Shown piece by piece: positions 1 to 64,000 of a DNA stretch of 64,000 nucleotides. Under the pieces are notes generated by a model. That model did not search any database and was not told the origin of the DNA. It worked only from the letters and a program-made list of their open reading frames with translations. The translations under genes and the position numbers were made by a program. This DNA comes from Vicinamibacteria bacterium (lineage in GTDB: Bacteria > Acidobacteriota > Vicinamibacteria > Marinacidobacterales > Marinacidobacteraceae), in assembly GCA_964291235.2 (NCBI GenBank), contig OZ219816.1, forward strand, positions 864,001 through 928,000. The letters are read 5' to 3'. The first letter of the stretch is position 1. Each line of letters starts with the position of its first letter.

Positions 1-408
1 GTGGTGGAGCACGCGGAGCGTTTCGGGCTCGCGCAGTTGCACCAGCTCCGGGGCAGGGTAGGGAGGGGGTCCGACCCGGCGACGGCGATCCTGGTGGTGG
101 GCGGGAAACCGACCGAATCCGCGCTCCGCCGGCTCAAGGTGCTCGAAGCGACTACGGACGGGTTCCGGATCGCCGAGGAGGACCTCGCCATCCGGGGCCC
201 GGGCGATTTCCTCGGTACCCGGCAGTCGGGGATCCCGCCGTTCCGGGTCGCCGAGATCGTGCGCGACGCCGAATTCCTGCGCCTCGCCCGCAAGGAGGCG
301 AGCGACTTCCTCGGCTCGCCGGCAGCCGCGACGGAGGAGGGCCAACGCATCCTCGCCCACGTCCGGGACACCTGGGGCGAGCGGTTCGGGCTGACCGCGG
401 GGGGGTAG
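1..408 (+). CDS. recG: ATP-dependent DNA helicase RecG, C-terminal part (truncated by window start)
   Basis: HAERFGLAQLHQLRGRVGRG (helicase motif VI) and DGFRIAEEDLAIRGPGDFLGTRQSG (TRG motif). Confidence 0.95.
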   Translation: MVEHAERFGLAQLHQLRGRVGRGSDPATAILVVGGKPTESALRRLKVLEATTDGFRIAEEDLAIRGPGDFLGTRQSGIPPFRVAEIVRDAEFLRLARKEASDFLGSPAAATEEGQRILAHVRDTWGERFGLTAGG

Positions 409-490
409 CGGGCGGAGTTGGGACCGCTGGCCTCCGGCCGGCATCTCAAGCCTCCGGCGGGCGGGAGGTGCGAACGGGGAGGGGTCGCGG

Positions 491-835
491 CTATCGGCCT
501 TCGCGGGCGCCGGCCGGCCCCGAGTGTGCCTCCAGATGGATCTCCATCAGCGTCTCCAGCCGAACGATGCGGTCCGAAAGTGTCGTCTCCAGCCGGGTGA
601 TGCGATCCGAGAGTCTGGTCTCCACCTGGGTGATGCGGTCCGAGAGTTTGGTTTCCACCTGGGTGATGCGGTCCGAGAGTTTGGTCTCCACCAGATTGAC
701 GCGATCCCCGAGCCGGTTTTCCATGTCGGCCATCCGGCTGTGGGTGCTCGTTGTCGTATAGAACATCGCGACGATCAGGGTGCCAAGCAGCACGGGCATG
801 GTGCTGTCCCTGACTGTTCTCCACCTGGTGCTCAT
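491..835 (-). CDS. Small membrane-anchored coiled-coil protein with 11-residue repeats
   Basis: N-terminal hydrophobic helix (PVLLGTLIVAMFY) followed by repeats of (L/V)ET(K/R/T)LSDRIT(Q/R). Confidence 0.7.
   Translation of the reverse strand: MSTRWRTVRDSTMPVLLGTLIVAMFYTTTSTHSRMADMENRLGDRVNLVETKLSDRITQVETKLSDRITQVETRLSDRITRLETTLSDRIVRLETLMEIHLEAHSGPAGAREGR
548..730. repeat. 33-bp coding tandem repeat, about 5.5 units
   Basis: GATGCG(G/A)TCCGA-type units start at 566, 599, 632, 665 and 698; they encode the 11-aa repeat of the minus-strand ORF. Confidence 0.9.
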
Positions 836-937
836 GAGTGCCTTCTCTGTTCGGGTTGGCGCAGTCTAGCAAGACGTTTGACAGGGGGATGTGGCGCCGG
901 GTGCGGCATGAACGGGATCTCGTGGGTGGATGGCATC

Positions 938-2125
938 TCAACTTGCCCGGATTCCGGAGACCGCCGCCTGCTGCGCGTCTTCTTCGGTAGCGCGATCGTC
1001 GCCGGCCCCCAGGGGATGGACCGCATCTCCATCCATCGTGGGCCGGAGCAGCGCGTTTGCGAAGGGATCGGATCCTCGCGATTCACTCCCCGCGTTCGGC
1101 GATTCGGCCTCGACCGGTTCGGGGAACCAGCGATCGTCGATTCCCTGCTGCGTGACGCTGGTGCGGGCCGCCTCCCGGGTGAGGAAGACCGCGAACTCAT
1201 GGGGACCGCCGTTCCGCCACTGCCGCACGGTCTCGGGCAGCGCCATCGGGTGTTCCATGGCCCGGTCGCCAATGACGCATCCGGGCCGGTAGGTGCGGAT
1301 GGCGTTGCCGAAGACGCTGTATTTCCGGCCGACCCGGTCCGTCAGCGCGTAGGTCATCGGGCCGGCCACCACGACCACGTGGGCGAGACCTACCGTCCGA
1401 TGGGCGAGGTCCCACGCATCCAGGGGCGCCGATTCCGGGCTCGTGTCCCGCGGGCGGAGTCCGATGGCGAAAACGGGACGGGTTCGCCGCTCGCTCCCGA
1501 TCAGGTGGATCAGGCCCTCGACCCCCTCTTCGTTGCGGATGATCCACGGCGCCGGGAGCAGGCGCCAACCGTAGTCCACGAGTCCGGGCGAACGGGCCAG
1601 CCAGCGCACGATCCCGGGAACCCACAGAGGGGCGCTACGCTGCGCCAGGAGCCGGCCGGGGGCGAGCAGCATGGCGCGGAGCCGGCTCGTCGCTTCCGAA
1701 CCGAAGACGGTGACAACCGCTTTCCAGGCGGCCGATCCGGCGGCCGAGCCAGCCTCGACGGACACCCCGAAGTACCGGCTCGATCCCGCCTCCCGATCGA
1801 CGGCTCGTACGATGGCGCCCGCGGATCGATGACCCTCGACATGCAGTTTCCTGCCTTCCGGACCGAAGGCCGCTTCGAATTCGGGAGGCAGGGCCCCGAC
1901 GTGCGCGGCCAGCCATTTGAGGATCTGCCGCCGCGTATGGTCGAACGCGCCCTCCGCGCCTCCGGTCGCGATCTCCGCGGATACCGCGACCGCGGGTCGG
2001 AGTTCCGACCGTCCGGGGAAGGCGCCGGCAAGCGCTGCCCGACGGGCGCGCGGCGTCCGGAGAACATCCGGTTCGGGTTGAATCCGGCGGCGGGCCGGAT
2101 CAGGGACAGGAAAAGGCATGGGCAT
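938..2125 (-). CDS. Hypothetical protein
   Basis: Long ORF with a globular-looking core (LAHRTVGLAHVVVV...YALTDRVGRKYSVFGNAIRTYRPG). Start taken at ATG 2125, uncertain. Confidence 0.65.
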   Translation of the reverse strand: MPMPFPVPDPARRRIQPEPDVLRTPRARRAALAGAFPGRSELRPAVAVSAEIATGGAEGAFDHTRRQILKWLAAHVGALPPEFEAAFGPEGRKLHVEGHRSAGAIVRAVDREAGSSRYFGVSVEAGSAAGSAAWKAVVTVFGSEATSRLRAMLLAPGRLLAQRSAPLWVPGIVRWLARSPGLVDYGWRLLPAPWIIRNEEGVEGLIHLIGSERRTRPVFAIGLRPRDTSPESAPLDAWDLAHRTVGLAHVVVVAGPMTYALTDRVGRKYSVFGNAIRTYRPGCVIGDRAMEHPMALPETVRQWRNGGPHEFAVFLTREAARTSVTQQGIDDRWFPEPVEAESPNAGSESRGSDPFANALLRPTMDGDAVHPLGAGDDRATEEDAQQAAVSGIRAS

Positions 2126-2190
2126 GATGGCTCCTTGGCAGGGCGGCTCCGGACGAGCCGGGGTGTTGTTTGCAATCGGGAGGTTCCGAG

Positions 2191-2838
2191 GTGAGCGTGC
2201 GGATCGCGGGTGGCGTCTTCGCCGGCCGGGTCCTGACCGGCCCCCCGCGGCCGGACCGTCGCCGGTCGCGCCCCACCGCGAAGCCGACGCGGCCAACGGC
2301 GGTGAGGCTCCGCAAGAGTCTGTTCACCGTTGTCGCGGACGACCTCGTGGAGGCCCGGGTCCTGGACCTGTTCGCCGGGGTGGGGACGCTGGGCTTTGAG
2401 GCGGTGTCGCGGGGAGCCCGGCAGTGCGTGTTCGTGGAGCGTTCGCCGCGGATGGCCCGCGTGATCGAGCGCAACGCGGAGCGGCTCGAAATCGGTGCTG
2501 TTGAAGTTGTGGTGGGGGACGCGCTGCGCGAACTCCGCCGGTTCGGGCGCGAGGGAAGACGGTTCGAGGTGGTTTTCCTCGATCCGCCCTGGGAAGACTG
2601 GGAGACCGGGACCGCAGCGAAGTTGATCGGCGAAGCCATTGGCCTCGCGCCCCTGGTGGTTGCCGAACACCGTTCTTCCTGGACCCCGCCGGTCACGGTC
2701 ACCGGCGCGGAGCCGGAATCCGGGTCTTCACACACTCCCCCCGCCGGGGTGAAGACCCGGACTACAGCCGCCGGGGATGGTGCGTTTTCGCTGTACCGGC
2801 GGGAGGAGGAGACGACAGGGGGCCGCACCCCTTCCTAG
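2191..2838 (+). CDS. rsmD: 16S rRNA m2G966 methyltransferase RsmD
   Basis: RIAGG N-terminus, RPT..RLRKSLF, VLDLFAGVGTLGFEAVSRGA, FLDPP; adjacent to coaD. Confidence 0.9.
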   Translation: MSVRIAGGVFAGRVLTGPPRPDRRRSRPTAKPTRPTAVRLRKSLFTVVADDLVEARVLDLFAGVGTLGFEAVSRGARQCVFVERSPRMARVIERNAERLEIGAVEVVVGDALRELRRFGREGRRFEVVFLDPPWEDWETGTAAKLIGEAIGLAPLVVAEHRSSWTPPVTVTGAEPESGSSHTPPAGVKTRTTAAGDGAFSLYRREEETTGGRTPS

Positions 2839-3055
2839 ACGAAATTTCGATGCGGGTCTTCCCACCCGACACCCGAATTCGGCCCGAATGTGGAAAAGTC
2901 GGCTTGAAGAACGGCAAAAGAGCCGGAATCCCCCGGCTGGCCTCGCCGGGGCACGGCCGCGGCGGTAGAACCGCATTGCGGGAACCGAGGCGGCGCCCAC
3001 CCCGCCATTCGTCGGACAGCGGCCGTATGCTAGGTTTCGCCCGCGCCCTCACGGA

Positions 3056-3583
3056 GTGGCGCTGAACTTGGAACGAACCTCCCGCCTGGCCATCTGCCCG
3101 GGGTCCTTCGACCCTTTGACGCTGGGACACGTGGACATCATCCGGCGCGCCGCCCGGCAATTCGACCGGGTCCTCGTCGCGGTCCTGCACAACACCGGGA
3201 AGGCCCCGCTCTTCACGGTCCCGGAGCGCCTCAATTTCATTCGCGCGACCTTTCAGGACGACTCGGCCGTGGAGGCGGACGCCTTTTCCGGGTTGCTCGT
3301 GGACTACGCCCGGCGGCGGGGAGCCACCGCGATCGTCCGCGGCATCCGGGCAGTTTCAGACTTCGAGTACGAATTCCAGATGGCGCTCATGAATCGCCGG
3401 CTCGCGCCCGAGGTGGAGACGGTCTTCCTGACACCGGCGGAGGAGTATTCGTACGTCAGCTCGAGGTTGATCAAGGAGATCACCGCGCTTTCCGGCGACG
3501 TCAGCGGCCTGGTCCCGGATGCGGTGGCGCGGCGCCTGGCCGAGAAGTTCCCGTCCGCGCCCAACCCCGCCGTCACCGGGTGA
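3056..3583 (+). CDS. coaD: Phosphopantetheine adenylyltransferase
   Basis: PGSFDPLTLGH, IVRGIRAVSDFEYE, VSSRLIKEI. Confidence 0.97.
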   Translation: MALNLERTSRLAICPGSFDPLTLGHVDIIRRAARQFDRVLVAVLHNTGKAPLFTVPERLNFIRATFQDDSAVEADAFSGLLVDYARRRGATAIVRGIRAVSDFEYEFQMALMNRRLAPEVETVFLTPAEEYSYVSSRLIKEITALSGDVSGLVPDAVARRLAEKFPSAPNPAVTG

Positions 3584-3616
3584 TTCACCCCGTGACATCT
3601 CGCTCCTGACATCTTC

Positions 3617-4804
3617 ATGACCGATCCCGCAATCCATCTCGCCCAGCGTATTTCTGCGATTTCTCCCTCGCCGACGATGGCGGTCATGGCGGAGGCGATG
3701 CGCCTTCGCGCCGCCGGAGAGAACGTGGTGGACTTTTCGGCCGGACAGCCCGACTTCGATACGCCGTCGCTCGCGAGGGAGGCCGGGATCCAGGCCATCG
3801 AATCGGGATACACCCGGTACACCCCGAACCCGGGGGCGCCCGATCTGCGGGCGGCGGTCGCTGATTGCTACCGGCGCGACTTCGACCTCGACTTCGGGGC
3901 CGGCAACGTCCTCATCACCTCGGGAGGCAAGCACGCTCTCACCGGGTTGTTGCTCGCCACCTGCGAGGAAGGGGACGAGGTGGTGATCCCGACGCCCTAC
4001 TGGCCGACCTTCCCCGAGCAGGTGAAGATCGCCGGGGCCGCGCCGGTCCTCGCCCGCGCCGGAGAAGAGAGCGGGTTCCGGCCCACCCGGGACGTCATCG
4101 AGCCAGCGATGACCGATCGCACCCGGTGCATCATCTTCAACATTCCGGGGAATCCGTCCGGGGTGGTGCTCTCGGCGGGTGAGTTGGAGGCGGTGGCGCA
4201 CCTGGCGCTCGAGGCCGACGCCTACCTGCTCTGGGATGACACCTACGCCCGGCTCACCTTCGAGCCGGCGCCGGAAGGCGCCTACCGGCGGATGCAGGAA
4301 ATTCTCGGACACCGGTTCGTCATTGCCGGCGGAGCCTCGAAGACCTACGCCATGACTGGCTGGCGGCTCGGGTGGGCGCTCGGCCCGGAACCGGTCATCA
4401 AGGGCGCCGCCTCGCTGCAGAGCCAGATGACGTCCAACGCGAGTTCCATTTCACAAAAGGCGGCGCTCGCCGCGGTGACGGCGGACCCCGCCGGTTTCGC
4501 CTGGATGACCGAGGAGTTCGCCCGCCGGATGGTGCGGATGCGGAACGGCCTGCTGCAGATCGAGGGGCTCCGCTGCGGGCCCGCCGACGGCGGCTTCTAT
4601 CTGTTCCCGAACTTCGAGGCGGTCCTGCGGCCGGGCGAAGGGTCCGGCGAGCTCGCTGCCGCGCTGCTCGACGAGCAGCGGGTCGCCACGGTGCCGGGAG
4701 TGGCCTTCGGCCACGACACCCACCTCAGGCTCAGCTACGCCACTTCGGACGAGATCATCGACGAGGGCGTGGGGCGGATCCGGCGGTTCTTCGCGGCGCG
4801 CTGA
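3617..4804 (+). CDS. Class I/II PLP-dependent (aspartate-type) aminotransferase
   Basis: GQPDFDTP, YTPNPG, NPSG, SKTYAMTGWRLG (PLP lysine), LRLSYA. Confidence 0.92.
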   Translation: MTDPAIHLAQRISAISPSPTMAVMAEAMRLRAAGENVVDFSAGQPDFDTPSLAREAGIQAIESGYTRYTPNPGAPDLRAAVADCYRRDFDLDFGAGNVLITSGGKHALTGLLLATCEEGDEVVIPTPYWPTFPEQVKIAGAAPVLARAGEESGFRPTRDVIEPAMTDRTRCIIFNIPGNPSGVVLSAGELEAVAHLALEADAYLLWDDTYARLTFEPAPEGAYRRMQEILGHRFVIAGGASKTYAMTGWRLGWALGPEPVIKGAASLQSQMTSNASSISQKAALAAVTADPAGFAWMTEEFARRMVRMRNGLLQIEGLRCGPADGGFYLFPNFEAVLRPGEGSGELAAALLDEQRVATVPGVAFGHDTHLRLSYATSDEIIDEGVGRIRRFFAAR

Positions 4805-4933
4805 GACGGCGAACCTACGGTCGGAACCACTACCCCATACAGAGCAACGAGCGGGCCGTCCCTCCGCCATTGGTCCAGTCTGCACGCGATCGAGAAGCTA
4901 AGGGGCGGGACCTGCGCGGCAACCGTTCCTAGC

Positions 4934-5033
4934 TAGCCCGGATTTCTCATCCCTCCGTCGTAGAGATCTATGCAGGATGGTTCCCCTCTCGGCGAGAACC
5001 CAACTAGCCTTGATGTCGGACAGGCACGGGAGC
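4934..5033 (+). repeat. Left part of a composite intergenic repeat, homologous to 44481-44629 and interrupted by IS110 copy 1
   Basis: TAGCCCGGATTTCTCAT...CGTAGAG...GGATGG.CCCCTCTCGGCG...CTAGC.TTGATGTCG recurs at 44481-44615 on the same strand. Confidence 0.8.
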
Positions 5034-5286
5034 CCCCTATAGGATCGGCGACGTCCTGCGGGAGCCGAGATTCGGCTGCCGTTGTATCAACTCAGGTTGG
5101 CCAATCCGCCGGGAGTACTAACTGAGCCCCGGTGCCGCGAGCACCTACGGTGGACACGTACCCCGACGGATGGCCGTGATGGACGACCAGTGGAGAGTCG
5201 GTTCCAATCGAGAACCAGTATAGGGGCTGGACAGCATCGCGGCGCGGCGGACCTCCGGCGGAGCGCAAGCTCGAAGGAAGACAGCG
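5034..5286 (+). ncRNA. Candidate bridge RNA in the IS110 left non-coding end (copy 1)
   Basis: 253-nt non-coding end with several hairpins. AGCCGA-GAT-TCGGCT (5063-5077) reads AGCTGA-GAT-TCAGCT in copy 2, a compensatory change. Expression and exact ends are not visible from sequence. Confidence 0.65.
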
Positions 5287-6549
5287 ATGAAGCAGAAGCT
5301 GAGCTGGTTCGTGGGCATCGACTGGGGCGAGCAGAGCCACCAGGTGTGCCTGTGCGACAGGCGCGGGAAGGTGCGCGGGGAGCGCGCCTTCGCGCACAAG
5401 GGATCGGGGCTGGCGGCCCTGGTGAAGTGGCTTAGGAAGCAGACGGGTGTGCCGCCGGCGCGGGTGGCGGTCGCGATCGAGCGGCCGGATGGGGCGGTGG
5501 TGGCGACGCTGCTGGAGGCGGGGTTTGCGGTCTATGCGGTGAACCCGCGGCAGACGAGCCACCTGCGGAAGTTCATCTCCCACCCGGGGCACAAGAACGA
5601 CCGGCGGGACGCCCGGATGTTGGCCACCACGCTGCAGGCGAGCCTGGCGGGGTTCCGCCTGCTGGTGCCGCTACCGGGGTTGGTGCTGCGGCTGCGGGAG
5701 CGGACCCGGACGGCGGACCGTCTGCTCCAGGAGCAGGTCCGGCAGTGCCTGCGGATCCGGAGTGCGCTGGTGGACTACTTCCCGCAACTGCTGGAGGTGG
5801 CCGGCGAGGCGAAGAACCTGGGGGCTCCGTTCTTCCGGGAGTTGTGGGCTCGGGCTTCTACGCCGGCGAAAGCGCGGAAGGTGTGGTTGTCCACGTTGGA
5901 GAAGCTGGTCCGGCGGTATGGAGTGACCCGGATCAGCGCCGCGCGGATCCAGGCGTTGTTCCGGGAGCCGGCGCTGGTGATGGCGCCGGGGGCGACCGAG
6001 GCGGCGGTGGAGACGATCCGCACGGCGCTCGCACAGTTGGAGGTTGTGCGGGCGGAACTCGTCCGGGCGGAGGGCCAGATGACCCAACTGCTGGACGAGT
6101 TCTCGGAGACGGCGGAGGCCGGGGGTGGTTCGGATGCCACGGGCCCGGATCTGGTGAGCGCGTTGCGCTCGCGCCCGGGCGCGGGGGACAAGGCGCTGGC
6201 CCGGTTGTTCGCCTGGGGCTTCGAGGCGCTCTCGGAGGGGAACTACCGCCGTCTGCGCGCCTACTGTGGGGTAGCCCCGATCGAGGACCAGTCCGGCAAG
6301 TCCGCACAGCTCCGGCAACGGCGCGCCGTTCCCAGTTCGCTGCAACACGCCACCTACATCCTGGCGCGGGGGGTCGTCCGCTGGGACGAGAAGGTGGCGG
6401 CCTACAACCGGAAGTTGAAGGCGGAAGGGAAGCACACGGCCCGGCGCCACCGGAGCATCGCGGATCAACAACTCCGGGTGCTGTGCGCGATGGCCCGGAA
6501 CCGAACCCTCTTTGATCCCAACTTCTCCCAGAAGCGGAGGGCCGCCTAA
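5287..6549 (+). CDS. IS110-family DEDD transposase/recombinase
   Basis: FVGIDWG (D), AIE (E), KNDRRD (D..D) in the RuvC-like domain; C-terminal AYCGVAPIEDQSGK with the conserved serine. Confidence 0.95.
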   Translation: MKQKLSWFVGIDWGEQSHQVCLCDRRGKVRGERAFAHKGSGLAALVKWLRKQTGVPPARVAVAIERPDGAVVATLLEAGFAVYAVNPRQTSHLRKFISHPGHKNDRRDARMLATTLQASLAGFRLLVPLPGLVLRLRERTRTADRLLQEQVRQCLRIRSALVDYFPQLLEVAGEAKNLGAPFFRELWARASTPAKARKVWLSTLEKLVRRYGVTRISAARIQALFREPALVMAPGATEAAVETIRTALAQLEVVRAELVRAEGQMTQLLDEFSETAEAGGGSDATGPDLVSALRSRPGAGDKALARLFAWGFEALSEGNYRRLRAYCGVAPIEDQSGKSAQLRQRRAVPSSLQHATYILARGVVRWDEKVAAYNRKLKAEGKHTARRHRSIADQQLRVLCAMARNRTLFDPNFSQKRRAA

Positions 6550-6589
6550 CGCTCTTGCGTTCTCGTGGAAAGTCCACCGGGAGAACTGG

Positions 6590-6743
6590 GCCGGCCTCCA
6601 GGCCGGCACAGCCCGCCGCAGGCGGGCGGCGGGACGGACCTGTCTGGCCAGGATGGCTCCCTCTCTCGGAGAGGACCCCGTGAGCGCGAGCAGCGAGGAA
6701 TCGCCCGCGGCGCTGCGCGCCGCGGTGCCGACCTGGAGGTCGG
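6590..6743. repeat. Inverted pair of REP-like palindromes with a conserved spacer
   Basis: GCCGGCCTCCAGGCCGGCAC (6590-6609) and GTGCCGACCTGGAGGTCGG (6725-6743); the whole unit is homologous to 44630-44784. Confidence 0.85.
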
Positions 6744-7070
6744 AGCCCGGCCCGTGCGGGAGCCTGAGTGCCGCGGCTGCTCCGCGTCCACCATCGGGCC
6801 GATCTGCGAATGGACCCGGCTGCGCCAATGCATCGAGGGCCAGCCAGCGGGTGGTTGGGCGCTCTCCGGCCCTGAGGGTGACAGAAATGTCGCTGTGGGG
6901 ATACCGGCCGGAGGTGAACATGTCGCAGTGGCCCGATTTCCGGGCTCAGCATGTCGCAGTAGCGGCACCGGCGCGGTGGAATCTGGGGCAGTATCGGAAC
7001 CGGCGCGTCAAGAGACACTTCCAGGCAGTTGGGAGACACCTACTCTTGCGCACTGCGGGGGTGAAGAGCG

Positions 7071-7310
7071 ATGCGCCGCCCGCGGGCCTGCGGCCCGCTG
7101 TGCCGGCCTGGAGGCCGGCGTTCCCGTGCCGGTGGTGCTGGGGGGGGCTGGAGGGCGACGTGCGTTTCGCTCCCCGGTGGGGAGCGATGCCGGCCGGAGG
7201 CCGGCGCTCCGCTGTCGCGCGTTGTCGGGATGGGGCGCGGTGCGCCGCCCGCGGGCCTGCGGCCCGCTGTGCCGATCTGGAGATCGGCGTTCCCGTGCGG
7301 GCGGTGCTGT
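7071..7310. repeat. Cluster of three REP-like palindromes (BIME-like)
   Basis: REPs at 7100-7130, 7188-7210 and 7269-7298. 7071-7140 is duplicated at 7241-7310; 7153-7211 recurs at about 60692-60750. Confidence 0.85.
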
Positions 7311-7536
7311 GGGGGCTTGGGAGCGATGCGCCGGCAGACTGATCTCGTCCATTGCCTTACCGCTTGCGCCGTCCTAAAATTACCCGGCGCCCGGCGGGAT
7401 GGACGGCTGCCGCGCTTGTGATGCGGCGGCGCTCCGGCCGGGTCTTTCCCGTGCGGCAAGAACGGCGTTTCGGTCGGGGCCCCGTCCAGGTTTCCGAAGC
7501 GCGCTATCTCACCAACCCCTTTCCCGAAGAGAGTTC

Positions 7537-8937
<1,401 letters not shown>

Positions 8938-8979
8938 TCCGCGGATCCACAGCGGGATCTCCGCAAAAGGGGGTTGCAG

Positions 8980-9906
8980 ATGCGACCGAAAGTGACCGTG
9001 GTCGGCGCCGGGAATGTCGGCGCCACCACCGCCCAGCGGCTGGCCGACGCCGAACTCTGCGACGTCGTCCTGATCGACATCATCGACGGCATCCCCCAGG
9101 GGAAGGGCCTCGACATGCTGGAGGCCTGCCCGGTCACCGGCAGCGACGTGCAGGTGAGCGGCACCTGCGACTATGGGGACACCGCCGGCTCCGACATCGT
9201 GGTCATCACCGCGGGGTTGCCGCGGAAGGCCGGAATGAGCCGGGACGACCTGCTGCGGAAGAACTACGAGATCGTGAGCAGCGTCACCCGCCAGGCGATG
9301 GAACACTCGCCGGACGCCATTCTGGTGGTGGTCTCGAATCCCCTCGACGCCATGGTGCAGACCGCGCTGCGGGCCAGCGGGCTGCCGAAGGCGCGGGTGG
9401 TCGGGATGGCGGGCGTCCTCGACTCGGCGCGCATGCGGGCCTTCATTGCCGCGGAGGTGAACGTCTCGGTGGACAACGTGCACGCGTTCGTTCTCGGCGG
9501 GCACGGGGATGACATGGTGCCGTTGCCGCGCTACTCCACGGTCGCCGGGATTCCGCTGCCCGACTTCATGTCCGAAGAGGCCATCGCCCGGATCGTCGAA
9601 CGCACCCGGAAGGGCGGGGGCGAGATCGTGGCCTACCTGAAGACCGGATCCGCTTACTACGCCCCTTCGGCGGCCATCGTCGAGATGGTGGATGCCATCC
9701 TGAAGGACAAGAAGAAGATCCTCCCCTGCACGGCTTATCTCGAGGGTGAGTACGGCGTTGACGGCCTCTATCTGGGAGTGCCGGTCAAGCTCGGCCGCGC
9801 GGGTGCCGAGCAGGTCATCGAGATCCAGCTCACGGACGACGAGCAGGCCGCCCTCGACCGCTCGGCCGCCTCGGTCCGGGAACTCACCGAAAAGATCGGC
9901 GTGTAG
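8980..9906 (+). CDS. mdh: Malate dehydrogenase (LDH-like)
   Basis: [45 protein letters not shown]. Confidence 0.96.
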
Positions 9907-9921
9907 GCGGAAAGGCAGCCG

Positions 9922-11094
9922 ATGAACCTTCACGAACACCAGGCCAAGGCGCTGCTCGCCGAGTACGGCGTCCCGGTTCCCCGGGGCAAGGTCGCGTTCA
10001 GCGTGGACGAAGCGGTCGCCGCCGCCTCCGAACTCGGCCTCCCGGTGGTGGTGAAGGCCCAGATCCACGCCGGCGGGCGGGGAAAGGCGGGCGGAGTGCG
10101 CCTCGCCCGGACCATGGACGAGGTGCGCGCCGCCGCCGACGCGATTCTCGGCGCCACCCTGGTGACGAAGCAGACCGGCCCCGAGGGCCGGCTGGTGCGC
10201 CGCCTCCTGGTCGAGGAAGGGGTCGCCATCGCCCGGGAGCTCTACGTCAGCTTCATCGTGGACCGCTCCAGCGGACGTCCGATGTGCATCGCGAGCGCCG
10301 CCGGGGGAATGGACATCGAGGAGGTGGCCGCCGAGTCACCGGAGAAGATCCTGACCGTGACCGTCGATCCGGCCCTGGGGATGCAGCCCTTCCAGGCGCG
10401 CCGGCTGGCCTTCGGGCTCGGCTTCGAGGGGGAGGTGTTCAAGAACGGCGCCCGGTTCCTCACCGCGCTCTACCGCGCCTTCGACGGGCTCGACGCCAGC
10501 CAGGTCGAGATCAACCCCATGCTGGTGACCGAGGGCGGCGAGGTGCTCGCGCTCGACGCCAAGGTCTCGGTGGACGACAGCGCGCTCTTCCGCCAGCCGA
10601 AGGTCGTGGAGCTGCGCGACATCCACGAAGAGTCGCCCTTCGAGGTGGAGGCCAGCCGCCACCGCCTCAACTACATCAAGCTCGACGGCTCGGTGGGCTG
10701 CATGGTGAACGGCGCCGGCCTCGCCATGGCCACCATGGACATCGTGAAACTGGCGGGTGCGGCGCCCGCGAACTTTCTCGACGTCGGCGGCGGCGCCAGT
10801 GCGGACCAGATCGAAAACGCCTTTCGCATCCTCTCTTCGGACCCCTCGGTGCGGGTGGTGCTCATCAACATCTTCGGGGGCATCCTGCGCTGCGATCGGC
10901 TCGCGGCGGGCCTCATCGCCGCGGTCCGGAAGCTCGGGGTCACCCTGCCGATCGTGATTCGCATGGAAGGCACGAACGTGGAACTGGCCCGCCGGATGCT
11001 CGAGGAATCGGGGCTCGACTTCACCACCGCCGACGGGATGCAGGACGCCGCCGAGAAGGTGGTCTCGAAGCTCCGGGGCCAGGAGGCGGCATGA
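9922..11094 (+). CDS. sucC: Succinyl-CoA synthetase beta subunit
   Basis: [44 protein letters not shown]. Confidence 0.97.
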
Positions 11095-11966
11095 GCGTTC
11101 TCGTCGGCAACGAAACCCGCCTGCTCGTCCAGGGCATCACCGGGCGCGAAGGGGCGTTTCACGCCGGGGCCTGCCGCGACTACGGAACGAATCTGGTCGC
11201 CGGGGTCACGCCCGGCAAGGGAGGGCAGACCGCCGCCGCGGGCGTGCCCATCTTCGACACGGTGGCGGAAGCGGTGGCCGAAACCGGCGCCAACACGGCG
11301 TTCGTGGTCGTTCCGCCTCCCTTTGCGGCGGACGCGCTCTCTGAAGCGGCGGACGCCGGGGTCGGCCTGGCGGTGAGCATCACCGAGGGGGTTCCGACCC
11401 GCGACATGGTTCGGGTGATCCGAGCCATCCCGCCGGGCGGTACCCGCATTCTCGGCCCGAACTGCCCGGGCGTCATTTCTCCGGGCCGCGCCAAGGTCGG
11501 CATCATGCCGGGGTTCATTCACCGGGAGGGCCACGTCGGGGTCGTCTCCCGCAGTGGAACGCTCACCTACGAGGCGGTCCACCAGCTCAGCCAGCGCGGC
11601 ATTGGCCAGAGTACCTGCGTCGGCATCGGCGGCGATCCGGTGATCGGCACGAACTTCGTGGACGTGCTGGAGCTGTTCGCGGCCGATTCCGAAACCGAGG
11701 CGGTCATCCTCATCGGTGAGATCGGGGGCGGCGCCGAGGAAGAGGCCGCCGATTTCATTCGGCGCGAGCTGGACAAGCCGGTGGTGAGCTTCATCGCGGG
11801 GCAGACGGCGCCTCCGGGACGACGGATGGGCCATGCCGGGGCCATCGTGATGGGCGGCAAGGGAACCGCCGCCGACAAGATGGAAGCGCTCCGCTCGGCC
11901 GGCTGCACGGTCGTCGAGAGCCCCGCCGAGATGGGCGCCGCCATGGAAACGCGGCTGAACGGATAG
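11091..11966 (+). CDS. sucD: Succinyl-CoA synthetase alpha subunit
   Basis: [28 protein letters not shown]; ATGA overlap with sucC. Confidence 0.97.
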
Positions 11967-11980
11967 CGAGAGTACGGAAC

Positions 11981-12391
11981 ATGCGAACCTTTTCGATCGT
12001 GAAGCCCGACGCGGTGGCGGCCGGGAACACCGGGGCCATCCTCCAGGCGCTCGAGGCGGCGGGCTTCGGCATCGTCGCCATGCGCCTGGTCCGGATGAGC
12101 AAAACCGAGGCGGAGGGCTTTTACGCCGTGCACCGCGAGCGGCCGTTCTTCTCGAGTCTCACCGACTTCATGTCGTCGGGACCGGCGGTCGTGGTCGCCC
12201 TCGAACGGGACGATGCGATCCCCGAGCTGCGCCGCCTGATGGGCGCCACGAATCCTGCCGAGGCAGCGCCCGGCACCATCCGGGCGCGCTTCGCTTCCTC
12301 CATCGAGCGGAACGCGATCCACGGTTCGGATGCCCCGGAGACGGCCGCTTTCGAACTGGGATACTTTTTCCCCGGCGTCGAGCTCATCTGA
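11981..12391 (+). CDS. ndk: Nucleoside diphosphate kinase
   Basis: TFSIVKPDAV, GATNP, NAIHGSD. Confidence 0.97.
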   Translation: MRTFSIVKPDAVAAGNTGAILQALEAAGFGIVAMRLVRMSKTEAEGFYAVHRERPFFSSLTDFMSSGPAVVVALERDDAIPELRRLMGATNPAEAAPGTIRARFASSIERNAIHGSDAPETAAFELGYFFPGVELI

Positions 12392-12424
12392 CACCAGGCC
12401 GAGCGAATCGAAGAGGGACCCGAA

Positions 12425-13003
12425 CTGCCGAGCATCAAACCGGATCACTGGATCCGCCGGATGTCGCAGGACCACCGGCTGATCGATCCGTTCGTGGATC
12501 ACCAGGTGGGGCAGGGGGTCATCTCCTACGGGCTCTCCGCCTACGGCTACGACATCCGGGTCTCCGACGAGTTCAAGATCTTCACGAACGTCCACACGAC
12601 GATCGTGGACCCGAAGAACTTCGACGAGCGGAGCTTCGTGGACTACAAGGGCGAGGTGTGCGTGATCCCGCCCAACTCCTTTGCCCTCTCGAACACCATC
12701 GAGAACTTCCGGATGCCCCGCAACGTGTACGGCATCTGCATCGGCAAATCCACCTACGCGCGCTGCGGCATCATCATCAACGTGACCGGTTTCGACGCCG
12801 AGTGGGAAGGCAACGCCACCCTCGAGATCTCGAACACCACCCCGCTCCCGTGCCGCATCTACGCCGGGGAAGGGATCGCCCAGGTGCTGTTTTTCGAGAG
12901 CGACGAGGACTGCGAGGTCAGCTACCGGGACAAGAAGGGGAAATACCAGGGCCAGGAGCACATCACCCTGCCCACGATCCTGGGCCCGAACCCGGGGTCC
13001 TGA
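12425..13003 (+). CDS. dcd: dCTP deaminase
   Basis: [32 protein letters not shown]. Dcd-like N-terminus [11 protein letters not shown] extends upstream of ATG 12461 to a CTG at 12425. Confidence 0.93.
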
Positions 13004-13007
13004 CCGC

Positions 13008-13517
13008 GTGGAGCTGATCGCGGGAGCGGCCCTTCGGCGGCGGCTCGAGGCGGATCCGCCGCTGCTCGCGGCGCTCGTGGATCCCGAGACGCAGATCCAG
13101 ATGAACGGGGTGGATCTGACGCTCGCCGAGGTGAGCCGCTTCGGAGCGGGGCCGGGTCGCGTCGATTTCGACAACACGAGCCGCCGGATTCCGACCCCGG
13201 AACCGCTTCGGCCCGGCGACGACGGGGTGTACCGGCTCTCCACCGGGCCCTATTGGGTGCGCTACAACGAGGTGGTGAACATTCCGCCGGATGTCTTCGC
13301 GATCGGCCGCACCCGATCGTCGCTGCTCAGGAGCGGGGCGCAGATCGGCACCGCGCTCTGGGACTCGGGGTACCGGGGCCGCAGCGGTTCCCTGCTGACC
13401 GTGCACCATCCGGACGGGCTGGAACTCGTCCGGGACGCCCGCATCCTGCAACTGGTGTTCTTTCAGTTGGCGGCCCCGGCCGAGCGGACCTATTCGGGCC
13501 AGTACCAGGACGAATAG
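13008..13517 (+). CDS. Trimeric dUTPase/dCTP-deaminase family protein (archaeal-type dUTPase-like)
   Basis: QMNGVDLT, RSSLLRSG, ALWDSGYRG, ARILQLVF. Confidence 0.8.
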   Translation: MELIAGAALRRRLEADPPLLAALVDPETQIQMNGVDLTLAEVSRFGAGPGRVDFDNTSRRIPTPEPLRPGDDGVYRLSTGPYWVRYNEVVNIPPDVFAIGRTRSSLLRSGAQIGTALWDSGYRGRSGSLLTVHHPDGLELVRDARILQLVFFQLAAPAERTYSGQYQDE

Positions 13518-13663
13518 CGCGCGGCGCGGCGCCGCCGGCGCTTCCTCCCCCCGCAGCCCGGCGGCGCGCGATGCGTCCGGCCCGCGGTGGCGCGCGGACC
13601 GTCAGAGCCCCGCGCTCCCGGCGGCATGGCGGTTGCATTTTGGTTGTGACAGGCCACAATCCG

Positions 13664-14743
13664 ATGCAGACATTCATGCGAATCCTTTTTCCGATCGTTC
13701 TTGCCCTCTTGACCGTGGCTCCCGTGGGAGCCCACCCACCGGGAACCCAGCCGCGCTCGGACACCGTGCTGCGCGACGAGATCGCCGCGGCAATCGAAGA
13801 GGCGGATCTGCCGATCGGGATCTTCGATGTGGACGTTCGGGACGGCGTCGCGATGCTGAGCGGCGAAGTCCTGAATGAGAGCACGCGGACCCGGGTGGTC
13901 GAGCTGGCGCTGTTCGTGGACGGCGTGGCCGCGGTGGAGACCGACATCACGGTCCTGCAGTCGGAGGATCTCGGTGACCCGGGCGCCGATGAGGAGCCGG
14001 GGGGGGCGGCGGCAGGCTCCGGCCCGATCGAGGAAGGAATCGAGGAAGACGTTGCTTCCCCGCCGCCGGCCGCTCGGGTGGCGACCCGCCCCGACGATGC
14101 CGTTCACGCGGACGTGGCGCGGGAGGTCGAGCGCGCGGACCTCGAAGGGAACGATCCCCGGGTTACCGTGGACAACGGGGTGGTCCGCCTCACCGGTCAG
14201 GTAGCGAGCGCCTGGGAGTGGCGGGAGCTCGTGGAACGGGCGGAGTCGGTCCAGGGAGTCCTGGCGGTGGATCCCGATCTCGAGATCGCCGAGCCGGAGA
14301 GCATGGACGACCTGGTGGCCGGGGTGCGGAGCGCCGTGCTGCGCTACTCCTACTACACGGTGTTCGACGACATCAACTTCGGGATGGAGAAGCCCTACGA
14401 GATCATTCTGCTGGGGGCCGTCACCGAACCCTTCAAGAAGACCGAGCTCGAGAAGCGGGTGTCCAAGGTCTTTGGGGTGAGGAGCGTGGACAACCGCATC
14501 GAGGTGCTGCCGCTTTCCCCGAACGACCAGGATCTCCGCCGCGCCCTCTTCTATCGGATCTACCGGGATCCCCGTTTCTCGGACCGCGCCAACCAGATCA
14601 ATCCCCCCATCCACATCGTGGTGTCACGGGGGGTGGTGGCCCTGACGGGGGTGGTTCGGAGCGCCATCGAATCGCGAATCCTCGAGTCGATCGCCCGCAG
14701 CACGCCGGGCGTCTTCCGGGTGATCAACCGCCTCGAGCACTGA
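13664..14743 (+). CDS. Secreted multi-BON-domain protein
   Basis: Signal peptide, then repeated V.V..GV..L.G.V ... GV..V.N.L units (about 4). Confidence 0.85.
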   Translation: MQTFMRILFPIVLALLTVAPVGAHPPGTQPRSDTVLRDEIAAAIEEADLPIGIFDVDVRDGVAMLSGEVLNESTRTRVVELALFVDGVAAVETDITVLQSEDLGDPGADEEPGGAAAGSGPIEEGIEEDVASPPPAARVATRPDDAVHADVAREVERADLEGNDPRVTVDNGVVRLTGQVASAWEWRELVERAESVQGVLAVDPDLEIAEPESMDDLVAGVRSAVLRYSYYTVFDDINFGMEKPYEIILLGAVTEPFKKTELEKRVSKVFGVRSVDNRIEVLPLSPNDQDLRRALFYRIYRDPRFSDRANQINPPIHIVVSRGVVALTGVVRSAIESRILESIARSTPGVFRVINRLEH

Positions 14744-14789
14744 CGCCCGGCGTCCGCCAGCCGCCGGCGAAACGTCCGCCGGCGAAACG

Positions 14790-15770
14790 TCAGGTCGAGC
14801 TTGGAGGCTCCGGTATCGTCATCCGCCGTTTGGGGGGTAGCGCGCTCCAGAGGAGCTTCTTGCGGAGCACCCGGAAGTAGTTCGTTTCCGGGAGGCTGAG
14901 AAGCTGCACCCGGACCTCCGACTTGCGCACCCGCAGCACGTCGCCGGGAAGCAGGGGATGGCTCGCCTGGCCGTCGAACGTCACGTGCACCTGGCGGCGG
15001 CGTCCCCGAAGCGTCAGCGTCAACTCCTCCGTGTCGGGAAAGACCACCGGCCGCTGGGTCAGGGTCAGCGGCACGATGGGCGCCAGCACGATCGCCTCCA
15101 CCGCCGGGTGGACCACGGGGCCGCCGGCGCCGACGTTGTAGGCGGTGGACCCGGTGGGAGTCGCGACGATGACGCCGTCGCCGAGCACCGTCGCCACGAA
15201 GCCCTGGGCGGTGGTGATGCGGACCTCGATGACCCGGGCGATCGAACTCCCGGTAATCACCACGTCGTTCACCGACATCTCCTCGAGCAGCGTTTCGCCA
15301 TCGCGCCGCAGCGAGGTGCGAAGCGTGGTGCGTTCGTCGAGCACCCCCTCGCCGGCAAGGATCTTCTCCAGCTCCGGATAGAGCTGATCGAGGGGGGCGT
15401 TGGTAAGGAAGCCGAGGCTCCCGAGGTTGACGCCGAAGATCGGGACCTGCCGGTCTCCCAGAGCGCGGGCGACCGAAAGGAGCGTGCCGTCGCCACCCAG
15501 AACCAGCATCAGGTCCTGCCCCCCGCCGATCGTCTCGAAGGGCGCCGCGGCGCCGCTCCAATCGGTAGCCTCCGCGAGCTTTTCTTCCAGGACGACGATC
15601 GCTCCCCGGCTCTCAAGCCAGCGGGCCAGGCCGCCGGCGGTGGCGGGAGCTTCGGGGGCGGCGATCTTGGCCACGATCCCAACCCGCAGGCGCCCCCCGG
15701 CGGGGGGCAGGAATCGCCGCGCATTGGCGCGGGCGCTCGCGCGACGGGAGCGGGCGTTCTTCCTGGGCAT
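14790..15770 (-). CDS. nadK: NAD kinase
   Basis: LGGDGTLL, GVNLGSLGFL, ND, DGVIVATPTGSTAY. Confidence 0.95.
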   Translation of the reverse strand: MPRKNARSRRASARANARRFLPPAGGRLRVGIVAKIAAPEAPATAGGLARWLESRGAIVVLEEKLAEATDWSGAAAPFETIGGGQDLMLVLGGDGTLLSVARALGDRQVPIFGVNLGSLGFLTNAPLDQLYPELEKILAGEGVLDERTTLRTSLRRDGETLLEEMSVNDVVITGSSIARVIEVRITTAQGFVATVLGDGVIVATPTGSTAYNVGAGGPVVHPAVEAIVLAPIVPLTLTQRPVVFPDTEELTLTLRGRRRQVHVTFDGQASHPLLPGDVLRVRKSEVRVQLLSLPETNYFRVLRKKLLWSALPPKRRMTIPEPPSST

Positions 15771-15775
15771 CGACG

Positions 15776-16738
15776 TCAGTGCTTCCGGCGCAGGATCCGG
15801 TCGGTCAGGGCGTGGAGAAGATGCATTCCGGCGGAATTTACGGCGGGGCCGGGCTGGCTGGCGACTGCGTCCAGAAGTTCGTGGGTCAGGCCGGTCCGGC
15901 GGTTCGCTTCCGCGCGAGCCCCCGCGATCCCGTGAATGGCGGGATACGTGGCCTTCCCCGCGGCGCGGTCCTTGCCCGCGGACTTGCCGAGTTCGGCGCT
16001 CGTCGCTTCCTCGTCCAGGAGGTCGTCCACGATCTGGAACACCAGTCCAAGCTCGCTCCCGAAGGCCGCGAGGGCGTCCGTCTGCTGAAGGCTTCCACCT
16101 CCGGCGAGGGCGCCGAGCGCGACCGAAGCGGAGATCAGCGCCCCGGTCTTGCCCCGGTGAATCGCCTCCAGCCCGCACGCGTCGGGAGGCCGGGTCTCCG
16201 CTTCGATGTCGAGCGCCTGGCCGGCCACCATCCCCCTGGGTCCGGCCGCCGCCGCCAGCCGCCCGACCGCCTCGACCCGCATCCGGGCCGGCCCGCCACT
16301 CCCGGCGATCGTCTCGAAGGCCAGGGTGTGGAGTGCGTCCCCGGCGAGCACCGCGATCGCCTCGCCGTACTGGATGTGGGCCGTCGGCTGTCCCCTTCTC
16401 AGGTCATCGTCGTCCATACAGGGCAGGTCGTCGTGAATCAGGGAATAGCTGTGGATCATTTCGAGCGCCGCGGCGGCCGGCAGGGCGTCCGCGCCCTCTC
16501 CGCCGACCGCGGTCGCGGACGCCATCGCGAGCGCCGGCCGGATGCGCTTTCCTCCCGCGAGGACGGTATAGCGCATGGCGCTCGCGAGCGTCGCGGGAGG
16601 GCCGTTCGCGGGGGGGCCGTCCGCGGGAGGGAGCACCCCGTCGAGGAAGGCATCCACCTCCCGCGCGCAGCGGGCGAGGAAACCATCCAGATCCACGGCC
16701 GGCGCGGCTGCCGGATCGCCGGTCTCAGACCGGGGCAT
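15776..16738 (-). CDS. ispA: Farnesyl/geranylgeranyl diphosphate synthase
   Basis: GGKRIRP, HSYSLIHDDLPCMDDDDLRRG, FQIVDDLLD, GKSAGKD. Confidence 0.93.
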   Translation of the reverse strand: MPRSETGDPAAAPAVDLDGFLARCAREVDAFLDGVLPPADGPPANGPPATLASAMRYTVLAGGKRIRPALAMASATAVGGEGADALPAAAALEMIHSYSLIHDDLPCMDDDDLRRGQPTAHIQYGEAIAVLAGDALHTLAFETIAGSGGPARMRVEAVGRLAAAAGPRGMVAGQALDIEAETRPPDACGLEAIHRGKTGALISASVALGALAGGGSLQQTDALAAFGSELGLVFQIVDDLLDEEATSAELGKSAGKDRAAGKATYPAIHGIAGARAEANRRTGLTHELLDAVASQPGPAVNSAGMHLLHALTDRILRRKH

Positions 16739-17249
16739 CCGACTCGGGGGTCTTGGTCCGGGCCGCCGGAAGGGGGGTGGCCGCCTCGGGTTCGGCGCCT
16801 TCCCCGGCGGCCGTCCGGGGGATCGTCCGGGTGGTCGTCTCGGCGACCTGCCGCTGGGCCGCATCGAGAATCGTTTCGCAGCGGGCCGCCAACCGCCGGG
16901 CTTCCCGATAGAGGTCGATGGCCCGGGCGAGAGGCAAGTCCTCTCGCTCGAGCGTGTTCACCACCTCGGCCAGGCGGTCGCGCACCGCTTCGTACGGCGC
17001 TCCGGAGTTCGCCTCGGGGCCCGGATCCTCCGCCGCGGCGTCGCGCCCGATCTCGGTGGTGGCCTCCTGGGCCGCCTCGACGATGGCTTCGAGCTTCCCG
17101 TGCAGGGAAACCGCGCGGGCATGCAGTTCCAGCCGTTCTCCGAGCGGAACCGCCGGATCCTCGAGGCGCCCGGTCGCCTCCTTCAATGCGGCCTCGACCG
17201 ACTCGAAGGTCGCGGCGGCCGGCGGGAGCGGATCGGTGGAATCGGTCAT
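16725..17249 (-). CDS. xseB: Exodeoxyribonuclease VII small subunit, apparently two tandem domains
   Basis: Lies between xseA and ispA. Two units: TFESVEAALKEATGRLEDPAVPLGERLELH and PYEAVRDRLAEVVNTLEREDLPLARAIDLY. Confidence 0.8.
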   Translation of the reverse strand: MTDSTDPLPPAAATFESVEAALKEATGRLEDPAVPLGERLELHARAVSLHGKLEAIVEAAQEATTEIGRDAAAEDPGPEANSGAPYEAVRDRLAEVVNTLEREDLPLARAIDLYREARRLAARCETILDAAQRQVAETTTRTIPRTAAGEGAEPEAATPLPAARTKTPESDAPV

Positions 17250-18868
17250 GACGGATTTCCTTCGGGATTGTGCCGCGAGCCGCGCATCTCCGCGGAGTCT
17301 CCAGGAGAACGAACTTCCTCGACCGTGGCCCCGAGTTCGCCCTCTCCCAGCAGGACTCGTACGCGATCTCCCACCGTGACGTTCCGACTGGAGGCGAGTG
17401 CGCGCCCCTCCGAATCGAGGGTAAGGCTGTAACCGCGCCGGAGGACACTCCGCGGATCGCGGGCCTCGAGATCGCGCCCGATCGCCGCCGCGACAAAGGA
17501 GCGGTGGTCCAGGAGCCGCTGGAGCGCGGCCACCCGGCGGCCATTGCGGCCGGCCAGCGCCCCTCGCTCCGCCTCCACCAACCGCTGAAGGGCCTCGGGC
17601 GAAACCCTTGTCGCCGCCGCGGCGAGCCGCGCCTCGTGCGCCCGCAAGAGCGGCAAGCCGGCAAGGCGTTCGCGTAGCCGCGCCAACTGGGCCGACTGGC
17701 CGGCAAGCCGGCGGGCCGGAAGGTTCCGGTCGAGCCGCTCGCGGGCTTCGCGCAGGCGAGGCTCGCGGTCCCGGATTGCGCCGCGGACCGCCTCGCGGGC
17801 GCGCTCGAGATCCTGCTGCCGGCCCCGCCGTTCCCGTTCGAGCCATCCCGGTAGCGCGGTGGTGGCGCGGTGCGTGCGGAACGTCGCCGCGCGCGACGCG
17901 GCCGCGCTCAGTACTCGCCGCACCACGGACCGCGCCGCGCCCCGGCGGCCTTCGATCTCCTGGTCGAGCTCGTTTCGCTCGGGAAGGATGTCCCGCGCCG
18001 CCGCCGACGGCGTGCTGCAGCGGCGATCCGCCACCCGGTCGAGGAGCGGCCGATTCTGTTCGTGACCGATCGCGCTCACCAGCGGAACCGGGCAGGCCGC
18101 GGCGGCGCGAACCACCGTCTCGTCGCTGAAGGGAAGGAGATCCTCGACCGAGCCGCCCCCCCGCGCCACCACGATGACGTCGAGCGCTTCGCGGCCGAGA
18201 GCCCGGATCCCGGCCGCCAGCGCCGCCGGAGCCGCCGGCCCCTGGACGGGTGCGTGGTGCTCCCGGATCTGGACTCCGGGGAATCGGATCCGCGCCGTTT
18301 TCGTGAAATCAACCAGGGCGTCGCTGCCGGCCGCGGTCAGGAGCCCGATCCGAAGCGGCAGGAAAGGAAGTTGTCGCTTCCTCGCCGGTTCGAACAGCCC
18401 TTCGCGCTCGAGACGCGCCTCCCGCTCCTGGAGTTCCTGCAGCAGCGCTCCCATCCCGGCGGGCTCGAGGCGCTGGACCTGGAACTGATAGACGCTCTTG
18501 CCGTCGTAGATGCGCAGGCGTCCGAAGGCGCGGACCCGGTCTCCCGGCTCCGGAGTGAATGAAAACCCGCGGGCGTCGCCGGCCCAGGCCACCGCCTCGA
18601 GCACGACTCTTTCCTCGCGGAACGACAGATACAGGTGACCGCTCCGGGGGCGGCTCACCTGGGAGAGTTCCCCCTCCAGCCAGAGGCTCCGCGGAAAGCC
18701 GTCCTCCAGCACCTCGCGCACGCGGGCGCTGAGGTCCCGAACCGAAAACGGTGATTCGGCCGACCCCGGTTGGGCGGCGGGCGCGGTCTCGATCAGGGGC
18801 TCCGTGGCCGGGGCCGCAACCGGCCGGACCGGAGACGGGGGCCGTCCGAAAAGTGAGCGGCGGGTCAT
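17246..18868 (-). CDS. xseA: Exodeoxyribonuclease VII large subunit
   Basis: WLEGELS..SGHLY, GLFEPARKRQLP, VARGGGSVEDL, SAIGHE, STPSAAA, VLRRGYS. Confidence 0.95.
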   Translation of the reverse strand: MTRRSLFGRPPSPVRPVAAPATEPLIETAPAAQPGSAESPFSVRDLSARVREVLEDGFPRSLWLEGELSQVSRPRSGHLYLSFREERVVLEAVAWAGDARGFSFTPEPGDRVRAFGRLRIYDGKSVYQFQVQRLEPAGMGALLQELQEREARLEREGLFEPARKRQLPFLPLRIGLLTAAGSDALVDFTKTARIRFPGVQIREHHAPVQGPAAPAALAAGIRALGREALDVIVVARGGGSVEDLLPFSDETVVRAAAACPVPLVSAIGHEQNRPLLDRVADRRCSTPSAAARDILPERNELDQEIEGRRGAARSVVRRVLSAAASRAATFRTHRATTALPGWLERERRGRQQDLERAREAVRGAIRDREPRLREARERLDRNLPARRLAGQSAQLARLRERLAGLPLLRAHEARLAAAATRVSPEALQRLVEAERGALAGRNGRRVAALQRLLDHRSFVAAAIGRDLEARDPRSVLRRGYSLTLDSEGRALASSRNVTVGDRVRVLLGEGELGATVEEVRSPGDSAEMRGSRHNPEGNPS

Positions 18869-18916
18869 CGTCCTCCGGATGCTATTCCGGGTGAGGAGCC
18901 GGCGCCGGGGCGGTTG

Positions 18917-19756
18917 CTAGTGGCGGCCCCGGCGGCGAGCGCGGCGCTCCGCCTCGGCCGCCTTCCGCTCGGCGCGCTGCTGCTTGCGGAGTTCCCGCGC
19001 AGCCTCCTTCTCACGCTCGCGCACCGCGTTCATGGTGCGGGAGAGCAGGCGGGTGATCGCCGATTGGGCCTGGCCGCTCGTGCCCTGCTTTTCCGTCATG
19101 TGCTCGACGACCAGCCACTTGCGGATACGCGAACGGCGCTTCTCCTCTTCCCGGCTGATGGTCTTCACCTCGTGCCGGAGGTGAAGGCGTTTGAGCGCGT
19201 GGGCAAGGCTGGCCACCGTCCCCTCGCGTTCCTGGGCGGTGATCAGGTCCAGGCGCTCCGTCGCGTCGTCGATGGTCGGTTCGAAGTCGGAACCGAGGAT
19301 TTCCTGGATCACTCCCGGCGAATCTCCGGCGTGGCGGATGCCCCGGCTCGAAAGCTGCCCGACGGGTATCAGGATGCGATTACCGGTCGAAGAATCCTGG
19401 GGGGTCAGTTCGAGGAGGTCAAGGTCGGTCTGGGCGTCGTGAATCACCTCGCCGACGTCGCAGTGACCGATCTGGGGATAGAAGACGAAGTCCCCCTGAT
19501 TGAAGACGCCGGGCACCGGCGCGGCAACGTCCAGAGCTTCGTCGGAAGGTTCCTCGTCGGAAGCTTCCTCGGGGGGCAACGCCTCACCGGCGGGTTCTTC
19601 GACGGGGAACTCCTCATCGGGAAGGTCCCCGCCCGCGGGCTCCTGCCCGGAGGGTTCTTCCGCGGCAGACGCTTCCCCGGTACGTTCGTCCTCCGACAGC
19701 TCGTCCTCGGTTTCGACCTCCATGAGATCGGCTACCCCTTCCTGCGCGGCCGTCAA
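18917..19756 (-). CDS. CarD/CdnL-like transcription factor with a long acidic N-terminal extension
   Basis: FNQGDFVFYPQIGHCDV...ILIPV....RGIR matches the CarD RNAP-interaction domain. Start could be TTG 19756 or ATG 19723. Confidence 0.7.
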   Translation of the reverse strand: MTAAQEGVADLMEVETEDELSEDERTGEASAAEEPSGQEPAGGDLPDEEFPVEEPAGEALPPEEASDEEPSDEALDVAAPVPGVFNQGDFVFYPQIGHCDVGEVIHDAQTDLDLLELTPQDSSTGNRILIPVGQLSSRGIRHAGDSPGVIQEILGSDFEPTIDDATERLDLITAQEREGTVASLAHALKRLHLRHEVKTISREEEKRRSRIRKWLVVEHMTEKQGTSGQAQSAITRLLSRTMNAVREREKEAARELRKQQRAERKAAEAERRARRRGRH

Positions 19757-19889
19757 TTTCGTTCGGGAGTTCTAGGGGGAAGTGCCTGCTTCGGGTCCGA
19801 TACGGACCGAAGATACAGGGAACTCCCTACTGTACCACGCGTCATATCGGGCACGGCGGGCCGGTACCGGCCCGCCGGCCGGGAGCCGG

Positions 19890-20390
19890 TCACCCGCACG
19901 CCTTGAGCGCGGCGTCGTAGTCCGGTTCCTGCTTGATCTCCGGAACGAGCTCCGAATGCACGACCTTCCCGTTCCCGTCCACGACGACCACGGCCCGCGC
20001 CAGGAGGCCGGCGAGCGGGCCTTCGGCGATCCGGAGTCCGTAGGCGTTGCCGAACGAACTGTCGCGCAGTTCCGAAACGCAACGGACCGCCTCGATGTTC
20101 TCGGCGGCGCAAAAACGCCCGTGGGCGAACGGAAGATCGCGGGAAACGCAAAGAACGGACACACCGTCGAGCGCCCCGGCTTCCTCGTTGAAGCGCCGGA
20201 CCGAGGCCGCGCACACGGGAGTGTCCACGCTCGGGAAGACGTTCAGGATCAGTTGCTGCCCGGCGTAGTCACCGAGCGAAACGTCCCCGAGGTCACCGCC
20301 GGTCAGCGTGAAATCGGGAGCGGCGTCTCCCGCCGCGGGGACGTCGCCCGAGATGGCGAACGGAGTGCCGCCGAGCGTGACGGTAGCCAT
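19890..20390 (-). CDS. tpx: Thiol peroxidase
   Basis: LNVFPSVDTPVCA, VSRDLPFA.RFC, GLLARAV, EPDYD. Confidence 0.96.
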   Translation of the reverse strand: MATVTLGGTPFAISGDVPAAGDAAPDFTLTGGDLGDVSLGDYAGQQLILNVFPSVDTPVCAASVRRFNEEAGALDGVSVLCVSRDLPFAHGRFCAAENIEAVRCVSELRDSSFGNAYGLRIAEGPLAGLLARAVVVVDGNGKVVHSELVPEIKQEPDYDAALKACG

Positions 20391-20525
20391 GGATTCTCTC
20401 CTCCTTGGGAATTGATAAGCCCCCGGAATCCATGGGACGGGATCCCTGGACACCGGGGGCAATCCGGGAACTGGAGGAAACGGAACGGGCCGCTTCCGAG
20501 CGGGTAGGATAGCCTGAAGGTCCTG

Positions 20526-21110
20526 TTGGAGTCCGTGAAAACGCTTACGAGGGAGAATGCCGAACTACGCTGCCAGGCCGCAGCAACTCAAGAGTCTGCC
20601 GACGATCTCACTAGCGACTACGTTGAAGACGCAATATACGAGTCAAGGAGGGAACCTCGACCCTCCACAGTCCGGCGACAGAATCAAGATATACGCAATT
20701 TCCACAACTTCCTAGCAGAGCGGAACCTACAACCGTCGCCCAAGAGCGCCGCCGAATTTTTCAAGCACCCAAAGAGAGAGAAGAAACGTCCGTTCGCCTC
20801 AATTGAAGTCGCCCGCGCCGCAGTCAACAAGAAACACCCGGAAATACGAAGAACCCGGGCATAAGACAGGTCTTCGCTGCATGGCGTAAGGAAAGCCACG
20901 GCCAATACAGAAAAGCGGCGCCAGCGATCACCCTTGAACACTTCCGTAGCCTTTGGGAGGCCGTAGGTCACAGGAGCAGTTTCTCCACCCGGGAGACGGA
21001 AGGTTGGGAGTCCGATCTATCCGCTCAACTCCTTGCCAAGCAGTGGTAGGCCCAACTCGCCATGTTGCACGGGTGCGGTAACCGTTTTTCTGATGCGAAG
21101 GTAAACCACC
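20526..21110 (+). pseudogene. Decayed Cre-like tyrosine recombinase (N-terminal domain to box I)
   Basis: STVRRQNQDIRNFHNFLAERNLQPSP...ASIEVARAAVNKKH, a stop, LHGVRK, a frame change to KAAPAITLEHF, a stop, then AMLHGCGNRFSDA (box I arginine-like). GC is lower than the flanks. Confidence 0.55.
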
Positions 21111-21234
21111 GGGTCAGCGGATTGGCGGGAACCGACCGGGAGACTGGAATCCTGGGCGCCTGCGGCGCCTGCGAGCAGCGCGCCGGCAACGAGGATCCGT
21201 GGGGTCAACCTAAGGGGGTTCGAATCCCAACTCG

Positions 21235-21771
21235 CTATCGGCGTTCCGGATAGTCCGGCCAGGGACACGGTTCCTCCGGGAAGCAAGCCTGGATGTTGTA
21301 GTCGAGGAGGTGAGCCACGTTGCCGAATTCGGGCGGGGGACCCGGGTAGCGGACCGGGTAGCCACAGGCGGTGTCCAACCAGCCGTCTCTGCAGAACCAG
21401 AAGGGACTCCCCTGCAAGATCCGTTCATGCCGATTATTGCCGACGAACTTTGACGGGGCACGGATGCGGTTCTCTCCACGCTCTCCAAGCTCGTAGATGT
21501 TGACTGCCACCTTGAACCGGAGGGGCTGGTCATCGCAGCGGTTCCGCGTGGAGACGTTGTATACGAGCCAGCCGTTGTACGAAGCCACATACCAGTAGTC
21601 GACGCCGTGGAGACAGTCGTCGGGGATACTGTCGAGTGGCCTCGGGAACGGAGGCGGTGGCCCGCCACCCGTCATTGGTGGCGGTGTTCCGTCGTCCGGA
21701 GTGACTGACGAGTTGTTCCCGCAGCCCGCAAGGAAGGCAAGCGCCAGGACGGCAGTAGGAGTCAGGGTCAT
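21235..21771 (-). CDS. Cysteine-rich hypothetical lipoprotein
   Basis: Lipobox LAFLAG-C, Pro/Gly-rich tether, then an aromatic domain with 6 further cysteines. Confidence 0.7.
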   Translation of the reverse strand: MTLTPTAVLALAFLAGCGNNSSVTPDDGTPPPMTGGGPPPPFPRPLDSIPDDCLHGVDYWYVASYNGWLVYNVSTRNRCDDQPLRFKVAVNIYELGERGENRIRAPSKFVGNNRHERILQGSPFWFCRDGWLDTACGYPVRYPGPPPEFGNVAHLLDYNIQACFPEEPCPWPDYPERR

Positions 21772-22091
21772 AGCGCGAGCGCGCCCACGCCCGAGGCGAC
21801 GGAACCGCAAGCAGGAAGTCATTGTGTATGAGCCAAGCATTGGGGTGTCCGCCCCTCCTGTTGTGGGGTGGCGGGCTGCCGCCCCAATCCCAAGCGAGTG
21901 GCTAACGTCACAGTCCTTGGGTGCACAAATGATACGTCCCGCGACTATAGGCCTGAGGTCAATTGGGAAGACCCCTCCCCCTCCGCCCCCGCGGCGGGCG
22001 TTGCCGCTGGCACCGCGCTGCCGTTCGCGGCCGTCAACAACCCCCGGCATTGACCGTGCTCGGCGACAACGCCGCACAAACGAGAGACCAA

Positions 22092-22379
22092 ATGCGGATC
22101 GCAGCCATCATTCTGCTCCTTCCTTTCCTCGTGGCGGCCTCTCCGGTGGCGGCCGACATGCGGGGCCAGGTGGTGTGCGGGGTTCCGCCCGACGAAGCCG
22201 TGGCCTACGTCCGCGAGTCGCGGGGATCCTGGGCATACCTCGGCACCCTCGGCCGTATGTGGCGCAACAACTACCCGACTGCCGAGGAGGCACTGGAGGC
22301 ACACGCTCCGGCGAACGCCACCGACGTGTGCGACGTGGAGATAATGGACAACCTGCGAAGGCGCCCGGTAAGGCTCTAA
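22092..22379 (+). CDS. Small secreted hypothetical protein
   Basis: Signal peptide MRIAAIILLLPFLVAASPVAA, two cysteines, host-like codon usage. Confidence 0.6.
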   Translation: MRIAAIILLLPFLVAASPVAADMRGQVVCGVPPDEAVAYVRESRGSWAYLGTLGRMWRNNYPTAEEALEAHAPANATDVCDVEIMDNLRRRPVRL

Positions 22380-22619
22380 CGCCTCCACCGGCCCTTGGTG
22401 GTGCAACGTGCGGATTCCGTCACGGGCAATGTCCCCAGGGGCGACCACGACGCCCGGCAGAACATCGTCGGGATGCCCGCGGACGGTGCGGAGGACGCGG
22501 GCAGGACAGCAGGCGGTACGGAACCTGGTCAGCCGTCCGTATCCGTGTGCAGCCGGCGTCCGCCGATCTGCGCGGCGGTTCCGAAGGATCGACCGCGGCC
22601 GACCTAGTCCCGCCGAGCG

Positions 22620-22987
22620 GGCCGGCGGGGGAGTTCGTCTGGATCCCGCCGGGGGAGTTCCGGATGGGTTCGACGACTTACGCGAGTAATGACTACTTTG
22701 CGGAGTTGCCGGTGACGCACGTTTGGCTCACTGAGGGGTTCTGGCTGGGGAAGTATGGGCTTCACGATGGGAACGTGACCGAGTGGGCGAGCGACTATCA
22801 CGCGGGGTACCCGGGAGGGACCGTGACGGATCCTCGCGGCGAGGATCCGGGCACGGAGGGATGGGGAATCGTGCGGGGCGGGAATCGGGTAGGCCGCACT
22901 TGGAACATCAGAGCACCAGCGCGCGCGGCTGTGCCGATCCGCACTGGCGGAAACGCGATTGGCTTCCGCCTAGCGAGGACACGATGA
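22620..22987 (+). pseudogene. Internally deleted FGE-sulfatase (SUMF1/C-type-lectin fold) domain
   Basis: FVWIPPGEFRMGS...GFWLGKY joined directly to GLHDGNVTEW...VRGG...IGFRLAR; the central EVT...LPTEAEWE segment is missing. Confidence 0.75.
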
Positions 22988-23142
22988 CGCCGGTGTTTGC
23001 AACGGCCCGGCCCGTGGAGGGCCGGCGCCGGGGAGTCCCCATGTCGCGCGCACTGGACGACTCCGCTGTGACCCTGGGCGCGGAGTCCGCAACCTGGGTC
23101 GATATCGACTACCTGGGCTGCATCTTTCCGGAGGGCGGATAG
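22984..23142 (+). pseudogene. Orphan C-terminal fragment homologous to the lipoprotein at 40449-41216
   Basis: GVPMSRAL...VDIDYLGCIFPEGG* versus GIPMSRGL...EDIDALRCVLPEGG*. Confidence 0.7.
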
Positions 23143-23717
23143 ATCCCTCCCGCCTGACCGCGCGGCACCACGGAGAGAGCGAGCATCCGCCCGAGTCGCG
23201 GCGTAGCGCGTCCACCAATTCTGGATCCCTGGTCAGCGGGAGAAGATCCCTCCGGTGATGCTCGATTCAATAATGGCAGTCCTAGATCACGGAGGCGCCG
23301 GACGTCGATCAGTTCTCGCTCGGTGAGGGGGGAGGCCCGATCTACCCCGGGTGCGTCGAACGGAGAAGCACCATGAGTGCACCAACCTTCAGTGCGCGTA
23401 GGTCCAGCTGAGATCCAGACGCTAGGGACCTCCTCCCAGAGCCGACGGACAGGGTGAACTCCAGGGCCCTCGCACGGTGTGATCCGACTCCCTTGCCGGG
23501 ATCGGTACCCGCATTTCGATCACCACCGGTCCCGACGCCGCTGCCGCCCATTTCTCTCTGTCGGTTCCGCTCTTCCCGATCATCCACCCGGTGATAGGCT
23601 CGGGAAATGCGGTTTCCCGACCGCCCTGCTACATGGTTGCGCCTACGCAATTCCCACCCCAAATGCCTAGTTTGACGTAGCTTGGATAGCAACCCGTTTG
23701 CCTGGAGCGTCCGTCCC

Positions 23718-24659
23718 ATGAAGATCCGCATTCTCTCGACTCCTGCCCGCCGTTTGGCCCCCTTGGGCCTCGCGGTGGCGCTTGCCGCGTGCTCCTCCCC
23801 ACCCGCCGACGACGAGACGCCGGCGGAGGAGGAGCCCGCCGCGCCCGCGGCCCCTGCCGGGCCGTCGTGGAACCGGGTCGCGTCGCTGCTTGCCGATGGA
23901 CAGGTCGTTTTCGGCATTTTTTCGGGAGAAAGGACTCCGGAGACGGCGATGGAGATGGCCCAAATGGAACTGGCCGACTTCATCTTCTACTCCCTCGAGC
24001 AGGGTCCCTTCGATCTGGACACCATGTCGGCCTACCAGGAGGCCCTGTCACCGCCTGATGGCCGCGGGGCAGCCAATCCCCATCCCATCCTCCTCCGCAT
24101 TCCTCCGATACGGGACGGAATGGACGAGGCGGCGGAGCGGACGGCGGCCGCACTCGATGCCGGCGTCTACGGGATCGTCTTTCCGCACGTCGAGAGCGCT
24201 GAGGAATCGCGGCACGCGGTGGCCTCGATGCGCCCGGTGGGTTCAGGCGGGCTTCGCGGGGGTGCCGATCCGGAAGCGGCGCGCGTGTTTGGTGTGTCGG
24301 AGGAAGACTACGCGGCCCGGGCCGACGTGTGGCCGCTGGATCCGGCGGGCGAGTTGGTCAGCTTCTTGTTGATCGAGGACAAGATCGGAATCGAGAACGC
24401 ACTTGAAATCACGAGCGCGCCCGGAATCAGCATCGTTTCCCCCGGTCCCGGCGACCTGCGGCGGGCCTACGAGGGCGACATGGAGGCGGTCGAAAGGGCG
24501 ATCCAGACCGTGCTGGCCGCCTGCCTGGAGGCCGAGGTCCCCTGCGGCATTACCGCGGGTCCGGATGACATTGCCATGCGGATCGAGCAGGGATTCCGCG
24601 TTTTCATCGTGACCTCGCCGGAGGCGCTCGCCGTCGGCCATCAGGCCGCCGGCCGCTGA
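23718..24659 (+). CDS. HpcH/HpaI aldolase/citrate lyase family protein with a lipoprotein signal
   Basis: Lipobox ALAA-C; ALDAGVYGIVFPHVES, LLIEDKIGIEN, PGPGDL. Confidence 0.85.
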   Translation: MKIRILSTPARRLAPLGLAVALAACSSPPADDETPAEEEPAAPAAPAGPSWNRVASLLADGQVVFGIFSGERTPETAMEMAQMELADFIFYSLEQGPFDLDTMSAYQEALSPPDGRGAANPHPILLRIPPIRDGMDEAAERTAAALDAGVYGIVFPHVESAEESRHAVASMRPVGSGGLRGGADPEAARVFGVSEEDYAARADVWPLDPAGELVSFLLIEDKIGIENALEITSAPGISIVSPGPGDLRRAYEGDMEAVERAIQTVLAACLEAEVPCGITAGPDDIAMRIEQGFRVFIVTSPEALAVGHQAAGR

Positions 24660-24691
24660 TTCGCGGCAACGACGAACCGAAGGGAAAGCTC

Positions 24692-26035
24692 ATGTCCGAC
24701 AACAGCAAAACAGCGCTCCTCGAGCGGGATGCCGAGCACCTGATCCATCCGATCCACTCGGGCGCCGCGGTTGCCGGCGGCCATGTCTGGGTGCGTGGCG
24801 AGGGGGCTCGGCTCTTCGATGCCGACGGCCGCGACTACGTGGACGCTCTCTCGGGCCTCTGGAACGTCTTCATCGGGCACGGCCGCGGTGAACTCGCCGA
24901 CGCCGCAGCCCGGCAAATGAACCAACTCGGGTACGCCTCCGGGTACGCCGGGAGCACCAACCCCCAGGCCATCGCGTTGGCGGAAACCCTGGCCGAGATG
25001 GCCTATCCGAGCATCAACCGGTTCTTCCTGACCTCCGGCGGCGGCGAGTCCACCGATTCCAGCATCAAGACCGCCCGTTACTACTGGAAGGTGCGTGGCA
25101 AGCCGGACAAGACCAAGGTGATCTCCCGTATCTGGGGCTACCACGGGGTGACGCTGGCGGCGATGTGCGCCACCGGAATGAGCGTTTACTGGCCCATGTT
25201 CGAACCCCGGATGCCGGGTTTTCGTCACATCGGCTCTCCCTATCCGTACTTCTACGATCCCCCGCCGGGGAAGACCCGCGGGCAGGCCGCCGCCGACGAG
25301 CTGGAAACGGCCATCCTTGAAGAGGGCCCGGATACGGTGGCGATGTTCATCGCCGAACCGGTCCAGGGCGCGGGCGGGGTGATCGTTCCCACCGACGACT
25401 ACTTTCCCCGGATCCGCGAGATCTGCGACCGCTACGACGTGCTGCTGGTCTCCGACGAGGTCATCACCGGATTCGGCCGGACGGGGACGATGTTCGGCCT
25501 CGACCACTGGGGGATCGAGCCCGACATCATGCAGTTCGCGAAGGCGATCACCTCGGGACACATCCCTCTCGGAGGCATCGGTCTTTCGGATCGGGTCGCG
25601 GAGACCCTCGACGGAGGCGATCCGGTCTGGATGCACGCCTACACCTACAGCGCCCATCCGGTCTCCTGCGCCGTCGCGCTCGAGAACCTCCGCATCATCC
25701 GGGAAGAGGGACTCGTCGAGATGGCGGGAGAGAAGGGGACGGAGCTCATCCGCAACCTGGAGCAAGCGGTCGGCGGCCACCCCAACGTGGGTGAGGTCCG
25801 CGGCCTGGGACTGATGGCGGCCGTCGAGGTGGTGGCGGACCGGGGGACGCGCGAGCTCTTTATGGCCTCTGACAAGGTCGGGCCGCGCTTGCTCAAGGCG
25901 ATCGACGAACGCGGGGTCTTCAGCCGGCTCCGCGGGGACGTCTTCGTCTGCGCTCCGCCGGTCTGCTCGACATCCGCGGATCTCGAGCAGATCGCGGACG
26001 CCGTCGCCGGCGCTCTCGCGGAGGTGCTGGGTTAG
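24692..26035 (+). CDS. Class III PLP-dependent aminotransferase (omega-amine type)
   Basis: DALSGLW, GYHG, FIAEPVQGAGG, DEVITGFGRTG, FAKAITSG, HAYTYSAHP. Confidence 0.93.
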   Translation: MSDNSKTALLERDAEHLIHPIHSGAAVAGGHVWVRGEGARLFDADGRDYVDALSGLWNVFIGHGRGELADAAARQMNQLGYASGYAGSTNPQAIALAETLAEMAYPSINRFFLTSGGGESTDSSIKTARYYWKVRGKPDKTKVISRIWGYHGVTLAAMCATGMSVYWPMFEPRMPGFRHIGSPYPYFYDPPPGKTRGQAAADELETAILEEGPDTVAMFIAEPVQGAGGVIVPTDDYFPRIREICDRYDVLLVSDEVITGFGRTGTMFGLDHWGIEPDIMQFAKAITSGHIPLGGIGLSDRVAETLDGGDPVWMHAYTYSAHPVSCAVALENLRIIREEGLVEMAGEKGTELIRNLEQAVGGHPNVGEVRGLGLMAAVEVVADRGTRELFMASDKVGPRLLKAIDERGVFSRLRGDVFVCAPPVCSTSADLEQIADAVAGALAEVLG

Positions 26036-26209
26036 CCCGGCACGCCGGCACGGCGGGCCGTAGGCCCGTGGGCGACGAATCGGTCTCTAGCCCCGCAGCA
26101 CGCAGGCCTTCCCGGGCCTATGCGACCCCAACGACGGCTCGGGTCCCCGCCGAGAGGGGAACCACCCTGACGCTTGGGGGGCTGTCCCGCCGCCCCGCTT
26201 TGCGGGGCT

Positions 26210-26314
26210 GTGCCGGCCTGGAGGCCGGCGTTCCATTGCGGTCGCCCGCCGTCGGTGCTTGGGGGTCCGTCCCGCCGCCCGCCTACGGCGGCTGTGCCGG
26301 CCTGGAGGCCAGCG
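26210..26314. repeat. Two direct REP-like palindromes
   Basis: GTGCCGGCCTGGAGGCCGGCGTTCC at 26210 and GTGCCGGCCTGGAGGCCAGCG at 26294. Confidence 0.85.
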
Positions 26315-26400
26315 CCCTTGCGGTGGAAGTCGGCATCCAGCGACAGCGTTTCGCCGATTCTGCGACCGGGGTTTACCCGCGGCAGGCGTCGGCTCTTCCC

Positions 26401-26928
26401 TCAGTTGCCCTCTCCCCGCCTTTGTGCCGTCCGTTCCAACAGGTCGTGGAGCCGCGGCAGCGCCCGGCGGTCCTTCTCGCGATCCGCAGCGCTCTTCGAG
26501 CGGATCACGTCTGCGAGCGAGGCCACCAGAATGACGACGCCCTCCACCGCCTCCACCGCCACCGCGTCCCGCTTGAGGTCCCCGTACCCGGCAGTGCCGG
26601 CCGGTGCAAAAGCGATGTCCAGCGCCCCCGCGCGGGTGGTCAGGTTCAGGATGGACCCGGGTCCGAGGTTTTGCAGAAACTCCGGGGAGCGATCGAAGGC
26701 CAGCCCGTTCGGCGCTCCCTCGGCGCGGATCCGCGCGTCGAGGTTGTGCAGCACCGCCGCCAGCCGCCGGAGGTTCTCCCGGTCACGGGCAGGCGTGATG
26801 TCGAGGTCCACGGTGACGCCCACATCGCCGTGCAGCACCGCTGCCATCCCTCCGATCAGTACGAATCGGACGCTGGCGCCATGCAGGGCGGACAGAATGG
26901 CGGCCGGATCGAAGGCCGGCTCAGCCAT
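26401..26928 (-). CDS. Nucleotidyltransferase-fold protein (putative toxin or modifier of a TA-like pair)
   Basis: VRFVLIGGMAAVLHG...TVDLDI, and C-terminal SK.A.DREKD; overlaps the upstream HTH gene. Confidence 0.75.
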   Translation of the reverse strand: MAEPAFDPAAILSALHGASVRFVLIGGMAAVLHGDVGVTVDLDITPARDRENLRRLAAVLHNLDARIRAEGAPNGLAFDRSPEFLQNLGPGSILNLTTRAGALDIAFAPAGTAGYGDLKRDAVAVEAVEGVVILVASLADVIRSKSAADREKDRRALPRLHDLLERTAQRRGEGN

Positions 26929-27247
26929 CGTGCCGATTGCCGATCCGGGATCGTCCGCCGAGGACGAAGCGGGCGGCGCGGACGGCTCCCGCGAGGCGTT
27001 CGGCGGGGGTCTGCCGAAGCGTCGCCTCGAAGAGCGAGCGGGTTCCGGGATCCGGCTGGCCGAGCTGGCAGCGGATCTCGAAACCGGCGATGCGGACCAG
27101 CCTCTCGACCAGCTTTGTCGAAGGAACACGGGATCCGGATTCGAGGCGCGCGATCGTGGATTGCGGCACCCCGGCGCGAAGGGCGAGCGCCACCTGAGTC
27201 AACCCCGCTCGCCGGCGCGCTTCGCGCACGAGATTGCTGAGGATCAC
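26921..27247 (-). CDS. XRE-family helix-turn-helix protein (putative antitoxin/repressor)
   Basis: VREARRRAGLTQVALALRAGVPQSTIARLESG. Confidence 0.88.
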   Translation of the reverse strand: MILSNLVREARRRAGLTQVALALRAGVPQSTIARLESGSRVPSTKLVERLVRIAGFEIRCQLGQPDPGTRSLFEATLRQTPAERLAGAVRAARFVLGGRSRIGNRHDG

Positions 27248-27273
27248 GCTTCAATTATAGCCAATAGGCTATA
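27248..27273 (-). promoter_or_regulatory. -10 box with overlapping palindromic operator; probably a leaderless transcript
   Basis: Inverted repeat TATAGCC-AATA-GGCTATA (27256-27273) overlaps a minus-strand TATAAT (27259-27254) that lies 6 nt before GTG 27247. Confidence 0.75.
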
Positions 27274-27287
27274 GGACTGCGGTTCCC

Positions 27288-28436
27288 TCAGACGACCTCC
27301 ACCACGTAGCGCTCGCGGATCAGCCGCCACGCCGACGCCGCGAAGGCGGTCAGCGGAATCGCCAGCAGCGTTCCGGTAAGCCCGCCAAGGGCGCTGCCCC
27401 AGAAGAGGACGGCGACGATGATCGCCATCCAGTGGAGTCCGGTCTGATCCCCCATGATCCGGGGCGTGAGGATCCAGCCCTCGATCAACTGCACCGTGAC
27501 GAGCACGCCGGCGGTGAGGGCCGCGAGCACGAGGCCGCCGTCCGGCTGGATCCAGGCGAGCGGCACTGCGACCGCGAATCCCACCGCGGTCCCCAGATAC
27601 GGAATGATGGTGAGGACGCCCAGCCCGAGGCCGATCACGAAGCCGTAGTCGAGGCCGATCGCGGTGAACCCGATCGCCACCAGCAACCCCTGGAGGAACG
27701 CCACCACGAGTTGGGCGCGGAAGAACACGATCAGGATCTTCACGAAGTCCCTGGTGAGCCGGGCCACGCTGTCGCGGGTGCGCGGTTTCAGGAACGGGAG
27801 GATGCGAGCCGGGTCGGTGGGCGGCGGCTCCCACACCAGGAAGAACCCGAAATAGAGCGGCAGTACCGCCCACGACAGCAGCGTGCCGACGCCCCGCAGG
27901 ATTCCGGCGCTTGCCGCCACCGCCTGCTCACCGACCCGGGCGAGTCCTTGCAACAGGGACGCCTGCTGGCTCAGCACGAAGTCCCGAATCTGCTGTCCCA
28001 CCGGGTGGTTCTCGAAAAAGTCCACGAAGGCCGGCGTCTCGGCCACCACCCAGGCGTAGGCGTTTTCGAGAAAGGTGGGCGCCCGCTGGACCAGGTCTGA
28101 GAGCTGCGTCGCGAGCAGGCGGCCGAAGATGAGGGCGAAGCCGGTGAGCACCGCGGCAACCGAGACGTACACCGCGATGAGCGCCGCCCAGGCGGGAAGC
28201 CGCAGCCGGGTCCGGAAGGCCTCGAACCAGGGCTTGAACACCAGCGCCGCGAGTCCTCCCACTGCCAGGGGCAGCAGCACGTGGGAAAAGGCGGAAACGA
28301 ACCGGTAGAGCAGCCAGACCACCCCGCAGACGGCGCCCAGGAGGACCGCCGAGGAGAGGACGATCAGCGCCGCCGCCCGCGGGTCGCCGGGGCGGGTACC
28401 GTCCGGCCCTGCCGCTGGATCCGTCCGTTCGTCCAT
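27288..28436 (-). CDS. AI-2E family transporter
   Basis: Multi-TM protein; IIPYLG, QLIEGWILTPRIMG, GLH, GTLLAIPLTA. Confidence 0.9.
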   Translation of the reverse strand: MDERTDPAAGPDGTRPGDPRAAALIVLSSAVLLGAVCGVVWLLYRFVSAFSHVLLPLAVGGLAALVFKPWFEAFRTRLRLPAWAALIAVYVSVAAVLTGFALIFGRLLATQLSDLVQRAPTFLENAYAWVVAETPAFVDFFENHPVGQQIRDFVLSQQASLLQGLARVGEQAVAASAGILRGVGTLLSWAVLPLYFGFFLVWEPPPTDPARILPFLKPRTRDSVARLTRDFVKILIVFFRAQLVVAFLQGLLVAIGFTAIGLDYGFVIGLGLGVLTIIPYLGTAVGFAVAVPLAWIQPDGGLVLAALTAGVLVTVQLIEGWILTPRIMGDQTGLHWMAIIVAVLFWGSALGGLTGTLLAIPLTAFAASAWRLIRERYVVEVV

Positions 28437-28460
28437 TCGGGGCGCTTCTCCCGCGGGTCT

Positions 28461-29960
<1,500 letters not shown>

Positions 29961-29991
29961 GGGTTCCGGTCCTTTTGAAGATCGGTCGTGG

Positions 29992-30912
29992 TCAGCGCTG
30001 GTCTCGCCGGCGACCGCTGCCGAGGAAAGAAGTCATCAGGAATCCGCCGGCGAGGGCCGCGACGGCGGTAACGACCTGCATGCCGGTGGGGATGAAGAAT
30101 GCGCCGCCAACGCTCTGAAATGGCCAAAGACCCGCCGACGCTCCGAGCAGGAGCCCGAAGAGCACCCCGAGGGTTGCTTGCCGATGGGCGCCGAGGAAGT
30201 ATCGCACGAGCCTGGCGGCGGCGGCGATGCCCAGCACCATCCCGAAAAAGAACGGGACGACCCCGATTACGGCGGTGAGGAGCGGCGGTGGGTCGCCGCC
30301 GCGCATGCCGAGGGCGGCGGCCACGCGGTCCACGGCGTTCAGGAACGGCAGGTACATTCCCATCAGGAGCAGCAGGGTGCTGCCGCTGATTCCGGGCAGG
30401 ACCATGGCGAACGCCGCGATGGCGCCCGCCCCGAAGAGCGCCGGGGCCGAGGCCGCCAGCGTCGACGCTTCCGCCTCCGTCCGGGTCACGAGCAGGATCG
30501 GCACCACCACCGCCAGCGCCCCCACGACGGCGCCGGCGCCGAAGGTGCGATCGGGCGGTGACGCCATCCGCCAGAGCAGGGGAGCGCCGCCGAGCGTCAA
30601 ACCCAAAAACAGGGCGAAGAAGGCGACCGGCCAGGCGATGAAGGCGTCGCGCGCCGCGCCGGCCACCGCGAATACGGCGACCAGCGCGAATCCGACGGTG
30701 ACCAGCAGCCGGGACACCGACCCCCAGTGGAGGCGGCCCGCCGTGAGCTCGGCGACCGCGCCGATGAGTTCGGGATATACGCCGGCGGCCAGGATCATGG
30801 TGCCGCCGCTCACGCCGGGCACCAGACTGGCGAGGCCGGCAAGGATTCCCGCCGCCGCGCAGCGGGCGAGCGTCGTCGCCCGCGGCCGGGAGGGCGGCCT
30901 CTGTTCCGACAC
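29992..30912 (-). CDS. DUF368-family membrane protein
   Basis: [11 protein letters not shown] and [16 protein letters not shown] motifs; start uncertain. Confidence 0.85.
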
Positions 30913-30959
30913 GCGGTCAGTGTAGGGCGGGCCCGGGGCCGCCGCGCCACAATAGCCTC

Positions 30960-31586
30960 GTGTTCGCCGCCCGCGACCTGAAGATCCCCGGACTTCCGGC
31001 GCTCTCCTTCGCCGTGCCTCCCGGCGCGGTGCTCGCGGTCTCGGGCCCCTCGGGTTCGGGGAAGACCCGGCTGCTCCGGACCCTGGCGGACCTCGATCCG
31101 CAGACAGGCCACGTCTCCTGGTCGGGGCGATCATGCCGCGAGCTGCCGGCGCCCGAGTGGCGCCGGAAAGTGGGACTGCTGCCCGCCGAGCCGCGCTTCT
31201 GGCATCCCACCGTCGGTGCGCACTTCCCGGCGGAGGCGAACTCGCTCGGGGAGGAGTTCGCGTCGCTCGGCCTGGACCCGGAGGCGCGAAACGCCGATCC
31301 CACGCTGCTCTCCACCGGCGAGCGCTCCCGGATCGCGCTCCTGAGACTCCTGCTGCGGTCTCCGGAAGTGCTCCTCCTCGATGAACCTGCGACCAACCTC
31401 GACCAGGACAACCGGGCGCTCGTCATCGGAAGAATCGACCGGTACCGGAGAGACCACGGGGCTCCCGTCCTGTGGGCCTCGCACTTTGCGGAGGTAGTCG
31501 CCGCGGCCGATCAGGCCCTGGGACTCCCGGAAGGGGATGTGGCGCCTCCCCCCGCTCACGGCGCCGGCACGGAGCACCGTCCGTGA
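30960..31586 (+). CDS. ABC transporter ATP-binding protein (FetA/YbbL-like)
   Basis: GPSGSGKT, LSTGE, LLLDEP. Confidence 0.88.
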   Translation: MFAARDLKIPGLPALSFAVPPGAVLAVSGPSGSGKTRLLRTLADLDPQTGHVSWSGRSCRELPAPEWRRKVGLLPAEPRFWHPTVGAHFPAEANSLGEEFASLGLDPEARNADPTLLSTGERSRIALLRLLLRSPEVLLLDEPATNLDQDNRALVIGRIDRYRRDHGAPVLWASHFAEVVAAADQALGLPEGDVAPPPAHGAGTEHRP

Positions 31587-32371
31587 TCCCCCTCAGCTAC
31601 GGGGACCTCGTCGCCGCGGCGGCCGCGGTGGTGGCGCTCGCGGTCGCCAACCGGATGGCGGGACTCGCGGTCTCGCGGCAGCTCCTCTGGCTGGCGGCGC
31701 GCGGATCGGCGCAGCTCCTGCTGCTGGGACTCGTGCTGCGCTTCGTTCTCGGAACAACGCAGCCGGTGATCGTCGGACTCATGGCGCTGTTCATGCTGGC
31801 GGTTGCGACGCGGGAGGTGAAGATCCGCCAGGCGCGGCCGCTCGCCGGACGGTGGGGCTACCTCAGCGGAGCGCTGGCGATGTTCCTTTCCTCCTTCCTG
31901 TTCACCGCCTTCGCGCTGGCCGCGGTGCTCGGGCCGGACCCCTGGTGGGCGCCCCGGTTTTCCATCCCGCTGCTCGGGATGCTGCTCGGCAACACCATGA
32001 ACGGCGTCTCGCTCTCGACCGAGCGACTGACCGAAGCCGTGGTCCGCGGCCGGGAGGTCATCGAGCAGCGTCTGGCGCTGGGGGAGACCCGGGAACAGGC
32101 GGTGGCGGACATTTCGCGGGAAAGCGTCCGGGCCGGGCTGATACCCATCTTCAACGCGATGGCGGCCGCGGGGGTGGTGAGCCTGCCGGGAATGATGACG
32201 GGGCAGATCCTCGCCGGCGCCCCGGTGGACCAGGCCGTCCGCTACCAGATCCTCATCCTGCTGCTGATCGCCGCCGGAACCGGTTTCGGGGTGCTCGCGG
32301 CGGTGCGGGTGGTGTCCCGGCGACTCTTCGACGACCGCCACCGGCTGCGCCTCGACCGCCTGGCGGCCTGA
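31583..32371 (+). CDS. ABC transporter permease (FetB/YbbM, UPF0014)
   Basis: IPLLGMLLGNTMN, LALGET, GVVSLPGMMTGQILAG, AVRYQI. Confidence 0.9.
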   Translation: MIPLSYGDLVAAAAAVVALAVANRMAGLAVSRQLLWLAARGSAQLLLLGLVLRFVLGTTQPVIVGLMALFMLAVATREVKIRQARPLAGRWGYLSGALAMFLSSFLFTAFALAAVLGPDPWWAPRFSIPLLGMLLGNTMNGVSLSTERLTEAVVRGREVIEQRLALGETREQAVADISRESVRAGLIPIFNAMAAAGVVSLPGMMTGQILAGAPVDQAVRYQILILLLIAAGTGFGVLAAVRVVSRRLFDDRHRLRLDRLAA

Positions 32372-32437
32372 CGAATCCGCCGGGAGAACGGCGGGTGGAT
32401 ATGGGATACTGCCCGGCTTCCGGAGGTCCGCTGCCCC

Positions 32438-34096
32438 ATGTCTCGAATCCGTCGCTCCAGCCTGCTCCTCGCTCTGGTGATCGCCTGCGTGGCGGCTGCA
32501 CCCGTCGCCGCCCAGGAGGAAATTCCCTACCCGGTGCCCGACCGCTCCGACGGTGAAGGACCGTGGGACCGGCTGATCCTGCGGGGGCCGATCGTGATCG
32601 ACGGCACCGGGGCGCCGCCGTACGGCCCGGTGGACATCATCGTCGAGGGCAACGTCATCCACTCGATCCACAACGTGGGAACCGGGGTGACCCCGATTCG
32701 CGAAGAGGACCGTCCGGCCGCGCAGCCGGGAGATCACGAGATCGATCTGACCGGCCACTACATCCTGCCCGGGTTCATCGACATGCACCTCCACCAGCAC
32801 AACGAGGGCTCCGGGCAGGGGGTCTCCGCCGAGTACATCCACAAGCTGTGGATGGGCCACGGGATCACCGCCGGCGGTGACCTCGGCAACTTCAACACCC
32901 GCTGGCTCATCCATCACAAGAACCGGGCGTGGAACAACGAAATCACCTCGCCCCGCATCCAGGCGTTCGTCGTCTTCGGCCGTGACGGCGAGGAGCCGGT
33001 CACGAACCCCGACGCCGCCCGCCGCTGGGTGCAGTGGGTGAAGGAACAAGGAGCCGACGGCATCAAGTTCTTCGGCGCCCAGCCGCGGATCTTCCGGGCC
33101 GCTCTCGACGAGGCGGCCAAGCAGGGGCTCCGCTCCACCTCCCACCACGCCCAGCTCGATGTCGTGGGCATGAACGCGCTCGAAACCGCCCGCGCCGGGC
33201 TGACCTCCATGACCCACTGGTACGGCCTCCCCGAGGCGATGTTCACGGACAAGGTCATCCAGCACTACCCGGTGGACTACAACTACAACAACGAGTACCA
33301 CCGCTTCACCGAGGCCGGCCGGCTCTGGGCCCAGGCCGCACCTCCTTTCTCCGAGAAGTGGAACGCGGTGATGAACGAACTCCTCGAGCTGGACTTCTCG
33401 ATCCACCCCACCTGGGTGGCCTACATCGGCACTCGGGACCTGATGCGCCAGCAGCGGAACGAGTGGCACTCGGTCTATACCCACCCGAACCTCTGGGAGT
33501 TCTACCGGCCGAACGCGGAAAACCACGCCTCCTACTTCTTTGACTGGACCACCCAGGTCGAACTCAACTGGAAGGAGAACTACAAGCTCTGGATGGCCTT
33601 CGTGAACGAGTTCAAGAACCGGGGAGGCCGGGTCGCGGTTGGTAGCGACTCGGGCTACACCTTCAACCTCTACGGGTTCGGGTTCGTCCAGGAACTGGAG
33701 CTGATGCAGGAGGCCGGGTTCCATCCGCTCGAGGTCATCAAGGCGGCGACCCTGAACGGCGCCGAAGTGCTCGGGCTCGAGGACCGGCTCGGAAGCATCG
33801 AAGAGGAAAAGCTCGCCGACTTCGTGGTTCTTGAGGAGAACCCCCTCCAGAACCTCAAGGTGCTCTACGGGAGCGGAACGATCCGGCTGAACCACGAGAC
33901 CGGCCGCACCGAGCGGATCGGCTCGATCCGCTACACCATCAAGGACGGCATCGTGTACGACACCCGGAAGCTGCTCTCCGACGTGCGCGAGATGGTGCGG
34001 GCCGCCCGCGCCGAGAAGGGCCTGCCGCCCCCGCCGATACCCCTCTTCCTCGAGGACAACCCCGACCACGACTTCCCCAAGCCGGGCAGGCGCTAA
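32438..34096 (+). CDS. Secreted amidohydrolase family protein
   Basis: Signal peptide; LPGFIDMHLH, GSDSG, ATLNGA, GSIEEEKLADFVV. Confidence 0.88.
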   Translation: MSRIRRSSLLLALVIACVAAAPVAAQEEIPYPVPDRSDGEGPWDRLILRGPIVIDGTGAPPYGPVDIIVEGNVIHSIHNVGTGVTPIREEDRPAAQPGDHEIDLTGHYILPGFIDMHLHQHNEGSGQGVSAEYIHKLWMGHGITAGGDLGNFNTRWLIHHKNRAWNNEITSPRIQAFVVFGRDGEEPVTNPDAARRWVQWVKEQGADGIKFFGAQPRIFRAALDEAAKQGLRSTSHHAQLDVVGMNALETARAGLTSMTHWYGLPEAMFTDKVIQHYPVDYNYNNEYHRFTEAGRLWAQAAPPFSEKWNAVMNELLELDFSIHPTWVAYIGTRDLMRQQRNEWHSVYTHPNLWEFYRPNAENHASYFFDWTTQVELNWKENYKLWMAFVNEFKNRGGRVAVGSDSGYTFNLYGFGFVQELELMQEAGFHPLEVIKAATLNGAEVLGLEDRLGSIEEEKLADFVVLEENPLQNLKVLYGSGTIRLNHETGRTERIGSIRYTIKDGIVYDTRKLLSDVREMVRAARAEKGLPPPPIPLFLEDNPDHDFPKPGRR

Positions 34097-34109
34097 CTAG
34101 CCCGGGACC

Positions 34110-34129
34110 GCCGGCCTCCAGGCCGGCAC
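34110..34129. repeat. Single REP-like palindrome
   Basis: GCCGGCCTCCAGGCCGGCAC. Confidence 0.85.
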
Positions 34130-34186
34130 CGCCTGCCGGAGCTCGCCGTCGGCGCGTGAGTTGCCGAATTACAGTAGTATGGTCTT

Positions 34187-34477
34187 ATGGCGATACAGAA
34201 GATGACCTTCAGCCTTGACACCCTGACGGCGGCTCGGATCGGCGCGCTTGCGCGAGATTTGGGAAAGCCGAAAAGCGCGATCGTCCGGGAAGCGGTTTCG
34301 GTATATGCCCAAAACGCCGGACGCCTCACTGAGGAGGAGCGGCTGGCAAGAGTGCGGACGTTCAATGAACTCGTCGCCAAGATCCCTCCGCGTACCCGCG
34401 AGGAAGTTGAGGCGGAACTGGAGGAGGTCCGACGCTCCCGCCGGGCTGGCTGGCTCCACAGCACGGAGGAGTCGTGA
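34187..34477 (+). CDS. Ribbon-helix-helix (CopG-like) antitoxin, VapB-type
   Basis: KMTFSLD...LARDLGKPKSAIVREAV; GTGA overlap with the PIN gene. Confidence 0.8.
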   Translation: MAIQKMTFSLDTLTAARIGALARDLGKPKSAIVREAVSVYAQNAGRLTEEERLARVRTFNELVAKIPPRTREEVEAELEEVRRSRRAGWLHSTEES

Positions 34478-34860
34478 TTCTCCTCGACACCTCGGTTCTG
34501 ATCGAACACCTCACCGGCCGGCCAGCTTCGCCGCATCCGATCAGAAATCTCCTGGAGACCGCTGAACCCATCCGGCTTCCGAGCGTGGTGCTCTACGAAT
34601 GGTTGCGCGGCAGTCGGCGGCCGGAGGAAGTGCAGGCGCAGGAAAGTCTGTTTCCGAGCGAACTTGCGGTTGCGTTCGGTCCGGCGGAAGCCAGAGTGGC
34701 CGCCGATCTCTATCGTTTGCTACGTCGCGCTCGAACGCGAGAAGCGGACATCGCCATCGCGGCGTGCGCGCTGGTTGCGGGGGCGCGCCTCTGGACCCTC
34801 AACGAGAAGGACTTCGGCGACATTCCCGGACTCCGCCTCTACCGGCCGCCTCGGGTATAG
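34474..34860 (+). CDS. vapC: PIN-domain toxin, VapC family
   Basis: ILLDTSVLI, VVLYE, DIAIAACA, TLNEKDF. Confidence 0.9.
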   Translation: MILLDTSVLIEHLTGRPASPHPIRNLLETAEPIRLPSVVLYEWLRGSRRPEEVQAQESLFPSELAVAFGPAEARVAADLYRLLRRARTREADIAIAACALVAGARLWTLNEKDFGDIPGLRLYRPPRV

Positions 34861-34895
34861 CCGGGCCGGCGCCGATCACGCTCACTCTGACGCCG

Positions 34896-35897
34896 TCAGC
34901 GCGGCAAGTACTTCTTCGGGAACATCGCCACCACCGTGTAGTGCGGATCCACCACGTTTCCGATGCGGGCCTTCCCGACCTGCGAAAGGAGCTGTAGCGC
35001 CTCCCAGCGGTCGAGTCCGTAGTCGTCCTCGAGCCAGAAGATGATCTCGGTGTGGGCGATCCGGAAGGCGTCCATCAGGGGGCGCACCGAGCCGGCGACC
35101 ATGAGGTAGTCGTCGTTCTCGATCCGGGGCCAGGCGATGGACTGGCCCTTGATCAGGTCGAACTCGAAGGTCACTTCGGCGGTGGTCTCGAGTCCGGTGC
35201 CGGTGATCTCGCCCTCGCCCTGCAGGGCGTGGACGTCCCCGAAGTAGAAGTAGGCGCCCGGCTCGAACACCGGGAGGTACACGGTCACTCCCTCGCGGAT
35301 TTCCGGGGTGTCCATGTTGCCGCCGAAGTTGCCGGGAGCGGCGTTCCAGATGACCTCGCCCCGGTCCGGCGCGACCGCCATCCGGCCGAGCATCGGCGAG
35401 AGTTCCACGGTGACCGGGTCCTTGCCGCTGGCCGGGAGGTCGAGCGTTCCGGTGTGCGCCTGAAGGTCCAGCCTCCATTCGAAGCGCCGCTGGGGCACCG
35501 GCTCGTGGAGCATCGCGGTCTGGGGCGTCATGGTGAGCGCAGCGAACCCGGTGGAGGTCCCGGAAAACGCCCGGTCCTGGTTGAGCTCCAGGCGGACCAC
35601 CCGAATGGCGAGGGTGTCACCCCGCTCCGATCCTTCGATGTAAATGGGTCCGACCTCACCCGCCAGGTGCCTTGTTTCCTCCGGCATGAACGCCGCGCCC
35701 ATGGACTCGCTGATCAGCGTGTCCCCAGGGGAGATGCGGAGAACCGGCTCCCGGACCGCAAAGCTCTGGTAGCCCCGCTCGGGGATGAAGGTGTGGGTCT
35801 GTCCCTGCGCCGCCGTCAGGGCCGGCGCGAGGCACGCGAGCACGAAGGCCGCGGCGGTGTGCGGAGAGCGAATCGGGGTCGGGGCAGGGGTGCGCAT
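34896..35897 (-). CDS. Acetamidase/formamidase family protein with signal peptide
   Basis: GPIYIEG, PGNFGGNMD, GDVHALQGEGE. Confidence 0.9.
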   Translation of the reverse strand: MRTPAPTPIRSPHTAAAFVLACLAPALTAAQGQTHTFIPERGYQSFAVREPVLRISPGDTLISESMGAAFMPEETRHLAGEVGPIYIEGSERGDTLAIRVVRLELNQDRAFSGTSTGFAALTMTPQTAMLHEPVPQRRFEWRLDLQAHTGTLDLPASGKDPVTVELSPMLGRMAVAPDRGEVIWNAAPGNFGGNMDTPEIREGVTVYLPVFEPGAYFYFGDVHALQGEGEITGTGLETTAEVTFEFDLIKGQSIAWPRIENDDYLMVAGSVRPLMDAFRIAHTEIIFWLEDDYGLDRWEALQLLSQVGKARIGNVVDPHYTVVAMFPKKYLPR

Positions 35898-36770
35898 GGT
35901 CCCGATTCTATGGAGGCAATGGCGCGCCTACCTGGCAGCCTCGCGTCGCCACGGGATCCGCCGGCGTTCGACGCGGTCAGCACGGGTCCGAGCGAACAGT
36001 CGCCGACCCCGAAACGGATCGCCTCCGCGGCGCCGCCGGCCCGGATTCCGGCGGTATGGGCCTTCGGCGTGCAGCCGGTCACGCGGTTGACGACTCGGTG
36101 GAAATGATGCGGGCCGTCCTCCAGTTTCTTGCGTTCGTATCCGCTGGCGAGCGACAGCACCACATGTTCGAATGGCCGGGAATTACATGCGAGTTAGCCT
36201 AGGAAGTGGCTTTGTTGTGGGTCATCTCTAACCTACCCCTAAGAACTGAAGAGTCCGATACGTGAGCATCGCCTCTTTCGATCTTCCGGCCTTTGCTTCA
36301 AGTGTTGGAGCCATTTGGGACCAGTGGGGATGCTGCTTCCGAAAAGGATTACGTCTCCAGCAGGTTCGACAAGGCTGCCTCCCCCAAAGACGTATATCCA
36401 ACGGAATGCCTAATCCATCGAGAATCAATCCAAGTTGTTGTAAGTGTTGTATTTCGATGTTCTGTTTCCTCCGGGATGTTTCTGTAGTTTGACTGTCGTG
36501 AAATTAGGTTCATCCTGTTTGGGCCATCCTCTGCTGTGGGGAGATGTTAGGGGCTAATTTCATATGTAAATCCCAATTGCCAACAACGTGTCAAATATGT
36601 CAAGATGCGGGGATACGAGGTCAAGATTGCGTGAACCTCCGGATCCGGCGCGTCGGTCGAAGCGTCGACGCTTGGTCCGGAACGTCCACGACCGTCCAAT
36701 CCGGTCTGAGGCTGGAGGGGCCGTCTTCACGCAGAGGGAGGCGCCTCGGGGGCCACGGGTGGATCGCCAC

Positions 36771-36963
36771 GACGGCCACGACGAGCTTGCGCCGATGATC
36801 GAGTCACCGCGAAAGCGCATTGCGAGACTCCGTGCGGCGAGCGTGCGCATCAGCGCCAACCTCGAGCTCCGTACCGTCCCTGCGCGGGGAGGTGGAGAAC
36901 GCCCGCGAACTCACCGATGGGCGATTTGCCGCCATCGCCACCATCAACGAAAAGGGCGAGCCC
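36771..36963 (+). pseudogene. Frameshifted N-terminal remnant of a GAF-domain sensor protein
   Basis: DELAPMIESPRKRIARLRAASVRISANLELRTV, then after a frame change LRGEVENARELTDGRFAAIATINEKGEP, resembling a coiled-coil + GAF start. Confidence 0.55.
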
Positions 36964-36975
36964 CGGAGTAGGCGG

Positions 36976-38118
36976 ATGCGCTGTCTGCTCGCGGCCCCGT
37001 TGCTGATCGCCGGCTGCGGCGGGGGCGCGGACGGCACTCCCGTCGCGCCCACCACCCCGGCCCCGGCGGTGGAGTCCGCGCCGCTCCCGCCGCCACAAGA
37101 AGACGTGGTCGTTCCGCCGGCCGAACCCGGGAAGCTCGCCCCGGACCGGATCAGACTGACTCTCACTTCCGAGGCGGGCGCCCCGCTCCCCGACGCGGCC
37201 TACGCGTGGACCACGGACGAGCACTCGGGGTGGGTGTTTCCCCCCGAAGGCCGCACGGACGACGAAGGGCTGATCGACGCCGCCTGGATTCCCGGGTTTC
37301 CGGGAACGGGCAAGCTGGGTCTGACGTTCACCGAGGACGGCGAGGAACGGACCCGCGAGTTTGAGACGGTCAGCGTCGCCTCGGACAACCCCCCATGGTC
37401 CGAGCTGGTTCTGAGACTCAATTCGCCCTTGGCGACGGGTTACTCCATCGACCTTACGCCCCTGACCGAACCGCCCGGCACCTACTACTCCGCAATCAAC
37501 TGGAGTGGCGGATACGCGGGGCTACAGCGGCGCGGAAACCTCTTCGACCGGCAGTTGCAGTTCTCCGCATGGGACGCGAGCGGTGGCACGCCGCCCGAAG
37601 TCGTGGAAATGGCTGACGGACTGATTTGCAGGGGCTTCGATCACGAGGGAAGCGGCGTCCAGTGCGGAACCGAGTACCCGTGGGCCGTCGGCAAGACCTA
37701 CCGCTTCGAGATGACCGTGGAACCGGGCGCCCCCGGGTACAGCCACCTCGTGCTGCACGTCACGGACCTCGAATCCGGCGACCGCCGCCACATCGGAACG
37801 CTGCAAGCCAACCGGCAGGCGTTCGACACCGGATTCTTTGGATTCGTCGAGGATTTCCGCCGCACGGCCCCCACCTGTCTCGATCAGCAGGTCCGAAGCG
37901 CCGCCTTCCGCCGGGCGCTGGCCAGAACCGAAACGGGGTGGGTCCCGCTCACGGACGGCACACTATCGACGTTTTCACGGGAGGACACCGCAAACCCCGG
38001 CACGCCGGCTTGCGTGAACTACGACGTGCGGGAGCACCCGGCGGGCCTCGAACTCTTGATCGGCGGTCCGAACGTACGGGATCCTCACAAATCGGCGAGG
38101 GTCCGCATTCCCGAGTAG
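36976..38118 (+). CDS. DUF3472/DUF5077-like lipoprotein, paralog 1
   Basis: Lipobox LIAG-C; GGYAGLQ, QFSAWD, FDHEGSG, YPW..GKTYRF, FVEDF. Confidence 0.75.
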   Translation: MRCLLAAPLLIAGCGGGADGTPVAPTTPAPAVESAPLPPPQEDVVVPPAEPGKLAPDRIRLTLTSEAGAPLPDAAYAWTTDEHSGWVFPPEGRTDDEGLIDAAWIPGFPGTGKLGLTFTEDGEERTREFETVSVASDNPPWSELVLRLNSPLATGYSIDLTPLTEPPGTYYSAINWSGGYAGLQRRGNLFDRQLQFSAWDASGGTPPEVVEMADGLICRGFDHEGSGVQCGTEYPWAVGKTYRFEMTVEPGAPGYSHLVLHVTDLESGDRRHIGTLQANRQAFDTGFFGFVEDFRRTAPTCLDQQVRSAAFRRALARTETGWVPLTDGTLSTFSREDTANPGTPACVNYDVREHPAGLELLIGGPNVRDPHKSARVRIPE

Positions 38119-38121
38119 TGC

Positions 38122-39279
38122 GTGCGGTCTAAACGCGGAACTCCCCGGGCGCTCGCGGCCTTGCTGCTGCTCGCCGCCGCCTGCGGCGGGGGTCCGGACG
38201 GCACGCCCGTCGTTTCCACCACCCCGACGCCGGAGTCCGCGCCCCTCCCGCCACCACCCGAAGACCTGGTCGTTCCTCCGGCCGAGGCGGGGAAGCTCGC
38301 GGCGGAGCGGATCCGATTCACGCTCATGTCGGCGGCGGGCGCCCCGCTTCCCGACACTGCCTACGCGTGGACCACGGACGAGCACTCGGGCTGGGTGTTC
38401 CCCGCCGAAGGCCGCACGGACGACGAGGGGCTGATCGACGCCGCCTGGATTCCCGGGTTCCCGGGAACGGGAGAGCTGGGCCTGACGTTCACCGAGGACG
38501 GGGAGGAACGGACCCGGGAGTTCGAGACGGTCAGCGTCGCCCCGCCCAACCCCCCGTGGGCCGCGCGGGCTCTAAAACTCAATTCGCCCCTGGCGACGGG
38601 CTACTCCATCGACCTGACGCCCCTGACCGAACCGCCCAGCACGTTCTACGCCGCAATGGACTGGAATGGCGGATACGCCGGGCTGCAGCGGAGCGGCAAC
38701 CTCTTCGACCGGCAGTTGCAGTTCTCCGCATGGGACGCGAGCGGCGGCACGCCGCCGGAAGTCGTGGAAGCCGCTGACGGAGTAATCTGCAAGCGCTTCG
38801 ATCACGAGGGAAGCGGCTTCCAGTGTGGAGCCGAGTACCCGTGGGCCGTCGGGAAGACCTACCGCTTCGAGATGACCGTGGACCCGGGCGCCCCCGGGTT
38901 CAGCCACCTTGCGCTGCACGTCACCGACCTCGAATCAGGCGACCGCCGCCACATCGGAACGTTCAGAGCCAAACGGCAGCCGTTCGACACCGAATTCGAA
39001 TCGTTCGTGGAGGACTTCGGCCGCAGGAGCCCCACCTGTCTCAGCCAGGAGGTCAGAAGCGCCGCCCTCCGCCGGGCGCGAGCGCGAACCGACGCGGGGT
39101 GGGTCCCGCTCGTGAACGCCACTGTGAGCGGGCTTTTCGAGGAGGACGCCGGAAACCCCGGCACCCTGGGATGCGCCAACTACGAACTGCGGGAGCACCC
39201 GGCGGGCATTGAACTCCTGATGGGCGGTACGAACGTGCGGGATCCCCACAAATCGGTGAGGGTCCGGATTCCCGAGTAG
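38122..39279 (+). CDS. DUF3472/DUF5077-like lipoprotein, paralog 2
   Basis: Lipobox LAAA-C; collinear with and highly similar to paralog 1. Confidence 0.75.
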   Translation: MRSKRGTPRALAALLLLAAACGGGPDGTPVVSTTPTPESAPLPPPPEDLVVPPAEAGKLAAERIRFTLMSAAGAPLPDTAYAWTTDEHSGWVFPAEGRTDDEGLIDAAWIPGFPGTGELGLTFTEDGEERTREFETVSVAPPNPPWAARALKLNSPLATGYSIDLTPLTEPPSTFYAAMDWNGGYAGLQRSGNLFDRQLQFSAWDASGGTPPEVVEAADGVICKRFDHEGSGFQCGAEYPWAVGKTYRFEMTVDPGAPGFSHLALHVTDLESGDRRHIGTFRAKRQPFDTEFESFVEDFGRRSPTCLSQEVRSAALRRARARTDAGWVPLVNATVSGLFEEDAGNPGTLGCANYELREHPAGIELLMGGTNVRDPHKSVRVRIPE

Positions 39280-39282
39280 TCC

Positions 39283-40445
39283 TTGCGGTCTGGACGCGGA
39301 ACTCCCCGGGCGGTCGCGGCGCTGCTGCTGCTGCTCGCCGCCGCCTGCGGCGGCGGTCCGGACGGCACGGCCGTCGCTCCCACCACCCCGGCCCCGGCGC
39401 CGGAGTCCGCGCCCCTCCCGCCGCCACCCGAAGACCTGGTCGTTCTCCCGGCCGAGGCGGGGAAACTCGCCCCGGACCGGATCAGACTGACTCTCACTTC
39501 GGAGGCGGGTGCCCCCCTCCTCGACACGGCCTACGCGTGGACCACGGACGAGCACTCGGGGTGGGTGTTCCCCGCCGAAGGTCGCACGGACGACGAGGGG
39601 CTGATCGACGCCGCCTGGATTCCCGGGTTCCCGGGGTCGGGAAAGCTGGTCCTGACGTTCACCGAGGGCGGGGAGGAACGGACCCGGATGTTCGAGACGG
39701 CCAGCGTCGCGCCGCCCAACCCCCCGTGGGGCGCGCAGAGTCTAGTCATCGATTGGCCGCTGACGACGGGCTACGCCGTGGACCTGACGCCCCTGACCGA
39801 ACCGCCCGGCACGTTCTACGGCGCCCTGAACTGGTATGGCGGATACGCCGGGCTCCAGCGGGCGGGCAACCTCTTCGACCGGCAGTTGCAGTTCTCCGTA
39901 TGGGACGGGAGCGGCGGCACACCGTCCGAAGTCGTGGAAATGGCTGACGGAGTGATTTGCAGCCGCTTCGATCACGAGGAAAGCGGCGTCCAGTGTGGAA
40001 CCGAGTACCAGTGGGCCGTTGGAAGACCTACCGCTTCGAGATGACCTTGGAACCGGGTGCCCCCGGGTTCAGCCATCTCGTGCTGCACGTCACGGACCTC
40101 GAATCCGGCGCCCGCCAACGTATCGGAACGCTGAAGGCCAAACGGCCGGCGTTCGGCGCAGGATTCGATGGATTCGTGGAGGACTTCCACCGCACGGCCC
40201 CTACTTGTCTCGAGCAGCAGGTCCGAAGCGCCGCCTTCCGCCGGGCGCGCGCCCGAACCGACGCGGGGTGGGTTCCGCTCGTGAACGCCACCGTAAGCGA
40301 GGTCCGCGAGGACGCCGGAAACCCCGGCACCCTGGAATGCGCCAACTACGAACTGCGGGAGCACCCGGCGGGCATCGAGCTCCTGGTAGGCGGTACGAAC
40401 GTGCGGGATCCCCACAAATCGGTGAGGGTCCGGATTCCCGAGTAG
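39283..40445 (+). pseudogene. DUF3472/DUF5077-like lipoprotein, paralog 3, frameshifted
   Basis: GCC GTT GG AAG ACC near 40021 versus GCC GTC GGC/GGG AAG ACC in the paralogs, a 1-nt deletion. Homology continues in ORF 39957-40445. Confidence 0.8.
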
Positions 40446-40448
40446 TCG

Positions 40449-41216
40449 GTGCGGTCCGGACGCGGAACTACCCGGGCGCTCGCGGCGCTGCTGCTGCTGC
40501 TGCTCGCCGCCGCCTGCGGCGGGGGTACTGGGGGCACGCCCGTCGCTCCGCCCGCCGTCTCGGCCCCAGCGCCCGCGCCACCGCCGGAGCTCCGGGTCTG
40601 CACGGACGAGCGGGAACTGGCCCTCGAATACCTTGCGCACAGTGGGCCCAACCTCCCCCCGCAACTGGTCGAGTTCTGGGACGGGACGCCGATCCGCGTC
40701 GATTTGGACGAGACGAGGATCCCGGAGGCGGAGCGGCCCCACGCGGAACACATGCTGGCGGTCGTGGGACGGTTTTCGGAACGGATCGAGAACCAACTCG
40801 GTTACCCGATCCTCGAACCCGGGGGCTGGATCGGCGAGGACGACGGCTTCGTCATCGAGATGGATGAGCACCTGAGCATCGTGCGGTGCGCGACACTCGA
40901 ACCGGGCCGCCGGGCCGTCATCACCGCGACCCCGGAATTTGCCTCCGTGGGGGCGGCGTTCCCGGCGTGCGCGCTGGCCTGGTTCCAGACCTTCGATCTG
41001 CCCGCCGACTACCTGGCGCCCCACGAACTCTTCCACCTGTTCGGCTTCCGGCACAGCGAGGAAACGCACCCGGAGGAGCGGGAGTGGGGCGGCATCCCGA
41101 TGTCCCGCGGCCTGACGACCGGCGTCAACGCCGCCGGGACGGACTTCATCGAAGGTTTGGGTGTCGCCTTCGAGGACATCGACGCGCTGCGCTGCGTCTT
41201 GCCGGAGGGCGGCTGA
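40449..41216 (+). CDS. Lipoprotein with HExxH zinc-metallopeptidase-like motif
   Basis: Same leader as the upstream paralogs (LAAA-CGGG) but an unrelated body with HELFHLFGFRH. Confidence 0.7.
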   Translation: MRSGRGTTRALAALLLLLLAAACGGGTGGTPVAPPAVSAPAPAPPPELRVCTDERELALEYLAHSGPNLPPQLVEFWDGTPIRVDLDETRIPEAERPHAEHMLAVVGRFSERIENQLGYPILEPGGWIGEDDGFVIEMDEHLSIVRCATLEPGRRAVITATPEFASVGAAFPACALAWFQTFDLPADYLAPHELFHLFGFRHSEETHPEEREWGGIPMSRGLTTGVNAAGTDFIEGLGVAFEDIDALRCVLPEGG

Positions 41217-41319
41217 CGCGCGCCGCCGGCTGCGGTCGGCGGACGCCGGCCGACCACGATCCTGCCGCTCCGCAATTGGAGACCTGGCAAAGCGCAACCC
41301 GAAGGGATACGGGCCCTTG

Positions 41320-41478
41320 CTCGACGGTGACCGGGCCCTGGCCGCTCGCCGGCAACGCCAGGGTGCCGGTATTGGTCTCGAGGTCCAGAACCCACTCGAA
41401 GCGGCGCTGCGGCACCGGCTCGTGGAGCGTGGCGGTCCGGGGCGTCATGGTGAGCGCGGCGAACGCGGAGGGTGGAGG
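41320..41478 (-). pseudogene. Internal fragment of a second acetamidase/formamidase gene
   Basis: FAALTMTPRTATLHEPVPQRRFEWVLDLETNTGTLALPASGQGPVTVE matches 35403-35557 (FAALTMTPQTAMLHEPVPQRRFEWRLDLQAHTGTLDLPASGKDPVTVE). Confidence 0.85.
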
Positions 41479-41585
41479 CGGGGGAGTCGGTACGCATGGG
41501 TTCGATTCTGCGAAGGGCCGGCCGCGGGCTCGCCAGCCTCTACCCGAGTCAGGCGGTACTCTCCGTTTCAGGAAGGCTCATCACC

Positions 41586-43121
41586 ATGTCCAGGACAACC
41601 GACCAGAGTTCCCCCAGTTCCGGCGTCACCCGCCGGCAGCTGCTTGCCGGCGCCGGCACGGGCGCCGCAGCCATGTTGCTGGAGCCGGGCCGTCTTCGGG
41701 CGGCGCCGCAGGACGGGACCGTCGTTTTCACGAACACGACGGTCGCGAATCCCGACGCCGTCCAGGACGACGTGGCGCTCGCGGTCGCGGGCGGCCGGAT
41801 CGCGGCGATCGGTCCCACCGACGAGGTGCTCGCCGACCATCCCGGCGCCGAGCAGTACGACGGCCGCCACAAGGCCCTCGTGCCGGGGCTCGTCAACACG
41901 CACGCCCACATGCGGGCGGTCATCGCCCGCGGCTTCAACGAGGACTTCGGCTTCCCGAACACCGCGAATCTGTCGGTCTCGCCCGCCAGCCTGCTCTCGG
42001 GTGACGAAGGCAACCTCATGGTGCAGGTTGCCGCGCTCGAGGCAATCCGCACCGGGACCACCACCATCGTGGAGTACACCGGGAACATCCAGCGCCAGGC
42101 GCCGGTGCTCGCGGACTCCGGGCTGCGCTGCGTCTTCGCGGAGGGAATCCGCGACGCCGAGAACGTTCCGGGGCCGATGTCCACCCGGGCGATGGCCCAG
42201 GGGGTCAGCGACCCTCCGCGGTTTTCGGAGCGGCTGCGCGACGAGGGCATGGAGCGCATCAGCGATCTCTTCAGCACCTGGCACGGCGCCCGCGACGGCC
42301 GCATCTCGGTGTTCCCGGCCGCGGCGCTTGCCGAGACCTCGTCGCCCGAGCTGCTAAGGGCGGTGCGCGAGTTCGCCGAGACCCACGACCTCGGCTACAC
42401 GATCCACCTGAATCAGAGCCGCGCCGAATACGAGTACATGGTCATGCACCACGGCCTCCGCCCGGCCGCGTATCTGGACCGGCACGGCTTCCTCGGACCC
42501 CGGTTGTTCGCCGCGCACGCGCGCTACGTCAACCACGAGGAGGTGGCGCTGCTGGGTCGGTCCGGCACCATCATCGCCCACCAGGCGGGGATGGCGTCGA
42601 ACCGCGGCATCAGCCCGCCGATTCCGGAGCTGCGGACCGCCGGCTGTCCGATCGCCCTCGGCACCGACAACAACACGAACGACGTCTTCGAGGTGATGCG
42701 CATCGCGATGCTCACCGAGCGCATCCGGCGCAACCGCGACGGGGACGAGGTTCCCGGCCTCTCGCCCCAGCCGGAAGATGTCCTCGCAGACGCGACCCAG
42801 GGCGGCGCGCAGGCGGTCAACCAGGTCGACGATCTCGGGACCCTGGAAGTCGGGAAGAAGGCGGACCTCCTGGTGGTGGACACGCTGCGGGCCCATCTCG
42901 TGCCGGCGGGCCGCTTCATTTCCGCACTGGTGCATAGCGGGCATCCGGGCGACATCGAGTCGGTCATGGTGGACGGTCAGTTCGTCATGCGCGACCGCAC
43001 GGTCCTCACCATGGACGAGGATGCCCTGCTCCGGGATGCGGACACGGTCGGCCGCCGCATCTGGGGCCAGGTGCTGGAGGCGAGCCCGCTCCACGTGCCG
43101 CGCCTGCCGCGCCCGGGCTGA
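41586..43121 (+). CDS. Tat-exported amidohydrolase (MtaD/Atz/Trz-like deaminase)
   Basis: TRRQLL Tat motif; PGLVNTHAH, IHLNQ, AAHA, LGTD, GTLEVGKKADL. Confidence 0.88.
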   Translation: MSRTTDQSSPSSGVTRRQLLAGAGTGAAAMLLEPGRLRAAPQDGTVVFTNTTVANPDAVQDDVALAVAGGRIAAIGPTDEVLADHPGAEQYDGRHKALVPGLVNTHAHMRAVIARGFNEDFGFPNTANLSVSPASLLSGDEGNLMVQVAALEAIRTGTTTIVEYTGNIQRQAPVLADSGLRCVFAEGIRDAENVPGPMSTRAMAQGVSDPPRFSERLRDEGMERISDLFSTWHGARDGRISVFPAAALAETSSPELLRAVREFAETHDLGYTIHLNQSRAEYEYMVMHHGLRPAAYLDRHGFLGPRLFAAHARYVNHEEVALLGRSGTIIAHQAGMASNRGISPPIPELRTAGCPIALGTDNNTNDVFEVMRIAMLTERIRRNRDGDEVPGLSPQPEDVLADATQGGAQAVNQVDDLGTLEVGKKADLLVVDTLRAHLVPAGRFISALVHSGHPGDIESVMVDGQFVMRDRTVLTMDEDALLRDADTVGRRIWGQVLEASPLHVPRLPRPG

Positions 43122-43328
43122 TCGCGCGCCGCCGGCGGCGGCGGATGCACCGTTTCTGACTCGGGCGCCGGGGACCGCGGTCCGTCGCAGGGCGTGCTCC
43201 GGAATTCGCCGGCCCGGCGGCTCGCGACGGGGTGGCGTGAGTCGGGTGTCCGGGTGGGATCGCGCCGTCTTCCCAAATTGGACTGGGGACTTCGCAATCG
43301 ACTAGGCTGGGGCGGTGGGGCTCCCAAC

Positions 43329-44483
43329 ATGAGGCCGATCGGCGCAGCGGTTCGATGGCGTCGCGGTCATGGCCGATCCCGGGGCCCGCTGCTCCTGGTC
43401 CCGATGGCCGTTTCCCTCTCCTGCGGGGGCGGCGACGGCGCCGGCACACCGGCCACTCCCCAGGCGCCCCGACCCGCCCCGCGTCAGCTCATCGGCATGG
43501 AGATCTTCGCCGAACAGAGGTCGATCCGGGTCGGACAGGTGTCGAGCCCGCTGGTCGTCTATGGCGAATTCGACGACGGCACCTCCGGTACGGTGAACGT
43601 GATCTGGACGTCCTCGGATCCCAGCGTGGCCGAGGTGGCGGAGGACGGGACGGTGACCGGGGCCGGAGTCGGGATGGCCACCATCACCGCTTCGTTTGAG
43701 GGGTTTACGGCGACGATCGAGCTGGCGGTCGATGAGGCGAACGTCCGCGCCACTCGGGACCGGCCGGACGACTTCGCCGGGCCGCAGATCCACGTCGTCT
43801 ATGCGCTGCCCAGCGACGGCGAAGATCTGAACTTCGACCGCTACGGGGATATCGCCAGGTCTTTCGAGCAGATTCAGGACTGGTTGATGGATGACATCGG
43901 CTATCGGTTCCGCCTGGACACGCACGCCGGGGAACTGGACGTGAGTTTTCTGCGACTCCGGGCCACGAGTCAGGAGATTCGGGCCACGGGGATATTCGAT
44001 GTCGTCTCCTTCATCCACGAGGGCATAGAGGCCCAGGTGGGGTTGGTGCAAGACAAGGTGTACGCGGCGTACTACTTTGGGGAGTCGACGTTTGGCGGAG
44101 TGGGCCATTCGGTGCTGCGGCTCGGCACCACGATGGTGGACCCGAACTACCGCTCCCGGTACCTGCCCGGGCGCTACCCCGATGGGGCGGGGTATTTTGA
44201 ACAGGTAATGGTCCACGAGTTGTTCCACGTGTTTGGCGCCGTCCCCAGTTGCGCCCCGAATGAAGGACTCGGGGCTCACGTCACCGATTCCGGCGAGGAT
44301 CTGATGTTCGCGGGAATCTACGAAGACCCCGCCGACAGTGTCGGGAATGTGGCGATTGACGTTGGGCGTGACGACTACTTCGAGCATGGACGGAGCGACT
44401 GCCCTGATCTCGCGGACAGCCGGTATTGGGAGCGGGTTGGCCCGGGACGCGCCGCAGCCGGTACCCCGGAGAGCCGACGTTAG
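43329..44483 (+). CDS. Lipoprotein with a bacterial Ig-like (Big_2) domain and HExxH peptidase-like domain
   Basis: SLS-CGGG; WTSSDPSVAEVAEDGTVTGAGVGMATITAS; HELFHVFG. Confidence 0.75.
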   Translation: MRPIGAAVRWRRGHGRSRGPLLLVPMAVSLSCGGGDGAGTPATPQAPRPAPRQLIGMEIFAEQRSIRVGQVSSPLVVYGEFDDGTSGTVNVIWTSSDPSVAEVAEDGTVTGAGVGMATITASFEGFTATIELAVDEANVRATRDRPDDFAGPQIHVVYALPSDGEDLNFDRYGDIARSFEQIQDWLMDDIGYRFRLDTHAGELDVSFLRLRATSQEIRATGIFDVVSFIHEGIEAQVGLVQDKVYAAYYFGESTFGGVGHSVLRLGTTMVDPNYRSRYLPGRYPDGAGYFEQVMVHELFHVFGAVPSCAPNEGLGAHVTDSGEDLMFAGIYEDPADSVGNVAIDVGRDDYFEHGRSDCPDLADSRYWERVGPGRAAAGTPESRR

Positions 44484-44784
44484 CCGGGATTTCTCATACT
44501 GCCGCCGTAGAGGTCGCCGCGGGATGGTGCCCCTCTCGGCGGGACCCCCACCAGGGGGCCTTCGCCGGGAGTTCGCCGGGAGCACTGGGCACGGCCCCCC
44601 TAGCGTTGATGTCGCAAAGGCCAGGGAACGCCGGCCTCCAGGCCGGCACAGCCCGCCGCAGGCGGGCGGCGGGATGGGCCTGGCTGGCCGGGGTGGCTCC
44701 CTCTGTGGGAGGGGATCCCGTGAGCGCGAGCGGCGAGGAACCGCCGGCGGCGCTACGCGCCGCTGTGCCGACCTGGAGGTCGGC
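44481..44784 (+). repeat. Composite intergenic repeat with an inverted REP pair; its first REP is the empty homolog of the IS copy 1 site
   Basis: Collinear with 4934-5033 joined to 6590-6743; REPs at 44630-44649 and 44765-44784. Confidence 0.85.
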
Positions 44785-44824
44785 CCAGTTCTCCCGGTGG
44801 ACTTTCCACGAGAACGCAAGAGCG

Positions 44825-46087
44825 TTAGGCGGCCCTCCGCTTCTGGGAGAAGTTGGGATCAAAGAGGGTTCGGTTCCGGGCCATCGCGCACAGCACCCGG
44901 AGTTGTTGATCCGCGATGCTCCGGTGGCGCCGGGCCGTGTGCTTCCCTTCCGCCTTCAACTTCCGGTTGTAGGCCGCCACCTTCTCGTCCCAGCGGACGA
45001 CCCCCCGCGCCAGGATGTAGGTGGCGTGTTGCAGCGAACTGGGAACGGCGCGCCGTTGCCGGAGCTGTGCGGACTTGCCGGACTGGTCCTCGATCGGGGC
45101 TACTCCACAGTAGGCGCGCAGACGGCGGTAGTTCCCCTCCGAGAGCGCTTCGAAGCCCCAGGCGAACAACCGGGCCAGCGCCTTGTCCCCCGCGCCCGGG
45201 CGTGAGCGCAACGCGCTCACCAGATCCAGGCCCGTGGCATCCGAACCACCCCCGGCCTCCGCCGTCTCCGAGAACTCGTCCAGCAGCTGGGTCATCTGGC
45301 CCTCCGCCCGGACGAGTTCCGCTCGCACGACCTCCAACTGTGCGAGCGCCGTGCGGATCGTCTCCACCGACGCCTCGGTCGCCCCCGGCGCCATCACCAA
45401 CGCCGGCTCCCGGAACAACGCCTGGATCCGCGCGGCGCTGATCCGGGTCACTCCATACCGCCGAACCAGCTTCTCCAACGTGGACAACCACACCTTCCGC
45501 GCTTTCGCCGGCGTAGAAGCCCGAGCCCACAACTCCCGGAAGAACGGAGTCCCCAGGTTCTTCGCCTCGCCGGCTACCTCCAGCAGTTGCGGGAAGTAGT
45601 CCACCAGCGCACTCCGGATCCGCAGGCACTGCCGGACCTGCTCCTGGAGCAGACGGTCCGCCGTCCGGGTCCGCTCCCGCAGCCGCAGCACCAACCCCGG
45701 TAGCGGCACCAGCAGCCGGAACCCCGCCAGGCTCGCCTGCAGCGTGGTGGCCAACATCCGGGCGTCCCGCCGGTCGTTCTTGTGCCCCGGGTGGGAGATG
45801 AACTTCCGCAGGTGGCTCGTCTGCCGCGGGTTCACCGCATAGACCGCAAACCCCGCCTCCAGCAGCGTCGCCACCACCGCCCCATCCGGCCGCTCGATCG
45901 CGACCGCCACCCGCGCCGGCGGCACACCCGTCTGCTTCCTAAGCCACTTCACCAGGGCCGCCAGCCCCGATCCCTTGTGCGCGAAGGCGCGCTCCCCGCG
46001 CACCTTCCCGCGCCTGTCGCACAGGCACACCTGGTGGCTCTGCTCGCCCCAGTCGATGCCCACGAACCAGCTCAGCTTCTGCTTCAT
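44825..46087 (-). CDS. IS110-family DEDD transposase/recombinase
   Basis: 420 aa; I see 3 differences from copy 1 (LGAP/LGTP, EAAV/EASV, TGPD/TGLD). Confidence 0.95.
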   Translation of the reverse strand: MKQKLSWFVGIDWGEQSHQVCLCDRRGKVRGERAFAHKGSGLAALVKWLRKQTGVPPARVAVAIERPDGAVVATLLEAGFAVYAVNPRQTSHLRKFISHPGHKNDRRDARMLATTLQASLAGFRLLVPLPGLVLRLRERTRTADRLLQEQVRQCLRIRSALVDYFPQLLEVAGEAKNLGTPFFRELWARASTPAKARKVWLSTLEKLVRRYGVTRISAARIQALFREPALVMAPGATEASVETIRTALAQLEVVRAELVRAEGQMTQLLDEFSETAEAGGGSDATGLDLVSALRSRPGAGDKALARLFAWGFEALSEGNYRRLRAYCGVAPIEDQSGKSAQLRQRRAVPSSLQHATYILARGVVRWDEKVAAYNRKLKAEGKHTARRHRSIADQQLRVLCAMARNRTLFDPNFSQKRRAA

Positions 46088-46340
46088 CGCTGTCTTCCTT
46101 CGAGCTTGCGCTCCGTCGGAGGTCCGCCGCGCCGCGATGCTGTCCAGCCCCTATACTGGTTCTCGATTGGAACCGACTCTCCACTGGTCGTCCATCACGG
46201 CCATCCGTCGGGGTACGTGTCCACCGTAGGTGCTCGCAGCACCGGGGCTCAGTTAGTACTCCCGGCGGATTGGCCAACCTGAGTTGATACAACGGCAGCT
46301 GAATCTCAGCTCCCGCAGGACGTCGCCGATCCTATAGGGG
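46088..46340 (-). ncRNA. Candidate bridge RNA in the IS110 left non-coding end (copy 2)
   Basis: Homolog of 5034-5286; the 4 substitutions seen all preserve or improve hairpins. Confidence 0.65.
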
Positions 46341-46555
46341 GCTCCCGTGCCTTCACGCTGTCCGTGCAGTTGCGGCCCGCCCCTGGCGAGTGTCTCCCAA
46401 CATCGTTGACAGGTTGGCGTGATCTGCGCGGCACCTTGGGCCATGGGTATGAAAAATCCGGCGTTGGAAGCTTCCCCCGCGCGAGCGGCCGTTTCGCTGC
46501 GGTGCGCATTGACACCGTACGGGCCAGGCCGACGGCAGCGTGTTGGCTGCCGGTC

Positions 46556-48340
46556 TCAGCGCCGGAGCGAGAACGGGTGGATCCGCCAGAAGTGGGCGCG
46601 GTAGCTGAAGACGGTGAAGGCGATCCGGTCGCCGAGCGGCGACCACGCGGGCTGGGTCTTGTGGGTGGGGTCCGAGGTGACCTGCTCCGCCGCTCCCCCG
46701 CCCAGCGGAACCCGGAAGATCTGGAAGAACCCGTCATCGGCGCGGTCGACGTAGGCCGCCCAGCGGCCGTCCGGTGAGACCCCGATCCCGGAGTGGATCT
46801 GGTCGGAGCCGAACTCGTGGAAGCGGGTGGGCTCGCCGCCGGTGCGCGGCACCGTCCAGAGGCTCTTCCGGCCGACCGCCGCCGCGGACTCGAACAGGAG
46901 CGTGTCCCCGGCATCCGCCCACTCGGCCTGGATCACGTCCTCCGGGAACCCTTCGAGCGGCACCTGCTGCTGGGGCTCCGTGACCTCGCCCGTCTCCTGG
47001 TCCACCCCGATCACGTAGAGCCCGCCGTGCCGGGCGCCGGTCTCGTCGCGCCGGTAGCTGGTGAAGACCACGAAGCGGCCGTCCGGGGACCAGCGCGCCC
47101 AGCCGGTCTCGTGCCCGTCCTCGCTGATCTGGCGGGCCCCGCTGCCGTCGGCCGCCATCAGCCAGATGTCGTCCGAGTTCTCGTGGGTGTGGAAAACGAT
47201 CCAGCGCCCGTTCGGGGACCACTGCATCCCCTGGTCCTCGGAGTAGGACTGCCGGACGATCCGCCGGGGTTCGCGGTGTGGCGTCTCGACGCTCACCGGA
47301 ACCGTGCCCAGGTGCTGGGCGATGTCCGGATAGTGGATGTCGTCCGTGACGTGCCGCCAACTCCCGAAGGTAAACGCGACCTCGCCGCCGTCCGGGCTCC
47401 AGGTCGGAGTCTCCGACTGGAACGCGGTCAGCGGCTCGGAGGGGCCGCCCTCCGCGGAAACGGTCGCGAGGAATACCCGGTAGTCCTGGCTCTTGAAGAC
47501 CACCTCGCCGCCCGCTCCCACTGAGGGTGCGTACGCATCGCGCGCGAAACGACTGAGCCGCGTGCGCCGCCCGCCGCTCACCCGGCGCATCCAGAGGTCG
47601 AGGAAGCCGCCTTCCCCCGGGACCCCGTAGATCACCGATTCCCCGTCCGGCGAGAAGGCGATGCGTCCGTAGGCTTCCTGGTCGTCGAAGAGCGGCTCGG
47701 GGGCGGAACACGGGAGATGCAGGTGTTGGCCTTCCCCCGTGCGGACGAGGCAGGCGATCTGTCCGTCGGGAGACCAGGCCGGGAATGCGAGGCGCTCCCC
47801 GGTGGCCTGGACCGCGGCGTTTCCGCCTTCGGCGTCGAGCGCCCAGACGGTCGAAACGCCGTCCGTCCGCGTCACGCCGGCGATCGCGGCGCCATCCGGG
47901 GACCAGCTCAGTTGCGCGAGCGCCCCGGTTGCCGGCGTGGCGTCCGCCGGACGGTCGGGCCACAGCGGACGTCGGCTGCCGTCGGCCCGGTCATGAATCC
48001 ACCATTCCTGAAGGCTGCGGTCGAAGACGTTTTCGTGCACCAGCACCCGGCGGCTATCCGGGAACCAGGTCAGATACCGGATGGACGCCGTCCCCGGACC
48101 GATCCGCTGGGCGGCGCCGCCGGCGGAGGGCGCGAAACGGATCCGGCCGCGTTCCAGGGTCGCGAGCCAGTTCCCATCGGGCGAGATCGCCCCCACCGGG
48201 TCGCGGTAGGCGACGGGGCCCGCCTGATCGGCGGTGGCCAGGTAGTGGAGCGGCGGGAGGGTGCCGCGTTCGGGCCGATCCCCGCCGCAGGCGGCGAGGA
48301 GGAAGAGAGCGGCGCCGGCGAGACAGGGGATTCCGCGCAT
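46556..48340 (-). CDS. TolB-like/PD40 beta-propeller lipoprotein
   Basis: Lipobox LLAA-C and many WSPDG/FSPDG repeats. Confidence 0.88.
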   Translation of the reverse strand: MRGIPCLAGAALFLLAACGGDRPERGTLPPLHYLATADQAGPVAYRDPVGAISPDGNWLATLERGRIRFAPSAGGAAQRIGPGTASIRYLTWFPDSRRVLVHENVFDRSLQEWWIHDRADGSRRPLWPDRPADATPATGALAQLSWSPDGAAIAGVTRTDGVSTVWALDAEGGNAAVQATGERLAFPAWSPDGQIACLVRTGEGQHLHLPCSAPEPLFDDQEAYGRIAFSPDGESVIYGVPGEGGFLDLWMRRVSGGRRTRLSRFARDAYAPSVGAGGEVVFKSQDYRVFLATVSAEGGPSEPLTAFQSETPTWSPDGGEVAFTFGSWRHVTDDIHYPDIAQHLGTVPVSVETPHREPRRIVRQSYSEDQGMQWSPNGRWIVFHTHENSDDIWLMAADGSGARQISEDGHETGWARWSPDGRFVVFTSYRRDETGARHGGLYVIGVDQETGEVTEPQQQVPLEGFPEDVIQAEWADAGDTLLFESAAAVGRKSLWTVPRTGGEPTRFHEFGSDQIHSGIGVSPDGRWAAYVDRADDGFFQIFRVPLGGGAAEQVTSDPTHKTQPAWSPLGDRIAFTVFSYRAHFWRIHPFSLRR

Positions 48341-48464
48341 GGGGGAATCCTACGGGGGGCCGGCGTTCCCGGTCACGCGCTGGAGCGGGGTTCCGCGCCT
48401 TCGGCGCGCTTCGCGCGGCGAAGGCAGTCCGGAGGCCGCTACCGGAAGAACCGGCCGGCGTCCC

Positions 48465-48725
48465 TCAGCCCTTGGCTACCAGGCGGGAGAGGCGGGACTT
48501 GGTGCGGGCGGCAGCGTTTCTGTGGACGACCCGGCGACTCGCCATGCGATCGAGCAGGGCGATGGTCTCCGGGAGCTGTTTCTGGCTGCCTTCCTGATCG
48601 CCGGCGGCGACGGCGGCGCGGAGCTTCTTGATCGCGGTGCGCAGCCGGCTCCGGTGGTGCCGGTTGCGAACCCGTTGCTCCTCGTTCTGGCGAACGCGTT
48701 TCTTCGCGGATTTGCTGTGGGCCAT
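48465..48725 (-). CDS. rpsT: 30S ribosomal protein S20
   Basis: MAHSKSAKKRVRQNE...HRNAAARTKSRL. Confidence 0.96.
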   Translation of the reverse strand: MAHSKSAKKRVRQNEEQRVRNRHHRSRLRTAIKKLRAAVAAGDQEGSQKQLPETIALLDRMASRRVVHRNAAARTKSRLSRLVAKG

Positions 48726-48818
48726 ACGGTGAAGTGGTTGGTTTGTCCTGGCCGTCCCCGATTGGGTCCGGGATGGGTGGTTGGTTCCGTGAGCGAGTTT
48801 CGCAGCCGGTGGCTGCGA

Positions 48819-48881
48819 TGCCGGCCTGGAGGCCAGCGTTCCTAGCCCGCGGCCGCGATGCCGGCCGGAGATCGGCGTTTC
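48819..48881. repeat. Two degenerate REP-like palindromes
   Basis: TGCCGGCCTGGAGGCCAGCGTTCC and TGCCGGCCGGAGATCGGCGTTTC. Confidence 0.7.
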
Positions 48882-48952
48882 GTCAAGTCGCGCTGGAAAA
48901 CGCCATTGTACCATCGCGCGCCCGGCCGGGGCCGGGGCCAAAGGAGGGTGCG

Positions 48953-50296
48953 GTGAGCGATTGGCTGGATCGTTTCTTCGAGATCGGGGCTCGGGGAAGC
49001 ACCCCTCGGCGGGAGGTGTTGGCCGGCGCCACCACCTGGCTGACCCTTGCCTACATCGTGCTGGTCAACCCCATTGTGCTCGGGGCCGCGGGAATGGACA
49101 CCGGCGCCGTCATGGTGGCCACCTGTGTCGGCGCCGCGCTCGCCACCGCGTCGGCGGGAATCTTCGCCAGGCTTCCGGTCGCGCTCGCGCCCGGAATGGG
49201 CCTGAACTTCTTCTTCGCCTTCACCCTTTGTGGAACGGTCGCCACCGGCGGGTTCGGGCTGACGTGGCAGCAGGCGCTCGCCGCCACCTTCCTTGCCGGG
49301 GTCCTCTTCCTCGCGAGTGCACTGTTCAAGATCCGTTCGAAGCTCATGGATGTGGTCCCGGCGCCCCTCCGTCACGGGATCGTGGCCGGAATCGGGCTGA
49401 TGATCGCGGTGATCGGGCTTCGCTGGGCAGGACTCCTGGTCGCGACGCCGAGCATCTACATCGGCCCCGGCGATCTGGGCTCGCGGCCGGTTCAGGTGGC
49501 GCTGGTGGGGCTGATCGTCACCGCCATCCTGGTGATCCGGCGGGTGCCGGGAGCGCTGCTGATCGGCGCCGGGGTGTCCGGCGTTTTCAGCCTGGGGTTC
49601 GGCCTCACGCAGTTCACGGGATTGGTGTCGGCGCCCCCCTCGGTCCTTCCCACGTTTCTGGCGCTGGACTTCGCCGGCCTCTTTGCGGCGCCGACCTGGA
49701 TCCTCGCGGTGGTGGTGCTCCTGATGGTGGACATGTTCGACACGATCGGAACGCTCCTCGGAGTCACGAGCCGCGCCGGGCTGATGGAGAGCGGCCGACT
49801 GCCCCGCGCCGAGGCGGCTTTCGCCTCGGATGCCGGCGGCACGATGCTGGGTAGCCTCCTCGGGACCTCCACCATCACCACCTATATCGAGAGCGCCGCC
49901 GGCATTGCCGCGGGCGGCCGGACCGGTCTCACGGCGCTGACCACCGCGGCTCTGCTGCTGGGCTCGATGTTCTTCCATCCGCTGCTTTCCGTGATCGGCG
50001 GAGTGCCCCTCGGGGAGGGGGTCACCCTCTATCCCGTCGCCGCCCCGATCCTGATCCTGATCGGCGTCTTCATGATGCCGGAGGTTGCCAAAATCCCGTG
50101 GGACCGGCCGGTGGCGGCCATCCCGGCATTCTTCGTGGTCGTGGGAATGCCCCTCACCACCAGCATCACCAACGGGATCGGCGCGGGCCTGATCGCCTGG
50201 TCGGCCCTCCATCTGCTCTCCGGCAAGGGCCGGGAGACCGGGCCGGTGATCCACCTCCTGGCGGGGCTCTTTGTGATTCTCTTCCTGCTTGAGTAA
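48953..50296 (+). CDS. NCS2-family (AzgA-like) purine permease
   Basis: EVLAGATT..T.AYI..VNP, ALAPGMGLN.FF, DMFDTIGT, TYIESAAG...GGRTG. Confidence 0.92.
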   Translation: MSDWLDRFFEIGARGSTPRREVLAGATTWLTLAYIVLVNPIVLGAAGMDTGAVMVATCVGAALATASAGIFARLPVALAPGMGLNFFFAFTLCGTVATGGFGLTWQQALAATFLAGVLFLASALFKIRSKLMDVVPAPLRHGIVAGIGLMIAVIGLRWAGLLVATPSIYIGPGDLGSRPVQVALVGLIVTAILVIRRVPGALLIGAGVSGVFSLGFGLTQFTGLVSAPPSVLPTFLALDFAGLFAAPTWILAVVVLLMVDMFDTIGTLLGVTSRAGLMESGRLPRAEAAFASDAGGTMLGSLLGTSTITTYIESAAGIAAGGRTGLTALTTAALLLGSMFFHPLLSVIGGVPLGEGVTLYPVAAPILILIGVFMMPEVAKIPWDRPVAAIPAFFVVVGMPLTTSITNGIGAGLIAWSALHLLSGKGRETGPVIHLLAGLFVILFLLE

Positions 50297-50310
50297 CGAA
50301 GCCCGGGGAA

Positions 50311-51300
50311 CTACCTCTCGACGTCCCGGATGGCGCTCGCCTCCGGAGCGAGGTAGATGGCGCCGGCGAAGGTATTGATGGTGATTTGCGGCCCGCCGGA
50401 GCCATACCGTCCCTCGAGGCTTCGACTGTCGCGTTCCGCCTCGAAATCCATTTCGTTGTGGATATCACCCGTATAGGTGGTGGCCGCGACGTTGAATCCG
50501 GGAACGGATCCGAGCCCCAGCCGGACCGTGCCCGAGTGGGTCTGAAACTCGTACCAGCCGTCCGGGTGCAGGGCGCCGCTCACCCGAATGGGCGCCGTCA
50601 AGGTCATGAAATGGGCGCGGTGCGCCCGCACGTCCCCCAGATTGAGGTTGCCGCTGACGGTCTCCGCCCGCAGATTGTGGGCTTCCAGGTCCCTGATCTC
50701 GATGGGACCACTGACGCTGCGGAGGAGGAAGTCTCCGTCCGGGGAGCCGATTCCGGCGATGGTGATCGCCGCCGTGAAGGTCCGCACTTCGAGCGAGGCG
50801 CTGTCCGGGAGCCACACTTCGAGGTCCACCGACACCGGCGGCACGCGCCGCGGCGGCCGCACCTCGGTGACGGGTGGATCCTGTCTTCGTCCCTCCCTGG
50901 AGCGGCCCGCCTCGCTCCCCTGATCCCGATCGCCGCGCGGGCGCATCGGGCCAATGTGAATCCGCCGGCCGCGGCGTCGCAGATCAAGGTTCACCTGTTC
51001 GAAGATGCGCGCGGCTTCGTCGGCTGGGAGGTCCGTCTCGAGTCGCTTGACGCCGATCACCCGGAGGGTCGCGTCTTCGCCGGGATCCGTTCCGTGGACC
51101 TCGACGTGCCCGGAGAAGTTCATGATCGAGATACGGGCGTTCGACGGGATTTCGACCGCGTGCTCCACCCGCTCGGTCAAGGGCTGGGCCAGCGCCAGCT
51201 GGGAGCCGGCAAGGCAAACGACCACCGCCGGCGCGGCGCGCCAGGGAAGTCCTTTCCCGGGCCGACACCGCGGCGGCGGATGCGGGGAATACGTCATCAC
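50311..51300 (-). CDS. DUF4097-like secreted beta-strand-repeat protein
   Basis: Signal peptide and repeated SVSGPI/TVSGNL/THSGTV/TYTGDI/TFAGAI strands. Confidence 0.75.
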   Translation of the reverse strand: MMTYSPHPPPRCRPGKGLPWRAAPAVVVCLAGSQLALAQPLTERVEHAVEIPSNARISIMNFSGHVEVHGTDPGEDATLRVIGVKRLETDLPADEAARIFEQVNLDLRRRGRRIHIGPMRPRGDRDQGSEAGRSREGRRQDPPVTEVRPPRRVPPVSVDLEVWLPDSASLEVRTFTAAITIAGIGSPDGDFLLRSVSGPIEIRDLEAHNLRAETVSGNLNLGDVRAHRAHFMTLTAPIRVSGALHPDGWYEFQTHSGTVRLGLGSVPGFNVAATTYTGDIHNEMDFEAERDSRSLEGRYGSGGPQITINTFAGAIYLAPEASAIRDVER

Positions 51301-51440
51301 TGATCGCTCCTTGGCGGACTCGCTACCTTGTTGCGCCGCACCTCGGCTGGATCAAAGCAGTTCATTTTCAAACGGTTGGGGCGGTGGAGAAAGTCCTGCG
51401 GCGCTGGTCGCCGCGGTGCGGGGTGGTTTTCCACGGTTGG

Positions 51441-51884
51441 TCAATCCGTATCGGGACGTCCTCGTCCCGAGATGGCGTCAATCCGGTCCTGGGCCATTTC
51501 GCTGTCGCCGCGTTCCATGTCCCGCATGAGCATCAGGGTGTTGTGGAACAGGTCCAGCTTCCGGCGCAGACTTTCGAAAAGGGTTTCCTGGGCTTGTTCG
51601 TCTCCGGGCGCGGCGGCGGCGCGCCGGCGGCTGTCGGCGATGGCCGCGTCGAGCGCCTGACGCTCGTCCTCCATGGCCGCGTGCAGGTCTCCGAATCCTT
51701 CCGGATCCGCGGAGCGGAGAGCTGATTCCAGGTCGCCGATCGCCTCTTCGTAGAGGGCTTCGGCTTCGGTGAGCGGATCGGGTGCTTCGGCGGGAGCCGG
51801 CTCTTCTCCAGCCCAGGGCCGCACGATCAACAGGATTGCCACGATCCCCAGGAGGGCTGGCCAGAGCCACCGTGCCGGCCGCAT
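51441..51884 (-). CDS. Hypothetical membrane-anchored helical protein
   Basis: N-terminal TM helix, then YEEAI.DL...LDAAIADSR.A....P......L...RRKLDL. Confidence 0.65.
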   Translation of the reverse strand: MRPARWLWPALLGIVAILLIVRPWAGEEPAPAEAPDPLTEAEALYEEAIGDLESALRSADPEGFGDLHAAMEDERQALDAAIADSRRRAAAAPGDEQAQETLFESLRRKLDLFHNTLMLMRDMERGDSEMAQDRIDAISGRGRPDTD

Positions 51885-52157
51885 GAGGAAACCCTAGCAG
51901 CCTGTGGTGAAACTCACGTGAGCGCCGAGGCCGGTGAGGCGCGCGGCTGACAAGGCGCGTGAGGGAGGAATACCGGGTGTATTTCGACCGAAACGCAACG
52001 CAGAACGGAGCGAAGCGGAGTGGTTCAGGCGGGATGCATCGCCGGTCGAACGCCGCGTGGGTTTTGCCACAGGCTGCTAACGCCCGACAGGCGCCACCCC
52101 GCGGGCCGTGGATGCCAGGAGTCGTCGAAGCACTCTCCGGTGTCTTACGTTCCGCAC

Positions 52158-53873
52158 CTACCCGGGGTTCCGCAGCCACACCGCCGCCCAGGCGGCCACG
52201 ATGGCAAGCGCGGCGAACAGTACCGTCCAGCCGATGGAAGTCCGGAAGGTAAAGCTCTCGCGACGGGGGGAGGCGACGCCGGGGGCGGCCCAGCGGCGCA
52301 CCGCGGAGTCAACTGCCGTCACCGCTTCCCCGCGGAGGGCGCGGGCGACCGGACCGGTGGCCGCGAGCGCTCGCGTGAGCGCGCCGAACAGCCGCGCCAG
52401 GGGGACTCGGTAGAACCAGTCGGTGTCGAGGGCCATCGCGGGCGACGGGGTGAGCATCCGGCGGGCCAGGAAGAAGACCAGACCGGTCGCGGCCAGCAAT
52501 TGGACCGTGGAGACGACGTGGTCCAGCGTGTAGGGAACGTAGGTCGCGGCGTAGGGCAGCCGGCTGTAGAGCAACTGCGGAAATACTCCGTACCCGAAGC
52601 ACAGCCCGCCGGCGATCCCCATGGCGGCCAGCAGGTTCGTCGGCAGGGGGCGGACGGCCACCCCGCGCCGCTCGCCGAAGAACGCGAACCAGGGCAGCTT
52701 CAGCCCCACGGACAAGAAGGTGCCCACGGCGGCGAGCGAGAGCAGCAGCTCCGTCCAGAGGAGGTGCTCCTCGCCGGCGGCGCTGACGATCATGGACTTG
52801 CTGATGAAACCGTTGAACAGCGGAGCACCGGAGATCGAGAGCGCTCCGATTCCGTACATGGCGACCGCGAATCGCATCCGGGGCGAGATTCCGCCCAGAT
52901 CGGAGAGACGCCGCAGGCCGGTGGCCTCGATGGCGGCGCCCGCTCCCATGAACAGCAGCGCCTTGTAGAGAATGTGAGAAAAAGCGTGCGAGGCAGCGCC
53001 GTTGAGTGCGAGCTGGGTGCCGATTCCCACCGCGGTCACCATGTAGCCCACCTGGCTGACGATGTGGTACGAAAGCAATCGCCGGATGTCGTTCTCGATG
53101 ACCGCGAACGCGACTCCGTAGATCGTCATCACCACGCCCAGTGGGATCAGGATCTCGGTGCCCGGGAAGAGGCGCAGCAGGGCATAGACCGCCGTCTTGG
53201 TGGTAAAGGCCGAAAGGAACACGGAGGCCGAAGTAGAGGCCTCCGGGTAGCTGTCGGTCAGCCAGCCGTGGAGGGGCGGAATCGCGGCGTTGATCGCGAC
53301 CGCGGCCAGGATCAGCCAGGATGGTGGCGAGCCGGAGACCAGGGCCCCGAGCGATGCGTCCCCGCCGCTGCCCAGGTGGAGCGCCACGCCGACGAACAAC
53401 AGGGCGCCGCCGGTGGCGTGGACGAGCAGGTAGCGCATTCCCGCCCGCCGGGCGCGGTCCGTCCCGGACTGCCAGATCAGGGCCAGGGACGAAAAGGCCA
53501 TTGCCTCCCAGAAGACGAAGAAGGTGATCCAGTCCCCGGCCAGCACGGTAGCGATCGCGGAGCCGGCATAGAGCAGCGCGGCCGCCGTTTCGCCGGCGCG
53601 CATCCGGTGCGATCCGTAGAGAAACCCGAGCAGCGCCACGATCGCGAAGACCAGCGCGAAGAGCAGGCTCAGCCGGTCCGCGTGGAACCAGATGATCCGG
53701 AATCCCGCGACCGTCGTTTCCAGAGTGCCCTCCAGCCCGCGCAGGAGGGCGAGGAGCGCTCCCACCGCGACGACGACGCCCACCGGCGAACCAGGGAGGC
53801 GCTGGCGGTTGAGAATTACGAACGGAACCCCGAGAAAGAGCCAGAAGGCGGGATGGAGAAGCAGCGCGCTCAC
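52158..53873 (-). CDS. Mrp antiporter MrpD/NuoL-like subunit (third copy)
   Basis: FWEAM, PLHGWLTDSYPEA, SAFTTK, RRLLSYHIVSQVGYM, FNGFISK. Confidence 0.88.
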   Translation of the reverse strand: MSALLLHPAFWLFLGVPFVILNRQRLPGSPVGVVVAVGALLALLRGLEGTLETTVAGFRIIWFHADRLSLLFALVFAIVALLGFLYGSHRMRAGETAAALLYAGSAIATVLAGDWITFFVFWEAMAFSSLALIWQSGTDRARRAGMRYLLVHATGGALLFVGVALHLGSGGDASLGALVSGSPPSWLILAAVAINAAIPPLHGWLTDSYPEASTSASVFLSAFTTKTAVYALLRLFPGTEILIPLGVVMTIYGVAFAVIENDIRRLLSYHIVSQVGYMVTAVGIGTQLALNGAASHAFSHILYKALLFMGAGAAIEATGLRRLSDLGGISPRMRFAVAMYGIGALSISGAPLFNGFISKSMIVSAAGEEHLLWTELLLSLAAVGTFLSVGLKLPWFAFFGERRGVAVRPLPTNLLAAMGIAGGLCFGYGVFPQLLYSRLPYAATYVPYTLDHVVSTVQLLAATGLVFFLARRMLTPSPAMALDTDWFYRVPLARLFGALTRALAATGPVARALRGEAVTAVDSAVRRWAAPGVASPRRESFTFRTSIGWTVLFAALAIVAAWAAVWLRNPG

Positions 53874-54109
53874 GGGGCGTTGTCGTAGTAGCTCTCGGGG
53901 CGACTGAGAAAGCGCTTCAGGATCCGGCGCGAAAACCACACGAGACCAGCCGCCCCGATCGCTCCGAGGGCAAGGTCGGCGAGTGGCACGCTGTTCCAGA
54001 AGCCTCCGTGATGCTCTGTCCCGGAGACAAATCCGAACACGTCCAATCCGACGAGCGCGACCGTGGCGACGGCCAGACCCGCCAGCACCAGCGGTCTCCG
54101 CGTTCTCAC
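53870..54109 (-). CDS. Small 2-TM protein of the mrp operon
   Basis: 4-nt overlaps with both neighbours; C-terminal LSRPESYYD. Confidence 0.65.
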   Translation of the reverse strand: MRTRRPLVLAGLAVATVALVGLDVFGFVSGTEHHGGFWNSVPLADLALGAIGAAGLVWFSRRILKRFLSRPESYYDNAP

Positions 54110-55620
54110 GGCGTGCCTCCCAATCCGGTCAGGAACTGGGGAGCGGCCGTGGCAACGCTTTCGGCGGCGGACTGGGCGAGGAACCAGAAGCGGACGCCGG
54201 CGTCGGGAAACAGCCCGAGCGCGATCGCCGCCAGCGCGGCGAAAACCGGCGGGGCCACCAGCCAGGGGGTTGGTTCCCTCGCGGGACGGGAGTCGCCGGG
54301 TTCGAAGATCGCGATCCGGAGGATGGGCAGGTAGTAGGCGAGGTTCAGCAGACCGCTGACGACCAGCAAGAAGACCACCCAGAGCTGGTCGCCGCCGAGG
54401 GCGCCGATAGCGATGTTCCACTTGCTGATGAATCCCGGGAGCAGCGGAACTCCGGCCATCCCGAGTGCCCCGACCCCGAACGCGGCGAACGTGAAGGGCA
54501 TGGCGCGGCCCAGCCCGGACAACTGGGATATGTGCTCCCTTCCGGTCGCCGCATAGACGGAGCCCGCGCAGAAGAAGAGGGTGATTTTCAGGAAACCGTG
54601 GGCGACGATGTGAAAGGCGGCCCCCGCGAGGGCCAACGGGGTGCCGATCGCGGCCCCGAGAACGATGTAGCTGAGCTGGCTGATGGTCGAGTAGGCGAGT
54701 CGGCGCTTGAAGTGGTCCTCCCCCAGGGCGCGTAGCGACGCCATCAGAATCGTGCCGGCAGCGAGCAGGGCGAGCGGCAGGGCCAGCCCCAGATCGTGCA
54801 TCAGCTCGGGGCCGAAGACCCATCCTGTCAGCCGCAGGACACCGAACGCCCCCGCCTTGACGACCGCGACCGCGTGGAGCAGGGCGCTCACCGGAGTGGG
54901 CGCCACCATGGCGGCCGGCAGCCAGCCATGCAGCGGAAACAGTGCCGCCTTGGAGCCCACGCCTACGAGGAGGAGCACGAAGAGGACGCGGAGGGCGCCG
55001 TCCGAAGCGGTGCCGGTGAGGAAGCCGCCGGGAGTGAACTGCGCGCCGGGGGCCAGGGTGCCCGCCCACACCACGGCGCCCAGCAGCAGTTGACCCGCGA
55101 TGAGGGTGTAGGCGAGGTAGGACCGTCCCGACCCGAGCACTCCCGAAGTCCGCTTGTGCACCACCAGGGGCCACGTCGCCAGGGTAAGGACCTCGTAGCA
55201 GATCAGGAACGTCACGAGGTTGGCGGCGAGGGCGACACCGGCGGCCGCCGACACCGCCGTCGCGAACGCAGCGAAGTAGCCGGTCTGGTGCTTGAGGCCG
55301 AGCGTCCGGAGATACCCCACGGAGTAGCTGGAGGTGGCCAGCCAGAGGATCGAGGCGAGGGTGAGGAAAATGAGCCCCAGCGGGTCGGCGCGGAACTGGA
55401 GCGGCATCCCCGGGAGCAGGGGCAGGGCCGGGCTCAGGTGGGCTGCGCCCACGAAGGCGGCCGGCAGCATGGAAAGCGCCGCGCCGAGCTGCACGGCTCC
55501 CGCCAGGAACGTCCACCCCTCCCGGAGGGCGGGACGCCGCCTGCTGAGGAGAATCGGAACCACCACGGCCAACCCCGCGCCTACGGCGAGGAAGGGGCGC
55601 AGCGAGACGATCTCGGTCAC
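54106..55620 (-). CDS. Mrp antiporter MrpD-like subunit (second copy)
   Basis: PLHGWLPAAMVAPTPVSALLHAVAVVKAG, KRRLAYSTISQLSY, GFISKW. Confidence 0.9.
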   Translation of the reverse strand: MTEIVSLRPFLAVGAGLAVVVPILLSRRRPALREGWTFLAGAVQLGAALSMLPAAFVGAAHLSPALPLLPGMPLQFRADPLGLIFLTLASILWLATSSYSVGYLRTLGLKHQTGYFAAFATAVSAAAGVALAANLVTFLICYEVLTLATWPLVVHKRTSGVLGSGRSYLAYTLIAGQLLLGAVVWAGTLAPGAQFTPGGFLTGTASDGALRVLFVLLLVGVGSKAALFPLHGWLPAAMVAPTPVSALLHAVAVVKAGAFGVLRLTGWVFGPELMHDLGLALPLALLAAGTILMASLRALGEDHFKRRLAYSTISQLSYIVLGAAIGTPLALAGAAFHIVAHGFLKITLFFCAGSVYAATGREHISQLSGLGRAMPFTFAAFGVGALGMAGVPLLPGFISKWNIAIGALGGDQLWVVFLLVVSGLLNLAYYLPILRIAIFEPGDSRPAREPTPWLVAPPVFAALAAIALGLFPDAGVRFWFLAQSAAESVATAAPQFLTGLGGTP

Positions 55621-57161
55621 GGAGTTGCGGTCCGGGAAACGCTCGGCGCTCCGGACGGCCAGTCCGGCAGCACCTGCCGCTCGAAGGGACGCGCGAACAC
55701 CCCGGTGAGCAGTAACAGGGCGGCGAGTCCGATGACCGGGGCCGCGAGCGAGCGGGGCCAGAGCGGGGAGCGGCCTCCGGCCGGATCAGGAGGAGCAGCG
55801 GCATCCGCCGCCGCGGCCGGCGCCTGGAACCACACCGCCTCCAGCAGCCGGAGGAAATAGACGGTGGCCAGCAGGCTGGAAACGATGATGGCGGCGAAGG
55901 CCGCCACCCCCGCGGGTCCTCCGGTCTCGATGGAGGCCGAGAGCAGGTAGTACTTCGAGAAGAACCCGGCGGTCGGCGGAATGCCGATCATGGAGAGCGC
56001 GGCGACGGTGAGTGCTGCCAGGGTCCACGGGGCGCGGGCGCCGAGTCCGGCCCAATGCGCGACGTCGTCACCGCCCCGCCGGTCGCGGATGCCGCCGGCG
56101 CCGAAGAACAGGCATCCCTTGGCCAGCGCGTGCGCCACGATGTGGAAGAGGGCGCCGGTGATGGCGAGCGCGGACCCCATTCCCACCCCGATGAGGATCA
56201 TTCCCATGGCCGAGATGCTGGACCAGGCGAGCATCCGGGTGACGGCCCGCTGGGCAACGGCGAGGACTCCGCCCACCAGCACTCCCAGGACTCCCAGCCA
56301 GAGCGTCATTTCGAGGACCACCGCGCCTGCCTGGGTCCCGGCCAGCACCTCTCCGAGCAAACGGAGGAGCGCGTAGGCGCTGACCTTTGCCATGACGGCG
56401 GCGATGAACCCGGCCGCGGGAGTCGGTGTGTACGCGTAGGTGTCGGGCAGCCAGCCGTGGAGCGGAAAGAGCGCCGCCTTGATGGAAAGACCGACGGCGA
56501 TCAGGACCACCGCGACAGTGAGAGCTCCATCCGCTTCGACCGTCGCGAGCCGGGCGGCGAGGTCGTCCATGTTGAGGGTTCCGGTAAGTGCGTAGAGGAA
56601 CCCGACGCCGAACAGATAGAGCGAGCCGGCGGCGGTGCCGGCCAGCAGGTATCGAAAGGCCGCGACAGTGGCGCGGCCTCCCCCGGACGCGATGAGGGTG
56701 TACGCGGCGAGCGAGGAGATCTCGAGAAAGACGAAGAGGTTGAAGACATCCCGGGTGACGACAATCCCCAGCAGGCCGCCCAACAGCAGGAGCAGGGCTC
56801 CGCGCAGCAGACCCTCCCGGATCGGGCTCGTGGCCGGTCCCCTGCCGTCAGGCTCCTTGCCGAAGGTCTGGGCGACCGCGGCAAAACACGCCATGCCGGC
56901 CACCAGCAATGCGATCAGCCCACTCAGGCCGTCCAGCCACAGTTCGATGCCCCAGGGGCCCGGCCAGCCTCCTACCGCATACCGAATCGGCCCGTTTGCG
57001 GCCACCGAGACGAACAGGCCCAGGGCGGTTCCGAAGATCGCGGCGTGCAGGCCGAGCGCCAGGCCGCGGGTGCTGCGGCGCCGGAGGACGGCGAGCAGCG
57101 GAACGAGGGCTGCCCCGGCCAGTGGCAGCGCGACCAGCAGACCGGGAAGGATGTCGCGCAC
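55617..57161 (-). CDS. mrpD: Mrp antiporter subunit D
   Basis: DVFNLFVFLEI, TGTLNM, KAALFPLHGWLPDTY, GIPPTAGFFSK. Confidence 0.9.
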   Translation of the reverse strand: MRDILPGLLVALPLAGAALVPLLAVLRRRSTRGLALGLHAAIFGTALGLFVSVAANGPIRYAVGGWPGPWGIELWLDGLSGLIALLVAGMACFAAVAQTFGKEPDGRGPATSPIREGLLRGALLLLLGGLLGIVVTRDVFNLFVFLEISSLAAYTLIASGGGRATVAAFRYLLAGTAAGSLYLFGVGFLYALTGTLNMDDLAARLATVEADGALTVAVVLIAVGLSIKAALFPLHGWLPDTYAYTPTPAAGFIAAVMAKVSAYALLRLLGEVLAGTQAGAVVLEMTLWLGVLGVLVGGVLAVAQRAVTRMLAWSSISAMGMILIGVGMGSALAITGALFHIVAHALAKGCLFFGAGGIRDRRGGDDVAHWAGLGARAPWTLAALTVAALSMIGIPPTAGFFSKYYLLSASIETGGPAGVAAFAAIIVSSLLATVYFLRLLEAVWFQAPAAAADAAAPPDPAGGRSPLWPRSLAAPVIGLAALLLLTGVFARPFERQVLPDWPSGAPSVSRTATP

Positions 57162-57173
57162 GCGTGCCGGCCG

Positions 57174-57518
57174 CTACCGGAGTTGGTCGCGCAGTCGCGG
57201 TTCGTTGAGCGTCCGGAAACGACCCCTGATGCGCACGAGCAGACCGAGCGCGAGACCGGTGGTGGCAACGGAAACCACGATGGCGGTGAGCATCAGGGTG
57301 TGGGGCAGGGGGTTCATGAAATCCGCCGCCGCCGGACTTCCTCCCTCGCCGAGGATCGGGATCGAAGCGCCCTCCTTGTATCCGAGAGAAATGAAGAACA
57401 CGATGACCGCGACCTGCATCACATTCATCGCGAGTAGTTTGCGCAGGAGGTTCGGCAGCATCGCCATGCCGCCGATGCCGATGGTGAAGAGCACGGCGGC
57501 GAATGCGTACGTAGTCAA
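57174..57518 (-). CDS. mrpC: Mrp antiporter subunit C
   Basis: NPLPHTLMLTAIVV. Confidence 0.92.
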   Translation of the reverse strand: MTTYAFAAVLFTIGIGGMAMLPNLLRKLLAMNVMQVAVIVFFISLGYKEGASIPILGEGGSPAAADFMNPLPHTLMLTAIVVSVATTGLALGLLVRIRGRFRTLNEPRLRDQLR

Positions 57519-58363
57519 TCGGGACTGCCTCCGTCGGGCTGCGGAGGAACGCCGTTTTCGCCCATGCCGAGGCTGATGGTGTCGAACAGCATGCTCACCG
57601 TGCCCGCGACCGTGAGGAATACGGCGGCTTCGATGCCGAGGGTGGCGAGTTCCCGAACGTGGGCGGGATCACCTCCCAGGGGCAGCACACCGTAGTCGAG
57701 AAAGGCGCCGCCAAACGCCATGGCGGCCAGTCCGATCCCGACGTACCCGAGGATCCCGGCGCAGGCGAGGATGAGGGACCCTCGAAGGCCCGGACCGAAG
57801 GCCGGGACCTCCGGATCCCCGTTGGGGCGCGTGCGCGGCGGCCCCCAGACGAACCGCATCATGATGAGCCCGGAGCCGAACAGCACACCGCCCTGAAAGC
57901 CGCCTCCCGGGCTCACGTGCCCGTGGACGAGGACGTACACCGCGAATAGCAGCACTACCGGAACGAGGATCCTGGCGACGGTGTCCAGGAGGACACTTCC
58001 GAAGGGATGGGACATCCCGGGGGCGGGCCTCTCGGTGGGCGCGCCCCCGAACGCAAGGATCACGAGACACCCGAGACCCGCCGCGAAGATGACCGCCGTT
58101 TCGCCGAGCGTGTCGTAGCCGCGATAGTCGGCGAGGACCGCGGTCACCATGTTCGCGGCCCCCGTTTCGCCGGCGGCGTCCTCGATGTAGCGGGGCGAGA
58201 CGTGGGTGGACGCGGGAGAGGCGGGATCGCCAAACCGCGGCAGCTCCGCCATGCCGGCGACGAGGCCGCCCAGCAGGGCCAGGAACGCGACGACTCCCAG
58301 GAACCTCCCCAGGCGGACCGTCCACGACGCGCGACCGGGAGGCGCCGCCGACGAGGAGTCCAT
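57515..58363 (-). CDS. mrpB: Mrp antiporter subunit B (MnhB-like)
   Basis: NMVTAVLADYRGYDTLGE and GHVSPGGGFQGG. Confidence 0.9.
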   Translation of the reverse strand: MDSSSAAPPGRASWTVRLGRFLGVVAFLALLGGLVAGMAELPRFGDPASPASTHVSPRYIEDAAGETGAANMVTAVLADYRGYDTLGETAVIFAAGLGCLVILAFGGAPTERPAPGMSHPFGSVLLDTVARILVPVVLLFAVYVLVHGHVSPGGGFQGGVLFGSGLIMMRFVWGPPRTRPNGDPEVPAFGPGLRGSLILACAGILGYVGIGLAAMAFGGAFLDYGVLPLGGDPAHVRELATLGIEAAVFLTVAGTVSMLFDTISLGMGENGVPPQPDGGSPD

Positions 58364-58611
58364 CAGTCGAATTCCCGGCTGGTCCGGAACGCGGTGGAGA
58401 CGAACAGGATCGTGGTCAACGCCCCCCCGACGCAGGCCTCGGTAAAGGCCACGTCCACGGCGCCCAGCAGCGCGAACCAGGTCGCTGCCGAGAAGCTGAA
58501 GACCCCGAAGAGGGCCGCCGCCGCCAGCAGATCCCTGGCGGCGAGCGCGCACACCGCGGAAATCACCATCGCGGCGAGCAGGCCGATGCTGATCAGGTGC
58601 GCTTCGCCCAT
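58363..58611 (-). CDS. DUF4040 (stand-alone MrpA C-terminal/MbhD-like) subunit
   Basis: RDLLAA...LGAVDVAFTEACVG. Confidence 0.85.
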   Translation of the reverse strand: MGEAHLISIGLLAAMVISAVCALAARDLLAAAALFGVFSFSAATWFALLGAVDVAFTEACVGGALTTILFVSTAFRTSREFD

Positions 58612-58928
58612 CACGACCCCTTCGGCGGCTCGTAGGTTCCCCACATCGGAACACCGCTGCGGCGGGCCGCCCGGGCGAGAGCGTGCGTCGCCGTCGGGTT
58701 GGCAAGACCCACGAAGATCAGCACCAGAATGAGCTTGACGGCTACCTCGGGGTCACGGGAGAGGACGGCGAGCCCGAGAAGGCTGAGCGCGAGCCCGGCG
58801 GTCTCGCATTTCCCGATCGCGTGGAGTCGCGTGAAGAAATCAGGGAGACGCAGGACACCAATAACCGCGGTCAGGATGAAGAACGATCCGGCCGCCAGCA
58901 GGATGGCGGCGAGCGTCTCGATCAGCAT
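58611..58928 (-). CDS. mrpG: Mrp antiporter subunit G
   Basis: GVLRLPDFFTRLHA and NPTATHALARAA. Confidence 0.92.
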   Translation of the reverse strand: MLIETLAAILLAAGSFFILTAVIGVLRLPDFFTRLHAIGKCETAGLALSLLGLAVLSRDPEVAVKLILVLIFVGLANPTATHALARAARRSGVPMWGTYEPPKGS

Positions 58929-58942
58929 GAACGGGAACGGGA

Positions 58943-59206
58943 TCAGCCGCGGGAGGCCTCGAAATACTTGGCGATGACCAGCGCGCCGAGAAACCCGATG
59001 AGCGCGTAGGCGAGCGCGATGTCGGTGAACATCTCCGGCCGCCCGGAGAGTTCTCCCGCGACCACCAGCAGAATCAGGGTCTTGGCGGCGATGAGCGCCA
59101 GCCCCGAGAGGCGATCCCACAGCGTCGGTCCGCGCACGACGCGGAAGAGGGATCCGGCCGCGGCCAGCAGGAGGATGCCCGCGAAGGCGATCAGCAGGAG
59201 GTGCAT
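58943..59206 (-). CDS. mrpF: Mrp antiporter subunit F
   Basis: RVVRGPTLWDR and DIALAYALIGF. Confidence 0.92.
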   Translation of the reverse strand: MHLLLIAFAGILLLAAAGSLFRVVRGPTLWDRLSGLALIAAKTLILLVVAGELSGRPEMFTDIALAYALIGFLGALVIAKYFEASRG

Positions 59207-59739
59207 CAGCGGGGAAGGGCCAGAACCTTGAAGAGCTTGCGCACCCGCCGGACAATCGGGCCCCCGTCGCCGGCAAAGCTCAGGGCCGTGGCCTCATCGA
59301 GCAGATGGACGTCGAGGCCCTCGTCGTCGCAGTCGATGGTCAGAGTACCCGGGGTCAGGGTAATGGAGTGAGCGAGGGTCAGGCGGGCGATCGGATGCGG
59401 CAGGTCATCCCGGAGGCGCACGATCAGCGGGGCGATCAGCAACCGGCGACCGAGCACCACGCGCGCCACGTCGCCTGCCGCCCGCAGGATCTGCACCGCC
59501 AACCAACCGCCATAGCCCAGGAGGTGATGAATTTTCAGGGGAATGCGGGCGAAGTCACCGGAAGGCATCGGCCGCGGAAACGACTGGTACAGCCCGCGCG
59601 TTGTGAACGCGATGGCGGAGGCCGAAATCAGGCCGATCGTCAGATGAAAGGCGTCCAGCTTCTGGGAAAGGGCGACCCAGAAACCGAAGAGCAGGAGAGC
59701 GGCCAGGACCACTGGCCGGACGCGGCGCCGATCCGACAT
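59206..59739 (-). CDS. mrpE: Mrp antiporter subunit E
   Basis: LAHSITLTPGTLTID. Confidence 0.92.
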   Translation of the reverse strand: MSDRRRVRPVVLAALLLFGFWVALSQKLDAFHLTIGLISASAIAFTTRGLYQSFPRPMPSGDFARIPLKIHHLLGYGGWLAVQILRAAGDVARVVLGRRLLIAPLIVRLRDDLPHPIARLTLAHSITLTPGTLTIDCDDEGLDVHLLDEATALSFAGDGGPIVRRVRKLFKVLALPR

Positions 59740-59764
59740 TCAGGTCTGGAATCCCACGTGGGGG

Positions 59765-60463
59765 TTACTTGTAGTAGTTGACCCCGATCATGGCCTGCTG
59801 CGTGCGGAAGGAGAAGTCTTTCGATGACCAGAGGCGGTATTCCGCGCGCGCCGACAGGTAGGAGAAGACATAGACCTCGAAGCCGACGGCGATGTGCGCG
59901 GTGGGCGCGTAGGTCGTGTGCTCCAGGGTGATCTCGTTTCCGATGGGAACCCGGATCCGGAAATTCGTCTGTTGATCGTCCGCGGGATCGGTCGTCTCGT
60001 AGATGAAATCCTCCCGGAGTTCATCCCGCCGCACGATTCCGGCTCCGGCAAGGACGTACATCTGGAACGGCTGGCGCCTCCCGAGGTGGTACACGACGGA
60101 CCCGTCCAGGTGGTACCGATTGGTCCGGAACTGGTATGCGGGTTCCGCCACCACATCCTCGACCGCATCGTTGGTCGCCGTGTAGCGCCGGTTGGAGCGC
60201 CCGAAGAAGACCCCGGTGGCGATACTGAAGCGCTCGGTCGCCCGAAACGCCGCCGTTCCGCCGATTCCGGCGCCCCTTCCCGGACTCAGTTCGGGACGCG
60301 CGAAGAACTGGAGCCCCGCCCCGGCGAACAGTCGGAATTTATGGTCCTGGCCGGTAGCCGGGGCTGCCGCCAGCAGCACCAGAGCCACGAATACAGGGGA
60401 AAAAGCCGCGCGGAGGCGGCTACGCCGCGCCGTCGGCAGGGGGATGTCTTCCGGCGCTGTCAA
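59765..60463 (-). CDS. Outer-membrane beta-barrel protein (OmpA/OmpW-like 8-stranded type)
   Basis: Signal peptide, amphipathic strands, MYVLAGAG, SARAEYR and aromatic C-terminus. Confidence 0.7.
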   Translation of the reverse strand: MTAPEDIPLPTARRSRLRAAFSPVFVALVLLAAAPATGQDHKFRLFAGAGLQFFARPELSPGRGAGIGGTAAFRATERFSIATGVFFGRSNRRYTATNDAVEDVVAEPAYQFRTNRYHLDGSVVYHLGRRQPFQMYVLAGAGIVRRDELREDFIYETTDPADDQQTNFRIRVPIGNEITLEHTTYAPTAHIAVGFEVYVFSYLSARAEYRLWSSKDFSFRTQQAMIGVNYYK

Positions 60464-60563
60464 ATCGGTCGGAATGCTACTCCACCGCGAGCGGTCCGGG
60501 AGCGGGGCACCTCAGAGTCTCCGCCCGATGCGCGATTTGGAACGGAGCGGAGTCCCATTGCGA

Positions 60564-60750
60564 GGAGCGCCGGCCTCTGGCCGGCATCGCGGCCGGAGGC
60601 CGCGAAACTCCCAGACTCAGTCAGCCTTGATGACGGCAACCCACGCGGGGACGGCGTAACGCCCGCGTGCCATTGCGCCGTACGGCTGAGGGGCGATGTG
60701 CGGTTTCGCTCCCTTTCGGGGAGCGATGCCGGCCAGAGGCCGGCGCTCCG
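60564..60750. repeat. Inverted pair of REP-like palindromes
   Basis: GGAGCGCCGGCCTCTGGCCGGCATCGC (60564-60590) and GCGATGCCGGCCAGAGGCCGGCGCTCC (60723-60749) are exact reverse complements. Confidence 0.85.
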
Positions 60751-60918
60751 ACGCTATGTCGGCGTAACGCCCCTGTGCCTGCGCCCCCCACCGGGAGAAC
60801 GGGCGCCAACCGAACTCGCTCGCGCGCTGACGCGCACCTCGGCGAGCAGCGAACGGAGTTCGCCGCCGTCAATCCCTACGCCGTGGGGCTGCGCCACCCC
60901 CTCCGCTACCCTGTCGCA

Positions 60919-62682
60919 GTGCCGGAAGAGCGCGGAACAAACCCCCGGGAAGCCTCCCGGCGACCTTCCCCCGCGAAGGAGGGGAGCGGGACGCCCGGAT
61001 CACGGGACGAACGACATCTCGCCCGGCGCGCCGGGTCGGTCAGCCTGGGTGTTGTCTTCTCGCGGCTCACCGGCCTGGTCCGGGAGCAGACGCTCGCCTT
61101 CCTGTTCCCGACCGCGCTACTCGACGCGTTCTACGCGGCGTACACCTTCCCCAACACGCTTCGGGAGATGCTCGCCGAGGGCGCGCTTTCGAAGGCGTTC
61201 GTCGCCACCTTCGCGGCCGTTGACCAGCAGGGCGGCAAGGACGCGGCGCACCGGCTCTTCGGGCGGGTCTTCCGGGTTCTCCTGCCGGTGAGCGTGTTGG
61301 TCACGGTGGCCGGAGTGGTTTTCGCGCCGCAGTTGGTGGACTTCGTGTTCTCCCGGGGGGCCTTTGACACTCCGCTTCCGGCGTCCCTGCGGTTTGGTGT
61401 CGAGACGCCGCGGGAATTGGCCGTCTGGCTCACCCGGGTGATGTTCCCGTTCATCGCCTGCGCGTCGCTGGCGTCGCTCTTCATGGGCGGGCTGCAGGCG
61501 CGGAACTCCTTTTTCCTGCCGGCGGTGGCCTCTTCCTTCTTCAACGTCACCACGATCGTCTTCGCGGTGGTGGGATTCGTGGCGGCGCCGCGCTGGGGGC
61601 TTCATCCGATGGCGGGACTCGCGCTTGGCGTTCCGCTCGGCGGTCTCGTCCAGCTCCTGGTGCAGTGGCGCTGGTTCCGCCGCGACGGCTATCGGGCGGT
61701 GGCCACCGGGGGGATCCGGGCCACGTTTGCCGATTCGGCCTTTCGGCGCGTGTGCCGTCTCTTTGCGCCGGCCGCCGGGGCGGCGGGGACGCTGCAGATC
61801 AACGTCATTATCTCAAGGCACTTCGCGTCGGCGGGAACCTCCTGGCTCGCCTGGTTCACCATGGCGTACCGGCTGGTCCAGCTTCCCGCGGGGCTCATCG
61901 GCGTTGCCCTGTCGAGCGCCACCCTTCCGGCCCTCACGCGCGCGGCGGGCCGCGAGGACCACGACGGTTTCGGCCGCGTGCTCGGGCAATCGGGACGCCT
62001 CATGCTGGTGCTGTCGTTCGCTGCCGGCGCCGGACTGATCGGAATCGCCGCTCCCTTTGTGTCGCTCATCTACGAGCGCGGAGCCTTCCGAGCCGAGGAT
62101 GCACACGAGGTCGCCCTCGTGCTTTCGATCTTCGCGCTGGGCCTGCCGGCGTTCGGGGCGACCAAACTGCTGTCGGACGCGTTCTTCGCGCTGGGAACCA
62201 CCCGGCCGCCACTCCTGGTCGCGGCGATCGGAACCGTGGCAACGTGGATCGCCACCCGGAGCTTCGTGATTGTCGCGGGATTCGATCACCTGGGACTGCC
62301 CCTCGCGACCGTTTCGGTGGCCTGGTTTTCCGCCGGGTTGCTGGCGGCGCTCCTGGCGCCGAGACTGGGCAGCGATTCAGCGGGCCGCTCTCGGGCGCGG
62401 GCACTTTTTTCGGAGGTGGCGGGAGCCGGCCTCCGCGCCGTGCCGGTAGCGGCCGTCACCGGTGCTGCGGCATGGCTGCTCGCCCGGTTTGCCGCTGACC
62501 GCCTCGGGCGCGGCGGCTGGGGCGATGCCGCCGCCACCGGTCTCGCCGTTCTGGGAGGCGGGATCGCGTTCTGGCTGGTGGCGCGCCTCCTGGTTCCCCG
62601 GGAATGGGAGCCGATCCGGGACGCCCTCCGGGCGCTCGGGGAGCGGTTCGGGCTCCGGGGCGAGCGCGGAGGACGGCGGTGA
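60919..62682 (+). CDS. murJ: Lipid II flippase MurJ (MviN)
   Basis: SRLTGLVRE, DAFYAAYTFPNTLR..LAEGAL, AYRLVQLP.G, IYERGAF; start uncertain. Confidence 0.93.
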   Translation: MPEERGTNPREASRRPSPAKEGSGTPGSRDERHLARRAGSVSLGVVFSRLTGLVREQTLAFLFPTALLDAFYAAYTFPNTLREMLAEGALSKAFVATFAAVDQQGGKDAAHRLFGRVFRVLLPVSVLVTVAGVVFAPQLVDFVFSRGAFDTPLPASLRFGVETPRELAVWLTRVMFPFIACASLASLFMGGLQARNSFFLPAVASSFFNVTTIVFAVVGFVAAPRWGLHPMAGLALGVPLGGLVQLLVQWRWFRRDGYRAVATGGIRATFADSAFRRVCRLFAPAAGAAGTLQINVIISRHFASAGTSWLAWFTMAYRLVQLPAGLIGVALSSATLPALTRAAGREDHDGFGRVLGQSGRLMLVLSFAAGAGLIGIAAPFVSLIYERGAFRAEDAHEVALVLSIFALGLPAFGATKLLSDAFFALGTTRPPLLVAAIGTVATWIATRSFVIVAGFDHLGLPLATVSVAWFSAGLLAALLAPRLGSDSAGRSRARALFSEVAGAGLRAVPVAAVTGAAAWLLARFAADRLGRGGWGDAAATGLAVLGGGIAFWLVARLLVPREWEPIRDALRALGERFGLRGERGGRR

Positions 62683-63653
62683 GCGGCGCCGGGCGGAGCC
62701 CACGACCGGCACCGGATGGGCCGGAGCACGTCCGGACGCCGGATCCACTGGTGGAGGAGTTCCTGAACTATCTCCGGGTGGAACGCCGGCTCTCCGAGAA
62801 CACCCTGGACGCCTACCGCCGCGATCTCGCCAAATTGGAGGACTTCCGCGGCAAGCGACCGCTCACCGAAATCGGCGCCGCGGATCTGCAACGCTTTCTG
62901 ACCCACCTGCATCGCCGCGGCCTCTCGTTCCGCTCGATACAGCGCATCACCTCCGCGGTTCGCGGCGCCTACGGATTCTGGGTGGCGAGCGGCGTCATCG
63001 AGCGCGATCCAACCGAGGGGATCACCGTGGCGCGAGCCCTGCCGGGGCTCCCGCGCTACCTGTCGCCCGACGAGGTCGAAAGGCTGCTCGCCGCGCCCGA
63101 CGACTCGCCGCTCGGCCTGCGGGATCGGGCGATGCTCGAAATGCTCTACGCGACCGGCCTCCGGGTGTCGGAACTCGTGCGGTTGCGAGTTGCCGATGTC
63201 GTTCCCGCCCGGGAAGAGGCGCCGGGCTACGTGACCGTGATCGGCAAGGGAGACAAGGCGCGCATCGTTCCTTACGGGGATGTCGCCGCCGCCAGCCTGG
63301 CATCGTGGATGCGGGAAGGCCGGCCCCGGGTACTGGGGCAGGGGACTCGCGAGACCGGCGCGTCCTGGCTTTTTGTGACGGCCCGGGGAGGAAACATGAC
63401 CCGGCAGCGGTTCTGGCAGATCGTGAAGACCCGGGGAGAGCAGGCGGGGATACCCCGCCGTTTTTCGCCGCACGTCCTCCGCCATTCGTTCGCGACGCAC
63501 CTGCTCGAGCGGGGCGCCGATCTCAGAAGCCTGCAACAGATGCTCGGCCATTCCTCGATTTCCACCACCCAGATCTACACCCATGTGACCGAGGAGCGGT
63601 TGCGCCGTGTGTACGACCAGCATCATCCGCGCGCCCGGCGCGGTGATTCCTGA
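62679..63653 (+). CDS. xerD: Tyrosine recombinase XerD
   Basis: ERRLSENTLDAYRRDL, RDRAMLEMLYATGLRVSEL, SPHVLRHSFATHLL, LGHSSISTTQIYTHV, HHPRA. Confidence 0.93.
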   Translation: MSGAGRSPRPAPDGPEHVRTPDPLVEEFLNYLRVERRLSENTLDAYRRDLAKLEDFRGKRPLTEIGAADLQRFLTHLHRRGLSFRSIQRITSAVRGAYGFWVASGVIERDPTEGITVARALPGLPRYLSPDEVERLLAAPDDSPLGLRDRAMLEMLYATGLRVSELVRLRVADVVPAREEAPGYVTVIGKGDKARIVPYGDVAAASLASWMREGRPRVLGQGTRETGASWLFVTARGGNMTRQRFWQIVKTRGEQAGIPRRFSPHVLRHSFATHLLERGADLRSLQQMLGHSSISTTQIYTHVTEERLRRVYDQHHPRARRGDS

Positions 63654-63665
63654 GTCTCTCGGGTT

Positions 63666-64000
63666 ATGGGCGGTGACGCCGGATTCCCCGCCTCGGAGGT
63701 CTTGTCGAACCGGCAGGTCAGGGAGGTAGGGCGGCTGGCCGCGGAGATACGGGCGGGGAGGGTGGTGGCTTTTCCGACCGAGACCTTCTACGCCCTGGGC
63801 GCCGATCCCCGATGTCCCGAGGCGGTGGCGGAGGTGTTCCGCCTCAAGGGCCGTCCGGGGGACCGCCGGCTGCCCTGGATCGCCGCCAGCCGGACGCAGG
63901 TGGAAGCGGTCTGCCGCCTGTCCGCCAGGACGGCCGCCTTTGTTGAGCGCTACTGGCCGGGTCCCGTCACGCTGGTGCTCCCGCTTCGTGACCCGCCCGG
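63666..64000 (+). CDS. L-threonylcarbamoyladenylate synthase (TsaC/Sua5), truncated by window end
   Basis: My translation from ATG 63666: VVAFPTETFYALGADP...VFRLKGRP...YWPGPVTLVL. Not in the ORF track because it lacks a stop. Confidence 0.9.
   Translation, partial: MGGDAGFPASEVLSNRQVREVGRLAAEIRAGRVVAFPTETFYALGADPRCPEAVAEVFRLKGRPGDRRLPWIAASRTQVEAVCRLSARTAAFVERYWPGPVTLVLPLRDPP

Follow-up and report, generated by a model that had tools for sequence, protein, structure and literature searches.

A predicted bridge RNA in an IS110 element of a Vicinamibacteria bacterium and its probable target, an 18-base motif nested in REPs

An IS110 element of a Vicinamibacteria bacterium (GCA_964291235.2) most probably carries a bridge RNA in its left end and inserts at an 18-base motif, CCCCACCGGGAGAACTGG, that occurs in REPs and other repeats, together with a 3-base left context (probability about 0.85). 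This reading is built on observations: the anatomy of the sequence, the copies of the element, target sites that stand intact, and predicted guides that match the junctions and co-vary with them. The window, i.e. the whole stretch of DNA analyzed, comprises 64,000 nt (contig OZ219816.1, 864,001-928,000, forward strand). It contains two 1556-base copies, at 5034-6589 (plus strand) and 44785-46340 (minus strand), with 17 mismatches between them. A preliminary description had recognized both as IS110 copies, and excision of each reproduced exactly the strings quoted there. The features are as follows.

5023-5033, plus strand: left flank of the REP, GGCACGGGAGC; the predicted left target guide covers just its final 3-4 bases (GAGC)
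5034-5037, plus strand: left part of the 18-base motif, CCCC, with the left CC core at 5036-5037; the motif is intact at paralogous sites
5038-6573, plus strand: body of copy 1, 1536 bp (1538 with one core)
5040-5045, plus strand: TAGGAT, -10-like hexamer
5059-5081, plus strand: left-end stem-loop 1, with a compensatory change at pair 5066:5074 (copy 1, C:G; copy 2, T:A)
5104-5171, plus strand: predicted target-binding-loop arm; basal stem 5104-5118/5158-5171, hairpin 5131-5145
5124-5130, plus strand: predicted left target guide (LTG) GAGCCCC
5148-5155, plus strand: predicted right target guide (RTG) CGGTGG, 5148-5153, and handshake AC, 5154-5155
5172-5243, plus strand: predicted donor-binding-loop arm; basal stem 5172-5182/5235-5243, hairpin 5200-5216
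5190-5199, plus strand: predicted left donor guide (LDG) GTGGAGAGTC
5219-5226, plus strand: predicted right donor guide (RDG) TATAGG, 5219-5224, and handshake GG, 5225-5226
5287-6549, plus strand: recombinase gene, 420 aa, DEDD (RuvC-like) and Tnp domains
6555-6560, plus strand: TTGCGT, -35-like hexamer, right end
6574-6589, plus strand: right CC core, 6574-6575, and remainder of the 18-base motif, ACCGGGAGAACTGG, 6576-6589
6590-6609, plus strand: REP hairpin GCCGGCCTCCAGGCCGGCAC, beginning 14 bases 3' of the core
7100-7130, minus strand: plain REP without the 18-mer, GGCACGGGAAC plus hairpin
44765-44784, minus strand: REP hairpin GCCGACCTCCAGGTCGGCAC, right of copy 2; compensatory changes relative to the copy 1 hairpin
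44801-46336, minus strand: copy 2 body, with its CC cores at 46338-46337 and 44800-44799 and the two parts of the motif at 46340-46337 and 44798-44785
60786-60803, plus strand: bare 18-mer CCCCACCGGGAGAACGGG, one mismatch, outside a REP; the only one in the window

The assignment to the IS110 family was confirmed with Pfam. The recombinase matched DEDD_Tnp_IS110 (PF01548; residues 9-166; 4e-28; 98.6 bits, cut-off 29) and Transposase_20 (PF02371, the Tnp domain; 1.4e-8; 35.4 bits, cut-off 21.3), and it harbors the motifs GIDWG (D12), AIERP (E65), NDRRDARM (D105 and D108), and DQSGKS (S336). Comparison with solved transposases by phmmer gave ISCro4 (1.9e-7) and IS621 (2.4e-6), with residues 2-129 aligned. 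DQSGKS aligned with ESGSS of ISCro4, and its serine is probably the catalytic one, by analogy with the role that the report on IS621 states for S241 (PMC11208158). A scan of metagenome contigs with a four-protein alignment returned 16 loci, none of them in this subfamily and none above 40% identity. Among IS110 genes of congeners at greater distance (L015-L018; 43% and 37% identity), no gene had an 18-mer half adjoining it; L018 had one intact 18-mer away from its IS110 gene.

Collection of all copies in the genome yielded five full ones, every one on contig C2, adjoining a REP-like hairpin, and bounded by ...GGGAGC on the left and GCCGnnCTCCAGGnnnGCAC on the right. The hairpin begins 14 bases 3' of the core in all five. 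The 18-base motif CCCCACCGGGAGAACTGG is nested inside the REP hairpin units. At the REP position, 16 rows ended in CTGG, five of them IS ends, which left 11 intact 18-mers in other REPs. Genome-wide, the 18-mer gave 160 matches at up to two mismatches, of which four were IS right ends and 156 intact; the reversed-motif control gave 0. The exact 12-mer GAGCCCCCACCG had 21 unoccupied occurrences and five that the element splits, against 5 for the reversed-string control. REPs paralogous to the occupied ones contain the whole 18-mer at the insertion spot (e.g. C2:451800 and C2:1533280); the insertion point lies inside the nested 18-mer and is not set by the REP sequence itself. Nine of the 21 unoccupied exact sites are in REP context and 12 outside, compared with five of five insertions in REP context (hypergeometric ~0.03, for copies and sites that are not independent). 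Genome G014, from a congener, carries six near-identical copies of the element, five in REPs and one outside; the sixth sits at the end of a different repeat, and only the 18-mer plus AGC/GCCG are common to both repeats.

The predicted guides read GAG, CCCC(C), and ACCG, i.e. three context bases followed by bases 1-9 of the 18-mer, and the REP hairpin or the flank GGCACGGGAGC was not supported as the recognized feature. We deduced that the target is the 18-base motif with three bases of left context rather than the REP as such. The sequences reported earlier for the plain REP at 7100-7130 and for the REP near 44630 were correct, as was the absence of the GGGAGC flank from all other REP matches in the window. 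The contrast between GGGAGC and GGGAAC flanks that had been noted is real; it tracks the presence of the 18-mer and not occupancy by the IS. The proposal of a programmable recombinase with its own specificity was supported as to the IS110 family and the bridge-RNA pattern, but not as to the REP as target, in whose place the nested 18-mer is proposed.

The long non-coding left end, pointed out earlier, contains predicted loops that match target and donor in the pattern of the IS621 bridge RNA. An RNAalifold consensus of seven sequences (left end, ~250 bases) showed two arms within a closing stem, with 48 pairs; compensatory changes were seen in just 3 of these because the relatives are close. 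The single-sequence fold was no more stable than shuffles (z = -1.04), and an Rfam scan of 4800-7300 gave 0 matches at E up to 1. The four guide segments lie in internal loops of the two predicted arms, and their order and strand sense are those published for the IS621 bridge RNA. Matches in this element were 7/7 for the LTG, 6/6 for the RTG, 10 with one G:T for the LDG, and 6/6 for the RDG, and both handshake pairs matched 2/2. GAGCCCC matches the left target, and the left donor guide GUGGAGAGUC matches the right end of the element. The handshake model, as set out in the IS621 reports (PMC11208158, PMC11208160), expects each right guide plus handshake to be complementary to the junction. The reverse complement of RTG plus handshake, CGGUGGAC (CGGUGG+AC), is identical to the right junction GTCCACCG, and that of RDG plus handshake, UAUAGGGG (UAUAGG+GG), to the left junction CCCCTATA. 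The left guides appear to stop one C short of the target C-run, ending at the first core base.

Guides and flanks also co-varied. Loop GAGCCCC was paired with flank GAGCCCC(C) in five of five copies here and five of six in G014, and loop AGGCCCC with flank AGGCCCC(C) in all four cases found (L007, L022, L008, and L010). Among relatives, left donor guide GGAGAGU went with right end GGAGAGT and GGAAAGU with GGAAAGT. The exceptions were L013, with a mismatch between guide and flank, and L001, whose right flank diverges after GGGAGAA. A blind exact-match scan was ambiguous, giving also CGGGAGCC at 5059-5066 and CCCGGTG at 5128-5134 (shuffle frequencies 0.03-0.9); the loop positions were chosen over these other matches because of architecture and co-variation. 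Stem-loop 1, with the 8-base match of CGGGAGCC, was rejected as left target guide, as it did not track the flank in relatives. The basal stem of the target arm (CCGCCGGGAGUAC) was considered as a copy of the 18-mer and attributed to chance (alignment score 19, shuffle p = 0.086, a score equalled by a chunk of coding sequence).

The preliminary description had placed a 1556-bp element, 5034-6589, in a variant of the plain REP, with GGGAGC on one side, GCCGG on the other, and no duplication. Its outermost bases, CCCC on the left and ACCGGGAGAACTGG on the right, are the two halves of the target motif, and comparison with intact sites indicates that these ends are too wide by 4 and 14 bases. In the redrawn element, 1536 bp lie between the two copies of a CC core (window 5036-6575), at 5036-5037 and 6574-6575; intact sites have the same CC at the matching point. 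No terminal inverted repeats were seen between TATAGGATCGG and GTGGAAAGT when the ends were compared by eye. We regard the wider ends as very improbable, and equally the circle junction that they imply, ...GGGAGAACTGG joined to CCCCTATAGG, i.e. ...GAACTGG/CCCCTATAGG. Excision of 1556 bp does leave a string of plain-REP length with one substitution (GGGAGC for GGGAAC), and five plain REPs in the genome have GGGAGC directly on the hairpin. The 18 bases, however, are intact at 156 other places and also in genomes without this element, the same element occupies a non-REP repeat in G014, and the 14 right-hand bases are polymorphic although element bodies are identical. Since an intact 18-base motif occupies the paralogous REP position, GGGAGC^GCCGG is not the actual target, and the claim that both copies entered the same nucleotide of a REP was not borne out: the whole motif runs uninterrupted through that position in 11 other REPs. 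The motif could hardly have been spotted from the window, which has a single bare 18-mer, a 1-mismatch variant. With the wider ends, three of the four guides match exactly over 5-7 bases only (shuffle frequencies 0.2-0.97), and the 8-base match TATAGGGG (shuffle frequency 0.013) is equally good at the redrawn left junction. TTGCGT and TAGGAT are 17 bases apart only across the redrawn circle junction, as against 35 bases with the wider ends (hand counts). Seven public runs were listed as containing the stretch, none of them an RNA run. In short contigs of the public runs X1, X2, X5, and X6 over 4600-7000, none spanned an empty or circular form, and all joints were explained by paralogous repeats, which favors neither set of ends. 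The gene upstream of copy 1 (3617-4804) is present in 15 of 15 congeners at ~86% identity; no orthologous empty site was seen, the intergenic DNA being unrelated in the 12 congener loci with downstream sequence. Spread of the copies inside larger duplicated REP-bearing segments, without site-specific insertion, is extremely improbable. C2:869034, C2:2040967, and C2:1236560 do have in common ~100 bases of left and 51-154 bases of right flank, but likeness there is only 75-93% and is lost within 154 bases, against 99.9-100% for the elements themselves. For copies 0-1 mismatch apart, flank likeness covers no more than 103 bases on the left and 154 on the right or is not detectable, as for C2:1236560 and C2:1778008, which are identical over all 1556 bases. 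The sole difference between C2:869034 and C2:2040967, ACCAGG for ACCGGG, falls in the 14-base right part, which therefore behaves as flank. The flanks do not move with the element, since there are four hairpin variants with compensatory changes and the fifth copy has CGCAAGGGAGC. Judged by their limited flank likeness, the five copies are independent insertions.

The 18-mer is also a repeat of its own. Its copy number within the genus ranges from 8 to 1566, the latter in a 4.1-Mb congener. It usually has a GC prefix, giving 20 bases, usually replaces a dinucleotide, and is nested at fixed points of REPs and of a 186-base MITE, nearly identical copies of which in this genome differ in having it. 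At least 9 contexts were found, as well as tandem and inverted pairs; its orientation relative to replication showed no strand bias along either contig. The 18-mers might be scars, left when an element carrying the 4 + 14 bases loses its interior by deletion at the CC cores, so that it would make its own landing pads. Joining the left 4 and the right 14 bases of the element as first drawn gives precisely the 18-mer, genomes in at most 4 contigs that lack 18-mers also lack IS110 genes, and most 18-mer-rich ones have several; yet G019, assembled as a single contig, contains 70 18-mers without any IS110-family gene, and G001 has 747 and no gene of this subfamily. Moreover, the donor guides specify a donor without the 18 bases, most of the contexts are matched by no known guide of the subfamily, tandem and inverted pairs occur, and we could reason out no way for IS110-type recombination, as published, to copy a target to another place. 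An origin as scars is thus improbable. Tentative, and short of even odds, is the reading that the 18-mer is a mobile element far below MITE size, spread by unrecognized machinery, on which one IS110 lineage specialized as a safe and abundant landing pad, with sub-lineages tuning three guide bases to its contexts. Cyanobacteria have small dispersed repeats (SDR) of 21-27 bases, reportedly described by Elhai et al. in 2008 (Genome Res). They resemble the 18-mer, though not the IS, in being very short, highly repeated, nested in other repeats, present or absent among near-identical copies, and without a known mechanism; they differ in phylum and sequence, and the 18-mer here doubles as landing site of a putatively RNA-guided recombinase. 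No mechanism is known to have been assigned to very short mobile repeats since their first description. The 18-mer is a more unusual object than the IS110 element.

The IS1111 subgroup of IS110 (seekRNA) has the same recombinase family and inserts site-specifically into repeats; there, subterminal inverted repeats are present and the non-coding RNA is found downstream of the recombinase gene. The predicted structured region here is 5' of the gene, and only 24 bases separate the stop codon (6549) from the end of the body (6573) and the core, which places the element outside that subgroup. REP targeting and bridge RNAs have been published, and the element belongs to that known kind. Like IS621 of Escherichia coli, an IS110 element with a bridge RNA as described by Durrant 2024 (PMC11208160) and Hiraizumi 2024 (PMC11208158), it combines DEDD and serine recombinase domains with, upstream of the gene, a predicted non-coding RNA that would have target and donor loops. 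Further likenesses to the published account are predicted left guides in top-strand sense and right guides in antisense, a pair of handshake bases on the 3' side of every right guide that match the opposite partner, a duplicated 2-base core with one copy at each junction, and natural targets in REP regions. The promoter of IS621 is assembled across the circle junction (PMC11208160), and the predicted hexamers suggest the same here. In contrast to IS621 as described, the protein is only distantly similar (phmmer 2.4e-6), the left end has no Rfam match, the core is CC instead of CT, the left guides apparently pair only the first core base instead of both, and an 18-base micro-repeat nested in REPs is targeted instead of the REP itself. 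ISPpu10, ISPpu9, and ISPa11 are reported as REP-recognizing elements and likewise insert into one conserved intergenic repeat; for ISPpu10, named as an IS110 element, a target-side stem-loop is stated to add specificity (Tobes and Pareja 2006, PMC1525189; Na et al., 10.64898/2026.03.19.712850). The REP hairpin beside the core in all five copies resembles that arrangement, whereas the one G014 copy outside a REP departs from it.

For transcription, circle formation, and catalysis we infer the following course. The element would circularize, uniting ...GGAAAGT-CC-TATAGGATC..., so that the circle junction of the redrawn element would read ...GTGGAAAGT-CC-TATAGGATCGG... This junction would set the -35 (TTGCGT) and -10 (TAGGAT) hexamers at 17-base spacing, and the resulting promoter may drive both bridge RNA and recombinase. 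The donor loop would grip the junction through GUGGAGAGUC on the right end and UAUAGG on CC plus TATA, and the target loop would grip GAGCCCC|C ACCG through GAGCCCC on the left target and CGGUGG on CC plus ACCG. Strand exchange would take place at the CC core, aided by the handshake of AC with donor GT and of GG with target CC. The empty site would be GGGAGCCCCCACCGGGAGAACTGGGCCGG.

These results caution that the ends of IS110 elements cannot be defined by trimming to the nearest repeat. With its CC core, both handshake pairs, and co-variation of guide and flank within one genus, the element adds a cleanly readable, natural example of a predicted bridge-RNA system, here from Acidobacteriota. 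A genus with 8 to 1566 18-mers and a presumably programmable recombinase reading them is a system in which gain and loss could be followed.

The genome (3.45 Mb, 68% G+C, two contigs, C1 and C2) harbored five full-length copies of the element, every one on C2. They fell into two groups: members of the same group differed by 0-1 mismatches, members of different groups by 17-19. The window corresponds to C2:864001-928000. Its two copies, 5034-6589 (plus strand) and 44785-46340 (minus strand) as delimited in the preliminary description, comprised 1556 bases each and differed at 17 positions. The 420-aa product matched Pfam DEDD_Tnp_IS110 (4e-28) and Transposase_20 (1.4e-8), which bore out the earlier assignment to IS110, and was distantly yet significantly similar to the solved transposases of ISCro4 (1.9e-7) and IS621 (2.4e-6).

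Relatives in public genomes came from Vicinamibacteria MAGs assigned to the same genus as the window: genome G014 had six near-identical copies and a decayed one, G004 had three copies and G013 had fragments. Of the 28 family genomes, 3 contained intact copies. No copy at this similarity was found in 16 genomes of two sister families, and metagenome contigs yielded only relatives of ≤40% identity. Within the collections searched, the lineage of the element is narrow. The seventh, more distant G014 copy (L023/L066, G014:C1:349102-353358; 68% identity) carried an in-frame TAG and an unrecognisable left junction, retained the loops and the right junction, and is probably decayed. The six near-identical G014 copies (L001-L006) contained an extra segment of ~216 bases between stop codon and right end (locus positions about 2737-2952), which the window element lacked; in the related copies L007 and L013 the segment after the gene was longer still.

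All five copies were located between ...GGGAGC and GCCGnnCTCCAGGnnnGCAC, one of them reading CGCAAGGGAGC in the flank. Their flanks comprised four hairpin variants whose changes preserved the stem. Flank similarity ended within 154 bases at 75-93% identity, whereas the elements were 99.9-100% alike, arguing for five independent, site-specific insertions. With all genomic copies collected and their flanks aligned, the same junction context recurred, so that the proposed site-specific placement beside a REP hairpin held. A census of the hairpin gave 539 strand-hits, the left flank being usually GGGAAC (166) and rarely GGGAGC (5). Only five of the 16 hairpins preceded by ...GGGAGAACTGG were element ends; the remaining 11 read GGGAGC-CCCCACCGGGAGAACTGG-GCCGG, with some variation in left flank and motif. 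A further repeat family (...GGATGGTTCCCCTCTCGGCGAGAACCC...) flanked REPs at window positions 4934-5000 and 6640-6700. The final 58 bases of the flank query had matches in over 20 paralogues, and the REPs here are composite units. A single Y1 transposase match (PF01797; C1:16598-16834) is a candidate for the REP-associated transposase of the roughly 250-300 REPs.

At those 11 hairpins, CCCCACCGGGAGAACTGG corresponded to the first 4 and last 14 bases of the element as originally delimited, directly joined. Since these outer bases stood joined without the element there and genome-wide, the ends were redrawn. If the 18 bases are the target, the element spans 5038-6573 between two CC dinucleotides (5036-5037 and 6574-6575), insertion is into GAGCCC-CC-ACCGGG, and the circle would be joined as GGAAAGT-CC-TATAGG. 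This placement has seven lines of support. The 12-mer GAGCCCCCACCG occurred intact 21 times and split by the element five times, and some intact sites lay in REPs whose wider flanks resembled the occupied ones, as expected of target sites. Relatives with the junction present all started with CC|TATA(G/C)GATC and had two or more further C ahead of it; all right ends read ...GGA(A/G)AGTCC|ACCGGG...; these common motif halves also favor the redrawn ends. Five near-identical G014 copies were in REPs and one in another repeat, at its end (...CTCAAGC | GCCGCCTGGGTTTTGCCACC...), which carried bare 18-mers in the window's genome. Outside the 18-mer, the two kinds of site had only AGC/GCCG in common, and one guide explains both only if the 18-mer is the site. 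TTGCGT (6555-6560) and TAGGAT (5040-5045) were separated by 17 bases across the redrawn junction versus 35 across the original one (counted by hand), so that a predicted promoter would assemble across the redrawn junction only. The sole difference between two otherwise identical copies fell in the right 14 bases, which thus behave as flank. Some observations weaken this placement. Short contigs from public runs covering the stretch contained paralog joints only, with neither a circle junction nor an orthologous empty site; the orthologous spacer in congeners was unrelated sequence, without an empty site. The right flank of L001 diverged after GGGAGAA.

Predicted guides provided the remaining support. 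A consensus fold of seven left-end sequences contained two arms within a closing stem, and guides were assigned by rules taken from the IS621 papers, as outlined there (PMC11208160, PMC11208158).

Features of window copy 1 (plus strand), predicted except for the reading frame
5287-6549: recombinase reading frame, 420 aa, the sole long one with a family match
5124-5130: left target guide GAGCCCC, left target in the same sense
5148-5153: right target guide CGGUGG, reverse complement of CC+ACCG
5154-5155: target-loop handshake AC, for GT ahead of the donor core
5190-5199: left donor guide GUGGAGAGUC, for right end GTGGAAAGTC with one G:T pair
5219-5224: right donor guide UAUAGG, reverse complement of CC+TATA
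5225-5226: donor-loop handshake GG, for CC ahead of the target core

CGGUGGAC was the exact reverse complement of the right junction and UAUAGGGG that of the left. The predicted guides fit the redrawn junctions and favor the 18 bases as target; the target loop would read three context bases plus nine bases of the 18-mer. Loop GAGCCCC was accompanied by flank GAGCCCC(C) in 5/5 copies here and 5/6 in G014, and loop AGGCCCC by AGGCCCC(C) in 4/4 copies (L007, L022, L008, L010). This co-variation supports the redrawn target; the left donor guide likewise tracked the A/G difference of the right end in relatives. Other points weaken the reading. L013 had one internal mismatch. The left guides were one C shorter than the five-C run of the target and stopped at the first core base, unlike those of IS621. 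The single-sequence fold was no better than shuffles, 3 of 48 consensus pairs co-varied, and Rfam gave no match. In stem-loop 1, copy 2 differed from copy 1 by C to T at 5066 and G to A at 5074, two sides of one base pair and, by sequence, a compensatory change inside one genome. A blind exact-match scan also yielded CGGGAGCC (stem-loop 1) and CCCGGTG (beside the hairpin); both were set aside, as they lay outside the loops and did not track the flanks of relatives.

The contrast between GGGAGC and GGGAAC flanks pointed out earlier is real, but it tracks the presence of the 18-mer. Repeats with an 18-mer mostly had GC before it, and paralogues without it AC, TT, AA or TA (exact-anchored counterparts were found for 66 of 121 18-mers). 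The 21 unoccupied exact GAGCCCCCACCG sites were distributed over REPs (9), the end of a MITE-like repeat (11) and elsewhere (1), and all five insertions were in REPs (hypergeometric ~0.03 by our own arithmetic, with sites and copies not independent). By analogy with ISPpu10, for which a role of a stem-loop near the target has been reported, the hairpin 14 bases downstream may possibly participate in insertion.

The 18-mer CCCCACCGGGAGAACTGG occurred 160 times genome-wide with ≤2 mismatches (83 exact), four as element ends and 156 bare (e.g. C2:451800, C1:932146 and C2:1999052); the reversed string gave none. Only one bare variant (60786-60803) was in the window, so the preliminary description had no fair chance of recognizing it. 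With ≤1 mismatch, the 18-mer was present in all 15 further genomes of the genus, at 8 to 1566 copies each, and in 5/9 genomes from other genera of the family; two sister families lacked it (0/16 genomes). The reversed control matched once in one genome and in no other. G019, a single contig, had 70 18-mers and no IS110-family gene, and G001 had 747 and no gene of this IS110 subfamily. Thus, the 18-mer does not depend on the element. The nearest precedent known to us is the small dispersed repeats of cyanobacteria. The positions of the 18-mer within REP flanks, REP arms and the MITE-like repeat were fixed, and it also formed tandem pairs and inverted pairs around a REP loop. In another genus, a short array (L039, G018:C1:61900-62500) alternated 18-mers and REP hairpins with a 44-base period, showing that such units can be co-amplified. 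No replication-strand bias of the 18-mers was found, nor any route by which IS110 chemistry would duplicate the element's target; the likeness between the stem of the target-loop arm and the 18-mer was within chance.

The MITE-like repeat (~186 bases, ends CAGCCTGTGG...CCACAGGCTG) had 41 full copies genome-wide (e.g. C2:1998895-1999125). It directly followed the recombinase stop codon in L008, L009 and L010, with TTAA flanks in L008 and L010. In the related G013 elements one copy was inserted in the non-coding right end, so that these elements had been hit by another mobile element. Twelve of the 41 copies contained the 18-mer, at five different positions whose combinations failed the four-gamete test. 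The five most similar pairs (97.8-98.3% identity; median 87.7%) all differed in 18-mer state, pointing to gain or loss that is recent and separate from the spread of the repeat.

Insertion sequences that target REPs were catalogued as early as 2006 (PMC1525189), and the bridge-RNA mechanism was described in 2024 in the IS621 papers; excision and fidelity of such elements are the subject of later studies. The element fits this REP-targeting, bridge-RNA kind in every feature tested and is therefore classed within it.

Follow-up and report, generated by a model that had tools for sequence, protein, structure and literature searches.

The closest described counterpart in architecture is IS621, whose bridge RNA system has been proven experimentally (Durrant et al. 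2024, PMC11208160; Hiraizumi et al. 2024, PMC11208158). IS621 has a recombinase with a DEDD and a Ser domain, and the left end, upstream of the gene, encodes its RNA. In this RNA, a 5′ stem-loop is followed by a target-binding and a donor-binding internal loop (TBL and DBL); the 5′ sides of the loops have the sense of the left halves of target and donor, and the 3′ sides are complementary to the core and the right halves. A two-base core, CT, stands at both junctions. IS110 recombination requires a core common to both junctions, and in IS621 pairing with both core bases is preferred (PMC11208160). The two bases after each 3′ guide, the handshake bases, pair with the other DNA after strand exchange (PMC11208158), and the first handshake base of the IS621 DBL is a G opposite the T that ends the left donor. 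The IS621 target lies inside a repeated palindromic element, and repeated palindromes are usual insertion sites for the IS110 family (PMC11208160). Reportedly, ISPpu9 (PMC12288879) and ISPpu10 (bioRxiv 10.64898/2026.03.19.712850) of Pseudomonas putida, both of the IS110 family, insert into many-copy intergenic palindromes, and for ISPpu10 the target stem-loop adds specificity beyond base pairing. In the IS1111 group, the guide RNA lies in the right end, with the recombinase family and guide logic as in the IS110 group (PMC11208160).

Herein, we analyzed a window of 64,000 nucleotides (genome G000, contig C2, positions 864001-928000) from an uncultured acidobacterial lineage, Vicinamibacteria. 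By computation, the IS621 features recur at this locus, namely the domains of the recombinase, the place of the RNA, the order of stem-loop and loops, the strand sense of the loop sides, a two-base core at both junctions, the handshake guides (including the G opposite the T ending the left donor), and a target inside a repeated palindrome. However, the core is CC, and the left guides would pair with the first core base only. We consider it highly probable that 5058-5253 encodes an IS110-group bridge RNA and that the ends of its element are at 5038 and 6575. The kind of RNA is already known, and this member is new; a limited literature search found no bridge RNA described from this lineage.

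Two inverted copies of the insertion sequence (IS) lie in the window, and five in the genome. The copies in the window and the gene of the first are as follows.

5038..6575, + strand: IS copy 1, 1538 bp with one core copy, reading TATAGG...GTGGAAAGT-CC
44799..46336, − strand: IS copy 2, other haplotype, with the predicted bridge RNA core at 46281-46117 (169.7 bits with the covariance model R1)
5287..6549, + strand: recombinase gene, 420 aa, with a DEDD RuvC-like domain and a Transposase_20 domain

Identity among the five copies is 99-100%, and each has an intact 420-aa reading frame. The non-coding left end is 249 nt long and carries the putative RNA, whereas the right end has only 26 nt (6550-6575); the element is therefore assigned to the IS110 group and not to the IS1111 group. 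In the 83% orthologue (L006-L011, record OZ220713.1), about 240 nt separate the stop codon from the core, compared with 26 nt here.

The recombinase matches PF01548 (DEDD_Tnp_IS110) at E = 4e-28 (residues 9-166) and, in its C-terminal part, PF02371 (Transposase_20) at E = 1.4e-8 (residues 292-373). It also passes narrowly the NCBIfam equivalog NF033542, ‘IS110 family RNA-guided transposase’, with 141.6 bits against a cut-off of 140. The closest solved relatives are both distant. The best is ISCro4 (PDB 9t56, E = 1.9e-7), likened by protein alone and at low identity, for which the N- and C-terminal domains align with motifs including FxGID, D..DA..LA, and SGxS; IS621 (E = 2.4e-6) aligns over the N-terminal part only, and its protein has 328 aa compared with 420 here. 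FVGID and NDRRDARMLA of the recombinase align to ISCro4, and its SGKS aligns with the SGSS of ISCro4, suggesting that the conserved serine in the Transposase_20 domain may be the catalytic one.

The stretch 5058-5253 is repeated at about 46316-46121 on the minus strand, in copy 2. Between the 253-nt left ends, 5034-5286 (+) and 46340-46088 (−), there are exactly four differences (5066 C/T, 5074 G/A, 5136 C/T, and 5258 G/A), the same four that an earlier, sequence-only reading of this DNA had counted, and all the strings that it quoted were found where it had placed them. Its compensatory pair in AGCCGA-GAT-TCGGCT (5063-5077) is real, with C5066-G5074 becoming T-A in the other copy. However, the five genomic copies form two haplotypes (L001 and L002 versus L003 to L005), with all four differences common within each, so the pair marks one event, a haplotype split, and not repeated covariation. 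The T at 5136 can indeed add a T-A pair to the GGTGC/GCACC stem (5131-5145), as had been proposed.

The ends of the element, as defined by computation, are as follows.

5030..5037, + strand: left half of the target, GAGCCC (5030-5035) followed by core CC (5036-5037), based on unoccupied repeats and the match of the left target guide (LTG)
6564..6575, + strand: right end of the element, left donor (LD) CGTGGAAAGT (6564-6573) followed by core CC (6574-6575), with the match of the left donor guide (LDG)
6576..6593, + strand: right half of the target repeat, outside the element, ACCGGGAGAACTGGGCCG, the same bases as after CC in unoccupied repeats

The sequence-only reading had placed the element at 5034-6589 (CCCCTATA...AACTGG), without a core repeat, in a REP sequence GGGAGC|GCCGG, and had let TATAGGGGC and AACTGAGCCCC read the junction AACTGG|CCCC and CGGGAGC and GGAGCGC read the target. 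Identity among the five copies does span approximately 5022 to 6612, a shorter REP form, GGGAAC|GCCGGCC, is common (~200 copies), and TATAGGGGC is the exact 9-nt reverse complement of the hypothetical junction. But the outer common bases are those of the target repeat, which occurs on its own, with no element in it, about 120 times. Such solo repeats are made up of the first bases plus the last 14-16 bases of the supposed element; unoccupied copies read GAGCCC-CC-ACCG, and there are many GAGC-CCCCACCGGGAGAACTGG-GCCG copies without any element. When the solo repeats are read as empty sites, the target is therefore GAGCCC-CC-ACCG and the element (CC)TATAGG...GTGGAAAGT(CC). Thus, the element is CC|TATAGG...GGAAAGT|CC with a CC core, from 5038 to 6575, and not 5034-6589; the target repeat accounts for the 14 bases ACCGGGAGAACTGG (6576-6589) as well as for the CC at 5034-5035. 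The circle junction predicted earlier, G|CCCCTATA, fails together with the 5034-6589 ends, and the real left junction has five C (GAGCCCCCTATA).

Further flanks agree with this definition. The core CC is present at both junctions (5036-5037 and 6574-6575) and once in empty sites, whereas no base is repeated at the 5034/6589 ends, though a common core would require one. Both flanks of the paralogous empty site C2:1533274 are the same as those of copy 1. Among the six copies of the 83% orthologue, L008 is in a different repeat context, and the right flank of L006 diverges after GGGAGAA, where identity is lost inside the supposed element. The right junction in homologues reads LD-CC-RT, where RT is the right target. 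In the genome, 21 perfect 12-bp target sites are free. A TSD-type reading of the 5034-6589 ends, assuming GC or GCC as the core and GGGAGCCGGCC as the target, was also tried and was rejected, as none of the 18 genomic matches looked REP-like. No circle junction or excision product was found over 4900-6700 in the contigs of four sequencing runs; these contigs break at repeat borders, and joints came only from other REP repeat copies.

Within the left end, computation gave the following fold and the elements following it.

5058..5082, + strand: 5′ stem-loop of the predicted bridge RNA, holding C5066-G5074, with covarying pairs in the orthologue alignment A1
5095..5253, + strand: core of the predicted bridge RNA, with a closing helix of 5095-5102 and 5246-5253 (R1 169.6 bits, E = 1e-30)
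5104-5171, + strand: target-binding arm inside the closing helix, with an internal loop and an inner hairpin
5173-5243, + strand: donor-binding arm inside the closing helix, with an internal loop and an inner hairpin
5261..5272, + strand: small hairpin GAGC-GCAA-GCTC, with a GNRA loop kept in orthologues
5273-5280, + strand: purine-rich ribosome-binding stretch, directly after the small hairpin and before the recombinase start codon

The left end is kept, with many paired changes, in orthologues at 83%, ~64-65%, and 37% protein identity. The structure was drawn on a MAFFT alignment of 12 homologues, in which 86% of cells were paired, compared with 36-41% when the partners were slid; both sides were changed in 17 pairs compared with 7.7 in shuffles, a number that none of 500 shuffles reached. 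The covariance model R1 was built from this structure, and its search of 38 sources gave 43 matches, 38 of them at E values of 1e-30 to 3e-5; the remaining five (E ≥ 0.08) were taken as chance. We kept 31 matches at E ≤ 1e-4, all distinct, as the model-aligned set A4. One of the rows, L032, is from a genome flagged as unpublished, and no conclusion rests on it. In A4, the paired cells amounted to 85.3% (32-41% with partners slid), and 33 of the 43 pairs were compensatory, with both sides changed, which was again reached in 0 of 500 shuffles. Since A4 was fitted to the structure of R1 and consists of related sequences, the MAFFT alignment provides the more independent evidence, and the homologue counts overstate independence because the homologues are related. 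A covariance model on homologue ends was one of the checks that the sequence-only reading had suggested, and its outcome supports that reading's guide RNA.

The R1 matches read as upstream of the recombinase match, according to coordinates compared at a few loci. Both arms are enclosed by the covarying closing helix (helices 1-2), and a closing helix around both arms is not known for IS621. The single-sequence fold of 5034-5290 gave z = -1.04, which is uninformative alone. An Rfam scan of 4800-6900 with E up to 10 returned only unrelated families, the best at E ≥ 3.4. The substitution at 5258, which had been assigned to the loop of a CTCCG-N-CGGAG stem, is real, but this stem would have a one-base loop and is not kept in orthologues; GAGC-GNRA-GCTC (5261-5272) is kept instead. 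A weak R1 match was observed at 60413-60537 on the minus strand (E = 0.083), covering the target arm without the donor arm and adjoining REP copies and one copy of the 18-nt repeat CCCCACCGGGAGAACTGG; it is probably a chance match.

By its sequence, fold, and covariation, the left end is thus a predicted bridge RNA. To assign its guides, we applied the published rules on the strand of each loop side, the common core, and the handshake guides (PMC11208160 and PMC11208158).

5124..5130, + strand: LTG GAGCCCC, in the sense of the left target GAGCCC plus the first core C
5148..5155, + strand: right target guide (RTG) CGGT with its core-binding GG (CGGT-GG, 5148-5153, matching CC-ACCG), followed by the handshake AC; as a whole, the reverse complement of GT-CC-ACCG at the right junction
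5190..5199, + strand: LDG GTGGAGAGTC, with 9 of its 10 bases matching the right end GTGGAAAGTC (6565-6574)
5219..5226, + strand: right donor guide (RDG) TATA with its core-binding GG (TATA-GG, 5219-5224, matching CC-TATA), followed by the handshake GG; as a whole, the reverse complement of CC-CC-TATA at the left junction

The odd position of the LDG is a G-T wobble against the bottom strand, that is, one non-Watson-Crick position, and in the 83% orthologue all 10 bases of the LDG are matched. The LTG (7 nt) stops one base before the end of the core, and G5131 faces the second core position, with which it cannot pair. The LTG and LDG thus reach the first core base only, as is also the case in several homologues.

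The loop segments of each homologue were compared with its own flanks. Among 27 guide-distinct elements, the left end could be located in 20 and the right end in 18. The longest exact match of the LTG with its own left flank averaged 7.55 nt (20 elements), compared with 3.78 nt for 358 non-cognate pairs, only 4 of which reached 7 nt; in two of the 20 cognate pairs (L025 and L027), the match was just 4 nt. For the RTG and its own right junction, the mean was 7.94 nt (n = 18) compared with 4.20 nt for 274 non-cognate pairs, only two of which reached 8 nt; a single mismatch cut the cognate match to 4 nt in 3 of 18. The LDG itself served to locate the right ends of homologues (at most one mismatch in 8 was allowed), which makes its own match partly circular, whereas the adjacent RT match is independent. 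In L042, the core is CT, and the RTG, the RDG, and both junctions change along with it. The handshake bases followed the opposite DNA. Here, AC (5154-5155) fits the GT ending the left donor, and GG (5225-5226) fits the CC ending the left target. Across elements, the final base of the left target can pair with the first DBL handshake base in 18 of 20, and the final LD base can pair with the first TBL handshake base in 16 of 18, both misses in the latter case being rows in which an indel shifted the slicing; pairing of the TBL handshake bases with their own target occurred in 0 of 12. Guide-target covariation had likewise been named as a check, and the loop segments do covary with the flanks of each homologue. 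Together with the structural covariation, this supports the earlier proposal that the non-coding left end would encode a bispecific IS110 guide RNA.

A related element was observed in two genomes of the same genus (L031 in G026 and L030 in G062), with a recombinase at 37% identity and the LTG GGCGTTCC(C). Its insertion site is the REP palindrome itself, in the other strand (…GGCGTT-CC|TATAGG), and related elements in one genus thus target different parts of one repeat system.

These comparisons also bear on whether the left end is just a structured 5′ leader or promoter region controlling recombinase expression, with flank complementarity that has no guiding role. None of the listed sequencing runs is recorded as RNA, and a hairpin and a ribosome-binding stretch stand directly before the start codon. 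But a leader is not expected to covary with DNA outside the element, whereas these loop segments track their own flanks and the handshake positions track the opposite DNA, in an architecture equal to that of the experimentally proven IS621 bridge RNA. We therefore regard a mere leader as very improbable.

The guides assigned to the 5034-6589 element fared differently from the RNA itself. TATAGGGGC had been taken as a guide reading the junction and was right in kind, since it comprises the RDG, core-binding, and handshake bases (TATAGGGG), which explains why it was the best match found; 8 of its 9 bases match the real junction, and the ninth, a C, fits only the wrong junction, by chance. The other three of the four assignments are wrong. 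AACTGAGCCCC (5120-5130), read as a match to the donor, holds the left target guide GAGCCCC instead, and its AACTG part is missing from the 83% orthologue even though the flanking repeat is the same there; in orthologue G050, where the right end is still ...AACTGG, the loop AGCCGAGCCCC contains no AACTG. CGGGAGC (5059-5065) and GGAGCGC (5260-5266), read as target guides, lie in the stems of the 5′ stem-loop and the 3′ hairpin and are no guides; two 7-mer target matches were observed compared with 1.75 expected from 2000 shuffles of the left end (P = 0.47), that is, the chance level. Moreover, the LDG matches GTGGAAAGTC, 14 bases inside the proposed right end, and the RTG matches CC-ACCG, which that anatomy places inside the element. 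Taken with the solo repeats, this leaves the 5034-6589 anatomy scarcely credible.

For the bridge RNA of the element 5038-6575, the family suggests the following mechanism. In the RNA, the 5′ stem-loop would precede two arms that share one closing helix. [quoted passage not shown] The donor arm would read the joined ends of the element, GTGGAGAGTC (5190-5199) with the right end GTGGAAAGT-C and TATA-GG (5219-5224) with CC-TATA at the left end. The handshake bases AC (5154-5155) and GG (5225-5226) would each fit the other DNA, as in IS621, and the DEDD/Ser recombinase (5287-6549) would exchange strands at the common CC core. In this way, a circular element may have been inserted into GAGCCC-CC-ACCG, inside the abundant 18-nt hairpin repeat. 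Transcription of the RNA, its binding by the protein, and recombination would be expected by analogy with the family.

Whether the RNA and recombinase are now relics of a once-active bridge system, immobile in this genome, can be judged from several observations. There are only five copies, the second core position is unpaired in the LTG, and no promoter was recognized: neither a sigma-70 consensus promoter nor an intrinsic terminator was found in 4900-5350 of the integrated left end, and the computed joined ends hold only a weak promoter-like TTGCGT-17-TAGGAT. Against a relic stand the near identity of the five copies with their intact frames, the stem kept by a compensatory change between the two haplotypes, and the 21 perfect target sites that remain free. 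Immobility is thus rather improbable.

The target repeat was examined in its own right. The 18-nt hairpin repeat CCCCACCGGGAGAACTGG has 121 copies in the genome with up to one mismatch, and the reversed pattern has none; examples in the window are 6574-6593 and 60786-60803 (minus strand). Of 28 genomes of the family, 22 contain it, including all 15 examined from the genus, where the number per genome ranges from 8 to ~1,570 copies. The commonest flanks, GC and GCC, give GGCCC...GGGCC, a 5-bp stem with a 14-nt loop. Several unrelated REP-like families contain the repeat, which also forms tandem and inverted pairs, and no strand bias was seen along the two contigs. At least three diverged IS lineages, including the 83% and ~64-65% orthologues, have guides for it. 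In its insertion into a repeated palindrome, the element resembles ISPpu9 and ISPpu10, although the host phylum and the repeat are different.

An origin of CCCCACCGGGAGAACTGG as the footprint or miniature of another IS110 element was considered and rejected. Beyond the five IS copies, no further PF01548 gene or R1-type RNA was found in the genome, and the repeat is therefore not a footprint of this element either. It is also abundant in genomes where the query found no recombinase homologue (87 copies in G023, 65 in G044, 49 in G029, and 747 in G098), and comparison of short and long forms in two REP families revealed no duplicated border base.

REP-like sequences of the form GGCACGGGAAC|GCCGGCCTCCAGGCCGGCACAGC number ~200 in the genome. 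The REP-like palindrome GTGCCGGCCTGGAGGCCGGCGTTCCCGTGCC was seen, in one orientation, at 7090-7130, 44640-44680, and 6590-6612 and at ~200 places in the genome, and the two REP copies beside the IS differ by a compensatory hairpin pair, 6594 G/A with 6603 C/T. At each of the five insertions, the occupied repeat copy is followed by the REP hairpin GCCGRMCTCCAGG, a context shared by 5 of the 21 free perfect sites (hypergeometric P = 0.004, where the IS copies may not be independent). This preference hints at a resemblance to the stem-loop gate reported for ISPpu10. It is a tentative and rather doubtful idea that the CCCCACCGGGAGAACTGG repeat serves as a dedicated landing pad whose maintenance or spread goes along with that of bridge-RNA elements, and that the neighboring REP hairpin acts as a further gate on which perfect 12-bp site is chosen.

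The known mechanism of bridge recombination is unchanged by this finding. There is, however, a general trap for the anatomy of such elements: when an element sits in a repeat, identity between its copies overshoots the true ends, and guides inferred from the overshot ends are wrong. The present element adds a dissected natural bridge RNA from an uncultured lineage of Acidobacteriota, with all four guides, both handshake pairs, the CC core, and the closing helix. The target that it naturally uses is resolved to single bases, and the 21 free perfect sites are at hand for tests. Guide rules, such as pairing with the first core base only, could be studied in the 31 homologues and their paired flanks. 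If gating by the REP hairpin is true, it would be a structure-plus-sequence rule like that of ISPpu10, but in Acidobacteriota.
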